A DNA stretch of 62,874 nt, counting the filler, from Rhabdomonas costata (taxonomy: Eukaryota), in NCBI GenBank assembly GCA_019059605.1. It is 45 parts of 45 records of this genome, joined end to end, with 100 filler letters (N's around TTAATTAATTAA, not from the genome) between each part and the next. Parts side by side here need not be neighbours in the genome. Positions count along the whole stretch, not along the records: positions 26,597 to 27,895 come from JAHMHO010020157.1; positions 27,996 to 29,294 come from JAHMHO010020158.1; 43 more parts are not named here. The stretch is one strand, 5' to 3'. The notes beneath the pieces are model-generated. The model saw only the letters and a program-made list of their open reading frames with translations. It did not search any database and was not told the origin of the DNA. Both the position numbers and the translations under genes were made by a program. Numbering within the stretch: the stretch's first letter is position 1; each line of letters begins with the position of its first letter. This document shows positions 1-62,874 of the stretch, piece by piece.

Positions 1-513
1 TGTGTTAGGTGTGTTTAGTGGTTGTTTGACAAAACTGCGTGTCAGACAACTCTCTTCCTTCCAACTGGTAATCTTACATCGATTGAAATCTCCACCTGTG
101 AAATTTCCACACAAATTTTCACCTGTGTAGGTATACCAGCACGCTGTTTTGTCATTCAACTGCCAATCACTGTAGTGAAGCCAAAAAAAAAAGATGCCAC
201 GAACGCTTGAGGCGATTTGCTTCACGGGGACAGTTTCCAGTTTCCTTTGCCCCTTTTTTGCCCCTTTTGCCCCCATCTGCTACTAAGTACTGAACGGCCA
301 TGCGGAGAAGCGGTGAAACCGAAGCTGTGTACCGTGCCGGTCTCCATGGGTGTGTGCAGGCAAGCCACGTGTCTGTATGGGAGGTCAGCGCGGGAGCCGT
401 GACAATCCAGTGGGTTGTTTTTCACTGGCTGCTCACAAGACTCACAGGGCTTGCATCACGGGGCGCCAGTGTGCGTTTGGCGGAGGGGGAGGGACGCATT
501 CCAGCTGGCTCGC

Positions 514-1291
514 AGATGCCGAGGTCTGTCCCCGAGCCCGATATCAGCGCCGCCAAGATCGCGCTGACATCGCTGGCGCCGTTGCCGAGGGCCATGAACG
601 TGATCCCCGCGATGTTTTCAGACATCTGGAGGGTGCTGGTCACTCGCTCCAGGGTGGGCACGAAGAACACGTCTGCCACCAGTGCCACGGCGTGCAGCAG
701 CGCGAATAGCCAGAGGAACAGCGCGGCGTCCCACAGCACACCGGGCGCCAGGAACACCTCAGAGAGGGCCCCCGTGCCTTGCCAGCCGCAATACCTTGAG
801 GGTGGCGGCAAGAGAAAATGCTGAGGTGAAAAGTCACGCTGGAATTGCGTAATTCAATCCAAATCCATCACAAACCCATGTCGTCTTCACCGTGTTGCAA
901 GTGATTGTTTCACTCCTCTTAGTTTCAAGTCAGCATTTGGCTGTGCTGCGCACCAGACGATGCAGTCTGGTGATGCCATATTACATATTACATACATTTT
1001 ACATACATATTACATATTACAAATTACATATTACATATTACAAATTACATACTACATATTACATATTACATTACATATAACATACATTTTACATATGCAT
1101 ATCATATATATCTGCCAATTAGAACCGGGTGGCAAGGGACGTAAGTCCTTAGAAAAACCCGAAATGCTAATCTCCGTTCAGTCTCACATCTTAACTGACC
1201 CAAGCCGTGACATCGAATGCTACACGAGATCATCCATCATACCGCAGCTCCAGGTAGTTCAGGAAGCCCCCGCCGAAGGGCTCGCGGCACA
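514..1291 (-). CDS. Cation/Ca2+ exchanger (CCX/NCLX, SLC8B-like), partial, 2 exons
   Basis: Exons ~1291-1243 (CREPFGGGFLNYLELR) and 794-514 are joined by GT-AG intron 1242-795, giving NYLELRYC. The alpha-1 repeat motif ENIAGITFMALGNGASD is present. The probable next donor is GCGAG at 513. Confidence 0.88.
981..1095. repeat. Degenerate (TTACATA)n microsatellite inside the CCX intron
   Basis: Repeated ttacata/ttacaaa units seen directly. Confidence 0.9.
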
Positions 1292-1300
1292 CCCCACCAC

Positions 1301-1400
1301 NNNNNNNNNNNNNNNNNNNNNNNNNNNNNNNNNNNNNNNNNNNNTTAATTAATTAANNNNNNNNNNNNNNNNNNNNNNNNNNNNNNNNNNNNNNNNNNNN
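1301..1400. other. Artificial contig-joining spacer (first of 44; recurs every ~1.4 kb)
   Basis: N44-TTAATTAATTAA-N44, giving stops in all six frames. It is identical at every junction, and the flanking contigs are all ~1.3 kb. Confidence 0.98.
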
Positions 1401-3671
1401 TGTGTTGGCTGTGGGGTAACGGTGGACATTGTGACCGAGGGTGGTTCATGGTGTGTGCTCACTCCCATGGTTGAGCTGCTGCTTGTGTGGGCTCTGGTGG
1501 TGGATTTACGAGTGCTGTGGACACAAGGCCATGGTATGAGTGCGTGTGCTGTGAGCCTTTGCATGAGTGGGTAGTGGTGCTAGAGGACCGGTTGGTGTTC
1601 TGAACGTTGGTGGTACATGGCATCGACTCCATCCTGGTGGCTGCATCTGTTGATGGTGAGTACACAGGTGGTGGTGGAGGGGTGTTGGTGTCCTTGATCT
1701 GCTGTCCGTGGTAGGGCGTTACGGTGTGGCGTAGGGGATCGGTGCTTACCGTGTGCTCAACCCTTGGTTCATGCCTTGGCTTCCCCTCTCACGTGCGTAT
1801 CCATTCTACTATTGGGTCCTTGTGTAGTGTTTGTGCTACAGAGTGTATCGGATAGTAGGGTGTGTGGCGTCATAGCGTGGGGCTTGTTGGCATCTCCAAC
1901 CCCAACCTAGGCGTGTCTTACCCCAGTAGTAGTGTGGTGTGTGTCATCTTGACTATGTTGTGGTAGTGGTGTGAGTCCGATGTTGGGTGGTGGTGTCGAC
2001 CTCATCATGGCATCCGTGTCACAACGGTATCAGCCCATGGTGTGTCGATGTCATCCCTACCAGAACCCCGTCCACATCATGCGTAGTGTTACCTCTGTGT
2101 TGTGTGTGTGTGTGTGGGCTGATGCTGAACCTGGAACATCCGAAGCGGAGGTCGCCGAGACTGACATGACAGGTGGACTGTTACGGTTGATGTTGGTCCC
2201 AATGCGTAACACCTTGTTGCCTTTGTGCTTCCTGTGTGTCGACTCCTGGGCCCTGTTGGTGGATGGTGGCTGTTGGTGTGACGATGGTTCCTGAGGCCTT
2301 CTGTGTGAATCGTGGTGTGATGATGCGTGTTTCTGACCCTCTGTGTGGTAGTGAGTGTGAAGTGTGCGGTGAGACGAGTGGTGGGCTGAGTGGTGAGTTG
2401 AGGCATCGTGACTTTGGGTGGTGAGTGGTGGTAAAGTGAGTGGTGAATCTCAGCATGACTGTAGAAGATGAAAGGAACAACCCGATACCAAGCTGAGTCA
2501 GACACCCACCACACGTTGACAACCACCACACGTTGACAACCACATCACGTTGACATCACGTTGAGGGGTTCCAACCTCCTACGCAAGAGTGAAAAAGTGT
2601 GAGTGAGAGAGAGGAATCCTGCTTCTAAGGTAGGGTGTGAGAGGTGAAGGCTGACATCCCCACTTTCACCTCTCACCCTTTCACTCTTCACCCACACCCA
2701 NNNNNNNNNNNNNNNNNNNNNNNNNNNNNNNNNNNNNNNNNNNNTTAATTAATTAANNNNNNNNNNNNNNNNNNNNNNNNNNNNNNNNNNNNNNNNNNNN
2801 GGGCCCCTCCTCACGGCGACCGAGGGCCGGCTGGGCGCTGTGCAGGAGCAGTTACATGCCGTTTTGGGGGAGAGGCCCCCACCATTTTGCTTCACCGTGG
2901 AGACCGTCACGCGCGCGGTGTGCCGCAGCGCCCGTCTTGCGAACAGAGTCGGTGCAATGGAGGATGGGTTAAATGGAAGCCTCTGGTTACGATTACCACT
3001 GGTAACAAGCCTTCTCGACCAGCCTTTAGCGAGTGGAAGTGTCGCTCTCGGGTTACGCTTTCACTTCCTAACGGGGCGTGTATAATATGGCCTCTACTTG
3101 CCTTGTCTGTGATGGTTGTGGTGGTTGGTTCACTTAACCAACAATACCAATGGATCAAGGGGTTGTCATCGGCGAAGTACAAACCTGAAAAGCCAGTTGA
3201 CCCGACAGGAATTTTCATGCACGGCTGGGTCTGGCTCAGTTCACCGGTCTCCCGCCTGCCCAACCGGCTGTGCTGTGTCCTTCTTCAGCTCACCTCGCTT
3301 TGCATCCCTTGTGATGCCGCTAGAGATGCAGAAAGCCGCTGAGAAAAAACGCTGGAGAATACTCCCTATGCTCTCTTCTTGACCCCCATCGGGGCTCCGC
3401 ATTTGTATTCGCACAGATTTCTTCAGCCTCGTTTCTTGGCAACCGGATGCGTTTTTGACGTCATGGATTGTCGCCGTTGGTCCCAGCCTTAAAGCATTGC
3501 ACCTACACCCCCTCAGAGAGTGTGCGTGCACTTTCCTGAACCTTGGACCCTTTTCCAACCCCGCTTCCCTTGGATGGATCCCTTGTTTCAGAACGCTATA
3601 GTATCATGTGTGTGGGGGGGGTATAAAAATTTGAGCCTTTTTCAAAACTAATGCCACCCTGTGCGTAGTGG

Positions 3672-3752
3672 AACTTGAGTGGACTCTGGGATCCTTTGAT
3701 TTTGGACAAAGTATCATGCATAACGGCACGGTATCTAGGCAGCAGTGTCGCA
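3672..3752 (+). repeat. Dispersed repeat A, copy 1 (copy 2 reverse at 53656-53736)
   Basis: gtggactctgggatcctttgattttggacaaagtatcatgcataacggcacggtatct aligns with the reverse complement of 53656-53736, with scattered substitutions. Confidence 0.85.
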
Positions 3753-4428
3753 CAATTAAGGTTTTTGATGTTTCAAATGATCACCATTCGTGTTTGCCAT
3801 TATGCGACTCACCAAAAATTAATAGTTCGTGAAATAAAAATGTCCGTGGCAATATTAAAACCACCCATGGCCGAAATCCGACTCTCGAAGACGAACACAC
3901 GCACTGGGACACAGACGGAGCAAAAAATGCGCGCTGGGACACGCATACGGAGACGACACGCACACGCTCTTGGACACCGCCCGATATTAGCTGCTGCGCG
4001 GGAAGGGCCCTGTTCAGCACTCGAAGCTGTACTGTGTCGGATGGAGGTTTCCTGCGCGCAGGGGCTTAGACTGCCCAATGGCGAAAACACACACTTCATC
4101 NNNNNNNNNNNNNNNNNNNNNNNNNNNNNNNNNNNNNNNNNNNNTTAATTAATTAANNNNNNNNNNNNNNNNNNNNNNNNNNNNNNNNNNNNNNNNNNNN
4201 GTTGGTTTTGAACAGGTCGTATTGAACTCTGAACTCCATAATTCGACGCTAAATTTGGGCTGGGTTTCAAGTTTTCTGCTGTGGACATCACACTGAACAT
4301 TGAATTGAACTTTGAACTGGTCACATTGAACTTTGAACTGTTGACCTTGACTTGACTTGACCATTGAGCACCCCCACATTGAACTGTGAGGCCGGTGCAA
4401 CTCTGCTTTGGAGCCTTCTCTTATTTAG

Positions 4429-5113
4429 TTGTGTGCAACTTGTGCATTGTTTCTTGCTGCGGGAGCCTTCTGGGCTCAATGTCTTGCTGCATTTTGCGGC
4501 GTATACTGAATGTTTGCTGCAAACGAGCATGGTTATAGACTCCAAGGTGCTCGCTAACCGCTGGGATGTGTTCGACCTCACCACCGCAGAGCTGCATCAG
4601 CAGCTCGCGCTGGTATTGCTACTTTTGTGATTCCTGTTTGGAGTCGCCTCCTATCACCGGTTTCATTCCTATACCTGAGAACCTGACGCTATTCGGAACT
4701 TTAGAACTTAAGTTTGGGCTGGGACTCTCTTGCTCCCTCTGAAATAAGCTGGTTAGCACGGCTCATGTATTCATGAGACGGGGTGCCCTGACCTTACAGG
4801 GGCCTGTGCTGGTGTGGAAAACTAGTGTTAGGCTCGATCCGCAAAACTTGAGAAGTGAGTTTGAGGGCAGTTAGAGTGTCACGGACATTGCTGAATCGCT
4901 CAAGCAATACAATGTTGTTTGCATTTCTTCTTGCAGGTGGCGGCTCTGTTGTCGTCGTCTTCGACCCCTTCACCTTCTCCCTCAGTGAATGAGCTGCTGG
5001 AACTCAAAGACTTGCTCACGCGGGAGCTGGGGGAAAGGACCGCCAGCGAGGGAATCATGGCGGCGTTGAGTGGTTCTATTGCGCGTGTTGCAGCCTTGGA
5101 AGTCTTCGAATAA
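4429..5113 (+). CDS. Hypothetical protein, last two exons
   Basis: Exon ~4429-4612, phase-0 GT-AG intron 4613-4936, then exon 4937-5113 ending in TAA. The join is in frame; no family recognised. Confidence 0.5.
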
Positions 5114-5639
5114 TTTTGTCATCTTTGTGGACCCGTGTTGATCTGCCTTCTCGCTAATTAGTTGGATTAGAAAAGATCAACCGAAATAGAATTGAAAAGA
5201 CCCAGGGTTTACGAAAGCCGCTTGTGCAAAAAGGCCCAATCCTGCTTTGTCTCCATTCATTTCACATTCATCACTGCCGAGAAACTGCCCTAAAATGCAG
5301 ACCAACACCGCTGGTGTTCATTTTTTGGATGATGGGCTTTTGATTCCAGTGGGCCTCATCTGATAATGGATATTGGATTTCCTTCCCCAACAAAGTGCCT
5401 GTGACTGAAAGTTTGGAGTGGATTGCATGAGGTGAATGAACATCTTGCGCCCTCGAGGGGGGGAGGGGCTGAACTCAATTCGCCCAACGGAAATAACATG
5501 NNNNNNNNNNNNNNNNNNNNNNNNNNNNNNNNNNNNNNNNNNNNTTAATTAATTAANNNNNNNNNNNNNNNNNNNNNNNNNNNNNNNNNNNNNNNNNNNN
5601 GAAAAAAAAACCCCCCCCCCCCCCGCTTGTCTGACATAC

Positions 5640-6366
5640 CCAAAGGAGACCCAAGCAGTCCAGCAGGGCCAGCCGCGGTGCCACCGCCGCCGCGGCGTCC
5701 GGGTGCTCAGCGCCTTCTTCGGCCACGACCAGCGATTGGGCAAGCGCTAAGAGTTCGCTCAGGTAGGGCCTTAGCGAGGCCTGCACAGGAAAGGTGTGCA
5801 GGGGGACCCACATTGCCTTGTGCGCTTGGCAAAGGCCAGTTTCTTTTCTCAAAGGGGGAGGCGGCCCACTGGCCTCGACTGGATTCCCGCCGTCGAGTTT
5901 TTTCAAGCGGCTTATCCATAATTTTCAACAGCAAGGCAGCCGGACTCACTCAAGACTCTGACTCCTAAGGCAACTAGCTGCTTCCCTTCGCCTCGGTCCA
6001 TGGGTACACATCAAAGCTAATCCGCTGATTCGGCCCAGAAATGGACGACCACACTGCTCATGCCGGTGATATATGGAGAACTTGAAACGCTACTGCGGAC
6101 TCTGAGCTCAGATTCAGGTTCAACTGTCCTGCAGTCGTGTAGTGTAAAATGGGAGGTAAGTTCTCAAAGCGCATTCCCACCTGGAGCTGCTTGCGAGCCC
6201 CAGCCGACACCTCTTCCGACCGGCCCGTCGCCCCCGCCCAAGCCGTGTTCAGCATGGTACAGTGTGCAGGGAGCTGCAGCAAAGCCTCTGCCCGTGCTGC
6301 GGGAATTCCCGCACACAGCGCACCCAGGGCCACCGTGGCAGGTCCGAGAATCCTGCCCACCGGGGC
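5640..6366 (-). CDS. Hypothetical helical (HEAT/ARM-like) protein, two internal exons
   Basis: Exons 6366-6181 and 5780-5640, phase-0 GT-AG intron 6180-5781, and a downstream donor GTATGT. Leu/Ala-rich sequence. Confidence 0.55.
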
Positions 6367-8561
6367 CTGAATGTGGCGACGGAGCTGCGCGGCAAGGGTG
6401 CCCGCGGTGCTTTGGGGGATAGAGAATAGAGAGCCAACTTTTCCTTCTTGCATCCTTTGGCTTTCCCGTTTTTTTTGGCACTCTGGTGGCAACACCCTCA
6501 CCACTGTCTGCGCGACCACGTGGTCTCTTGTAATTTCTGACATGGAACGGACCCGTAGTCTTCCCTGGCTTCAGCACGTGCAACCAGAGTCGGCCAAAAA
6601 CCGAACCCGGTCTGGCCCGGTCCGTACTTCCAAGAGTTTTAGTGCATGCCTTAAATGTGAGGAGCAGTCGGAGGAAGGACGAAGGGCTCGTGGCGGCACT
6701 CAGTTGAACTGGGGCAAAGGACTCTCATCATTACACTGCACCGTCGAGAAAGCCCGAAATGATCCCGAAATAAACATTTTTCTCCCTGCTCCACGCAGCA
6801 AGACAATGCAAAGCCGCGCTTCTGCTCTATGCGCAAGCAGCAGCTCATGCCCTGACGACATGAGAGCACCCACATATCCAATCCCACTCCCACCACAACC
6901 NNNNNNNNNNNNNNNNNNNNNNNNNNNNNNNNNNNNNNNNNNNNTTAATTAATTAANNNNNNNNNNNNNNNNNNNNNNNNNNNNNNNNNNNNNNNNNNNN
7001 GTGGGTGGGTAGAATCACGTGTACGTCTCCGACCTTTTCCTGGCAATCAACGTAGGGTGCTAGAGAGCTCCAGGATATGGTCGGAGACGTACACGTGATT
7101 CTGCCCACCCCTCCGACAAACCAAATGCCTGTGGGGCTGTTATGAACAGAGGCTCATGGACAGATGACCCGTTCATCTGCAATATACTGTGATTATTATG
7201 TATGATGTGGAATGACTTGGAGCACCTCTTTTTGGTCGTGGAACATTTTTGATGCTTTTTGATTATTATGGCTTGACGCTGAAAATAATTCGACATCGTT
7301 GAAAGTGTTCAGAGGACTCATTGTTATTCTCTTTTGACAGGAGGGGAAACTGAATAACTCCCTTTGCTTTATGTGGGTCGGGTGTGAAGTGACTGGCTTA
7401 TCAACAAAAATTGCAAAAAAATGCATGCGTCGTGGCCGCAAACCAGCGGAATTTGTGTGAGACCTGCAGTCTTAGTAGTTCTACACAATTCCTCGCAGAT
7501 TTAGGGAGTGCAGGTCCAACCTCCGATGACTTTGCAGATCGAGGAACGCACCGCGCGATGTAATTCAGCATACGCCGCAAAAGCAGCTCAATGCCCTCGG
7601 TCTGACAATTCGAAGTCACTCAAGGTCTGAACCACAGCGCTAAATGGACACCACAATGGCTAAAGAGCTGATGATGCTTCTATTCAACTAAGGCATCAGT
7701 TGTAAGCAGTGAAACGATAAATGATACAATCGCGCCTGTGTGGAAAAATGTAAAAAAACCACATAAACGTACACAACTAACGCAACTGAAAAAGAAAAAG
7801 TCAGCACAACCAATAAAAAACATGGAGTCTTGCGTTGAGGTTTTTTATGACCGACCTTTTTGCCAGGGCAAGCAATTACCTCGACGACTTTTTTGTTTAA
7901 CAAATAGAGACCCATGGAATGTGGATAAAGACAAAACGAACACAAAAAATGGAGCAAAAACACGGCTTGGGAGGGGTTGGCGCGAGAGTGGGTGCCTTAT
8001 TTTTGCTTTGCTTTTTCTTTTGCTTTTGGAAACGTGCAAAATAGACTCGGGCATTCGTCTCGTTTTCCCGGCGGCGGAAAACCGGGCAACATTACCCACG
8101 GGGTGCTAAACACCATGGTGCCAAACTGGTATTATATCGGATTGAGGTAATCACACAATAAAGCCCGGCAAAAAAAACACAAAAAGAAATCGCAGAAGTA
8201 AGGCCCAGCGAAGCACGGCAAGAGGGAAAAGCGAGCAATAAACCCGGAGGGACTACACCGGGTATCGCATTTTGAAAAAAACAAACGTCAAAAACAAAAA
8301 NNNNNNNNNNNNNNNNNNNNNNNNNNNNNNNNNNNNNNNNNNNNTTAATTAATTAANNNNNNNNNNNNNNNNNNNNNNNNNNNNNNNNNNNNNNNNNNNN
8401 GTGTTGGGGTGCAATGCAAACTAACAATTTAGACGGGTAGGCGAAGCCTGAAAAAAAGATGACAGGGCGACTGATTGTACAGGGGCACAGAAGCAAAGAA
8501 TAAAACGAGCGGCGAAACGAAACAAAATAAAATAGGGCTGCCCAGGAGGAGCAAAGCACAC

Positions 8562-9595
8562 CACGCGGTTGGAAGTACCCTTGCGGATGATCTCCAGTAC
8601 CTCAGCAGCGGAAGTCACCTGGGATTCCGTAAGGTTTTCCACGTATATTCCCTTCCCTGAGCAGAAGAAAGGAGAAAAGTTCACAAACAGTATCCGTACA
8701 CTAAGGAACAAGGAGAAATGAGGGATATGGGTCGAAGTGGAACCATCACCTGTTGATCCGTTGTTTTTCATTTCAGAAATTAAGATTTTCTTGTTATGAG
8801 GGGGCATTAATCCACTGTTTGATATCCATTTTTTACGAGAACAAATACGGAGCTATAATATCCATTTTTTTTAAAATTTTTTCTTGGGGCTTTACTTATA
8901 AAATCTAAATCACGCTTCCGCTGTCCAATGCCTGCGGCTGCTGCGGAAGTCAGACAGCCTTTGCAGAGAGGGATACAGATGGAAAAAACAAAGGGCAAGT
9001 TAATAATCCAATTCCTATAATAATCCAATTCATTACTACTACCTGAAACCATTATTAAAACCTTTACGGAAAACAGTTCCCGACTGAACTTGCAAACGAA
9101 AATTTCGGCAATAGCAATAGTAGGGGTCTATTGAACTCCATTGAACTCCATTAAACCCATGAAAACTGCAAAGCGGACACCGTCCTGTGTCGAGCTCAGA
9201 GCAGCAAAAGGAGCAAAAAATTTCAATGAGAGCAGAAGCAATTGATCAATTTAAGAAAAAGAATCGTTTTCTTGCACTTTAGCAGCAATTTTCTGATGAA
9301 ACGCGGTGCTGAATGCTCCTCCTCTTTTCCGCGCTTGAGCAGAGGGCGGAACATGACACCGCAAGAGATAACAAAGCAGGAAAACGCATGCCGCTGACGA
9401 TGTCTTCGCGGATGCGATACTCCAGCCCGGCACTTGAGGGCCCCGTCAGCAAGTCCCGAATTTGTTCCTTGTACAGCTCAAACATGCTCAGAGTGACCGA
9501 CCATGCCACCTCGGCGGGCGGGAGGCGCTGCAGCGCTTCAAAAAGTGTGCACAAGATCCGAGGGATCAGTCCCCGCTGGTTGTAATCACTGGAAC
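8562..9595 (-). CDS. Kinesin motor domain, two internal exons
   Basis: Exon 9595-9392 (RGLIPR...SMFELYKEQIRDLL...IRED) and exon 8656-8562 (GIYVENLTE...KGTSNRV) carry canonical kinesin motifs. Intron 9391-8657 is best read as GC-AG. Confidence 0.95.
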
Positions 9596-10027
9596 CTGCG
9601 TTTTTCGGTTTTGAGATAAACAAGTAAAGGCAAGTTTTTGTTTTAGATCCCCACCCCTGCACTAAAGCAGGTGCAGAAGTGGCAGCACAAAACCAACANN
9701 NNNNNNNNNNNNNNNNNNNNNNNNNNNNNNNNNNNNNNNNNNTTAATTAATTAANNNNNNNNNNNNNNNNNNNNNNNNNNNNNNNNNNNNNNNNNNNNGT
9801 GTGTGTGTCCTCCTTGGAAGGTATTGTTATGGTCGGATGGAAGTTCTGTGCGGCCGGGGAGAGAGAGAGAGAGAGAGAGGAACCCTGACGCGCCCCTTTC
9901 CGGAGAATGTTGCATATGGGGTCGGATGGGGTGTGTTCTTTTTTCTTTCGAATTATGCTGTGAACCCCGGGCGCGGCGTGGGACTGCTGGTATGGGGATG
10001 TTAGAGAGTCGAGGGGCTGTGGTACAG

Positions 10028-10622
10028 GGGAACGATGGACGGGAAGGCGTACTGCTCCAACGAGACTTGGAACCAGATTCTGGAGCGGGTGCAGCTGGAC
10101 ACGATTACCCTGAGGGACCAGCAGTACGACGCGGTGCTCCACCTGGTCACCGCGGCGGACGGCGCCGAGGAGTACTACACCCGGGGCAACAACGAGGCCC
10201 GCTGGGAAACCCCAGAAGAGGCACCGCTCACCACCACCACCTGCTCTGCCCCTTTCCGCTCGCACACAAGATCCAAGATTCAAAAAGGACTTCTTCAGCG
10301 AACCAACAACTTGCAGTGAGCATCTGCTTGGTGGCCAAGGTTTTTTGGTACGACTACGCATGCTGTAACGTTTTATTATAGCGTTTTCTTATATTCATGG
10401 GCGCACTCCGAGATGTACGCATGGTCCCAACTTGCAGGCCACCCCACCACCACACACCACCTGCCCACCCTCAGGCCAGAAAGCAGGACTCGCTGACCCT
10501 GCAGACCTACATCGGGCACCCTCACCTGAGGGTAATCGACAACTCCACGGACTTCGTTGGAAAGATCCAAAGGGTGATCAACTGTGTCAGTGCGTTGATG
10601 GGGCTGGATATCGGCTCCGAAG
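10028..10622 (+). CDS. TTD14-like P-loop NTPase (AAA_28-type), two internal exons
   Basis: Exons 10028-10220 (RGTMDGKAY...YDAVLHLVTAADGAEEYY...NNEARWETPEE) and 10475-10622 (ARKQD...GHPHLRVIDNSTDF), with GC-AG intron 10221-10474. Confidence 0.8.
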
Positions 10623-11650
10623 GTGCCCCCGTGCACGACCACCACCACCACCACTCGCTGAGTCACCTTTCGCCGCCCTCTCAGTTGCAATTCTCTTTTT
10701 TCTGTGCGCCAAGAGCACGAGGCACTGCACTCCCTGGCTTCTCTGTGTTCGTATTTCGAGTTTCGGGTGAATTTTGTCACTGCATGAATATCGCGGTGGA
10801 CACTTTTATATTTGGCGAACTCAAAAAGTAGGATTGTGAGCAATCTGGTGCACACCAAACACCAGTTTCTCCCCTGTAAAACTCCTGAAAACCCAATTTC
10901 AGACCAAAAATTGCCATAATTGGGCTTGAAAAGAGACTCAAATCAAGATAAGGGCGAAGTTCAGGTGCTTTGGGATACCAACGAGCTCGGCTGACAATGT
11001 TTTTTGGGGTACGCTTTTTCCAGAACAAAGAGAGGTCACCGCCTCTTTGTAGCTCAGTGTAGATTTTTCTCCCAAAAAAACCTCTAGTAAGTCCCAACNN
11101 NNNNNNNNNNNNNNNNNNNNNNNNNNNNNNNNNNNNNNNNNNTTAATTAATTAANNNNNNNNNNNNNNNNNNNNNNNNNNNNNNNNNNNNNNNNNNNNGT
11201 TGGTGTTGAAGACCTCTCCGGATGTATGGCTTTTACCAGCGCAGGCTTCGAAGACCTTTTACCCACTCACACCAGGAATCCCCGGTGTATGGATCCTGGT
11301 GCCGCCGGATTCGTGAGATTTGCGGATTGTGATTAACGTTTGGTTACGGGGGTTGAAGTGGTCGTTTGTCGATGCACGGTGACTCAGGGAGACATCACTC
11401 TTTTGCCACTGCGGCGTTTTTGGCTGTCAGCTTGACGACACGCTTTGTTGCAGGACTTGCAGGTGGCGAGGACTTGGAGTTTTGTGGGTTATGCTTAGGT
11501 GCATGTCCAGTCCTCTGAAAAGGGTGACAACGGGCGGGCAACTACAACTGCTGGTCGTTGTGTGGACGTGCATACTGGATGAGAAATACCTCAGCGGCCG
11601 TTATTGGTGAGTTTCCCCGTGTGGACGTGGAGGTTGCCGACGGGTGCCGC

Positions 11651-11830
11651 CATCACACACATAGCGCCTTGGCGCAGTCTGCATTTGACTGTCCTTGTGC
11701 TGCTTGTTTGTGTCATGGTGCACTCACGGTGCTGTTGTTTCTGCTGTAGGACACGGTGTGCATTGGGGTGATGGTGTGCGGCGTGCCCGTCGCAGACATA
11801 TGCATCCACACAAGCAGACACACACGCACC
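11651..11830. repeat. Dispersed repeat B, copy 1 (copy 2 reverse at 20993-21172), ending in a CA-rich tract
   Basis: The reverse complement shares gggcac-gcacac-tcaccccaatgc...cagcaccgtga...aacaagcagcacaaggaca...gcgccaaggcgc-atgtgtgtga with 21020-21172. Confidence 0.8.
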
Positions 11831-12598
11831 AACGCACCCACGCGCCCACCCACAAACCATTATGAGACTGGAGTCTATAATTTGGCGTTGAAGGCATAAA
11901 GGCTGGGAGCGCGTGCATGTGAGGAGTGGTTGGTATCATTCACTCTGCCTGTGTGCGAAACACGAGACACGTGGGTATCAGCAGTAATGCAGCGTGAGGT
12001 TGTCTCCGCAAACATTTTCAGCAGGCGGTGCTCGTTATCTTAGACAGACATGGAGCACCACCACCACATGGCTAGCCAAAACATCAAACACCCACACACA
12101 CCAACCCACAAATCGACACACACGTGCACACACCAACTGCAACACCGCACCAATGGTGTTGAAGAAGCTACAAACCATGACACCAAATGTTTTCGTATCC
12201 AGGCAGCGCGAACATCAGCTTTCTTTTTCTCTTTACATTACGGAACCTGGCTCCAAGTTTTCTGATATTCTCCATTTGTAAAAGCTGGTTCACACTCATT
12301 GTTGCATTTGTTTTTTGTACCGATGCTGTCGTTTTTATATGTGAGTCACCTCATGCACTCCTAATCTGTTCGTCTCGTACGAGGCTTTTCGTTGCACAGT
12401 CTTGGCGCCTGTTACACACTCCGTTGTATGTTTTTATCCTCAAACGTTTCTGTTCATTTTCAAAACCCACCCTATATTTCGAAGTCAAATTTATCAAANN
12501 NNNNNNNNNNNNNNNNNNNNNNNNNNNNNNNNNNNNNNNNNNTTAATTAATTAANNNNNNNNNNNNNNNNNNNNNNNNNNNNNNNNNNNNNNNNNNNN

Positions 12599-13380
12599 CT
12601 CGGTGACTGTGGTGGGGGTAGAGGGTCCTGTGATGGAAGGTGAGGGCAAGTCCTCCGAGGCTCCAGGCTGTGGGCCCCCCTCAATAGCAATCAAGGTCTT
12701 CTTGAATTCCAGCGGCAGGTAGTTGTACTGGAGGTAAAACCTGCAGTAGACAGAATGCCGCACTGGATGGAAGCCTCCCCCACACACACACAATCCGAAG
12801 TCACGAGAGTCATCATTGAACCTGCCTTAACTGCCACTGCCAATCCAATCCTTTGCATCGCAGTTAAGTGTGTGCCCGGAACCTAGAATACATTGGAACC
12901 TAGAATTGGCACCCCGTTTGTGCGGGCATGCCCTGTTCCGATTTCCGTGAATGGCACATTTTCAAAAAAGAAACCTAGAATAAGCGAAGACCCCAAGAGG
13001 CGGCGGGTTATAGATTGCCGCGACGATGCATCGACTCATGTGCTCTTGCTGAACCAGTTGTACGGGCCCCTGCCCGTCACTTCCGCTCGCACACAAAAAA
13101 CAACTGGGAAGGGAGAAGGTGAAAAGCAAGATCGAAAGGGGTCAATTTTCAATGCTGAGATGAGAAAGAAGAAATAACATCAAAGGAAATGCCCGCACAC
13201 GCGGGGTGCCAACCCGCGATGGTTCAGCAGACTAAGATGAGGCAAAGATGAGGGGGAGAAGAGGAGAGAGAGGGGAAAACTTGAGTTGGGCCTTCATGGC
13301 GTCGCTCACGGGGTTCCCCTCAATTCGGATGTCCACCAGCTCGTAGCGATGCTTCACCAGCTCGATCAATGCCATCACTC
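12599..13380 (-). CDS. Leucine-rich-repeat (RNI-like) protein, partial, two exons
   Basis: Exon 13380-13281 (GVMALIELVK...LVDIRIEGNPVSD) is LRR-like. Phase-2 GT-AG intron 13280-12741 joins it to FYLQYN... Confidence 0.6.
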
Positions 13381-13625
13381 CTGCGGCGAAAGGGCAAGCC
13401 CAATGTCGCATTGAAAATTGACCGAGGCCACGAGCAAAAAAAAACAGCAACAACAACAGAAAGCAACTCTTCCAGTGTGCCTGCGAATGCATCTGCGGAT
13501 CCCCCCCCCTCGTGTTGTTTGGCTGGACCACGAGAGCTTTGGGCTGGCATCATGGATATTGTAATCCAACGGGGAAATCTATCCAAGCGTTTAGCACATG
13601 CAAATTTTATATCCCAGGCATAATA

Positions 13626-13730
13626 TTTTCTGTTGTGGTTGTTCTTTCGTCTCATTCAAGCGTGCACGCGAGGCGAGAAAAAAGAACAAAAGGGAACATC
13701 ATCAGTGAAACAGACCTGCACATGACAACC
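13626..13730 (+). repeat. Dispersed repeat C, copy 1 (copy 2 at 30577-30682)
   Basis: Both copies share ctttcgtctcattcaagcg...aaaagg-aacatcatcagtgaaa...acctgcacatg. Confidence 0.85.
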
Positions 13731-13998
13731 TAGCAGTGTGGCAAATCCTCATGTGCGGCTTGTTTCTGTCCCCGGTCCACACACAAGAATTGTACAATAC
13801 GCCGAGGTCACCCCTTCCCGCACCCAACTGCCTTACAACATCTTCCTACTACTCACGGTCACCACCTCAAGGCGGGAGCTTCTGCTACCCACACACAANN
13901 NNNNNNNNNNNNNNNNNNNNNNNNNNNNNNNNNNNNNNNNNNTTAATTAATTAANNNNNNNNNNNNNNNNNNNNNNNNNNNNNNNNNNNNNNNNNNNN

Positions 13999-15297
13999 GT
14001 TGTGGCGAGCTGCGAGCTGCCCTGCCCGACCACCTCCCAGGGGGTGTGCAGCGGTCATGGGCAATGCGCCCAGGACGCCCTGGGGGATCCTGTGTGCTAC
14101 TGCACTCAGACCGCCACGGGTGGGTTCTGGGACGGCGACAACTGCTCGACTTGCGGTGTGCTTCTGGCCCCTCCCCCATCCCTTAAGCTCTTTGCAAGCG
14201 CTTGTGCATTCATGCCAAGGGAGCGGTAATTCGCGAGTAGAGCTTGGTGTCCACCCCGTTGGCTCTCACCTTCTTGGAAGGAAATGGTGGGCTCGCACGG
14301 TTTCGCTGTAATCCTTTGGCTCCGTTTCTCTGAAATCCTGCTTGGCGGAAACGCACTTTTGTTCTCTGCATTTCTCAATGCCTGCTTGCGATGGTTTTTT
14401 TTTTTCGCAGTGGTGGGCAACTACGGCCCGGGCTGCCAGTCTGTGTGCCCGCCGTGCACCAATGGAGGGCAGTGCTCATCCTCATCACCCTTGGTCACTT
14501 CCGTGGTTTGCAACTGCCCCGAAGGTAGGCGCCCATAAAAATGAAAGGAGTTTTTCTGTGATACCACTAACCTCGGGGCATCTATTTTTTTTCCAGCCCC
14601 GTTTTGTAAGAAAGCGTTTGCTTTTTTTCCTCGGTGTTCCATGACATTGGGTTCCGTTCGAGGGAACACAGCGCGAGCATCCTCGTGAGGCAATTCCGAA
14701 AATGGTACAGCCAACAGGGGAACGTACTCTTTTTTCATGTATAAGGGCGACATCCAGGGGGGGGGGCAGACGAAGTTGGCAGATCGTCTTGACTTGAGCT
14801 CTTGGTTTACCCATTCACAAGGCGTGCCACTGGGAGGAGCCTTCGTCTCTCAGCTTGGTCAACTCTTTTTCTCGTTCACTCATCTGCACAGTTGCAAGCA
14901 GCAAAACAGAACTTGTGGATTGTTGGACTGCGCTCCATTGCCCGCATCAATCGTACACACATGCACTTTCTCCTGCAGGAACATGGGGCTCTCACTGTGA
15001 GAACTTCTGCCCGACCAACGGGACCAATGTGACATGCAGCGGCCACGGCAGCTGTGACGACGGAGCCAGCGGCACTGGGGAGTGCACGTGCCGGTTCGGG
15101 TGGTTCGGAGGGGCGTGTGAGAACCCCTGCCCCCTGCTGCTCTCTGAGGGCACGGTGTGCTCGGGCAACGGGGTGTGCACCACCCAGGGCCAATGCGAGT
15201 GCCTGCCTGGGTACCGTGGCGCGTACTGCCAGACTCCATGCCCCGGCGCGGACAACGCCTGCAGCGGCCACGGGCAGTGTGACGTGCTGGCCAACTG
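13999..15297 (+). CDS. Multi-EGF (tenascin/laminin-EGF-like) extracellular protein, three exons, partial
   Basis: Exons 13999-14155, 14411-14524 and 14979-15297 with two phase-1 GT-AG introns. Repeated CSGHGxC...CxC..G..G..C motifs. Confidence 0.93.
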
Positions 15298-16277
15298 NNN
15301 NNNNNNNNNNNNNNNNNNNNNNNNNNNNNNNNNNNNNNNNNTTAATTAATTAANNNNNNNNNNNNNNNNNNNNNNNNNNNNNNNNNNNNNNNNNNNNGGG
15401 TTTTTTGTCAGCACGCAGGTTCAGGTTGAATGTGTGCGCAGGTGATTCAGGACTCCAGTTTTCAGGACTCCTGGCTCCAACTCTTTGGCGAGAAAGGCCG
15501 AACTCATGCGACCTGCAAGTTTCCCGCTGTGTGCATTTCATGGTGAGCGCTTTCCTTTCCGTCTTTCTGGCCTGTGTGTCTTTTTGTTGTGCATTGGTTG
15601 TGCATTCTGCCATGGAGGCTTTTGCACAGCGAGGGATGAGGGATGAGTGGATCTTCTTTGGTTTGAACCCGGACTTTCTGGAAAAAACGATCTGGAATCT
15701 TAGGCCGTCGTGAATTCCAAGGAACAAGGCTGTATTCCTTTGCTATTTCATAACGTTGTTTCAGAATACCGTGTGCCTTCGTGACCTCACTTCACTTGGA
15801 AATTCTTTTTTATGCTTTGTCTGCATCCGTTTTGCATCCGTCCTTCAGGAAGCGTTCGGGGGAACAGTTTGTTTGCAGCCGTTACGAGCGGTGTGACCAA
15901 GATGTGTGCATCTTTTTGTGCCGTGCATCCTCCGTCGGGGAACAGCCTTTGCCATGCACAAACGAACAGTGCCGCATATGCAATGTGTCGGAAAAAGGCT
16001 GAAAGTGATGATTCCAAATCTCAAATGCGAATCTGCAATCCAAGATCTAAGTATCTTGTAATGCTGTAACGTCACTTGGGCAGTGGGACAAATTTGCACA
16101 TTTGAATCTCGTTGTTCGAAGACAGCAAGAGAAGTCACTCACAGCAAAACAAATGCATTTCTGGATACCAGGTTTCCCGGCTTGTTAACAATTGTTTTAG
16201 CAAATGTCGAAAGCAGCCAGCTCTTTTTGTACGCATGTCTGAAGCTCTCTCTCATATCTGTCTGTGGAACTCTCAAG

Positions 16278-16448
16278 GGTGTAAATGCCACTGGGCGGCT
16301 GGATCGGGTGGTGCTGCGGTCTCCTTCTTTGGCTCCGGTGCATGGAGCCAGGCTTGGAATGGCCCCGATTCCGGGCCTCCACCCCGAGACGTACATCTCT
16401 GATCACTTTGGGCTCCTTCTCACTCTGCGATGCGGTGCAACACCGTAA
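16278..16448 (+). CDS. EEP-superfamily (TDP2-like) phosphodiesterase, terminal exon
   Basis: RLDRV...ISDHFGLL followed by a stop codon; AG acceptor at 16276-16277. Confidence 0.75.
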   Translation, partial: GVNATGRLDRVVLRSPSLAPVHGARLGMAPIPGLHPETYISDHFGLLLTLRCGATP

Positions 16449-17012
16449 TTATGCACTGGAATTGGTGCCAATTCAGCGGTGACCATCTGCCATTGAGCGT
16501 AGCTTCGTGCCGGTTCCATGATTTGTGGTATTCGGATGGACGGGTGGCGTCTCCCTCCAGTACACAGGACGTCAAACGCACTCACCTCATGTCTTATTCT
16601 GTTTGTGCAGAGCCAGGGGGGTCTGCTTCCAATGTTCCGAAGAAAGCCTGTGACTCGTCAAGTGCATTCAGTGATGTGCTAATGGCCCCACACACNNNNN
16701 NNNNNNNNNNNNNNNNNNNNNNNNNNNNNNNNNNNNNNNTTAATTAATTAANNNNNNNNNNNNNNNNNNNNNNNNNNNNNNNNNNNNNNNNNNNNCGCGA
16801 ACACGCGATTTATACACAATAGTGTGCAACGGACGAGTAGCTGAATCCGAGGTGTCGACACCTAACTTTCTACGGTTGGGGTGAATTGTTTCAACTACCT
16901 CTAAATGCATTTTTCTTAGCGATATGGGAGTAGGTGTACTGTTTTTTTCCTGCACATTTTTATCGACTGTCAACGCGTATCTGTTTTTATTCGTGTTTGT
17001 ATGTTGCCGCAG

Positions 17013-18077
<1,065 letters not shown>

Positions 18078-20360
18078 TAGACCCCACCCCACCCNNNNNN
18101 NNNNNNNNNNNNNNNNNNNNNNNNNNNNNNNNNNNNNNTTAATTAATTAANNNNNNNNNNNNNNNNNNNNNNNNNNNNNNNNNNNNNNNNNNNNTTGTTT
18201 TTGTTTTTGTGTGATCGTGTATACTTTTCTTTATTGGCGGTGGGCAGATGGCCCCAGGTTTTTTGTGCGTTCAGTCCCAGCTTTGCATCCACGCAGGGGA
18301 AATTTTGGGGCTCAATCTAACCGCTGGCAGGTTACAGCTGTTTCCTTAGGGAGGGAGCTGGATTTCCCGAATGGATTTTCCCTCTAGACGGGAGGGGGAG
18401 CGTTAGATGTCCGACACCGTTAATATCAGAAGTTTTTGCATGAACCCCCGCCTCCCATAACACATCATTGTCTTCCTCTGTCGGCTCCTGCCTCACAGCG
18501 CAGTGATCCGCAAACGTTAACCACCCAAATGCAATTGTCCCATGAGGGGTGCTGGTGGGACCTATGACGTTTTATTGTTTCAGACACGCAGGGTTCCGGG
18601 CCCTGGGTTTGTTTGCTTTTTTACAGCCGTACCCAACGTCTCAGCCTTCTCCTGCGGGGTTCCTCCCTAAAGGCCGTATGGTTCATCTCCCTGGGGTGCT
18701 GTACGGACCGAGAAGGTGGGAGTGGGGTGGGGGTATGCCTTTTCACGTGTCTACGTTTTGAAGTGCCCGTTGGAGGGCACATCTTTGTGCGATTCTGTGC
18801 CGTGGTTGGCTTTCTGGGCTCAAGCTTCTGCGTTGCGGTTGCGCCGGTGGAGTTGTACAGTGAGTTCGGATAACCTTTGCCCGAAGAGTCCCCTCTCTTT
18901 TGGGTTGTGGGTAATGTCCCTGGATGCAGGCTTGCTGGAACAGTCCCCTCTGTGTACTTTTTTCCGTGTACGTTTGGCAGCTTTCAGAGGAGCTCACAAC
19001 GAACGCAGCGGTCACCTCCTCCCTGCAGCCTCTCAGCAATGAAAATGAGAATGGTTTGGGCTCTTGCCTGCGAGATTTCTGTGAGGCTTGAGGAGAGCGT
19101 TATGGTAAACAAGGGAAACTCACATCTCACACTCCAGAAGAGCCTTGCAGCAATGAAAACGGCTAAAATTATTGGTGTGGGCTTGCTGCTGAGTACGCAA
19201 TTTCTTGAGTTTTTCGCGTGGGTTCGCCTATTTTGCTCAGCCATCACGTGTATTGCAAGCTATAAGTATTGGTCACTCTCTCCCTCATTCCTCTCATGGA
19301 TTGGTTTTCTCTTCACCATACGAAACGGTGGGACGCCAAAAAGGGGCAAGAATATTGACTGTCGTAGATTTTTTTCAAATGATAACTTTAAGTGTTTCTC
19401 CTCATTGGTTGCTTTTTTCTCTGTTTCTTTTTCCGCCCGCTGTGCGAGTTACGTGATGGTTCTCCTTCTCAGTCCCATGGAAGCTTTCTCTGTNNNNNNN
19501 NNNNNNNNNNNNNNNNNNNNNNNNNNNNNNNNNNNNNTTAATTAATTAANNNNNNNNNNNNNNNNNNNNNNNNNNNNNNNNNNNNNNNNNNNNTGCTCGC
19601 GACGTGCGGTTTTTATCTGCTGTCCGCTCTACTAACACAGTGTGGGCTGGACTGAAACACACTGTCTCCCAAAGAGGGTAAGAACAGAAATCGTTTTTGA
19701 ATGTCATTCATTGCCTGGAAGTGTGAAATCGTTCACGCAGGCTCCCTGATGGTCCCAACTTATGAATGTTAAATAAACAGAAATTTCTCGAAACCCCGAA
19801 AAAAAAAACAAATTAGACAGATAAGGTTAGCTATGCCCAATAACTGAGAGATTAGCTTATAACATCCTTCCGATCTAAAGGCTTTTTGTCCTATGTTCTT
19901 GCTGGTGATCTCGAGTGGGTCTTTGAGGTCGGTTAGTTGGCAAAACAGCCGAAGGCGCGCCGATTTTTTCGGTACAGAAGCTGCCAGTTTGCCCGAAGCT
20001 AACATCTTTTTGGGAATACGTTATAGAAACAAGATTCAGGCCGGGAGCCTGAGTACTGTTCAGGGGACAAAAAGTCTGAGTTTATGGTAGAACCTACAGT
20101 ATTTTTGTTAACTCTGGGAACTGCCTCTGTGAAGAAATATGCGTCAATACTTTTCGCCGAATCGATGTCAGGTCAGCATATCGAGTGTATTTGCATGCAA
20201 AGCCACTGCGGCGAATCACGGATATGACTTCATGGGAAGAATTCGGAGTCTCACAGAAACGGATCCGGGGCGACCGTTGGCCGCACTGCTCCCTGTTCCC
20301 GCTGGCGGTTCCGTACATTCCATTCCAACTTACCTGCTCTACTTTGGTAAGCTTTTGCAG

Positions 20361-20538
20361 GGGGGTTGCTGTTGTTTTGCGTGCCCGTTGGTTGGGCACG
20401 GTGCCGATGCCCTTCATCCGAATGGCGGTCTCCCCGGAGGAGGCGCTGCGGTGCCTGAACCGCTTCCGGGAGATCGCTGGGAAGGCGCTTGCCCCTGTGA
20501 CCTTCCAGGCCGATGGCAGCACTCGACTACGCAACCTG
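20361..20538 (+). CDS. Hypothetical internal exon
   Basis: ttttgcag acceptor, GC-rich open frame (PFIRMAVSPEEALRCLNRFREIAG) and a GT donor at 20539. Confidence 0.4.
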
Positions 20539-21880
20539 GTCCCTTGCCCACCATCGCACCCTCGTCTCTGTGATAACGGTTCAGACGTACGAAGAAGAAT
20601 TTGATGTGGGATTTGTGCCTGCAAATTTATGCGCCAATATAGCCGCAACGATCTTGCCAGCCTGCGCCGCCGCAGTGCTGTGAGATTCGTAAAGGGGGCC
20701 TTTTCTTCTCCTCCGCAAGGCGCCTTCATTTTTTATTTGTTACTGTTGTCTTAAAACCAGTCCGATGGAAAGAAATGTATCAGCAGAGTGTCAAAAATGC
20801 GTGTATTTTGTCAGATTGGGGTTAGCCGTGAGCAGACCCGACGGATGCTTGTTCTGTGCACGGGGTCAAGTGTGGTGGCCCCAGCGCTCCCCNNNNNNNN
20901 NNNNNNNNNNNNNNNNNNNNNNNNNNNNNNNNNNNNTTAATTAATTAANNNNNNNNNNNNNNNNNNNNNNNNNNNNNNNNNNNNNNNNNNNNGTGTGTGT
21001 GTGTGTGTGTGTGTGTGTGGATGGGCACGGCGCACACTCTCACCCCAATGCCCTACGTGTCGTCCAGCACGAACAGCAGCACCGTGAACGCGCCAAAAAA
21101 CCAACAGGTGTGCAGAACAAGCAGCACAAGGACACGCCACAGCACACCGCGCCAAGGCGCCATGTGTGTGACTGAGGTGGCTGATGCAGAGCTCATGTCT
21201 TCCACATGAGATAATATGGCCCGCGTCACCTCAAAAGTAAGAGGTGACCGTAGAAGGTTAAAATCAGCTTGAAAGAATAAGCACAACCGATATGCACTGG
21301 AGCCCAGTCCTTTTACCACCCGTTTTAGCTTCTAAGTCCGAAAACGCCTGATTTAGTGCACACTTTTGTAAGTTGTGACTTTTTGAGGTGACACGGACAA
21401 TATCTTGCCTGTGCTCTGTGCTGGTGAGCTGTATGCACCCTGCGTTCGCTGGCTGGTGTGATGCATACACTCATCATGGCCAGCGACCTGCGCTTGCGTC
21501 GCAGTGGATGTGCAAAAGGTGATCGAAGAGGTGAGAAGGAAAGGAAAACGAAATGGAGAAAAAAGACGATAGGAAGACAGAAAGCAGCCGCAGCCACAGC
21601 CACGGCGGCAGGATGCCATTCGGAAGCCCACGTACAGTCATTTTCGGAGCGCCTTCCGGCGCCCAAATTCCGAACCTCGACGACGCAAATGTAATTGCAA
21701 CCACAACATCAGCGCGCGCCCCACCAGAAGGAGAAGCCATACACAACCGTATGGGGTGGCTCATCGCACGTTACCGCGAGCATCACCATCGCCATCGCTA
21801 TCATCAACGGCACCAGGAAAAACAACAATAACCAAAAGAAGACGAGCAAGGTGCGAGTGCAAGAAGGGGGAGGGAATTAC

Positions 21881-21996
21881 CACAGGGTGGGGGTCGCTGG
21901 CCGTCTGCCCCCCGATGACGTACACGGCCCCCATGAACGTCGCAGCGCCGAGCCAGGCCCGGGGGCTGGGCATCGCTCCCTCCTTTCTCCATGAGT
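21881..21996 (-). CDS. Kelch-repeat exon
   Basis: SW...MPSPRAWLGAATFMGAVYVIGG; TAG acceptor and GTAATT donor. Confidence 0.75.
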
Positions 21997-23794
21997 CTAT
22001 CAAACACACCAACCATACAAAAACACACGCAATCGGTGAAGGCTGGAGTCTCTTCTCCCTCCAAAGCGGAGGAGGACTTGCTGCGGTACTATAAGCTAAC
22101 ATCAACGAATTCCCAATCACTGCAGCAATGAGGGGGAGAGAAGCAGATTCGGAAGGAAGGAAAGCATAAAAACCAGAACAACAGATCGCGAATTCATTCA
22201 TGATCTTTGCAGCAGATTCGAAAGGAAGGTCGACATGGGAAGTTCCACGCAAAAACACTTGACCCCAACCCCCAACCCCCAAACACACCCACACCNNNNN
22301 NNNNNNNNNNNNNNNNNNNNNNNNNNNNNNNNNNNNNNNTTAATTAATTAANNNNNNNNNNNNNNNNNNNNNNNNNNNNNNNNNNNNNNNNNNNNTGTGT
22401 TTGTGTACGAGTCCGTGGACTCCTGGTCGTGGTGGTGGTGGTGGTGGTGGTGGTGGTGGTGTGTGGGTGGGTGTCTTCGTACGGGATAGTCAAATAAACG
22501 AGCGGAGGGGACAGAACATAGAAAAGCCAGAATGGTTCAGGCTGCCCTATCTTGCGAAACGCAAGGATAGTAAACTTAGCAGCCGTATAGAATGTGCTTT
22601 GACAACAACGGAAAAGTTGAAGAGGGAAGCGGTATTTACATGGCCCCGCAGTTCTCTCTTCAGATCCACTCATTCTCGACCCTCGAACAAACTGGACCTA
22701 CCGAAAGGAACGAGACCTGGATGAGCAAAAAGGAAACGGAAAATCGGGCGCTTTCGCAGCGTAGAGCATGCTCAACACGTGCGGGAGAGGGACCCACACT
22801 GGCGCCCAAAATAAGAGCCGAGTGCACCGCCTCCCCCATCATCAAAGCCACACGCTGTTGAAGATGCGAACTACAATCTTGAATGACGTCAACGAGCCAA
22901 ATGACTAAACAATAACACATGCAACAGCAAGAAAGGAAAAGAAGGGGAAACAGAAGCCGCGCGGGCAAGTAAACTCTCCTACTTTGTAAGACTCCGCAGT
23001 ACTCCGCAGGACGATCAGGGGGGTTCACTTCTATGCCCGGATGACACGGGCCACCGCGCTGCGATGCAAAGAGCCACAGAATCAGGGCAGAAGCCGTAAT
23101 TTAGGGCAGCAGGCGTAACGTCGTAGTGACGGAAGAATGTGTGTGGGTGAAGTATCAACTGCTGTTGCCGCTCAGTGTGCGTGCGGTAAAGCTGCAAAGG
23201 GGGCGCCATTCAGAGAGCAGGTGAAGGTTTCGGAGGAAGGTTCACAGCAGAGAGGAGTAGGGTGGGGTTAAGCCCCCAACTTACTCCCTATTCGGATTCT
23301 TCCGAAACCCACAAAACCATAGTTACAATAATGCAAATCCAGTTCCTTTGCACAAGAACGTCTGGAACACAACTTGAGAGTTTTGTGCAAAGGTCCTTGG
23401 GGCATCCTCGTGTGGAGACATACAATGAGGGATCACAGGACTGTGGTGAGGTTGATCATTCAGAGCGCTCGAACTGCTTGAAGTGCCCTTTTTTTATCAC
23501 TTTTATAGCACCATGCGGGAACTGTGTGGGACGTAGCTTACATTTGAGGGTGCCGTCGAGAAACCCTCTGCTGGCTGGGACCCAAAGTCTCCAGAAGGTG
23601 CACAGTCCGCCGTGACCGCCCCACAGCGTTTCGGTAAGCCAATCGTATGTGGTGAGCGTGAGCTGAAAGGCTCATTACATGTAAACCCCACCCCNNNNNN
23701 NNNNNNNNNNNNNNNNNNNNNNNNNNNNNNNNNNNNNNTTAATTAATTAANNNNNNNNNNNNNNNNNNNNNNNNNNNNNNNNNNNNNNNNNNNN

Positions 23795-23854
23795 CATCCC
23801 GCTCATCATCGGCATCCCGCTGCTCATCCCCATACCGCTCATGTTGTACGACAT
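23795..23854 (-). CDS. Possible N-terminus of a Ser/Gly/Met-repeat protein (runs off the contig)
   Basis: ATG at 23854 gives MSYNMSGMGMSSGMPMMSGM. Confidence 0.4.
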
Positions 23855-24931
23855 TGCTCTCAGAGCAAGACCACGGACTCGAAACGCAAAGAGACTCAGG
23901 CGAGCTGTCACACAAACACAAACACAAACACAAACACAAACACAAACGCTCACCAACACGGAAAAGGAGGGAAGAAAAGGCACTCCTCAGCAACCGCTTC
24001 TAAAGGCATGCATATGGAAGCAGTGAGCCGTTCAGGCTGAGCACATCATTGGGATGGGTCCTGCTTTTTCCGTTCGGAACACCTGCAGCTGCCGTGCTCC
24101 TAAAAAAGGCCTGTGTTTCTGGGGTTGCCAGCCTTCGTGCCGGGGTTTTCGGGTGCTGATGACCAAATACCATTTCCACTGAGGATTTTCCCACCATGGT
24201 GCTTTGACTCGGCGCTGCGGCGGAAGTTGAGCTGGCGCCAGGTATCCTGTCCTGGGCAGCTCCGCCAGTGCACCCAAGCCCTAAGCCCTGGGAACACCGG
24301 GAACACCGGCTGCCACGGCCACTTAAGCCCCACCACCCTGATCCCGGGTGCAGCCCAGGCCAGGCCAGGCGTTCAAAGGTCCTTTGTAAAATACCTCAAA
24401 CAATGTGTGGGCTCATTTACCCCAGTGACACATGGAAGACGCCAGCTACTTCTTCAGACTTTTCAGCAATCTCTTCCAACCCCCACCCCCCCTGCTGACA
24501 TCCTCAGATACAAAAGCCGGGGGGGGGGAAAAACAGGGGAAGAAAGCTTGGCATTCCCACAGCAGGAACGCATATAAAAGTTATTCGAGCGTTCGAAGGA
24601 GGCGACGAGCGTTTGAATTAAGAACGAGAAAGCAGCGCAGCAAGATCTCAGCGGCAGGCTCAGCACATGCCGAAAAAATCGACAGAAAGGGTGAGTATGA
24701 AGCCGCGCTACAGCAGAAAGGTGGAGAGCTGGGAAACTGCACAGGAGCTGAGACTACTGCACAGTACCAACGCAGAGAGTATAAAATGCAGCCGCCCAAG
24801 GAATCTGGGGTGCGTATAAACAAAATCAGCATTGCCGTTGTACACATTGGGCAGAGGGGAGGCCGAACTGGGGGCATCCCTCAGTTCCTTTCATCCCATT
24901 CACGCTTCACCACGCAGGAGGGCAGGATCGA

Positions 24932-25084
24932 GGGGGAGAATGTTTACTTCATGCCCATCGACATCCCGCTCGACGCCATCGGCATCCCGCTGGATGCCAT
25001 CGGCATCCCGCTGCATCGGCATCCCGCTCGACGCCATCGGCATCCCGCTGGATGTCGATGGGCATGAAGTAAACATTCTCCCCC
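24932..25084. repeat. 35-bp perfect inverted repeat enclosing tandem CATCGGCATCCCGCT units
   Basis: Arms at 24932-24966 and 25050-25084, at the contig end. Confidence 0.92.
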
Positions 25085-25189
25085 CCACANNNNNNNNNNN
25101 NNNNNNNNNNNNNNNNNNNNNNNNNNNNNNNNNTTAATTAATTAANNNNNNNNNNNNNNNNNNNNNNNNNNNNNNNNNNNNNNNNNNNN

Positions 25190-26200
25190 CCCGGGCGGAC
25201 GATGGGGTGGTGGCGCGGGAGGCCGGCTTGGCTGAGGCAGAGGGGGTGCGCCCCATGCGCTCGAAGCGGCCGTCGGGAAGGTCATGGAGCTCCGAGGCGG
25301 GAAGGTGGCGGTCGGTGCCGGGGATCCGCAGAAGTGGGTTGGGTACGGTGTTGCGAGTGGTCCCAATGGAGGTGTACCTGGCGAAGGAATCACATCACAT
25401 CACATCACATCACATCACATCACATCACATCACATCACATCACATCGCATCACCAGTCATAAACACACACCACTAAACTCGCAATAATTCTGCGCGTGCT
25501 CAAGGGAGCAAAGTAAAGAGGGAGCGAGTTCTGCAGCACCTTAGGGCTTCGAAGGAATCACAGACAAATACACACACAAACACGGGCAATGCGCCCAACA
25601 CACACACACACACCCTTGGTCGTACAGCGAGCAGTACGGCAGGCTGTGCGCCAGGGTATACTCCCAGATCTGCTGGTAATTCCAGCTCAGCAGGGGGCAC
25701 ACGCGAATCAGCGGGGGCCACCCCGGCGAGCACGGCGTGAAGGACGACAGATACTCTGCAGCAATTAAAAAGGAAACATAAAGACAACCAGCATAAACTC
25801 CGGAGTGCTACCTGAGCCGAACCATTGCTTTGATGACCTTTGCTAAAAAGGTGAACCACCACAGCTTTGGACAGTGAAGTTCATTATCCAAGGCTGATCA
25901 ACTTAAACAAAGTGGGAGCCTTACCAGAGGTCCCCCGTACCTTGCTCGCCTGCTCGCAGCGTCTGCTCGCAGCGCCGATTGCTCGGAAGGAAGGTACGAA
26001 GCCGGACATTCCCAAAACAAAAAGAGGGAATGAAAACCCCACCACAGACACGCACTTCCGTCGGGGTCGGTGCGCCGAGTGCCCATCAGCACGGCCTGCA
26101 CGCCGCGGTCTGCGACCTTCTGCAGGCCCTCCTTGAAGGAAGCGCATGGGATGATCTCCTGGGTGATTCCGTTGTCCGCCGTGAACTGCCGCACGAATTG
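25190..26200 (-). CDS. FAD1: FAD synthase (PAPS-reductase fold), three exons, partial
   Basis: Exons 26200-26056 (AVLMGTRRTDPDG), 25755-25614 (PGWPPLIRVCPLLSWNYQQIWEY...PYCSLYDQG) and 25377-25190 (YTSIG...PNPLL...ERMGR). GT-AG introns keep the frame. Confidence 0.93.
25389..25452. repeat. (ATCAC)n microsatellite in a FAD synthase intron
   Basis: Seen directly. Confidence 0.95.
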
Positions 26201-26596
26201 CTGCGAGGGCGCGCGCACGGGTGTGGCGTCGCCGTGGGGTTCCGCGAGCCGCTAACTCTTCCGGAACATTCAACTCTCAAGTTCCTTTTCAATCACAGCA
26301 AAAGGAAAGTTTTAATCTGTGACGCGCACACAATGCACATCTCGGCGGGATCTTGGATCCCACAAAGCATCCCATGGTGAATGTTCCTTTTACCTACGAC
26401 CTTCTTTGAGTGTTCCCTGCGAGACCATGTGGAACTGTGACTGCCACCGACCACCGATTTGTTGCTCAGTCTACTTGCGTTACGGGCCAAAGCTGTNNNN
26501 NNNNNNNNNNNNNNNNNNNNNNNNNNNNNNNNNNNNNNNNTTAATTAATTAANNNNNNNNNNNNNNNNNNNNNNNNNNNNNNNNNNNNNNNNNNNN

Positions 26597-26985
26597 GGTT
26601 GTTGTTGTCGTCGTTGTTCTTGTTGTTGTTGTCGTTCTTGTTGTCGTTCTTGTTCTTGTTGATGTTGTCGTTCTTGTTGTTGTTTAGTTTGTATTTCTGT
26701 TGTTAGAGTTGTAAAAAAATTTATATATTCAGAAAATACAATTGGAATTGATTCTAATTCTGTCATATTTGTGTGCATACTATATTTATTAAATAACGTT
26801 ATTAATTCGTTAATTTGATTATTTTTTACAGTAAGAATATTAATAACTTCATCTACAATTATACTCATTCTTGAAAAATCATTTGATATTTCAGTTGATC
26901 CTCCTTTTAATATAGTATATATATTATTAATTTTATTATTGTATTTCTTAATTTTATATTCCATATCATGATGTTTCATATACAT
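26597..26985 (-). CDS. Giant-virus-like protein with LKGG leader and Q/E/R-rich repeat, 3' partial
   Basis: Intronless and very AT-rich. MYMKHHDMEYKIKKYNNKINNIYTILKGG|STEI... The start could also be 26979 or 27063. Confidence 0.75.
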
Positions 26986-27049
26986 ATCACAAAGAAATAA
27001 ATTTAAATAATTATTTTTATATTTCGAACACAATTGTAAATTTTTAATA

Positions 27050-27889
27050 TTAGTTGTCGTCATTATATATAGAAATCGTACTACTAATAAATTTTGCTCT
27101 GACAAAACCTATCATATTAGCTTTTATTTTCAATATTTTGTTATATTGTGGATTTTTGTTTGAATCTATATTAGCAGGAAGATTATAGTTTACTTTAAAC
27201 TGATCTTTATCGATTATCTTATTTGTAGACGTAAACATACATTCAATTGTCATATGTCCTATATATTTTTGTATGGGTTTGTCAGTGGAAGTATTAAATT
27301 TTTTATATTCTTTAATTAATTGTTCTATAAAATTTATATTATCTGTAAGATCAGGTATGAATTTTATACTTGTATATGTCAATACACCATCAGTTGTTAT
27401 TTCATGAGATATTTCAGAAGGTCTATAAAAATCATCAGTAAATCGCATTATTAAATTTAATAATACTTTTACATATAAATCATCTGTAATTACTTGTTGT
27501 ATTTCTGAGTGTGAATCCAGTTTAATTGGTATATAAATATGTCTTAATACAGTTTGATATATTTTATATTGATCATTTTTATTTGATTGTGTCCATATTT
27601 CGCCATGAAGACAATATTGACGTGCAAGACTATCCATACTACTTTCAGTATATGCAAGATCAGTTTGTAATATTTGTATTAGATTTCGTATAAAACCAGA
27701 TAATGGATCAACATGAGAACAAAGATTTGTTGTAAATTCACTTGCATAAGATGTACATATCTTATTTAATATTTGTTCATTTTCTGTGAAATTAGCAATT
27801 AATTTATCGTTATGTTCAGCAGCTTTTACAATTTTCTTGTATGGATCTAAATCTAATCTTTGTGCATCACTTGCTCCTCCTTTTAAAAA
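27050..27889 (-). CDS. Giant-virus-like protein of the LKGG family, 5' partial
   Basis: The frame is open upstream of the listed ATG (27637) all the way to the contig end, and begins FLKGG|ASDAQRLDLDPYKK... It shares YQTxLRxIYIP...LYVKxLxNL with the ORF at 28528. Confidence 0.8.
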   Translation of the reverse strand, partial: FLKGGASDAQRLDLDPYKKIVKAAEHNDKLIANFTENEQILNKICTSYASEFTTNLCSHVDPLSGFIRNLIQILQTDLAYTESSMDSLARQYCLHGEIWTQSNKNDQYKIYQTVLRHIYIPIKLDSHSEIQQVITDDLYVKVLLNLIMRFTDDFYRPSEISHEITTDGVLTYTSIKFIPDLTDNINFIEQLIKEYKKFNTSTDKPIQKYIGHMTIECMFTSTNKIIDKDQFKVNYNLPANIDSNKNPQYNKILKIKANMIGFVRAKFISSTISIYNDDN

Positions 27890-28527
27890 ACCCCCNNNNN
27901 NNNNNNNNNNNNNNNNNNNNNNNNNNNNNNNNNNNNNNNTTAATTAATTAANNNNNNNNNNNNNNNNNNNNNNNNNNNNNNNNNNNNNNNNNNNNTTTTT
28001 TAAATGTACCTGAATATGTTATAAATACTTATTTATACGTACTATTTATTTTTTTTATTTTTTTTATTTTTGTTATTGTTACTTTTCTTCAACATAACAA
28101 TATTATTTCAGTACATCCATTTCTTAATTTAATACTAATAGCTATATGTTCTTTATTTGGTATATTTGGAACATCTAAAAAATATAACAATATTACACTT
28201 TTACTATGGATATGGATCTTATTATTGATTTTATTTGACATAACAATTTTATTTCAATAAAACCATCTATTAAATATAAGTTTTTTGTTTTTAATTTGAT
28301 ATATTTACAATATTTAAATATAAAAATTTTGATTGACAAAAATTAATTTTGAAGAAGTATTATATAAAATTTCTTTGAAATTAATTTTAATAAAAAATTA
28401 AACAATTGAAATATAATTTTTAATATAAAAAGTACAATAACAAACATTAATAATACCACTAAATATATATTTTTTAGGTATTATGTGCTCAAAATAAAAA
28501 AATATTTAATTTATTAAAATTAAATTT

Positions 28528-29294
28528 ATGTATGATATTATATATATGAAACGTCATGAAATGGAATACAAAATTAAAAAATACTATGATAAAATTAATA
28601 ATATGTATACTATACTAAAAGGAGGAGCAGTTGGTATTGATAGTTCTATTTTATTGTCTAGAAAACCAATTATTCCTAATTTAACACAATCTACAACATC
28701 TAGAATGTATCCGCCTCAATCTTTATTTAAAAAACAACCTTTACATAGAACAACACATATGAGTATGAATAACATATTAGTTCAATTGACACAAATCAAT
28801 TCTGATTTACAACAAATACAACAAGATTTTGAAACCAATAAACAAGATACATCAAGTTTGATAACTATGATTACGAATTTAAAAACAATAATAGATATGT
28901 TAACAAAATTATTACAATCCACACCTGATTTTAAAATTACTACGACTTTAAGTCGTCTTGATAATACACAACAATTGAATAAAGCAAAAACGTATCTGAT
29001 TAATAATGAAACAATAGATATGTTAATGATAAATGATTCAAATGATTTTAGAACATACCAAACTGAATTAAGAACTATATATATACCATATAATCCAACT
29101 ACAAGTATAAAACATATCATAAGTGACACATTATATGTCAAAATATTGAAAAATTTAATGACACATTATACATTAAAAAGTATGTTTTATCAATCTAATC
29201 TTACTGGTTTAGATAAATTTTTAACAAATTATGAAATATTACCATTTGTACATTCTACGAAAAGAGATAACTATTTTATACCTGCCAAAACAAA
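28528..29294 (+). CDS. Giant-virus-like protein with LKGG leader, 3' partial
   Basis: Intronless AT-rich ORF of >250 aa: MYDIIYMKRHEMEYKIKKYYDKINNMYTILKGG|AVGI... Confidence 0.8.
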
Positions 29295-29481
29295 NNNNNN
29301 NNNNNNNNNNNNNNNNNNNNNNNNNNNNNNNNNNNNNNTTAATTAATTAANNNNNNNNNNNNNNNNNNNNNNNNNNNNNNNNNNNNNNNNNNNNGGTGGG
29401 TGGGGACATGGCTCTCTTGCGAGGCGGCGAACTATGCTCAAGCTGATTTCCCAACAGCGACTGAAAAGAGGAAAAGCAAAC

Positions 29482-29825
29482 CTCCACCAGGAACTCATGG
29501 AAGGGCAGCAGTGGCGCAGGCAGGCCCACGGTCAGCCGCCGGATGGCCTCAACGACGGGTTGGTAGGCCGTGAAGAACACAGTGGCCTCGGCCATGATTG
29601 TGTCGGTGTCCTGGACCCTCCTGGCAATGTTCCGCTCAATGGCCAGCTGAAGCTCTGCCGCGGACCCTTGCAGCAGCTCCACGCACACCAGCCCAGCTTG
29701 AAGCAGGCTGAGCGAGGAGCAAAATGCCAGTTGCCATGAGCCATCAGTGGGACGAAAGGTGGGAAGCGGCTTCCAGAGAAGGATGCAATATGAGCGGTTG
29801 CACATGGCCACAGCTGAGAACTGAA

Positions 29826-29865
<40 letters not shown>

Positions 29866-30372
29866 TTCAATGAGTTCAGCTAATGGCGATACCAGGTTCG
29901 CAAAACAAAGCGAATGAACTCACCAAAATTTAGGACATTCTCGAAAAAAGAGACAAGATTTAGGGGATTCGCTGTGTCCTGTATCCTCCCCAGAAGTTTT
30001 TCCTCCGAATCCGTACAGAGAGGCCAATGCTCAGCACGGCTGGTGAGGAAAGGAAGAACTTCAGGAATGCAGCACCTCCAAAACGCCTCAGCAAGTCAGC
30101 AAGGTCTGGGGATCCACAGTTATAAAACGCACCGAAACAAACCTGGGATGGCGCTCGGAAACGACTCCCCACCACAGCTCCGAACGGAATCGGTCTGTGG
30201 TGAAACAAACCACGGAGCCCTTCTCCAGAACCTTCGTCACCTTCCAGTGGATCGTGGCGTGCCACTGGCTGCGGAAGAGCACCGCGAGGCTGGCGCCAGG
30301 GCGCCCCGCACTTCCGGGACTAAGGCTGTACTTGGCGGCGGCCACACGGAGTGCGGGGTAGAACCGGCACCC
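29482..30372 (-). CDS. Hypothetical protein, two internal exons
   Basis: Exons 30372-30211 and ~29820-29482 with a phase-0 GT-AG intron; the acceptor follows a (CT)n tract. Confidence 0.5.
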
Positions 30373-30801
30373 CTGCAAGAGAAGAACCGGAATGCAGTCG
30401 CACAACGCAGCCTAGAAGCGTTCGAACAATCTTTTTGGCGACTGCTTATTGCTTTCTGTTTTGGTTCAGTTTCCGTTAGATCAGCAAAGAAATACTGGCA
30501 GGTCCTCCAAAATTGCCATGTCAGATGACAAGAAATACCCAATGACAAAAGAAGAAGGCCAATCTGAAACCTCCCCTTTTCTGTGGCAGTTGATCTTTCG
30601 TCTCATTCAAGCGCGCACAGAAGGCAAAAGAAAAAGTGCAAAAGGTAACATCATCAGTGAAAAAACCTGCACATGGCAGACTGTCCACACAACCNNNNNN
30701 NNNNNNNNNNNNNNNNNNNNNNNNNNNNNNNNNNNNNNTTAATTAATTAANNNNNNNNNNNNNNNNNNNNNNNNNNNNNNNNNNNNNNNNNNNNGGTTGG
30801 T

Positions 30802-30934
30802 GGTGGCACCTCGAGTATCAAGTACAACGCCGAAGCACTATTGTCTCCGCGAATGTCTTTGATAAATCTGTCACAGCTCAGCCACGATGAGACAATAGTG
30901 CTTCGGCGTTGTACTTGATACTCGAGGTGCCACC
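30802..30934. repeat. 46-bp perfect inverted repeat at contig start
   Basis: Arms at 30802-30847 and 30889-30934, 41-nt loop. Confidence 0.93.
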
Positions 30935-31600
30935 GGTAACCATAAAAAACGCCGTGGTGGGTTTGTTGTCTTGGTGCGACAGGTTGCTGGCCAGACTTTT
31001 CCTTTCTCGGTTGCAATCGGTAAATCGGCAGGATAGCACTCCAAGGGCGTCCACCCTGGCATCCAGTTCATATCGAAACAAAGCAGCTTAAAAGAGAAAA
31101 AAAAAGAAAAACGGAAATCAGCTGAGGAGGTCTGCACAGAAGGCGAGTGCAGATAGAGAGCGCTTTCATTCACTGCCAGATTACGCCTGCCAAGAGGAAA
31201 ACTGAAGAGCAACACCCGCGATTCGAATCCAGAGAGCATTGGGTGCTATGCTTTTTCCACATCATATCCGAACGCACATGTCAGGATAAACCTTAAAATC
31301 TTGGGAAACAACTTAGGAGGGACACCTCTGAGTCTTGGTCCTAACTACGCCAGTCAAAGTGCAACAACTCGCCCCGTGCGGGGACGAGGGAAAGAGGAAA
31401 CGTTTTTGTTTTTTCCGAAACTGCTTTTTTGCCCCTCGGAAAGCAAGATATATCCATAGGACGCATGCATCCATCCAGAATGTTGGGCTGCTTTACTGCG
31501 CTCCGCGGCTCAAAAGCGTGTGTTATAATCCCACGCGACATGTGCATTGCCCTCAACTGTAAAAAAAACATTTGGGAGGGAGGGTGTGCCTCGCAAGCAC

Positions 31601-31790
31601 CTTGGGGTGCAACCGGAGAGCTCAAATGTGCCGTAGTTCTCGGGGCACGTCGTGGTGAGGGTGCCATTGCCGGTGGCCCCAGGGCCGCAGCTGAGCCACG
31701 GGCACCCCGCGGGTCCCAGGAACCCCACGCAGGACCCTCGCAGCACAATGTACCCCGTGGGCAGAGGCTGCGGCAGCTTGCACAGCCACG
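31601..31790 (-). CDS. Exon encoding a 6-Cys extracellular module
   Basis: CKLPQPLPTGY...C...C...SCGPG...C...GTFELSGC, bounded by AG and GT; similar to 44198-44368. Confidence 0.65.
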
Positions 31791-32717
31791 CTTGGGACAA
31801 TAGGGCGCGAAGGAGTGTGCGCGCATGCGTTTGGGGGAAAGTTTGATCGTGTAAATGTGTGTGTGCAGAGGAAGAAGACGAATCCAAAGTTGGCCAGCAG
31901 GCCAGCCTTTTTTAAAACGTTGGATTGCATTAACCGCAAAGCAACTGGTGTCCAGCACAGCGGCCTTATCTCATTAGCGGAGAGCCTCGAGGAACAGTTC
32001 ACCTCCCACACCTTACTTTTCCATGCGGTTCACGAACCTGAACTACCAAAGGAGCGCAGCGGACTACCGTAACTTTGCCCCTGAACCCCAAAANNNNNNN
32101 NNNNNNNNNNNNNNNNNNNNNNNNNNNNNNNNNNNNNTTAATTAATTAANNNNNNNNNNNNNNNNNNNNNNNNNNNNNNNNNNNNNNNNNNNNCCGTGCA
32201 ATGGAAATGTCTTCAAACAGACTCCTACAGCAGAGGACAAGGAGGAACGGGGGGGGGGGAGCGGTGACATCATTCTGGCCCTTGCAGTGACCCCCCTCCC
32301 TTCCTCCCCTCGATAGATGGCTCAAAGTGCAGAGCATGAGCTTTTTCTTTCCAACTCCATTCATCATTTGTATTGCGGGATTTGAGTTGACGCTACCTCT
32401 TTCCTGCAATGTGCGCACAAACGACCATTTTTATCATCAATGCATCCTTCCCTCATTGTTGGTGGAGTATACTAGCCTTGTTTAAAGTATTTAGAGTCCG
32501 GTCGATGGGGGAGGGGGTTTAAACGGTATAACGGTGCAACATCTTTACGCAGAGAATAGAGTTTTTTTGTACGGTAAACACAGCTTCGCTTTTTCTGTCC
32601 TCACCTTCCCCACCATAACTGTAAACTGTAAAAGGTTGTAAACGGCGGTCCTTTGAGGGAGGTGACAGGGCAGTGCCGGCTCTAACGAACCCGCATTTGT
32701 GTTCCTTTTGTTTGCAG

Positions 32718-33097
32718 CACTTTTCTCTTGGGCCTCCGCTACCACAACGGCGGAGTTCGGCCCGCGAGGCGGGCACTGCACCGTGACCTTGCACGGGCAG
32801 CTCGTGGTGATCGGGGGGTACAACATCTGGGCCTCCTCTTCGTCCTCCTCAGCCACGGGGTACACCGCGGATGTTTGGGTGAGCTCCGATGGGTTGTCAT
32901 GGGCTCAGGGCACGGCCGCGGCGGGGTTCGGAGCGCGGTACTACCATAGCTGTGCAGTGCTGGGGTCCACAGTGGTGGTGCTCGGTGGAGAGACCTCCAC
33001 TGGAGTCCTTGCGGATGTCTGGGGGAGCACGACGGGCTCCACGTGGACTCAGCTGAGCAGCGTGGGGTCGAGCAGACGGCCGGGTCCTGCGCAGCAG
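32718..33097 (+). CDS. Kelch/galactose-oxidase-type beta-propeller exon (3' boundary uncertain)
   Basis: Two repeats of FGxRxxH...VV(I/L)GG...ADVWxSxxGxxW; tttgcag acceptor. Confidence 0.85.
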
Positions 33098-33805
33098 GTG
33101 TCCCCGGGAGACGGGCGAGTAACTCCCTTCCCTCTCTGGGCAGAAGAAATGAACACAGTAAAGGATCCCTAAGGTAAACTGGTTGGTTATAATTCTCTAC
33201 CACAAAGGTGTAAACTTCCTGAATGTCTTGGATCGCGAAGCGCAAAGGAGCTGGGTGGGTTGGTGGGTGGGGGAATGCTGACGTAGACGGTCTTGCAAGG
33301 GTATCTTTCTCACTCTTTTGTACTCCTTGTGCTTTTTGTACCGTTTCTCAGTGAGGTGGATGGAGTTGGATGCAGCTCGATGGCTGCATTGCGAAAACCG
33401 GTTCCAGCATCATTTGTGGGGAAGTTTCTCTCTCTCCAGCCTGTAAGTAAGTTGCTCCCAACCCCAAAAGACACACTTCTGCACCACCACCCNNNNNNNN
33501 NNNNNNNNNNNNNNNNNNNNNNNNNNNNNNNNNNNNTTAATTAATTAANNNNNNNNNNNNNNNNNNNNNNNNNNNNNNNNNNNNNNNNNNNNTGTGTTGG
33601 AAGTGTTTGGGGTTTTTGGTAATGCTCCAAATAGAAACTGCACAATTTTTAAGAAGAACGAAGAACGAAGCTCAATAGGGCTAGCCGAAGCAGGCCTGAG
33701 GTCTTTTGTATACAGCGCAGGCTACTTAATGCCAGGAATGCCAACTTCGTCCACTAGATTTTTGTGTGTTTGGGAACGTGTGGTTGCCTCCTGTGCTGCT
33801 GCCAG

Positions 33806-34891
33806 GAAGGGTCATTGAGCTTCCACCCAGCCAGCTCTCCGTCTTCGGCGAGGGAGAGGGGCGGTACCACAGGCTCAGCGACTTTGCGCAGTTCCCTCTG
33901 CCGTGCGAGGCCTACGGCCATGGCGCGAAGGGGCAGACGCTCATTGTCTTCCACAAGCTCTTCCTCATCGCCGAGAACTTCGCTGAGTTCAACGCGTATC
34001 TCCACGAGAAGGCCGGTGGCAGTGGGCCGGCAGTGGTTGTGATTGCCGTGGGGGCCCACTACGCAGGCGTGTGCACTAGGACCTGTGATTCAGAACGGAG
34101 AGGATGGAGGATTCTCTGAGGTCGAGGGTTGCCTTTTTGTGGCGCTTGTCGTTCACGGGTTAGGCGTGCTGTGCAGCTGAATCTATTCCTTCCTCGATTT
34201 TGATGTGTTCGGAATGTTTTTAAGTTAGTCCTCCCTTCCTTTGTTGTTTCTATATATTATCCTTTCGGTTCCGGAATGTTGTGAACTGGCTGGCTGCCAA
34301 AGCCTTCGCTAGTGTCAAAATGTTTTGGAAACACGCCAGAACGTGAACTTTGGCATGCGCTCAGCTCCACCGGAACGGGTCCGGTACTCATTTTTAAGCG
34401 ATTATTCTGTGCTTTTTCGCTTCTTTTTCGGACCTTTTGGACAAGGCGAGGGGAAAGCTGCAAAAAAGAAAATCGATATGTTCAACATCTCATTTCACCT
34501 TTTGTAGTTTTTTTTAGCCGTTGTCTTGTTGCCTTATTCCTGTATTTTTCCGAACCACCTGAAGATGTGCATTGAAATGATTGATAAAAAATTGCTGGGA
34601 GGGAGCGTTTGTTGGAAGCCCGCTACTGAAGGAAGTCTTTCCCAATTTTTCCTTGGGTGGATGTGGGCCAGGGCACGCGCCCCTATACCCCTCCATGACG
34701 AGAGTCGTGGATCACTTCCGGTTTTTCCGGAACCTCCACCTGAACCACCCCATTGTCTGGGTGACCCAGGCCCCCGGGCACCCCAAGTGCTGGGAGGCCC
34801 CGCCGCGGCCCCTGCTGAGACCTCCCACGGAGCAGCTGTTCAACCACACCCTATACGGCTGGGATCGAATGGAAGAGCTTCGGCAAAAACT
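33806..34891 (+). CDS. SGNH-like acyl-esterase/transferase (PC-esterase/TBL-like), two exons, partial
   Basis: Exons 33806-34066 (VVVIAVGAHY) and 34672-34891 (IVWVTQAPGHPKC...YGW), with phase-1 GC-AG intron 34067-34671. Confidence 0.6.
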
Positions 34892-35767
34892 NNNNNNNNN
34901 NNNNNNNNNNNNNNNNNNNNNNNNNNNNNNNNNNNTTAATTAATTAANNNNNNNNNNNNNNNNNNNNNNNNNNNNNNNNNNNNNNNNNNNNGGGTGGGTG
35001 GGAAATGGATGCGGGCTTCACCCTTTCCACGTGCACTCGTCTTTTGCTGCCTCAATCCAGGGACCAACTTATATGCAGGTCGTTTCATTTTGCGGTTTGA
35101 GGCCTTTGCTGGAGAGCAAGGGAAAGGCTGGAACCAAAAAACCACCGCAATACAAAGAGCGGTGCTCCACACGACCACAGCTCTTGCGCACCAGCTTACT
35201 TTCTGCCCCCCCCCCCCCTCTGATGTCCACTCTCGACACTTCCTCCCGCATCAGCTCTCTCCATCCAATTGGGCTGTATCCCGTGGCGTGGATCTTCTTC
35301 TTGCCCTCACCCTCGGAGGGGAAACAGGCAAGGCGGGTGAAAACGGTCAACCGTTAACAGTGGTCAGCGGAAGTTCGCTGTGGCAGAGACCGCCGGATGG
35401 GTACCGCTCCGCGCTGGAGTGTAGCTCCTGGAGGACTGCGATGCCAGCAAGGGGTCTGGAAACCTGTTCGCCAGCGACTGGGTCGCCGGAGGGTCACGCA
35501 ATTGGGGCCGTGGGATACTTGAACAACGACGATGCCCCTTTGCACGGTTCTTCATCAAAAATGGCTCCTGTCTCGCTCCCTTCCAATTGGGGTGAAAATT
35601 GGGCCATCTCAGTGTCGAAGTGTGGTGCGCTTGATGGCGTCGGCCATGGCTGGGTTGTCATTCTCCTCCAGTTTCATGTCACGCCTCCCACAACACCATA
35701 CACACTGCACCCACTATCCCCCCACCACACACATAGTGATCACGGGAGAGGTGCGGGGGGAACACAC

Positions 35768-36194
35768 CCTCATCTCGAAGCATGAACCGCCCCATCTTGC
35801 TGAACACCTTGAAAGGCTCCAGAGCAACAGGCTGCATCGTCTCCAACTTGGCCAGAACTGCCCCAACCCCGATACTCCCAGCACTCCGGAAACAGAAACC
35901 GAAAACACAGCGGGGAAGAAGGAGGAGGTGAGGAAGGCAGCAAACTCGACTCTTCCGCCACTTCTTGATGGCAGCGACCGAAGTCTTTCGGTTTTCTGGG
36001 GGGGACTGACCATCTTGGGGGCAGGAGGATCCAAATTGGAGAGCAACGTTGGTCAAAGGGCTAGGCACCTAATCTCTTGGCACAGACACAGACGCGATGC
36101 CAAAAAAGCGCGCACCGGAGTCCCCGCCCTTCACAAACGGGGGATTCTTCTGGACAATCTCTCCAGTCTTCTTGTCCAGGGTACACAGCAGCTT
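35768..36194 (-). CDS. eRF3: Eukaryotic release factor 3 (eRF3/GSPT), domain III, two short exons
   Basis: Exons 36194-36116 (KLLCTLDKKTGEIVQKNPPFVKGGDS) and 35857-35768 (VLAKLETMQPVALEPFKVFSKMGRFMLRDEG), with a phase-1 GT-AG intron. HBS1 is not strictly excluded. Confidence 0.85.
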
Positions 36195-36419
36195 CTGCAC
36201 AGCCGAAACATGCAAGATGTGCAAACCACTTTTTTCTTAGCTGACAAACTATCCGCCGTCTGCCACGCCCGCCCGCTGTGTGTTGGGTGTNNNNNNNNNN
36301 NNNNNNNNNNNNNNNNNNNNNNNNNNNNNNNNNNTTAATTAATTAANNNNNNNNNNNNNNNNNNNNNNNNNNNNNNNNNNNNNNNNNNNNGTTGTGGGGG
36401 AGGGGGGGGAGCAAGGGAC

Positions 36420-37421
36420 TTGTGCCCGACCACCAGTCCTCCCGTTCCTCTGGCGCACCGGTCCACGAGTTCGTCCACGTCGGTGGAGAGCGCCACGGCC
36501 CTTAGTCCATGCGCGGGGGCGAACAATTCGTTGAAGGCCTTCGCCGACTCTGTGGAGGCTTCGCCAGGGTGGGCATCCACAGGACCCTCGAAAGAAGAAC
36601 ACCAAAGGCATGGACTGAAAGAGCATAATGCAGAACTCACTGCAAACTTGCCCACGGTATTCGGGGGCACGCATGATTTGCACTATAAGGGACTCCTTCC
36701 ACACTATTGGCCTACAACTGGGTGACAAGAATTACGGGGTCTCAAGTGGGCCTCGCTTAGGAATCACCACTAGCAACAACGTAACCTCCCATTAATACGG
36801 TTTTTTTACACATTCATTGCAGTTTTTTTCCCGATTGTAAAACCAACCAATAACACACATGCCCTGCAAGTTTGCTTTCTCTGCGACATTTGGCAAAAAG
36901 TCAAAAAGCATCCTGTAAATGATGTCTTTAAGAGCAGCACCCAGAACCGTCGTCTCCCCCCCTCCCAAGCCCCCCGAGCCGCGTGGTCAACCCCACTCAT
37001 TCGACGAAGAAGGCATTTCCTTAGCTGCCGTGAAGCCGGAAAGACTGCCACCGACTTCTTCAGTCCAACCGACCAATCAATCGTTCCCTGCTATGGACAG
37101 GCTCCATCAAAGACGTCCCCTTCGCTTCCAGATCGACTGCATGACAAGAGATTTGCCCGGTCGTTTTTCCAGTATCCTGGGTGTTTTCAAACCTCTCACG
37201 CAATGCCCGTTTCCAGGGAGGGGGGGGGCAAAACAGTTTGCTGGTAGCGGACTCAAGCGGTATACGCACGCAAACCACACGCACGCACACACACACACAC
37301 ACACACAAACGACCTTGCCAGACAAAACTGTGCTGCTTTCGGTGTCCACTCGCTTACGCAGAATGGCCAGCGCCTCTCGAAGCGGTAGTCCCACTCGCGT
37401 CGGGTACTGCTGAGACGCCAT
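36420..37421 (-). CDS. 5' exons of a protein, possibly a DHH-family phosphoesterase
   Basis: Exon 37421-37314 (MASQQYPT...SGK) joins in phase 0 to exon 36586-36420, which ends LVVGHK. Confidence 0.45.
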
Positions 37422-40400
37422 AATGACAGGTCCCGAGAAAAGGGGGTGCAAAAAAGGCACCGAAAATATAAAAAAAGAGAGAGCAAAAAGAGAAGACTGG
37501 CGTGCGATGGTGGCCATAAAGAGAAAAAACGGAACCTGGCTGGCATAAGCAAGCGAGAATCGGCGAGAACTACCACCAGGAGCCTCCGAATGCACACGGA
37601 TTAACTCAGTTTACTCGGGCAGCGAGATCCACTTCAACGTTTCAAATTCCTCACACCTGTTCTCCTTCCCCTCCTCGACAACAACAAAANNNNNNNNNNN
37701 NNNNNNNNNNNNNNNNNNNNNNNNNNNNNNNNNTTAATTAATTAANNNNNNNNNNNNNNNNNNNNNNNNNNNNNNNNNNNNNNNNNNNNGGGTGGGGGTG
37801 CACTTCGGAGGGATTCAGGAGTGTGTTGCGCAGGCTAAAGCGAGCAGTGGGGGCAACATGACGACTGTCTGCAAGGACATTGTGGTGAACAAGACGGGGG
37901 TTTTGGACCGCATCGAGCGACCCGAAGAGTAATCGCCTCGTAAGCGTTGAAGCGTTTGGGAGCGTTAGGTACTCTGTGGGTTGCGGGTGTACACCGAAAG
38001 CCGGGGATCATCTCCGCTCTGGGCGACGCGAAAAGGAACCCGCTTTTCTCCCTCCCCACATTGGGGGGCCCATTTGCTCACTTTACCCTACATTGTGTAT
38101 AGGTAAGTGAGCGGCGTGAACGCTCCCTTATCATCCGCCGTGCTAGGTTCTTTCTGGAGTATGAGGTGAAGGGATTGCTTGGGAGTGGGAATGTTTGAAT
38201 GCTTCTGTAGAGTTTTGGCGCTTGCAGGTAGAGTGAGGAGAGGAATGGGAGCGCAGGCCCCTTCCCTCAAGGCATCTGCCTTTGGGGTTGGTTTTGGCAC
38301 AGCAATATCTCGTTCGGCATATTTGTTCACCTCTCAGTTTCTTCTCTGTGGGTAAGGTAACTTCTCTATTGGTGACGTGTGTGGTGCTTTGTGCTTTGCG
38401 GCGCCATGAGTTTCCCTTTTCCTGACCTTTCCCGACTGGAGGTATGTTCGATGGGGGGGGACAGAGGGGGGCAGCGCCACCGCATTCCACATTCCACCTT
38501 GCCGGCTCAGAGGAGAATCACATATATAGCAGGCTACACCGTGATCTGAGAGTTTTCGCAATAGCACCTTACACGACGCCGCGAAGTGCCCAACGGCGTA
38601 AATAGATGTATCGGCAAAAAAGACATTTGCAATGTCACATACGAATCTCTGTTTTGGGTGTTACTTGGCTTGTCAAATTAGGGAGAGATGAAATAGGGTG
38701 GAATTTCGGGCAGCCATCACTCCGCTTCTCCACAGGCATTGTGCCATGAACGTGCTCCGTTCCACTCATCGGACACTATATCTCGCTGGTCGGTTGGTCG
38801 GAAGCGCAAGCGTGCATAAATCTCTCAAAACAATGTCGGACTCGGCCTTTTTTTTTTTTTCGTGATTGCAATCGAGATCGAATGAAAATCTCTGCAGACG
38901 GTTGCTCTTTTCTGGGCGGAAAGGGGCCAGTCTGGATTTAACATTGATTTGGGATTGATATACGTGCCAGTGTAATCCTCCGTCCTCCCTTCATCTTCGC
39001 TTTTAGGATTTCTCTCTGTGGTCTGATTATTTTTCTTTTTTCTGTGGCCAGCCTTCTCCCCTTTTTGACAGGGCCTTCTCTCCAAANNNNNNNNNNNNNN
39101 NNNNNNNNNNNNNNNNNNNNNNNNNNNNNNTTAATTAATTAANNNNNNNNNNNNNNNNNNNNNNNNNNNNNNNNNNNNNNNNNNNNGGGTGTTGGACGGC
39201 ACAGGGCTTCGAGGATTTCAGCCATCTTCCGCCCAGCAGCGCTCGCTCGACAGGTGGAGGAACTGTGGTTGGGTCGTGTGACATATCGCGTATGCGTCAA
39301 CACGTTTAAAGGGTGTTGGTTCTGCCACAAAGCTTGGGCTTTGTGTTGTGGTTGGCGTAAAGTTTGGAGGAAAGCATTCGTGTCCGGGGGACAGGACCCC
39401 ACCCCCTGGCGTTTTGAAAGGTCCTATGATGTGAAAAGACTTCATGCTTATTTCGGCGTCGGCCCTCTAAGCAGCACCATCTCTCATCTGCGTTACTCCG
39501 AAGACATGACGACAAGCTCCAGTTGCTATAAGTTGAAACCAATCAAGCAGGGTATCTTTCAGCTCGGGACGGTGGGCCTACCCTCACGACCTTACCCCAA
39601 ATATTCAGGCACACGGACAAAACCATCATCTTAAAAGGGTTTTTGCCTGACTTGCCTGTCGCGCCTTCACGCCTCACCATGCCAATGGTGTTTGCTACCG
39701 TGTGCAGGCAGACGTATCAGTCCCCCCCTTATACCTTTCCTTACGCCAAAGGTACGGATTGGCCGTTGCTGAGGCCAAAGGTACGGATTGACCCATTTTG
39801 CAGTCGCGCTAAAGAAGCGGCATGGTCAAGTGCGCCGCATCGCCCTCCTTCTCACGCCCAGGGGGGAACCATCTCTAAAGGATGTGCCTGAATCATAAAC
39901 ACTCCCACAACTTGTGCACATTAATTGATGCTGTAGGGTAACCTTCTCCTTGATGTCAAGTTAGGCGTCCTTTGCGCTCTCTCGCTTGAAGGAGGAGGTG
40001 GCAACGCCGCAGCCGACGCCTGGGCAAGCGCGCGGCAGCCCTCCGCGGCCACGATGCGCAGCAACTCCAACAGCAGTAGCACCTCCTTCGGGAGTTCCGA
40101 CCCCTGGGTTCCGTTCCAAAACGTTGTTCTGCTCATCAACACTTTGTATCTAGGTTTGAAGTTTTCAAGTGAAACGGTGATTTCGAACTAATGCTTGTCG
40201 CATCGAAAACTGGCTAGCTTTGCTCAGTTTTAGGTTGCACCTATGCTTCGCGGACGAAGGCAATTCGTTTGTCATTCTGCACACACGGCGCGTATGAGTT
40301 GTTACTTCAGGTCGAAGAGACGCTTTGATTCGAGTTCGCGGAAAAACACGAGTCCGTTAAAAGCATCAGTGACCACCCGATCCAAGCAAAAGCCGTGAAG

Positions 40401-40579
40401 CTCATCTGCCCTCCTAAACGATGACTGCACGCTCTCGCAGCAGGCCGTAGGAAGGCAGCGGGGAAACGGCGAGGAGAGTNNNNNNNNNNNNNNNNNNNNN
40501 NNNNNNNNNNNNNNNNNNNNNNNTTAATTAATTAANNNNNNNNNNNNNNNNNNNNNNNNNNNNNNNNNNNNNNNNNNNN

Positions 40580-40906
40580 AAGCCGTACCTCCCTGCCACG
40601 ATGTTCCTTCGTGACGGTGACACGGAGAGCTATGCCGATCCGTTGTCGGAGGCGGATCTCCCCTTCTATGTGGAGGTCCCCAGTGGCCCGAGTGAGGCCT
40701 CTCTCAGCGCTCGCTTGCCATTTCCGCGGCCCTCCGCATCGGAGGTGGGCCGCTTTGCCGATGCGGAGGCTGCACTGGCTCGCCTGCTGTCTGGCACTGC
40801 CTCAGCCCTCTCCTCGGCCGACCCCCTACCCGGATGCCCTTCTCCCGCCGCTGGTCTTCCAGCGCTTGCAGTTGTGCAGCACCACCTGAGGCCGCTGAAC
40901 GGCGAG
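40580..40906 (+). CDS. Hypothetical exon
   Basis: GC-rich open frame from the contig start to the GAG|GTGCT donor. Confidence 0.45.
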
Positions 40907-43900
40907 GTGCTCTGCGTCGCAAGAACCTGATGGGGGCTGTTGGCGGGGGATCCCTGGGCAGTGCAGCTGGGCCTGTGGCTGGAGTTGCCCTGCCAACTGG
41001 TCAGCGAGGAGAGCGGCCCTCGCCGTGGTGCATCTCGCGGGAGCTTGGGGGGATTCTGCCGTAGGATGGCCCCGGTGTGGCCCCCTGTCAGCTGCGGCGT
41101 GGAGAGTCCGCAGGTTTGTGGTGCTGCGTTTTGTGCTCAGATATTGCACAATGGGTACGCCAGCTCCCTTTCCCTTTCCCTTGCCCCTACTTGGTCATCT
41201 TGAGATCAAAGTGTTGGGACTGTCTTCACATCCCGGACCTTTGGTCTGAGACCTGAATCAAGGAAAACAATGCAAGGGTCAACTCGCGTGTTGGGCACTT
41301 TTTTGTCGCGAACTCAGAAGTAGTAGGGCATGCCTCAAACTGGGAAGAAAGCAATTTGGTATTTGCGCGTCGGGGTCGACGCATTCTTGTCATCACTTGA
41401 GACGCCAGTGAGCTGACACACATTTTGCCGTGCAGTAATTTTTTGGGGGTCAGAGACATCATTGTGACGGCAACACAATGCGTGGAACTCCCCCCCCTCC
41501 AAAATAAATAGCTCTAGTTATATGGAAATAGGATGTGCACAGTAGCTACTACCACCGTTCGTCAAACAGACGTGGCCACCTCGATATAACCCCCACACAC
41601 CAGGCACACACACATTACGGGTGATGTCACGTTTTCCCCGTTGCAGATGAGCCAGCTGCTAATCGTGTATGCGCAGTGTGTGTGATTTCACTGTGTTATT
41701 TCAGTGCTATGCAAATATTAAAGACGTAACCAGGGGGCGTAGATCTCTGGGTCCGGTGCGTGGGGGCAGCAAAAGGTTCGTCTCGCACTCGGCGGAAAAG
41801 CGGGAGAGGTTAGTTTTTGGAGACGTGCCGCAGTGCGGCCGGAGAGGTCGATAAATCATTTAACGACAGCAAAGTTTAACCCCCCCCCGNNNNNNNNNNN
41901 NNNNNNNNNNNNNNNNNNNNNNNNNNNNNNNNNTTAATTAATTAANNNNNNNNNNNNNNNNNNNNNNNNNNNNNNNNNNNNNNNNNNNNGTGGTGGGTGT
42001 GTGTGGGTTGGTGGGGGTGGGGGGACGTGCAATCCGGGATTCAACTGGCACTCCCGTTTTCCTCTTCAGCTGATGCACAGCATCAATCAAGAGACGGAGG
42101 AGCTGGTGCGGCTCACCCAGCAGAGACTCCAGCTGGACGCTGGGCTGTCGGACACCTGAGAAGGACGTCCCTTTTGCTGTGTTCGCAATGGGGGGTTCAC
42201 AAGTCGCGGTGCCAGCTGTAAATATCCCTTTTCGTGTGTGTGGACGTGGAATGACTTCATGTCTGAGAGATTGTCCTCACACCAATTCCGCACCAAAATT
42301 TACTCCGAAACCGTTCAAAATCTTTGCTATTTGACCTGGGCAATGGGATGTGGGGTTCAGGCATACCCTATGTGCAAACCAAGTTTAAGCAAGTTTAGGG
42401 TCTGCTTTTTAGAACCTGTTTTCTGTTCCCACAGGTAACCGTTACCACTCGCCCCCCCCCCAACTTCTATTGGGCCGAATCATTGCGTGTGCCGCGATCG
42501 GGTTATGGTTAAAGTCTTATGCCGAGCATCGACCAAGAGGCAATAATAATATACGTGGGACAAGTTTATACCCTTATAAACATGGTGGTCCACTGTTCAC
42601 CGGGTGAATTGCCATCAACATCACATTGCTTAATTTTTTGCCGCATTAACTTAAACTGTATTATATCATAAAGCTGTATATTATCAAAAAAAAAAAACTA
42701 AAAACGGTAGCATAAAGACGCGTGCACCCTCGAAATAACTTCGGTTTTGCGTAAGGGGGTAAGGTAAGTTTTGCCAGTGCCCCATTTGATTGTTGAGCTG
42801 AATGAAATCGTCACCGCCGTCACTCGCCAATGAAATGGCTGGGATACTGCCCGGCGAGTCCGAGAGCATTAGTTAGGGGCCGGAGCGGGCGACTGGGGCA
42901 GGGACGTGACCTGGGGGGCTGATAACGACTTTTTGAGGTATGTTCCCACAGTAAAAAAAATTGCTACCACTGGCAACTGTTACCACACTCCCCCCCCCCA
43001 ACTTCCATTGCACCGAAATGCTCTCCTGCCTGACCACTTCTTGGAGTACAAATCACCCTTCTGCTGCTGGGCAGAGTTTCTTGGGAAACCTCTGCCCTCG
43101 CTCGGTGACCTCTAGTAAACTCTTCTTCTGCTTGTGATTCTCACGTCATATTCTTCTTACCACGCACACGCAAACACACACTTGGTGCACTTGGCAAGGA
43201 TGAGTTTTTTCTGGGGAGGACTCGAGGTCCACTTCCCCCCTGGGCTCCCACCTTTCGATGGGGCATGGGCCCATCGGGCCCCACACCCNNNNNNNNNNNN
43301 NNNNNNNNNNNNNNNNNNNNNNNNNNNNNNNNTTAATTAATTAANNNNNNNNNNNNNNNNNNNNNNNNNNNNNNNNNNNNNNNNNNNNCAGGCTGCAGCC
43401 AGTTCCCACCAATGTTCCGTATGCCGGAACGGGCGTGGCAAGTGGCAAGTCAAATGAGGAAATCGTCGTTGATGTGGGGGTGAATGTGAGTGTGGAAGTC
43501 GATGGAGCAAACGGAAGAATTGAGAATATGAAGGATCTGATCTGTGTGTATGTGTATGTGCGTTGAATGGTTGTGCTTTTTTGAATGGCTGCCCCTTTCC
43601 AAGAAAAAGGGCATCTTGTTGAAGGTTGCGTGTGTGTGATGTGCGAGCAGTTGGGACATCATTTGGGCTCCTCGCGTGCACAATCTTCTGCTCCTTCATT
43701 CATTCCCGCATATTGACACCCCTTTCCCGATCCCAGACCTCATCTTTCTGGATCCTGTCGCTCTGTAGTGCGTCTCCCTGCCTCCGTGCTGACTCTCCTC
43801 CTCTTTTTGCCGTGTCTTGCAGTACAGTGGCATTGCAGATCGGTCTTGGTGCGAGTTATCCCACTAGATTTCCCGACCGCGCATGCAGGTTTTGGTGGAT

Positions 43901-44197
43901 CTTTACTCTTTACTATCCCTTCTGCTATGGTCGGACCCCCGTTAATGCGGGGGAGGTCAGTGAGGCTTGGGGTTTCCTTGTTCCCCCCCCCCCTCCCCGA
44001 TTTACGGGGAGTATTTCGGCCGGAAAAGAAGAAAAGGGAAAAGCCGCGTAGGCGCACAAACCGGATGTGGGTGAAAGACCGGCCATGAAGCCACACAAAA
44101 GACCCAGCCTTGCTTCGGCTTCGCTCTCGAACGAGGGCGAACTCTGTTGGTTGGGTTCGTATGCGTGTGTGTGTGTGTGTGTGTGTGGATGTTTCAG

Positions 44198-44368
44198 GTC
44201 AGGGCTGTCCGGAGACCGCCCCTCCGCCGGGGTACGCCCACAAATGCCCTCTGGGTCTGCACTGCGCCAACGTGAGTTGTGCTCCGGGGTACTTCCAGAG
44301 TGGCCCCACGGCCCCACCCCGGGCCCAGTGTGGGATGGACGGCAAACCCTTCAAATTCACTGGATGCA
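44198..44368 (+). CDS. Exon encoding a 6-Cys extracellular module (paralogue of 31601-31790)
   Basis: CPETAPPPGYAHKC...HCANVSCAPGY...C...GKPFKFTGC; phase 1-1 exon bounded by AG and GT. Confidence 0.6.
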
Positions 44369-45999
44369 GTGCGAACCCCCATCCCCATCCAACCGACTGT
44401 CGCCCGGCCTCTTCACGATGCCAACAAACAAAAATACATACCCTCGGGAGACTGGTGTAGCAAGGAAGTCACAAAGGCAAGCATGAATGTGCAGTGATAT
44501 CATAAGCTACAATGTGTGTGTGCGTGTGTCGGGAATCCCAAGGCACGTGATCCGTGATCTGCAGCAGAGCTGGAACACTGCCACCACCGGGCTCGCGCAG
44601 AAAAAAGGAGAGGGAGGCTCAGGAAGGAGAGGGCACGACTGCGCTGAGGAGGAAACGTCCCCCCCCCACCCCAAACACACCCACCACNNNNNNNNNNNNN
44701 NNNNNNNNNNNNNNNNNNNNNNNNNNNNNNNTTAATTAATTAANNNNNNNNNNNNNNNNNNNNNNNNNNNNNNNNNNNNNNNNNNNNATGTGAGCACCAT
44801 TGAATTAACCGTATTTTTGTGTTGGGGGGTTAGATGGCGAGTGCCGGTGTTCCCCAGATGAGCATTATTGGTTAGTACGTCAAGTCAACTTTAGTGCAAA
44901 TACAAGGACTTGCCAATCGCCAGGATATGAGCGGGTAGGATAACAATGGTTTGGGAGCGAAGGCCAGCCCGCGGCGCTGCCTGCTCGGGCGGCTGCGCCC
45001 GGGACCGTGACCTGGGGGGCCTGAACTTATCCTTCAATAGAAAAATGGCTTCCACGGATAAGCCGTGCACTCCTGGCGTCTACTGTACCCATTTTTTCTC
45101 TGAGATTTGGCTTTGTGGTGCAAGAACAGGAAATGGATCACGGCACACAGATTTCGGAACTGTGGTTTGGCTGGTGTGTCAGTGTTCAGCACACAGTCCG
45201 GGGGGCAAAAAGTGCAGTGACCCAAAGACGGTTCAACAAACCACCTTTTCTCTTCGCTCACTAACGCAATCAGCACTTTCTCGACACTGAGTAATTCGAG
45301 CCTACCAGTCCGCCACACGTAAATCAGGTTTCCATTCGAGTAGACCCCCATTCAATCCCCGGCCTCCTCCTTCTCCAATATGAGAAACTGTGCAAAGACA
45401 TTGAAACCCCCCAGTTCTTGATCCCTTTCCCCTTGCTACAGCCGGTCAACCCCGTTGAACCAAACACCAATACCACACGAAACAGAATGCAAATTTACGT
45501 AGTGTTCAACGGTTTCGATGTGGGCACCGGAAAGGGACGTGTCCATCTCTGCCGCCCGTGAGTCCATGTTGGTACAAAAACGGCGCACTTACCTTAGACC
45601 AATCACAACATTCACTTTTCGGGGGATAGTCGGACGAAATTGACGAGATGCTATTGTATGGGTATTTTTTTTTCTAATTGGGGCTAGTTTAACCTTATTT
45701 TGGCTAATTTTGAGCATTTTATGGTTGTTTTGGGTCAAAATTTGACTCCTTTTGGCGGCCTCCTGGGGTCTTCACAAGCGAGGGAGGTCATGGTGAAGGA
45801 AGGAATTTCCAGGGGGGGGGCTATGCCTTCGGGTCGAAAAGTCCTCGGGCAGGGAGAGCCGAAATTATTTGCCATTTTCACTAATTTTTCTACCATGGAC
45901 TACCCAGAATGACTTCCGTTCTACGCACTCGACAAAGTTCGAACGATGAACGTTTGGGGACAAAAAAGGCTAAGGCGTGGGGAGGCGTGTGTGCGGGTA

Positions 46000-46080
46000 G
46001 GGTTCAAAGAGGGATTTTGGGAGAGGAGAGAATTTGCATATGTCCTTTTTTCTCCTCTCCCAAAATCCCTCTTTGAACCC
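46000..46080. repeat. 30-bp perfect inverted repeat at contig end
   Basis: Arms at 46000-46029 and 46051-46080. Confidence 0.92.
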
Positions 46081-46187
46081 AACCCCNNNNNNNNNNNNNN
46101 NNNNNNNNNNNNNNNNNNNNNNNNNNNNNNTTAATTAATTAANNNNNNNNNNNNNNNNNNNNNNNNNNNNNNNNNNNNNNNNNNNNG

Positions 46188-46259
46188 TTTTGGTGTGGCG
46201 CTAAAAACCCGCACGGAGCAGCGCACTTACTGCCCAAGGTTTTTAGCGCCACGCCAAAA
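46188..46259. repeat. 22-bp inverted repeat (one mismatch) at contig start
   Basis: Arms at 46188-46209 and 46238-46259. Confidence 0.85.
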
Positions 46260-46619
46260 AACATCACATCGATCACCCGGCTTCATTTTTTCGGGCTCCC
46301 CAAGTTGACGGAGAAATACCTTAAGTTTTCGGCCAGCATCCCGAACCCTACCGCATGCATTGATACGAGTGTCCCTTTTAAAATGGGCTATTTGTTGTTG
46401 GAATAATTTACGTAAAATACACTATTTTGAAGCCGGTGTGGTGTGAGGGGTTATTCCTTGTACCATTTGTGTCATTGAATGGGGATCGTTTTTGCAGAAA
46501 GTGGGTGCCGGGAGATCACGGGCGAAGCCTTACAACGTCAACACAGCGGTAACGCTTAGAGCGGAGTGTTTGCCATCGCTGCTAACACGGTCGAGACGGC
46601 TCGGCACCGGAAATTACAG

Positions 46620-47485
46620 TGGTGGACGGTCCCTATGATGTTACGAACCAGTGGTAACCGCCTGCGAGGATGGCTGCTCCGCCCGGAAACCCGGGAACTA
46701 AGAACGAGGGATGCGGACCGCTTTTCGGTCCAATCCTTAACAAGGGATCGGGATAAATCATTCACCCAAGAAGGGCCGTTTTGCTCATCCATGACCTGCT
46801 AGGTCAGATCACCGCGGAAGCAAAGGTCGTTCCGTTTAAAGCTATGCAGCGAATGCAAAGTGAGATGCCCGCGGGTCAGCAGGGGTTTTCCGCATATCAT
46901 CTAGCAGGAGGCAACCACATCACAGGCAGACCCGTTCAGGAAGTTGAGGGAGAAATACCCGCAGTTTCCTTCCTACAAAGGCCACACAGATCACTTCCTG
47001 CCTTGGATCCGGTAGTGCCAGATCAGGAAAGAGCAGCGGAAGCTGCCGGATGCATCGACCATCCAGTACGCATCAGGCTGTCCCCGAGTGACAAGGAGTT
47101 TGCGCCCTGGGAACTGTTCTGCCAGGAGCTCAGGCCCAAGTTTCTCCAGAACACAAATGTGTGGCGTCTGATTGAGGAGACGGCCCACTGAAGCATGAGA
47201 CGTTATTGGCCGAAGTTCCATTCCACAGTGCACACATACAAAATGTTCATCCCATGGCAGTTTCATCCTTCATTGGTGCTGAATATGATCAAAGGTCTGG
47301 ACCCTTATCTTCAGCTGAAAGTGATGAAACACCCAAAGCCAAGCACCCTCGGTGAAGCAGTGGAGCGCGCCTTGGAAGCTTTTCGCACCACGAAGCCCAC
47401 TCTGCCACAACCTGCGGTTGATCAGCAGGCGGCGTACGCGCCGTTCGCGTCGCCACCAGGGCTCAATGGACGCAACCAATGCAGT
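46620..47485 (+). mobile_element. Ty3/Gypsy-like LTR retrotransposon 5' part: candidate PBS plus gag interrupted by a stop
   Basis: Gag-like WELFCQELRPKF...IKGLDPYLQLKV...PSTLGEAVERA in one frame (46781-47485), with TGA at 47189-47191. TTACA-G-TGGTGGACGG lies upstream. Confidence 0.7.
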
Positions 47486-48073
47486 NNNNNNNNNNNNNNN
47501 NNNNNNNNNNNNNNNNNNNNNNNNNNNNNTTAATTAATTAANNNNNNNNNNNNNNNNNNNNNNNNNNNNNNNNNNNNNNNNNNNNGGGTGTGGGGGTAGC
47601 ACCCTGTTGTCAAAAATACTGAGACGTAAGGGTGACCAGTTCACCGCAGGAAAAAAATGCAGGTGAAGCAGTGATCGGTAGCCAGCGGACCCCTCTCCCC
47701 TCCTCCGGAGCGGAAGTTAGGCATGCATACATGACTGCAACGGGAGAGTGAATGAACACGTGAATTCAAGATAACTCTTCGCACAGGGTGTCCGCAGACC
47801 GCACTGCAAGCAACAGAGATTCGACTTGAGTACAAACGGACACATCGTAGCAACCTGTTGCGAGGAATTCCCGGACTGTATGAATATTGCACGTAAACCT
47901 CAGGGGGCAGAGCGACGAGGGAAGGGAATATCCACTGCGCCTCCATTCAAAGAACTCAACCGCGTGATAAGATCATCACTGCCATGTGTGTGCGGTTCCC
48001 CCCTTCCCGTGTCCTCTGTTCTCTGTTGCGAGGGTGACAGGATCACGGGCGCTGGGGTGCGCGTTGGCGGTAC

Positions 48074-48202
48074 CGTGTGAAGGGTGATGGCCTGGGAGAT
48101 GTCCCGGATAAACGCACGGGTGGTGCCCGCGTTGGCGAAGTGGCTGGCGAGGGAGGACAGCCGCAGGGCCTGCCGGTCCATCGGATTGGAGGCCAGGTAC
48201 GC
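48074..48202 (-). CDS. Hypothetical internal exon
   Basis: ttttag acceptor, 43 codons with high GC3 (AYLASNPMDRQALRL...), and a GTACC donor. Confidence 0.5.
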
Positions 48203-49229
48203 CTAAAACCCCCAGCCCCACAACTCCCTGACACCACAATCGTAAACCGAACAAACAGTGAAACCGGTGATGACGAGAAATGAAAGAAGGAAAAACAAAA
48301 AAAACACAGAATGGAGCCAAGGGCGACACAAAGCCTGGGCTGGTGTGGTACCCACCTGACCTACTAATATGCCTCGGTTCCCTGACACCCTTACCGGCAG
48401 CTACGCCCACACAGGTGGGTCGACAATTCCGTCCTCTAATTTGAAAGTGGAGGCACCTGCCAAATCTGCAGTGCAGTGCTTTTGCTCTGCCGGGTGACCC
48501 AACTCGCCAAGTTGCACTAAAAAAAAGGGGAGCTCGGCCCCACGCCCACACTTTTACATGGGCTCATGGGTTAAAAAGTCTTCCTCAATCAGTTCATCTA
48601 CGAAGGAGACGTTCATTGGGGTGGTGCCAACCCATTTTTCTGCAGGAAGGTCCATAGAAACCTCATTACGGAGAATTCGCAGCCTCAGCGGGGCTTTCAA
48701 ATCTTCTCCTGCTGCCTGGCCACTTCTCGGAGGTGTGGATCTCACTCCTTAGCTGCGCTCACTGGCGCATGGAAACACAGTTCTGGGGAGCTTCAACCCT
48801 CTGCGCTCGCGCCAAGTATACTTATCGCGCGCGCAAACACACACACACACACACACAACTGGCATGCACACGCGCACACACACCNNNNNNNNNNNNNNNN
48901 NNNNNNNNNNNNNNNNNNNNNNNNNNNNTTAATTAATTAANNNNNNNNNNNNNNNNNNNNNNNNNNNNNNNNNNNNNNNNNNNNGGGGTTGGGTGGGGCC
49001 GACTCTGCTGAGCTGATGCATGTGGGCGTGCTGGGCCGGGTGAAGCGGAGCATGTGTATCTCAACTTCGATGTCAACGGGGACTTTGCAGTATTCAGCTG
49101 AGATGAATGTCGCATGAAAAGCCTCGGCGTAGAAGAAGTGAGCCATTATGTAGGGCGAGCAAGTGGAAACTGTAGGACAAGGCGCGAGGGAGTGACTAGG
49201 ATAGCGCAGTGAGGTGTAGCGTGTAAGAG

Positions 49230-49795
49230 CATGGAGGTAGTTCACAGGTAAGTGCAAGGTAAAGACGTCTGAATGGTAATAACTTCATTGAGTAACGATG
49301 TGAAAAGTGCACCAATGCAATTTTGTCTCACAATAAACAATAGTGTCGAGGAAAAAAGAGTTCCCTGTCTGTCTGCCTGCCTGTCTGTCTATCCTCCTTT
49401 CCGCTAGTAGCGAAATGGAACAAAGCGCAGCACGGCAAGGCACGGCACAATAACGTGGAATGGCGTCCAGTTAATTCTGGAGGCTAGTGCGGGTTCAACG
49501 ACAAACGTCAGCACAGTAACAGCAGCACGCAGCGATGGCTTGAGGGAGGGGGTGTGACAACATGGAGGTAATTCACAGGTAATGGCAAGGGAAAGACGTC
49601 TGAAGGGTAAAGACCCCAGAGAGAGGTAACGATGTGCGATGTACACCGTTGCAAGTGCGCGTCCAGAGTAAACAAGAGTGTGGAGGATAGAAAGAGTTCC
49701 CTATCCTCCTTTCCGCTAGAAGCGAAATGGAACAAAGCGCAGCGCGGCAAGGCACGGCACAATAACGTGGAACGGCGTCCAGATAATTCTGGAGG
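49230..49795. repeat. Two diverged ~240-bp direct repeats immediately 3' of the RNase H ORF
   Basis: Copies at 49230-49483 (with a (TGTC)n insertion) and 49561-49795; the right-hand ~95 bp are nearly identical. Confidence 0.9.
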
Positions 49796-49800
49796 TTATA

Positions 49801-50283
49801 TCATCCCGTCGGTGTTGAGCGCGACAAGGGATCCGCCTGGTTCACCGGACCTGGAACCCAGCGCACCGTGACCTCGATACCGGAGAGGGTCTGCAGGATG
49901 GCCGCAGAAAGTAGTAGCTGCGCTTGGTGCCTGGTAGGAGGCAGTTGCAGCCCCGAAAACCACCCCACGCAGGCGCTGCTATCCGCCAGCAGCAAGAGAT
50001 GCGTCCGCGATGCAGCAGCGCATGCAACCGCTAATGTCACGCCGTACAGTTCCGCCGTCTGTTGGGCGTCATGAGCGCGGGCGTAGGTTTCCAGGAGTTC
50101 AGGTGGAAGGGCGGCGGTGAGCCCTCGCCTCCCATCCCAGCTGCAGAGACCCACAGTCCAGCTTGCAGCGCAGGCGTCGGAGTAGAGGATGTGCAGTGAG
50201 CGCTCCGCAGACCACCGCACTCGGCAACACCCCAAAGTCACCGAAATGGAGAAGGACCATAACGCCTCCCACAAAACCCCCAC
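49801..50283 (-). mobile_element. RNase H domain of a tyrosine-recombinase (DIRS/VIPER/TATE-like) retroelement, 5' partial
   Basis: Intronless. LYSDA...QQTAEL...LLADSSA...RWVPGPVNQADPLSR gives an intact D-E-D-D set. Confidence 0.78.
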
Positions 50284-50978
50284 NNNNNNNNNNNNNNNNN
50301 NNNNNNNNNNNNNNNNNNNNNNNNNNNTTAATTAATTAANNNNNNNNNNNNNNNNNNNNNNNNNNNNNNNNNNNNNNNNNNNNTGTGTGGGGTCAGATGC
50401 GTTAGGGGAGAGGGGCTTAACGTTCAACGTTGTCAAACACGTTATCAAACTGACAGCACACATGTCCAGGGCCTGTTCAACTGAGCGGGAAGCATGCGGA
50501 AAAAAAGAGGCTGAGTGGGGGAAGGAGCATTTTAAACCATTTGAACGGCGAGGGACAAAACCATGCTGGTAGACCCCCACCTTCAGGAGTCGCTATTGGT
50601 GCGTATAACCACAAAAACTCCCCCACCTGCCCCAGTCAACATTCCCGCTCCAGCTGTCTTCGCAGGCGCCACTAAAATAACTGTTTCCCTGGGAATCGTT
50701 CATCGCAGTTCCCAGCAAATCTCCGAAGCCGGCCCTCTAAAACCAGAAATACCGTGGAAAGGAATCGCACCATAGAATTCCTAGTCTCGTAACTCACCGT
50801 TGAACAACGATGAAACCGATTAACAAAGTTAACTATTTAATGTTACTGAACAGTTAAATCCTCCACACGCAGCATCGGAACAAAAAAAAATGAAGAAACG
50901 GCTCAAAAAAAAAGCTCAAAACATTGAAACTCCCTCCATTCAAGGCACCGTCGGAGCAGGGCAAACATGAGTCGCTAC

Positions 50979-51190
50979 CAGATAATCACGGAGGAGAACT
51001 GGATCGCCTTGAACATTGCCGCCAGCCTGGCGAAGGTGTCCACGGGGTGAATCGAGGGGAAGGTCCGCTCGGCCCACCGCTTGAACCGCTGGGGAAAGAA
51101 CCAGATGTACGCGTACATCCAGTGGGGCAGGGAGAGCGTGGCCACGGTGGCCCAAAAGGGGCCCGAAGACAGAAACCCGGGAACAGCCAT
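50979..51190 (-). CDS. PLMT: Phospholipid N-methyltransferase (plant-type PLMT/PEMT family), first exon
   Basis: LPHWMYAYIWFFPQRF...HPVDTFARLAAMFKAIQFSSV resembles the plant PLMT N-terminal region; GTAGC donor. Confidence 0.65.
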
Positions 51191-51810
51191 CGCTTCGGCG
51201 GAGTGGAGGGGACAGATAAAGACAGAAGCGAAGCTGGAGCAGGGGTTTGATCTAAACATCGAAGGCACACGTCACCATTGTGCCTGCGGTGCCCAGGGTT
51301 GCAAAAAACAGCTTCCATAAATTTGCAGCGCCACAAAGCTTATTTAGCTTTCTTTTGAAGAACGAGGGTTTATTAGAAAGCAACCCGATGCTGGTGCACT
51401 GCAGAGATTTGAATACAGGTTGGCAATTAGGGGTTATTGCAATTATTAACTGTTAACTATTAACTATAAACTGTATTTTGTCAACTGCATTTCCAAGCAA
51501 ATAGTGGAAGTAGGACAGAGACACGAAGGGCAGGGGCATCTGCTTTTTCATCCTTCAACCAGACAGGAAGCCATAACGAGCTACAGCACACAGTACCGAC
51601 ATACACACAGTTTAGTCCAAAGCCAGGGCCTTCACACAAACCAGAAAGGTCGTTAAATACAGCAAGGCAAACAACAAAAACCNNNNNNNNNNNNNNNNNN
51701 NNNNNNNNNNNNNNNNNNNNNNNNNNTTAATTAATTAANNNNNNNNNNNNNNNNNNNNNNNNNNNNNNNNNNNNNNNNNNNNGGGTTGTGGGGGCGATGA
51801 CGATGACATG

Positions 51811-52045
51811 GACGACGGCCATGGCAAGTGCGATGGTGGTGGCAAGGGCGATGGCTGTGGCAAGGCCGACGGCGGTGGCAAGTGCGACGGCGGTGGCAAG
51901 TGCGATGGCGGTGGCAAGGGCGATGGTTGTGGCAAGGTCGACGGCGGTGGCAAGCGCGATGGCGGTGGCAAGGGCGATGGACGTGGCAAGGTCGACGGCG
52001 GTGGCAAGGGCGGTGGCGGCGACAACGTCGACGGCGGTGGCAAGG
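51811..52045. repeat. 18-bp minisatellite, ~13 copies of GAYGGCGGTGGCAAGKKC
   Basis: Seen directly; reads (LPPPS[T/H/P])n on the minus strand. Confidence 0.92.
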
Positions 52046-52655
52046 GGACACGGTTTGTAAAGCGCACCCGTGGAACATGGTGGGATCCCCGGAGAGCCTT
52101 AGGGGGCTCCTCAGGGGCATCCCCTTCGGCAGTGTGGAAGCTTCCATAGGCAGAGCCCGTGTCGAGCAAGTCCGCGGAGGGCGAGGTAGGCCGCGACCCC
52201 AGGCCGCAGCATGCGGGGAGGTTGAGAAGGGGGGGCTTATGGCTACGGCGCGGAAGGCAAACAGGCGCATGTTGGCGCTTCTGGAGTGGTTCTATCCAAG
52301 AAGGCCTGGTCCAACATTAACTCCACGAGGAAGCGTTCCAATTTGTCACATGTATCACCTGGGTCATTGCGTCCGGGGCTGAAAATGGGCCGACCGACGT
52401 CACATAGCTGTGTCTAACTGCGTCTGGTATGTGTGGGTAAGCCACTACAATAAAACTACAATGACAGCAATAATGTCCACTTTGTGGTTTACCTGTTTGA
52501 GGTCCTCCTCTATTGACCTCCTGTTAAAATTTCAGCGCCCAATTCTGGGCGGGTATGTTGATGACATCACTTTCCCCCCTTGGATTCCAGCACAACAGTT
52601 TCAGAGGAGTGAGGTGGCAACTTGCTCTCTCCTTAATCCCAGGCTGGACCCCTTC

Positions 52656-53066
52656 TTAGCGCACGTCTGATGGCCGACCTTGCCCCCCAACTGCAGCAGG
52701 CATAAGCCCCCCACGGCTGTCCGTCATGGGATTCCCGGTCAGAACTTGCAGGGACCGCCACGTTCCACCGAGCTTCGGGGGCAGCTGGGCAGGGTCGATG
52801 AACTCCGAGAGCTTCCCCAGGAAGCTCTTCCCCAGCATTACCACCCGGGGCTCCAGCAAAGGATATGAGCCCTTGACATGGTCCCACATTGTGGGGAACC
52901 CAAACGGGGGGTTGATAATGTACGCCCGCTCGATGGTTCCGGGGTAGTGCTGGGTGTCCAGCACAAAGGCACCCCAGAAAAGCTCCTGTACCTCGGAGCG
53001 GATCAGGTCGGTCACTCCGACCCCGTCCAGATCCAAAATTAGCGCCACCGCCTTCTGGCCTGCAGC
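52656..53066 (-). CDS. CRAL-TRIO/Sec14 lipid-binding domain protein, C-terminal part
   Basis: ILDLDG...QHYPGTIERAYIINPPFGFPTMW...EFIDPAQLPPKLGGT. Confidence 0.92.
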   Translation of the reverse strand, partial: AAGQKAVALILDLDGVGVTDLIRSEVQELFWGAFVLDTQHYPGTIERAYIINPPFGFPTMWDHVKGSYPLLEPRVVMLGKSFLGKLSEFIDPAQLPPKLGGTWRSLQVLTGNPMTDSRGGLMPAAVGGQGRPSDVR

Positions 53067-53990
53067 CTTGAACCCACAAAANNNNNNNNNNNNNNNNNNN
53101 NNNNNNNNNNNNNNNNNNNNNNNNNTTAATTAATTAANNNNNNNNNNNNNNNNNNNNNNNNNNNNNNNNNNNNNNNNNNNNGTTGGTTTGGTACCTTTTA
53201 ATGTCGGACGCCATAGGTCTCCACTTGACCTTTTCGTGTCGGAGATTGGAAGGAAGAATAATCCACTTCGGTCGGCTGGTGTGAATATGCATCTTTCCAC
53301 AACAGAAATATCACTATGGACATTTTTATTTTATGAACTAATAAATTTTAACGAGAGGCATTATGGCAAACACAAAGGGTGAGCTGGAATGAAAAAATCA
53401 TTGAAAGCACATCAAGAAAACCGGCATAACTCCAAATGACCGGCCATAAGGAAGATCACGAAACACACCAAGAGTCATTGGAAGTAGCCATCACGGATGC
53501 AACACAACATGGCTGTAAAAGAGCAGGAGAACACTCCCTAACCGTAGGTAAGTTGCGGGGGGGACTCCGTCCTGCACGTGCATGGCGTCCTAAACCCATG
53601 CAAGAAATCTATTATTGCTCTATGGCCGGCCATTGGAGTCCTGCCAGAAAACCTCTGCGAACTGCTGTCCAGATAACGCGCCTTTATGCATGATGCTTTG
53701 TACAAAATCAAAGGATTCCAGAGTCCACACAAACTTAGAAGTACCGCATTCTGTTACGCACGAGATGATATTACTTCAGAAAAATGCTCAAAAATATATG
53801 CTCTCCAAATCGCTATTAAGTGGAAAGTGTTTGTGTTTTGACACTGCCATACTAAAGTATATAGCAATGGTAGCATGGGAGTAATAGTATTATAGTGGTT
53901 AAAGTGTACAGTAATTTTTGTCTCCAAAAACTGATAAATAATCAAACGCACATCTTCCACAGGAATTTCGGGCCTACCTTCCGGAAGCAG

Positions 53991-54343
53991 TGCTGGGGAG
54001 GGACGAAGCGGAGAAGACCGAGGAGCGCAGCCCATGCCACAACCGCGTGGCGCCCTCGCCCGGCACTGGTCGCCTGTCGTCGCCCTCTCGGGACGACCTC
54101 GTCAACCCAGGCTCAAGCCGGGACTCGGAAGCGGTCGATGAGGAGAGCCCCGAGAATACTCACCTTGAAGCGCCACAGGTTTCTGGCCGAGCTAAGGGCA
54201 CCCATGTGCACCGGCAGGTGGGAGCGCTGACGTTCCGATCCGTCTCTGTGCTGCAGATGGACATCGGGGGTTTCCACTTGCTGGTTGAGGATGAGGTCAC
54301 GCTGCTCTCCACGCACTCCGCGGTGATCCACGCCACCAGCCAG
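53991..54343 (+). CDS. Hypothetical protein, two exons
   Basis: Exons 53991-54178 and 54257-54343 with a putative 78-nt in-frame GT-AG intron. Confidence 0.45.
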
Positions 54344-56381
54344 GTCGGTGTTGAGAAAGAAATGCAGAAAGGCGAAGAAGCATCTCCATGCGGAAACATG
54401 ATGCGTGTGCTGCCTTCCGAAATTCTCACATTGTGGGTGCCATTGTGGAGCGTAAGACCGAGTGGATCCCTGGCCTTCCTNNNNNNNNNNNNNNNNNNNN
54501 NNNNNNNNNNNNNNNNNNNNNNNNTTAATTAATTAANNNNNNNNNNNNNNNNNNNNNNNNNNNNNNNNNNNNNNNNNNNNGGTGGTGTGTGCAGTAACTG
54601 CACTTGGGGACATCCCTGTGTTTCCTCCTCAAGTGTGCTCCCAGTGTATGCCATCACCCTTTCGTTTTGTCACCTCTCCAGGATGCCGCCCATTCCAGTT
54701 CCAGACTGTTGAAGTTCAGCTCCTCGTTCTTTTTATCCATTTATGCACGCTTGGTCACCTGGCCCTTTTGACAGAGAATAAACCACTTGGTGTGGTGGGG
54801 CAAAGTGAAACTGTAAACTGTTTTTCAGCTGAGCGTCGTGGCTTTTACCCTGATATTCTTGCATCTCGGTGCACACATCTCTCTTTGCCCTTATTTCGGA
54901 AAGCACCAGAACGTCAGGGTTTTTAAAGAGTTTTGCACCCCGTAACACATTTTCGCTTCTTCCGCATCCATATGTTTCCCTAAACGGCAACCCTCGCGCA
55001 CGCCACAGATTTGCTGGCTCGCTCTGGAGGACACACTAGTGCCTTTCCGACCGCTGGACTCGGGTTACACATTCTGCCTTCTGTCGCGAAGGGCTGCCGC
55101 AGACGATATTGACAGCTATGGCGGAATCGTGCCGTAGTTATTCTTCAGGAGTTTTTTCTCATAGGCATGGCTAGTTTTCCCAGACAATGAGAAGTTTGGC
55201 CACTGTAATTATATTGCGTGTCCTTGTGTGTCTTCTGACGTGGGTAGGACTGAGCTGCTGTTTGACGCCGGGAAAGCTATACCTATTTGGCATTGACCAT
55301 AAGTGGTCTGGCACAGCAGACCAGGGCAAGGCATCTCGGCTACTTACAAGGTGTCGGTTATTTTGGGTGAAAAGGAAACCAAAGAAAAGACCTGGCCGTA
55401 CGTGAACATAAAACGCATTGAGCAACATCGTGGGCGTGCCCATGCGTGGATGACTCATATATTGTGTCTGGCCATCTAAATGCTGGCATGCATGTGCTTT
55501 GCTTTTCCGCTGATACCTTCCCGCTGTCCTACGCCCGGTTTTCAATCCGACACCTTTCCTGTCGACCCACGGACAGGGGACACGATCGTCCAAAGCATAC
55601 CTTGCTCGACGGTTCCTGTGTTGAACCTTCGAGCAGTGTGTTGATTCCATCGTTTAGCTTGGCGTTGATTGTCCCGATCCGGTTCCGGCCTTCCAAGCCA
55701 TGGGAGGCATGGGACAGGATCGGGATATTGGTTTGGAGGGCCGGAACCGCGTGGCGCAGGCAAAAAGGGGGGAAGCCGCAAGTCTCGCGCCAAGGCGCGG
55801 GCAGCGAGAAATGACCAAATCCACCACGGCAACGCACGGGGAGAAGACACAGAAGCGGGGAAGAAGATACACCAAAAACNNNNNNNNNNNNNNNNNNNNN
55901 NNNNNNNNNNNNNNNNNNNNNNNTTAATTAATTAANNNNNNNNNNNNNNNNNNNNNNNNNNNNNNNNNNNNNNNNNNNNCCGGGGCCTTTTGCCTTGGCT
56001 GTCGGAAAGAGCTGCGAGCGGGCAGGTGGGAGAGGTGGTTCGGAACTCCCTTCACCTCCAACTTAATCATACGCTCACACTAATTTAAATCATCGCATGA
56101 ATGAAACGAGGAATCTGCAGGACGGGGGGTATTCGATTGCATTCACATATTCTTGCTCTTTGAAGGGCACCGCAGGAAGAGACTGGACATTTTAAATTCT
56201 TGCATCAGTCAGACGCGTAATTCATTGACACTGGAAAATACCGGGTGCTACAGTCAAAACTGTTGAATATCGTACGAACACAGGAACAGCAGAACCTCAA
56301 CTAAATGGGACCTGGTCAAGAAAAGCAAAAAGCACTCGTATATCAAACCACAAAACGATGACGGGCCGTACGCGAACAAAC

Positions 56382-57055
56382 CCATCTTTGCCACAGGACC
56401 TCGATGTTCACCCAAAACCGCCGGAGCAGCAACCACCTCAGTGGCAGCCGGCAAGCCATCGTCGTCGCTGTCCTCCCCATCGTAGTAGATTGCGGCGAGG
56501 GTCTGAACCCAAACCCCAGCAACCATGACATGTAATGCTGTGAAAAAGTGACATGCTGTGGTGGTAAAACAGTGGAATATAACGGTCGGATGAGGAGTTC
56601 TGGAACGCGGTTGTGTTGCTTTGAGCTGGGTTCCCAAGGGGTTCAAGGAATCGTTGCGGAAGCCATTTGACGACAAAGGGCAAACTGGTACAGATATTCG
56701 GAGATATTCCAGGCCAACTAACTCCATTCCGACAAACGCACTGCGAATAACAACACAACATACGCGCACTACGAATAAACAGTTAACAGACAGACGAGCC
56801 CTGCCGTAAATCGGGAACCTGCAAGGTATTCTTAGGCCTCCGGGGCGCTGCTGCCTTTCTCGCCACAGCCAGAGCCATAGAAGGCGAAGGGGGAAGCGCC
56901 GGCGCAGCCCTCGCTGAAAGCGTTGGGGGGGGTAGTGAGTGCTGCGTGACCACCGCACCTGCCGCCGCAGCCGCGACAGCGGCAGCGCAAAGTGCAGCAG
57001 CCCAGCGCCTCTGCCGATGCCTTTGTCCAGCGTCATCCAATTGCTGCGGTTGCAT
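56382..57055 (-). CDS. Hypothetical protein with an N-terminal hydrophobic anchor, first two exons
   Basis: Exons 57055-56819 (RRWAAALCAAAVAAAAAGAVV) and 56502-56382, with a phase-0 GT-AG intron. Confidence 0.55.
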
Positions 57056-57723
57056 GAGAACAACAAGGGTCACATCCAGGGGTGTTCAGCGTGTGAAAGA
57101 GTAATAAAACAATGACCAGCTCATACTGGCAACACCCAACATACATCCGGGGACCCATCCCAACGCCAGTTTCGGTTATAACCACGACAAAGAAGAACCA
57201 CAAAGCTGCTTGGGTGGTGCGCACATGAACGCAAAAAACACTCGTATATCAAACCGCAAAAGGATGACGGGCCGTACNNNNNNNNNNNNNNNNNNNNNNN
57301 NNNNNNNNNNNNNNNNNNNNNTTAATTAATTAANNNNNNNNNNNNNNNNNNNNNNNNNNNNNNNNNNNNNNNNNNNNTCTGGAGTGGTAGAAAGTACCAC
57401 GAAGTGGATGAATGCAGTGCATTGGATTTCAGATCGGTACAAGGACAGGAAAGAGAATGCAGAGGCCACAAATCTAGTGTGTATTCCGGAGCATGGAAGA
57501 GTTGAGATGGCTAATGCTATGCAGAAGTTGAACGAGTGGAGAATGGTTGCCCAGTGATCACCACAGTTACCGACCATGAGTACCATTTCACCAGTGTTGG
57601 AGGATCATTTCATGGTGACGTATGTGATGGTGGTGGTTGAACAGATTGAGGGATAAGTTCTGATTTCAGAACGGGAGAATACCGAGGTGTTACTTAATTA
57701 GGTTCTGAGGAGGAAGCTTGTTT

Positions 57724-58221
57724 TTAGAGAATTGTTGCCACAGCTTCCAGAGACGAGGCAGTGGGTGAAGTATGTCCCTCAGGCCACGAAGCCCCCTCTG
57801 TGACCTCTTCCAACTTCACTGTGGAAATAGAAACATCTGAAATCAACTCTGGAAGAGACTCCGCACACTGTATAACGGTCACCACCATTGGATCGCTTTT
57901 TTCTGCAACCAAACGACATCCAGCCGTTTTGAAGCCTGAGTCATTTGGGGTGTCGCTCCCCTCCCTTACTGCTACTCTGGAACCAGGGGTGCACACCCAC
58001 GACCCTTTCCGTACTTGAGAGATATGTGGAAGCTCTGGAACAACTTCCTCCGGCTCGGCTTCCATCATCCCTGTGGTTGGGCACGTAATTCTTAAAGAAT
58101 CCACTGCTGGAAGCGCATGAATGTCGTAAATCCTACCGCCTCTCCAAACCTTGACACACCTACGCTTCCAGTCAATCTGCGCTCTTACCTGCGTATTCCC
58201 AATCCACAAAGGAAGGAACAT
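57724..58221 (-). pseudogene. Possible decayed LTR-retrotransposon pol (protease region) remnant
   Basis: LWIGNTQVRAQ-IDWKRRCVKV resembles the start and end of a retropepsin with the DSGA core missing. The contig is stop-rich and lacks splice signals. Confidence 0.3.
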
Positions 58222-59651
58222 TAATGGCTACTAGGTTGGGTCAGGAAGATCGGAAAGTAACCCCACCACTTCCCTTACGTTCCTCTGCAATGGCAAGAAG
58301 AACAACGGAATGATGGTACTCCATGCCCCTCTCCGAATACTGCTGACCGTTGTCTCTGCACCCCTCTGACATCTCCTCTGAAAGGTCTTCCGCCACCACA
58401 CTCCACTCACACAACTCTGTGGAACTTCCTGGCTCCATCAATCTTATGCGAATGTCCCTCTCTTACTCTTAAGGAGATTTCTCCTTCTGCACGCAACACC
58501 GTCAATTGTGGGTTTTGACCTTTCTGTAAACCTCTGAAAGTGGATGGTAGCTCACAACCTCTAACTCAGCATTAGTTAATCGTTGTCCGCACAACATTTC
58601 ACGCAATTCTCGTATGATCTGGACCGATTAAGGCTCTTTCCTATTACTCCTCTGAGATTTCTGAACCCGTCCGGAANNNNNNNNNNNNNNNNNNNNNNNN
58701 NNNNNNNNNNNNNNNNNNNNTTAATTAATTAANNNNNNNNNNNNNNNNNNNNNNNNNNNNNNNNNNNNNNNNNNNNGTGTGGTGGTGTTTTTCGGCTTTC
58801 TTGGGGCGGGCCGTATTGCTGCGGCTGCGCCGCCTTGAAGCCACCTTGGCTCGCTCGCAGTGATGGTGGCGTCCCGCATTACTCTATGGTTGTGTGTGTG
58901 TGTGTGTGTGTGTGTGTTTAATCCACCTGGGACCGGAGCCAAGGCCGGACCAAACGCGACACAGCGGGAGCTGGAACTGGAACGGATCTAGGCTAACTTA
59001 ACTTGAGCTAGACTGACCGATTAAGGTCCATATGTGATCCTCTGCCTGCATCTCAACTCCATACTATGGCAATGAGCTAGGCGCCTTTCCCTTGGCTGGT
59101 TTGTGAGATTTGCGTTCACATCTCTTGGTAGATCGGGAAGCCTACCGCAAACAATTTCCCCCAAAAGATACCCTGTCTCATTGCAATCTCCTGTGAATCC
59201 GCATGAATCCCTCATTCAGTTCGATAGTCTGCTCACCGCGGACTGCCTTCTTTGAGGGGAAGGGACAACTCGCCTTTGCTTCTTACATCAGGCTTCAATC
59301 CAGAGGAGGGAGTAAGTAGTCCCAAACAGGCGAACATGCACAGGGAGAGAAAAAAGGGGGAAGGCGGCACACCTCCCACTGCTTCTCCAAAATCCCCTCC
59401 CTGCACAAGCGGGCAGCGGAAACACATGCACGAGTGGCGGTACGGTGAGTTCAGCGGATGGGCTTGAAGCATGCGACTCGCGAAGCGACAGAAATGAAGC
59501 GACAAGACCTTTATCCGGTTTTGCAAGATGGACACATCAGAAACAAGGCGTAGCCAAAGTGAAGTTATAAAGGGGGAAAAACGCGTGCGGGTGGTAATCT
59601 CAGAGCTCCTTGTGGTCAATCCACCACCCCCGGCCCACAAACTATACACAC

Positions 59652-59773
59652 TTGGGGGTCACTGCTTGAAGCAGGGTTTCGGTGGGGTCTTCCAGGCGGT
59701 TAAGCAGGGTCCCCACAGAGATCAGGAAGTGCTGGTAGATGTGCTCCTCGGCCTCTGCCATCACAGCCCGGCC
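59652..59773 (-). CDS. Hypothetical internal exon
   Basis: cacag acceptor, GRAVMAEAEEHIYQHFLISVG..., and a GTGTGT donor. Confidence 0.45.
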
Positions 59774-60180
59774 CTGTGAGAACGCGGGTACTCACCTCTC
59801 TGTCTGTCTGTCGTCACTCTCTCTGTCGTCACTGCACCCCTCTCTTCAAGAAATCTCTCTTCGTCACAGCCAAGGAGCCAAGGACGTTTCTTTTCATATC
59901 CGCGCCCTTTAAAATGAAATACTGAAACTGCAGCTCTCTGGCTGTAGCTCTAAACGCTCGCTCGGTCTGACGCACATGCCATCATGAAATTCAAAATCCT
60001 CAACAGCGCAATTGTGCCACGGAAAGGCAAACAAAGCACGGGATTCATCCGTGAGACAACTAAGGCGCAAAAAACACNNNNNNNNNNNNNNNNNNNNNNN
60101 NNNNNNNNNNNNNNNNNNNNNTTAATTAATTAANNNNNNNNNNNNNNNNNNNNNNNNNNNNNNNNNNNNNNNNNNNNTGG

Positions 60181-60373
60181 GTGTACGTTGCACTATTGCA
60201 ACGGGGAGGAGCAAGAGACCTTGAGAAGTCTGCGCTGCATCTTAATTACTGTGTTCCGTGCACATCAGAAGCAGATAAGCAGACCTTTGGGTGTGATTTT
60301 GTGCTATTTCGTTCACCCTTTTTATGTTTCTCTGGCCTCTTGCTCCTCCCCGTTGCAATAGTGCAACGTACAC
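60181..60373. repeat. 37-bp perfect inverted repeat at contig start
   Basis: Arms at 60181-60217 and 60337-60373. Confidence 0.92.
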
Positions 60374-60613
60374 TCATCCCTTAGCCGTGAGCAAATGCAA
60401 CCCTATGACTGCTTTTAAGGATACCCACCACTTGGGTAACGCTCGGGCAATCAGTCATCAGCTGCCGTCGTCACTCAAAAGCACTCGAAAAAACAGAGCC
60501 TTTGGTGCAGTCTGAAACCAGCGCACGAGTTGTTTCCCAAAGCGGAGCTAAACCTTTTGCAGTACCATTTTCGTTCCTTCTCCTCCTCACCCTCCTTCGT
60601 GTCGCTTCTTCAG

Positions 60614-61213
60614 ATCATCCAAGTGCCGCGCCAGGTCACCGTGCCTGAGGTTGTGCACGTCCCCGTGCCTGTGGAGCAGATCGTGGAGAAGCGTGTGGCC
60701 TACCCTGTGGAGCGCATCGTCCACAAGCAGGTCTCAGTCTGCACAGAAAAGAAAAAGCCTCCTTGCCCTCGGATCCTGGATTTTTGATTTTTCTTTTTTT
60801 GGAGCTTGGATTTTTTTTCTTGCGGTTCAATTTCCTTTCCTCTTGGTGCACAGTGAGAGAGTTAGGGTACGAGGCGGGGGTGGGGAAGGTGCACAACAGA
60901 CGTCGAAAAAGTGACAAAGAAGTGGTTTGCCGGGCAGAGCTGTAAATAAATATTGCTAGTAACAGTATATGGGTATGGCAGATCCCATAAAGAGGACTTA
61001 AGGTGGAGACCAAGATACGCGCAACTGCACTCTCAGTTCTGTTGCATGCGGGCACAGAGGACATACAAACTAAGAGTAAAATTACCTGCGCATCTCCTCC
61101 TGTCCTCTCTTCTTCTCTTCCCCTTTGTTCCAAAGGTGCGGGTGCCTGTGGAGCAGACGGTGGAGAAGATCGTGCGCGTCCCCCGGGAGGTCATCCAGAG
61201 AATCCCTGTCCAG
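60614..61213 (+). CDS. Articulin/epiplasmin-like VPV-repeat pellicle protein, two exons
   Basis: Exons 60614-60730 (VPEVVHVPVPVEQIVEKRVAYPVERIVHKQ) and 61136-~61213 (VRVPVEQTVEKIVRVPREV), with a phase-0 GT-AG intron. Confidence 0.88.
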
Positions 61214-61384
61214 GAATGCTCGCAGCTCTCTCTCTCTCTTGCACTTCAAACCCCGGGAGAGATGCGAGGAGGACGAGGAGAAGGGTAACCAATCCCGGCC
61301 AGGCCACTGGCAAAGAGCAAGTCCCACAAAGTGACTAGGGCGACTAAAGCCCGACTAAGGGGAACGCTCTCTCCTAAGACTCGC

Positions 61385-61420
<36 letters not shown>

Positions 61421-61624
61421 TACTCTCGCACATAACCCCCCCCCCAACTTCAAACCCAGCCCAGTGCACACCAACCNNNNNNNNNNNNNNNNNNNNNNNN
61501 NNNNNNNNNNNNNNNNNNNNTTAATTAATTAANNNNNNNNNNNNNNNNNNNNNNNNNNNNNNNNNNNNNNNNNNNNGGGGTTGTGGTGACTCCCTCCGAG
61601 GTGTGTGTAAGTGCGTGTGAGAGG

Positions 61625-62562
61625 TATCTTGGGCTGGCCCTGACGGACCATGGGGAGCTGCCCACCTTTGTGAAGAAGTTCGGAGCGGTCGCGGTGACTC
61701 CCTCCGAGGTGTGTGTAAGTGCGTGTGAGAGGTATCTCACTCTTCCGGACGGTACTGGTCCCTCGCCCAGCATTTGTCATGCCTCCCCTGCAGTGAACGT
61801 CTTCGCCTTGCCGACGGGCAGCCTAAAGGTAGCCATACCGGAGCAAATAGGAAAAGGATGCCGCACAATTCAGAATGGGGATCAAAGTTAGTTGCCTTTT
61901 GTGATTAGGCGAGCTGGAGTGGGACATCTTTCGCACCTGCACTGGGGTTTCTATTTTCGAGGATTGAAGTAATTATTAAATTTAGGTTTGGAAAGAGGGA
62001 GCGGGCAACCTATGCTTGAATGCGGAACTTGGCTAATGCCTTCTGAGCGGTGGCGAGGTCGGTTTGGCAGCCGCTGATCAGAGGATTTCTCGAACGAAAT
62101 TGCATTTCCGAAATGGTAGCTCAACTCCCACCCCCCACCCCCACAAAGGTGGCCTCCATTCTTCTGAACCTGAGCATCGTTGGCGTGGTCCGAGGCCGCC
62201 AGGAGGTTGGGCCTCGTGCCCTGGGGCACCGGTATATGTTCTTTTAAGTGTGCTTCTTTGCATCCTTGGACCTTTACTGTACGTCACGCTTCACTGCTGT
62301 GCTGCAATGTGCAACCTCCTTGTGGCTCTATCCTGACTTCGAGTATTGCAACGCTTTGCCCTCGTTCCCTCATGTTCCGCGGAAAGAGTTTTCCTGAGTT
62401 TGGGGGGCGGTTGGAGTTTGGAGTCTTTTGTGCAGGTCACTACTGAGCTGGCCGGCGGAGGCGACTAAGGCCAGAATAAACAAGTTTCGGAAGAGTGCAT
62501 GGTACGACATGCCCGCCGCAGCAGTGGTACCCGCGGAGAACGCTTCAGCCTTCGTAGAAGTG
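61625..62562 (+). CDS. NodU/CmcH-family carbamoyltransferase-like protein, C-terminal domain, three exons
   Basis: Exons ~61625-61708, 62149-62231 and 62436-62562 splice (GT-AG) to YLG...VASILL...IVGVVRGRQEVGPRALGHRSLL...KARIN. Confidence 0.85.
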
Positions 62563-62874
62563 GTATGCGCTATGCCGCTCCTTGCGGAGATTACCACTGA
62601 TCCACCAGTCACTGAGTCACTCATCGCTCCTCTTTATGCAATTTTCTTGAGTTTTTTGTTTTTCCCTGTGCACCTGTGCATCCCTTCCAGAAGAGAAAAC
62701 TGCTGAGGTTTCCTGACTCCCTTCAAGCGAATATTCCTCATCCCTTCCGAACAACCTCTCTCTCGCTTAAAATCTATATAAAAAACGACACAATTATTAT
62801 TACCTGGTGCTGCCCCCCAAAGTCGATCAGAGTTAAGATCATACCCGTGGTGCATTAGTGTTGACCACAAACAC

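Follow-up and report, generated by a model that had tools for sequence, protein, structure and literature searches.

Three genes on two very AT-rich contigs of the Rhabdomonas costata assembly GCA_019059605.1 encode proteins with the sequence Leu-Lys-Gly-Gly (LKGG), which in both genes with a complete leader closes a predicted helical N-terminal segment. The best single reading, to which we give a rough probability of 0.38, is that this leader is a propeptide clipped off at LKGG, a putative processing site. The proteins would then form a fast-evolving orphan family built of a helical leader, an invariant LKGG followed by Ala or Ser, a variable linker and a mostly helical body. LKGG↓(A/S) (arrow, cut) would be the processing site of a cysteine protease that recognises LXGG or (M/I/L)XGG, either a clan CE enzyme of the same genome resembling adenain or African swine fever virus (ASFV) pS273R, or a deubiquitinase-like enzyme, and the leader might dock, hold or address the protein until maturation. 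Here we infer cleavage, its enzyme and the role of the leader before the cut, and the same applies to routing and to a viral origin.

A leader ending at a Gly-Gly protease site had been proposed in an earlier note on this DNA. That core of the proposal stands as the best single reading, with LKGGA conserved, a position at the boundary of helix and linker, and agreement with the adenain and ASFV cleavage rules, whereas those parts of the proposal that could be tested gave negative or contrary results.

The AT-rich contigs and their genes

The window, that is, the whole stretch of 62,874 nucleotides analyzed, consists of 45 pieces of about 1300 bp each, joined by N...TTAATTAATTAA...N spacers. 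GC-neutral DNA (45-60% GC) makes up 43 of the 45 pieces, and the other two, contigs A and B, are AT-rich (Table 1). These two are probably scraps of a gene-dense genome of 20-25% GC that was co-assembled with the GC-neutral one. Contig A carries A1 and A2 in tandem with a spacer of 64 nt, and contig B carries B1 and the 3' part of another gene, B0. The earlier statement that all three open reading frames have LKGG was thus correct for A1, A2 and B1 and had missed a fourth gene fragment. Scans with Pfam, PHROGs and NCBIfam indicated that the two contigs contain orphan genes only, and copies of the family were absent from the other 43 contigs of the window.

Table 1. Coordinates of the AT-rich contigs and their features within the window
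Feature	Position	Strand	Description
Contig A	26597-27895		24.5% GC, 95% coding; two tandem genes, - strand
A2 (P0002)	26597-26985	-	129 aa visible; leaves contig within low-complexity tract
Low-complexity tract of A2	26598-26699	-	Gln/Glu/Arg-rich
A2 leader	26899-26979	-	27 codons, conserved Met-Lys start to Gly-Gly
LKGG of A2	26899-26910	-	Gly-Gly (GGAGGA) at 26899-26904
A2 upstream stretch	26984-27032	-	weak likeness to B1 upstream stretch
A1 (P0001)	27050-27895	-	281 aa + stop; 5' end lost at contig end; begins ..FLKGGASDAQ
LKGG of A1	27875-27886	-	TTA AAA GGA GGA; Gly-Gly (GGAGGA) at 27875-27880
Contig B	27996-29294		19.8% GC, 79% coding; two genes, + strand
B0, 3' part of gene	27997-28260	+	87 codons + TAA; hydrophobic; N-terminus off contig
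Palindrome	28339-28388		intergenic; 25-nt arms, 84% complementary, no spacer
B1 upstream stretch	28484-28538	+	weak likeness to A2 upstream stretch
B1 (P0003)	28528-29294	+	255 aa visible; leaves contig; first ATG 28528, conserved Met-Lys start 28546
B1 leader	28546-28626	+	27 codons
LKGG of B1	28615-28626	+	Gly-Gly (GGAGGA) at 28621-28626

The coding frames are genuine, since GC at codon positions 1, 2 and 3 was 0.27-0.41, 0.21-0.29 and 0.09-0.14, respectively, across A1, A2 and B1. The corresponding values for B0 were 0.26, 0.18 and 0.09, and its product looks like a membrane protein. Genetic code 4 was ruled out by the absence of in-frame TGA and by the use of TGG for Trp, which occurs three times. 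The ciliate code was also ruled out: 48 Gln codons are CAA or CAG, and in-frame TAA or TAG are not needed. Judged by its codons, the AT-rich genome uses the standard genetic code.

Contig A ends within the leader of A1, as had been reported, and the first two residues of the visible protein (GG), which come from a terminal run of five G, may be an assembly artefact. The palindrome of contig B may be a transcript-end hairpin or may have arisen by chance in AT-rich DNA. Sigma-70 promoters were not in excess (16 sites against 30.8 in shuffles), and Rfam gave zero matches across the window.

The LKGG motif and the leader

Leu-Lys precedes Gly-Gly in A1, A2 and B1, so that position P4 is Leu in all of them. 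The flanking residues in the same order are A, S and A at P1', S, T and V at P2' and D, E and G at P3', confirming that a small residue always follows GG. Glycine is rare in these proteins (15 of 665 residues), the only two Gly of A2 are those of LKGG, and Gly-Gly occurs nowhere else inside the three bodies. The number of LKGG expected by chance in all three proteins is 0.0024, and a chance origin of the three motifs is excluded. Because the genes are homologous, the three motifs represent conservation and not three independent events; the sample of three genes holds only two independent versions, the A2 and B1 leaders being near-identical. Of the stretches in which A1 and B1 are identical, LKGGA is the longest, followed by IYIP and LYVK. 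In proteins whose bodies are only 31% identical, this is what a short linear motif with a constraint of its own would show.

The conservation extends to the DNA, AAAGGAGGA being identical in the three genes and GGA being used twice, though GGT is the commoner Gly codon outside the motif (6 GGT, 2 GGA, 1 GGC). A signal acting at the nucleotide level, in which AAAGGAGGA serves as a Shine-Dalgarno-like or other RNA or DNA element and the peptide is irrelevant, would explain this. No in-frame ATG, GTG or TTG lies within 25 nt downstream of the motif in any of the three genes, and AAGGAGG was rejected as a Shine-Dalgarno sequence because no in-frame start follows it. Moreover, the reading frames cross the motif with normal codon-position GC, and the leader contains synonymous changes, which makes a nucleotide signal scarcely credible.

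The leaders of A2 and B1, from Met-Lys to LKGG, are identical at 73 of 81 nucleotides and 22 of 27 amino acids, which bears out the near-identity described earlier. The synonymous differences reported then were also found and number three, against five replacements, counts at which dN/dS is uninformative. Over the 100 nt past GG the local-alignment score of the same two genes was 8, compared with 9.3 ± 1.5 in shuffles, the resemblance being lost inside three codons. Leader DNA 90% identical is followed by sequence that behaves as shuffled, and the module boundary therefore coincides with LKGG. The earlier claim that similarity stops right after GG holds for this pair of DNA sequences. On the other hand, the bodies of A1 and B1 align over 110 aa (31% identical, E 9e-10), and A1 and A2 have like residues at three positions past GG (ASD and STE), with 18 of 20 nucleotides identical around the motif.

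Since the bodies of A1 and B1 are homologous, the three genes are, from their sequences, mainly one orphan paralogous family and not a tag on diverse cargo. The diverse cargo described earlier reduces to truncated A2, whose 100 residues visible past GG have no match to the A1/B1 body. For the same reason the leader may be no more than an N-terminal region that one family has conserved. B1 combines an A2-type leader with an A1-type body, and A2 joins the same leader to a body not matching the A1/B1 profile. A far-reaching form of the processing hypothesis would have an AT-rich virus or parasite use a removable address helix at the N-terminus, moved between unrelated bodies by recombination and released by an LXGG-specific protease, as a eukaryote-side counterpart of the capsid targeting sequence (CTS) of phage T4; we judge this form distinctly unlikely.

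Viruses and parasites have many multigene families whose 5' ends were homogenised. A promoter-plus-leader block that was recently duplicated or copied between paralogues by gene conversion, with an LKGG boundary devoid of function, would agree with the nearly identical leader DNA of A2 and B1 beside unalignable downstream sequence, and with the mosaic look of B1. In addition, weak similarity extends about 55 nt 5' of the start and may reflect a common promoter or 5' UTR. This upstream similarity is, however, marginal, since it scored 21 where shuffles gave 16 ± 2.4 and 28 of 500 of them scored as high. Codon identity at the conserved residues of the two leaders (19 of 22, compared with 16.2 expected from codon bias, P = 0.11) is accounted for by that bias, so that recent conversion is not required. 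A1 keeps LKGG though what is left of its leader is different (F replaces I at -5), and a chance breakpoint exactly at the sole Gly-Gly would be improbable. We regard homogenisation as an unlikely explanation of the boundary.

The leader carries a net charge of +4 and is predicted to be helical with a hydrophobic seam of 3-4 spacing. The AlphaFold model of B1 contains a helix at residues 2-30 (pLDDT 52-62) that stops just before K-G-G, followed by an unstructured stretch at residues 31-79 (pLDDT 24-35); both models obtained were of low confidence (mean pLDDT 37.5 and 38.6). Because the unstructured stretch adjoins the helix, the LKGG site of B1 would be exposed in such a structure. The linker past LKGG varies from about 10 to about 47 residues with very different sequence, and mostly helical body follows.

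The same prediction would suit a leader that is never cut and stays on as an amphipathic or coiled-coil helix through which the protein docks or forms oligomers, with Gly-Gly acting as helix stop and hinge before the flexible linker. In agreement with this alternative, a single heptad register places hydrophobic residues at six of seven a/d positions in both leaders (M-I-Y-I-M/I-L), and since A1 and B1 belong to one family, a common N-terminal element needs no special account. The hydrophobic moment, however, lies within the range of shuffles (224 and 208 of 2000 were as high), and a hinge requires flexibility but not exactly LKGG plus a small residue, a run that is better conserved than the folded body. 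A permanent helix is thus possible, if somewhat doubtful, and the clip-off propeptide was retained as the preferred reading.

Relatives and origin of the contigs

None of the searches identified a relative of the leader or of the bodies in any collection examined. In the word-indexed protein collection (5.8 billion clusters) B1 gave 199 candidates, none with E <= 0.01, and its residues 1-45 gave zero; residues 1-100 of A2, compared with longer proteins, gave 208 candidates, none with E <= 1. A phmmer search with A1 against 1,835,955,588 protein representatives returned 0 hits at E <= 0.001. Pattern matches were obtained in IMG/VR (2 for B1 and 7 for A1), in JGI metagenomes with the alignment of the three proteins (420) and in the GTDB genomes of 185,579 prokaryote species (229), and confirmed relatives were 0 in each case. 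Phage records searched by tblastn matched neither of the two proteins queried. The best E-values against PDB sequences were only 0.53 and 0.081. In the ESM Atlas the best score of A1 was 0.85, under the lead level of 0.9, and B1 was without a usable hit. Pfam, PHROGs and NCBIfam gave nothing beyond their cut-offs. Weak hits of A2 to portal proteins (E 7e-4 and 0.022) fell on the Gln/Glu-rich tail and were taken as compositional.

The leader alone also failed to retrieve relatives from the word-indexed proteins, IMG/VR, JGI metagenomes or GTDB. The back-translated octapeptide MEYKIKKY occurred in 2 IMG/VR, 25 metagenome and 14 GTDB stretches, and 0 of these 41 continue into the KINN..LKGG part. 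The pattern INNxYTILKGG had 0 matches in IMG/VR. In two of the MEYKIKKY stretches (L015 and L016) ..LIQGG.. occurs internally, its frame context being unrelated.

Because relatives are absent from all collections searched, the description of the family as giant-virus-like is unsupported. Neither relatives nor hallmark genes of Nucleocytoviricota were found (IMG/VR, contigs A and B, and the 1.84 billion representatives searched with A1), and the earlier note's statement that KY-rich leaders ending in GG occur in Mimiviridae and Klosneuvirinae proteins received no support in any search. The mimivirus-type early promoter motif is AAAATTGA. It is absent from contigs A and B, and its two matches in the window both lie at 13142-13421 in a GC-neutral contig. 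The contigs do have the AT-rich, intron-poor sequence and dense tandem paralogues of giant viruses, a combination that is unspecific, as microsporidia and other compact parasites look alike. The contigs could belong either to a large DNA virus or to an intracellular parasite with a compact genome, for instance a microsporidian, and a parasite of the latter type fits them equally well. No protease gene was found on the 2.6 kb of AT-rich DNA.

What has been found so far is an orphan family of three genes, on unplaced DNA that amounts to 2.6 kb. In practice it serves mainly to flag that the assembly carries a foreign, very AT-rich and gene-dense genome with no relative among the proteins and contigs searched. 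If the leader were a true clip-off tag, it would provide a handle for finding packaged or exported proteins of a hidden virus or parasite, in that a leader search would give a cargo list and lead on to the protease. It would also be an independent case, beyond adenoviruses and asfarviruses, of maturation directed by Gly-Gly.

Comparison with known processing systems

Bacterial double-glycine leaders are likewise helical and end in GG. The Pfam and NCBIfam libraries include models of them, none of which matched at cut-off. A secretion leader of this kind from an AT-rich bacterium, cut by the C39 peptidase domain of a PCAT-type ABC exporter, would share the length of about 27 residues, the GG end, Leu at -4 and the preceding helix, and paralogues with a conserved leader and divergent cargo are usual among such substrates. 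The helix of the PCAT leader covers positions -10 to -4, according to the part of PMC6959990 available. The same excerpt reports that mutating Leu at -7 and -12 weakens binding, whereas both complete leaders here have Tyr at -7 and Lys at -12, where Leu or a hydrophobic residue is needed (PMC6959990). The cargo is large (> 220 aa), Shine-Dalgarno sequences are absent before the A2 and B1 starts, and relatives numbered zero in 185,579 prokaryote species genomes or 1.84 billion protein representatives. A bacterial secretion leader is accordingly very improbable.

The T4 CTS is cut after Glu and so differs in its cleavage motif. As described in the portion of PMC9026906 available, it is a short N-terminal propeptide that directs proteins to the prohead core and that the prohead protease takes off afterwards; it works as the earlier note's proposed leader would, in a phage system unlike the present one (PMC9026906). 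Phage relatives of the present proteins were found neither with PHROGs nor in phage records.

In the literature LKGG appeared, among the papers listed and judged by titles and abstracts, mainly as a SARS-CoV-2 PLpro site, and two of those papers concern huntingtin exon 1. The LXGG sites of coronavirus PLpro lie in polyproteins, and the GG of ubiquitin and ISG15 stands behind a ubiquitin fold. A ubiquitin-like precursor was rejected, since about 75 residues forming a beta-grasp domain would have to stand before GG and only 27-33 residues, predicted as a single helix, precede it here.

ASFV pS273R, a SUMO-protease-like enzyme of clan CE, recognises Gly-Gly-X and cuts past the second Gly, as stated in the section of PMC10308890 available. 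It cuts its substrates, the long polyproteins pp220 and pp62, at more than one site each, whereas a single candidate site lies behind a short leader here, and no asfarvirus-like gene was found.

In adenoviruses, cuts at (M/I/L)XGG↓X sites remove a short N-terminal propeptide from pVI (about 33 residues) and from pVII (about 24 residues). These lengths resemble that of the 27-residue leader. No adenovirus protein is related in sequence to A1, A2 or B1, and the present genome is of 20-25% GC and known from 2.6 kb. The rule of adenain (AVP, clan CE, family C5) is (M/I/L)XGG↓X in the text available from PMC4246237, and LKGG↓A/S matches it exactly, with this clan CE substrate motif present in three of three genes.

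The AT-rich contigs and their genes

The window of 62,874 bases is made up of 45 separate pieces of 1293-1310 bp, apparently ordered by size, which are joined by spacers of 100 nt each (N...TTAATTAATTAA...N) and do not form a single locus. Adjacency across a spacer therefore says nothing about neighbourhood. The GC content was 45-60% in 43 of the 45 pieces, which have the appearance of sparse eukaryotic DNA. Unlike these, contigs A (26597-27895) and B (27996-29294), which adjoin in the window, contained 24.5% and 19.8% GC, respectively. Stop-to-stop frames of 110 codons or more numbered 133 outside the AT-rich contigs; the longest 60, omitting one that overlapped contig A, were scanned against Pfam. 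Four of the 60 matched, each apparently a piece of an exon from a gene of animal type. Because the GC-neutral pieces carry these fragments, the bulk of the assembly looks like an animal genome of low gene density. A (GA)n microsatellite lies at 29838-29862, in the GC-neutral contig after contig B.

Contig A carries two genes in tandem on the minus strand (A1 and A2, the latter starting 64 nt downstream of the A1 stop) and contig B two on the plus strand (B0 and B1, 268-285 nt apart). GC fell from 0.26-0.41 at codon position 1 to 0.09-0.14 at position 3 in all four frames, indicating that they are really coding. In-frame TGA was absent, Trp was encoded by TGG and Gln by CAA or CAG in 48 of 48 codons, a pattern that fits the standard genetic code and rules out a mollicute or ciliate source.

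Features of the window, with positions counted along its whole length
Feature	Position	Strand	Description
Na/Ca exchanger, exon-like fragment	425-853	-	Pfam match
Teneurin-like EGF, exon-like fragment	14798-15295	+	Pfam match
Kelch repeats, exon-like fragment	32666-33169	+	Pfam match
CRAL/TRIO, exon-like fragment	52659-53081	-	Pfam match
A1	27895 to 27050	-	281 residues from ..FLKGGASDAQ; 5' end cut by contig end
A2	start 26985, or conserved Met-Lys 26979	-	129 residues, then runs off contig A
A2 low-complexity tract, Gln/Glu/Arg-rich	26598-26699	-	imperfect 9-15-nt periodic repeats, GTTGTTGTC-type on + strand
B0	27997-28260	+	last 87 codons; hydrophobic, membrane-type; no family match; N-terminus off contig
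B1	start 28528, or conserved Met-Lys 28546	+	255 residues, then runs off contig B
Palindrome, near-perfect, 25+25 nt	28339-28388		intergenic, about 80 nt past B0 stop

The terminus of contig A (27886-27895) reads ...AAAAAACCCCC. This homopolymer supplies the two Gly codons with which A1 opens, and they may have arisen by an error of assembly or sequencing. At the other end, A2 exits the contig within a tract encoded by imperfect short repeats, which may be the reason why the assembly stopped there. B0 is not among the genes listed in the earlier note; its C-terminus probably spans the membrane. The palindrome that follows could be a transcript-end hairpin, such as those reported for mimiviruses, or chance in AT-rich DNA.

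The LKGG motif and the leader

The earlier note placed a Gly-Gly in each of three genes at coordinates that proved exact, and Leu-Lys precedes each, giving LKGG in A1, A2 and B1, with nine bases (AAAGGAGGA) the same in all three. Glycine is scarce, with just 15 in 665 residues. Six of these belong to the LKGG motifs, and a further two to the questionable G-run where A1 is cut. The LKGG count expected from composition was 0.0024. The feature is real and non-random; given the kinship of the three genes, it reflects conservation of one motif rather than three independent coincidences. A signal at the nucleotide level, such as a Shine-Dalgarno sequence, agrees with the shared nine bases and with their use of GGA, the less common Gly codon, but is scarcely credible given that no in-frame start lies within 25 nt downstream.

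Over the 27-codon leader, which runs from a conserved Met-Lys to Gly-Gly, A2 and B1 were identical at 73 of 81 nt and 22 of 27 residues, differing by three synonymous changes and five conservative replacements. The leader DNA gave a local-alignment score of 65 (shuffles 14.3 +/- 2.4) and the 100 nt past GG a score of 8 (shuffles 9.3 +/- 1.5), indicating that A2/B1 similarity is absent beyond GG. The 100 nt upstream scored 21 (shuffles 16.0 +/- 2.4), a marginal match, since 28 of 500 shuffles scored as high. A weakly similar AT-rich block beginning TGTG(T/C)TC(G/A)AAATA lies upstream of A2 (26984-27032, minus strand) and B1 (28484-28538, plus strand), and AAATTT occurs shortly ahead of the first ATG in both; with marginal statistical support, the block may be a common promoter.

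Copying of promoter and leader between paralogues would homogenise the 5' ends, in line with the mosaic seen in B1, whose leader is A2-like and whose body, the part C-terminal to GG, is A1-like. This is improbable, however, as use of the same codon at 19 of 22 conserved residues is no more than codon bias alone accounts for (expectation 16.2; P = 0.11), and LKGG is kept in the more diverged A1 too.

Bodies, relatives and origin

The claim that similarity stops at GG held for A2 against B1 and failed in the other comparisons. The body of A1 is a homologue of that of B1 (34/110 identical in BLASTP, 43.9 bits, E 9e-10; YQT.LR.IYIP and D.LYVK.L.NL are among the runs in common), with significant similarity beginning only about 50-75 residues past GG. 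A1 and A2 share 18 of 20 nt around the motif and have like residues at three positions past the cut point (A-S-D / S-T-E). At least two of the three proposed "cargoes" are therefore paralogues, contrary to the diversity proposed for them. Only A2 had no detectable body similarity (hhalign probability 0.2%, 100 post-GG residues against the A1+B1 body profile), in a comparison limited by the contig end, which truncates the protein, and by low complexity in about 30 of the 100 residues. The architecture is leader helix, LKGG, a linker that differs greatly in length (some 10 residues in A1, a Pro/Ser/Thr-rich stretch of some 47 in B1), helical hairpin and conserved core. A1, A2 and B1 are a new orphan gene family with a conserved N-terminal module ending in LKGG.

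Searches found no relative of A1, A2, B1 or the leader. An exhaustive phmmer search with A1 of 1.84 billion protein representatives gave none, nor did word-indexed searches of a 5.8-billion-cluster protein collection with B1, with residues 1-45 of B1 and with residues 1-100 of A2. None was found in IMG/VR, JGI metagenomes, 185,579 prokaryote species (one genome each), phage records, Pfam, PHROGs, NCBIfam, PDB sequences or the ESM Atlas. The early-promoter octamer of mimiviruses was absent from contigs A and B. The label "giant-virus-like" is thus left with high AT content, closely packed genes and paralogues in tandem, traits shared by microsporidia and other compact intracellular parasites. 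A typical bacterial source is unlikely, since no Shine-Dalgarno sequence was found ahead of the gene starts and no prokaryote relative was found. A bacterial double-glycine export leader is very unlikely: Leu at -7 and -12 is needed for binding (PMC6959990), whereas Tyr and Lys occupy these positions here, and no curated model (Pfam, NCBIfam) matched. The AT-rich contigs are part of a foreign genome within an animal assembly, and their chief value is as a pointer to that genome, which is worth recovering.

A proposed removable leader

No other stretch of identity shared by A1 and B1, the folded bodies included, is as long as LKGG+Ala, whose flanks are not conserved in this pair. Similarity between A2 and B1 ends exactly at LKGG. 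In a low-confidence model of B1, a helix (residues 2-30, pLDDT 52-62) ends at the motif and a floppy segment (31-79, pLDDT 24-35) comes after it. For these reasons, and because it fits protease rules, we favour LKGG as a short linear motif under its own constraint. A somewhat unlikely alternative is that the leader stays uncut and serves as a helix for docking or oligomerisation, with Gly-Gly as hinge. A 3-4 hydrophobic seam runs along the leader, with hydrophobic residues at 6 of 7 a/d positions and a net charge of +4, but its hydrophobic moment is no higher than that of shuffles, and a hinge does not need exactly LKGG plus a small residue.

The best single explanation, with a probability of roughly 0.38, is that the leader is a removable N-terminal propeptide, which a protease would release from the body by cutting after LKGG. 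Of the earlier proposal, the leader with a Gly-Gly cleavage site stands as plausible and compatible with known protease rules; its "diverse cargo" and "giant virus" parts found no support in the tests run. The literature covered on LKGG, giant-virus Gly-Gly processing and Mimiviridae propeptides describes no such leader, which is weak evidence of absence as most subscription journals lay outside coverage. LKGG fits the adenain cleavage rule (M/I/L)XGG|X (PMC4246237), Gly-Gly fits the rule for ASFV pS273R, which cuts after Gly-Gly-X (PMC10308890), and the capsid targeting sequence of T4 would be a functional analogue of the leader (PMC9026906).
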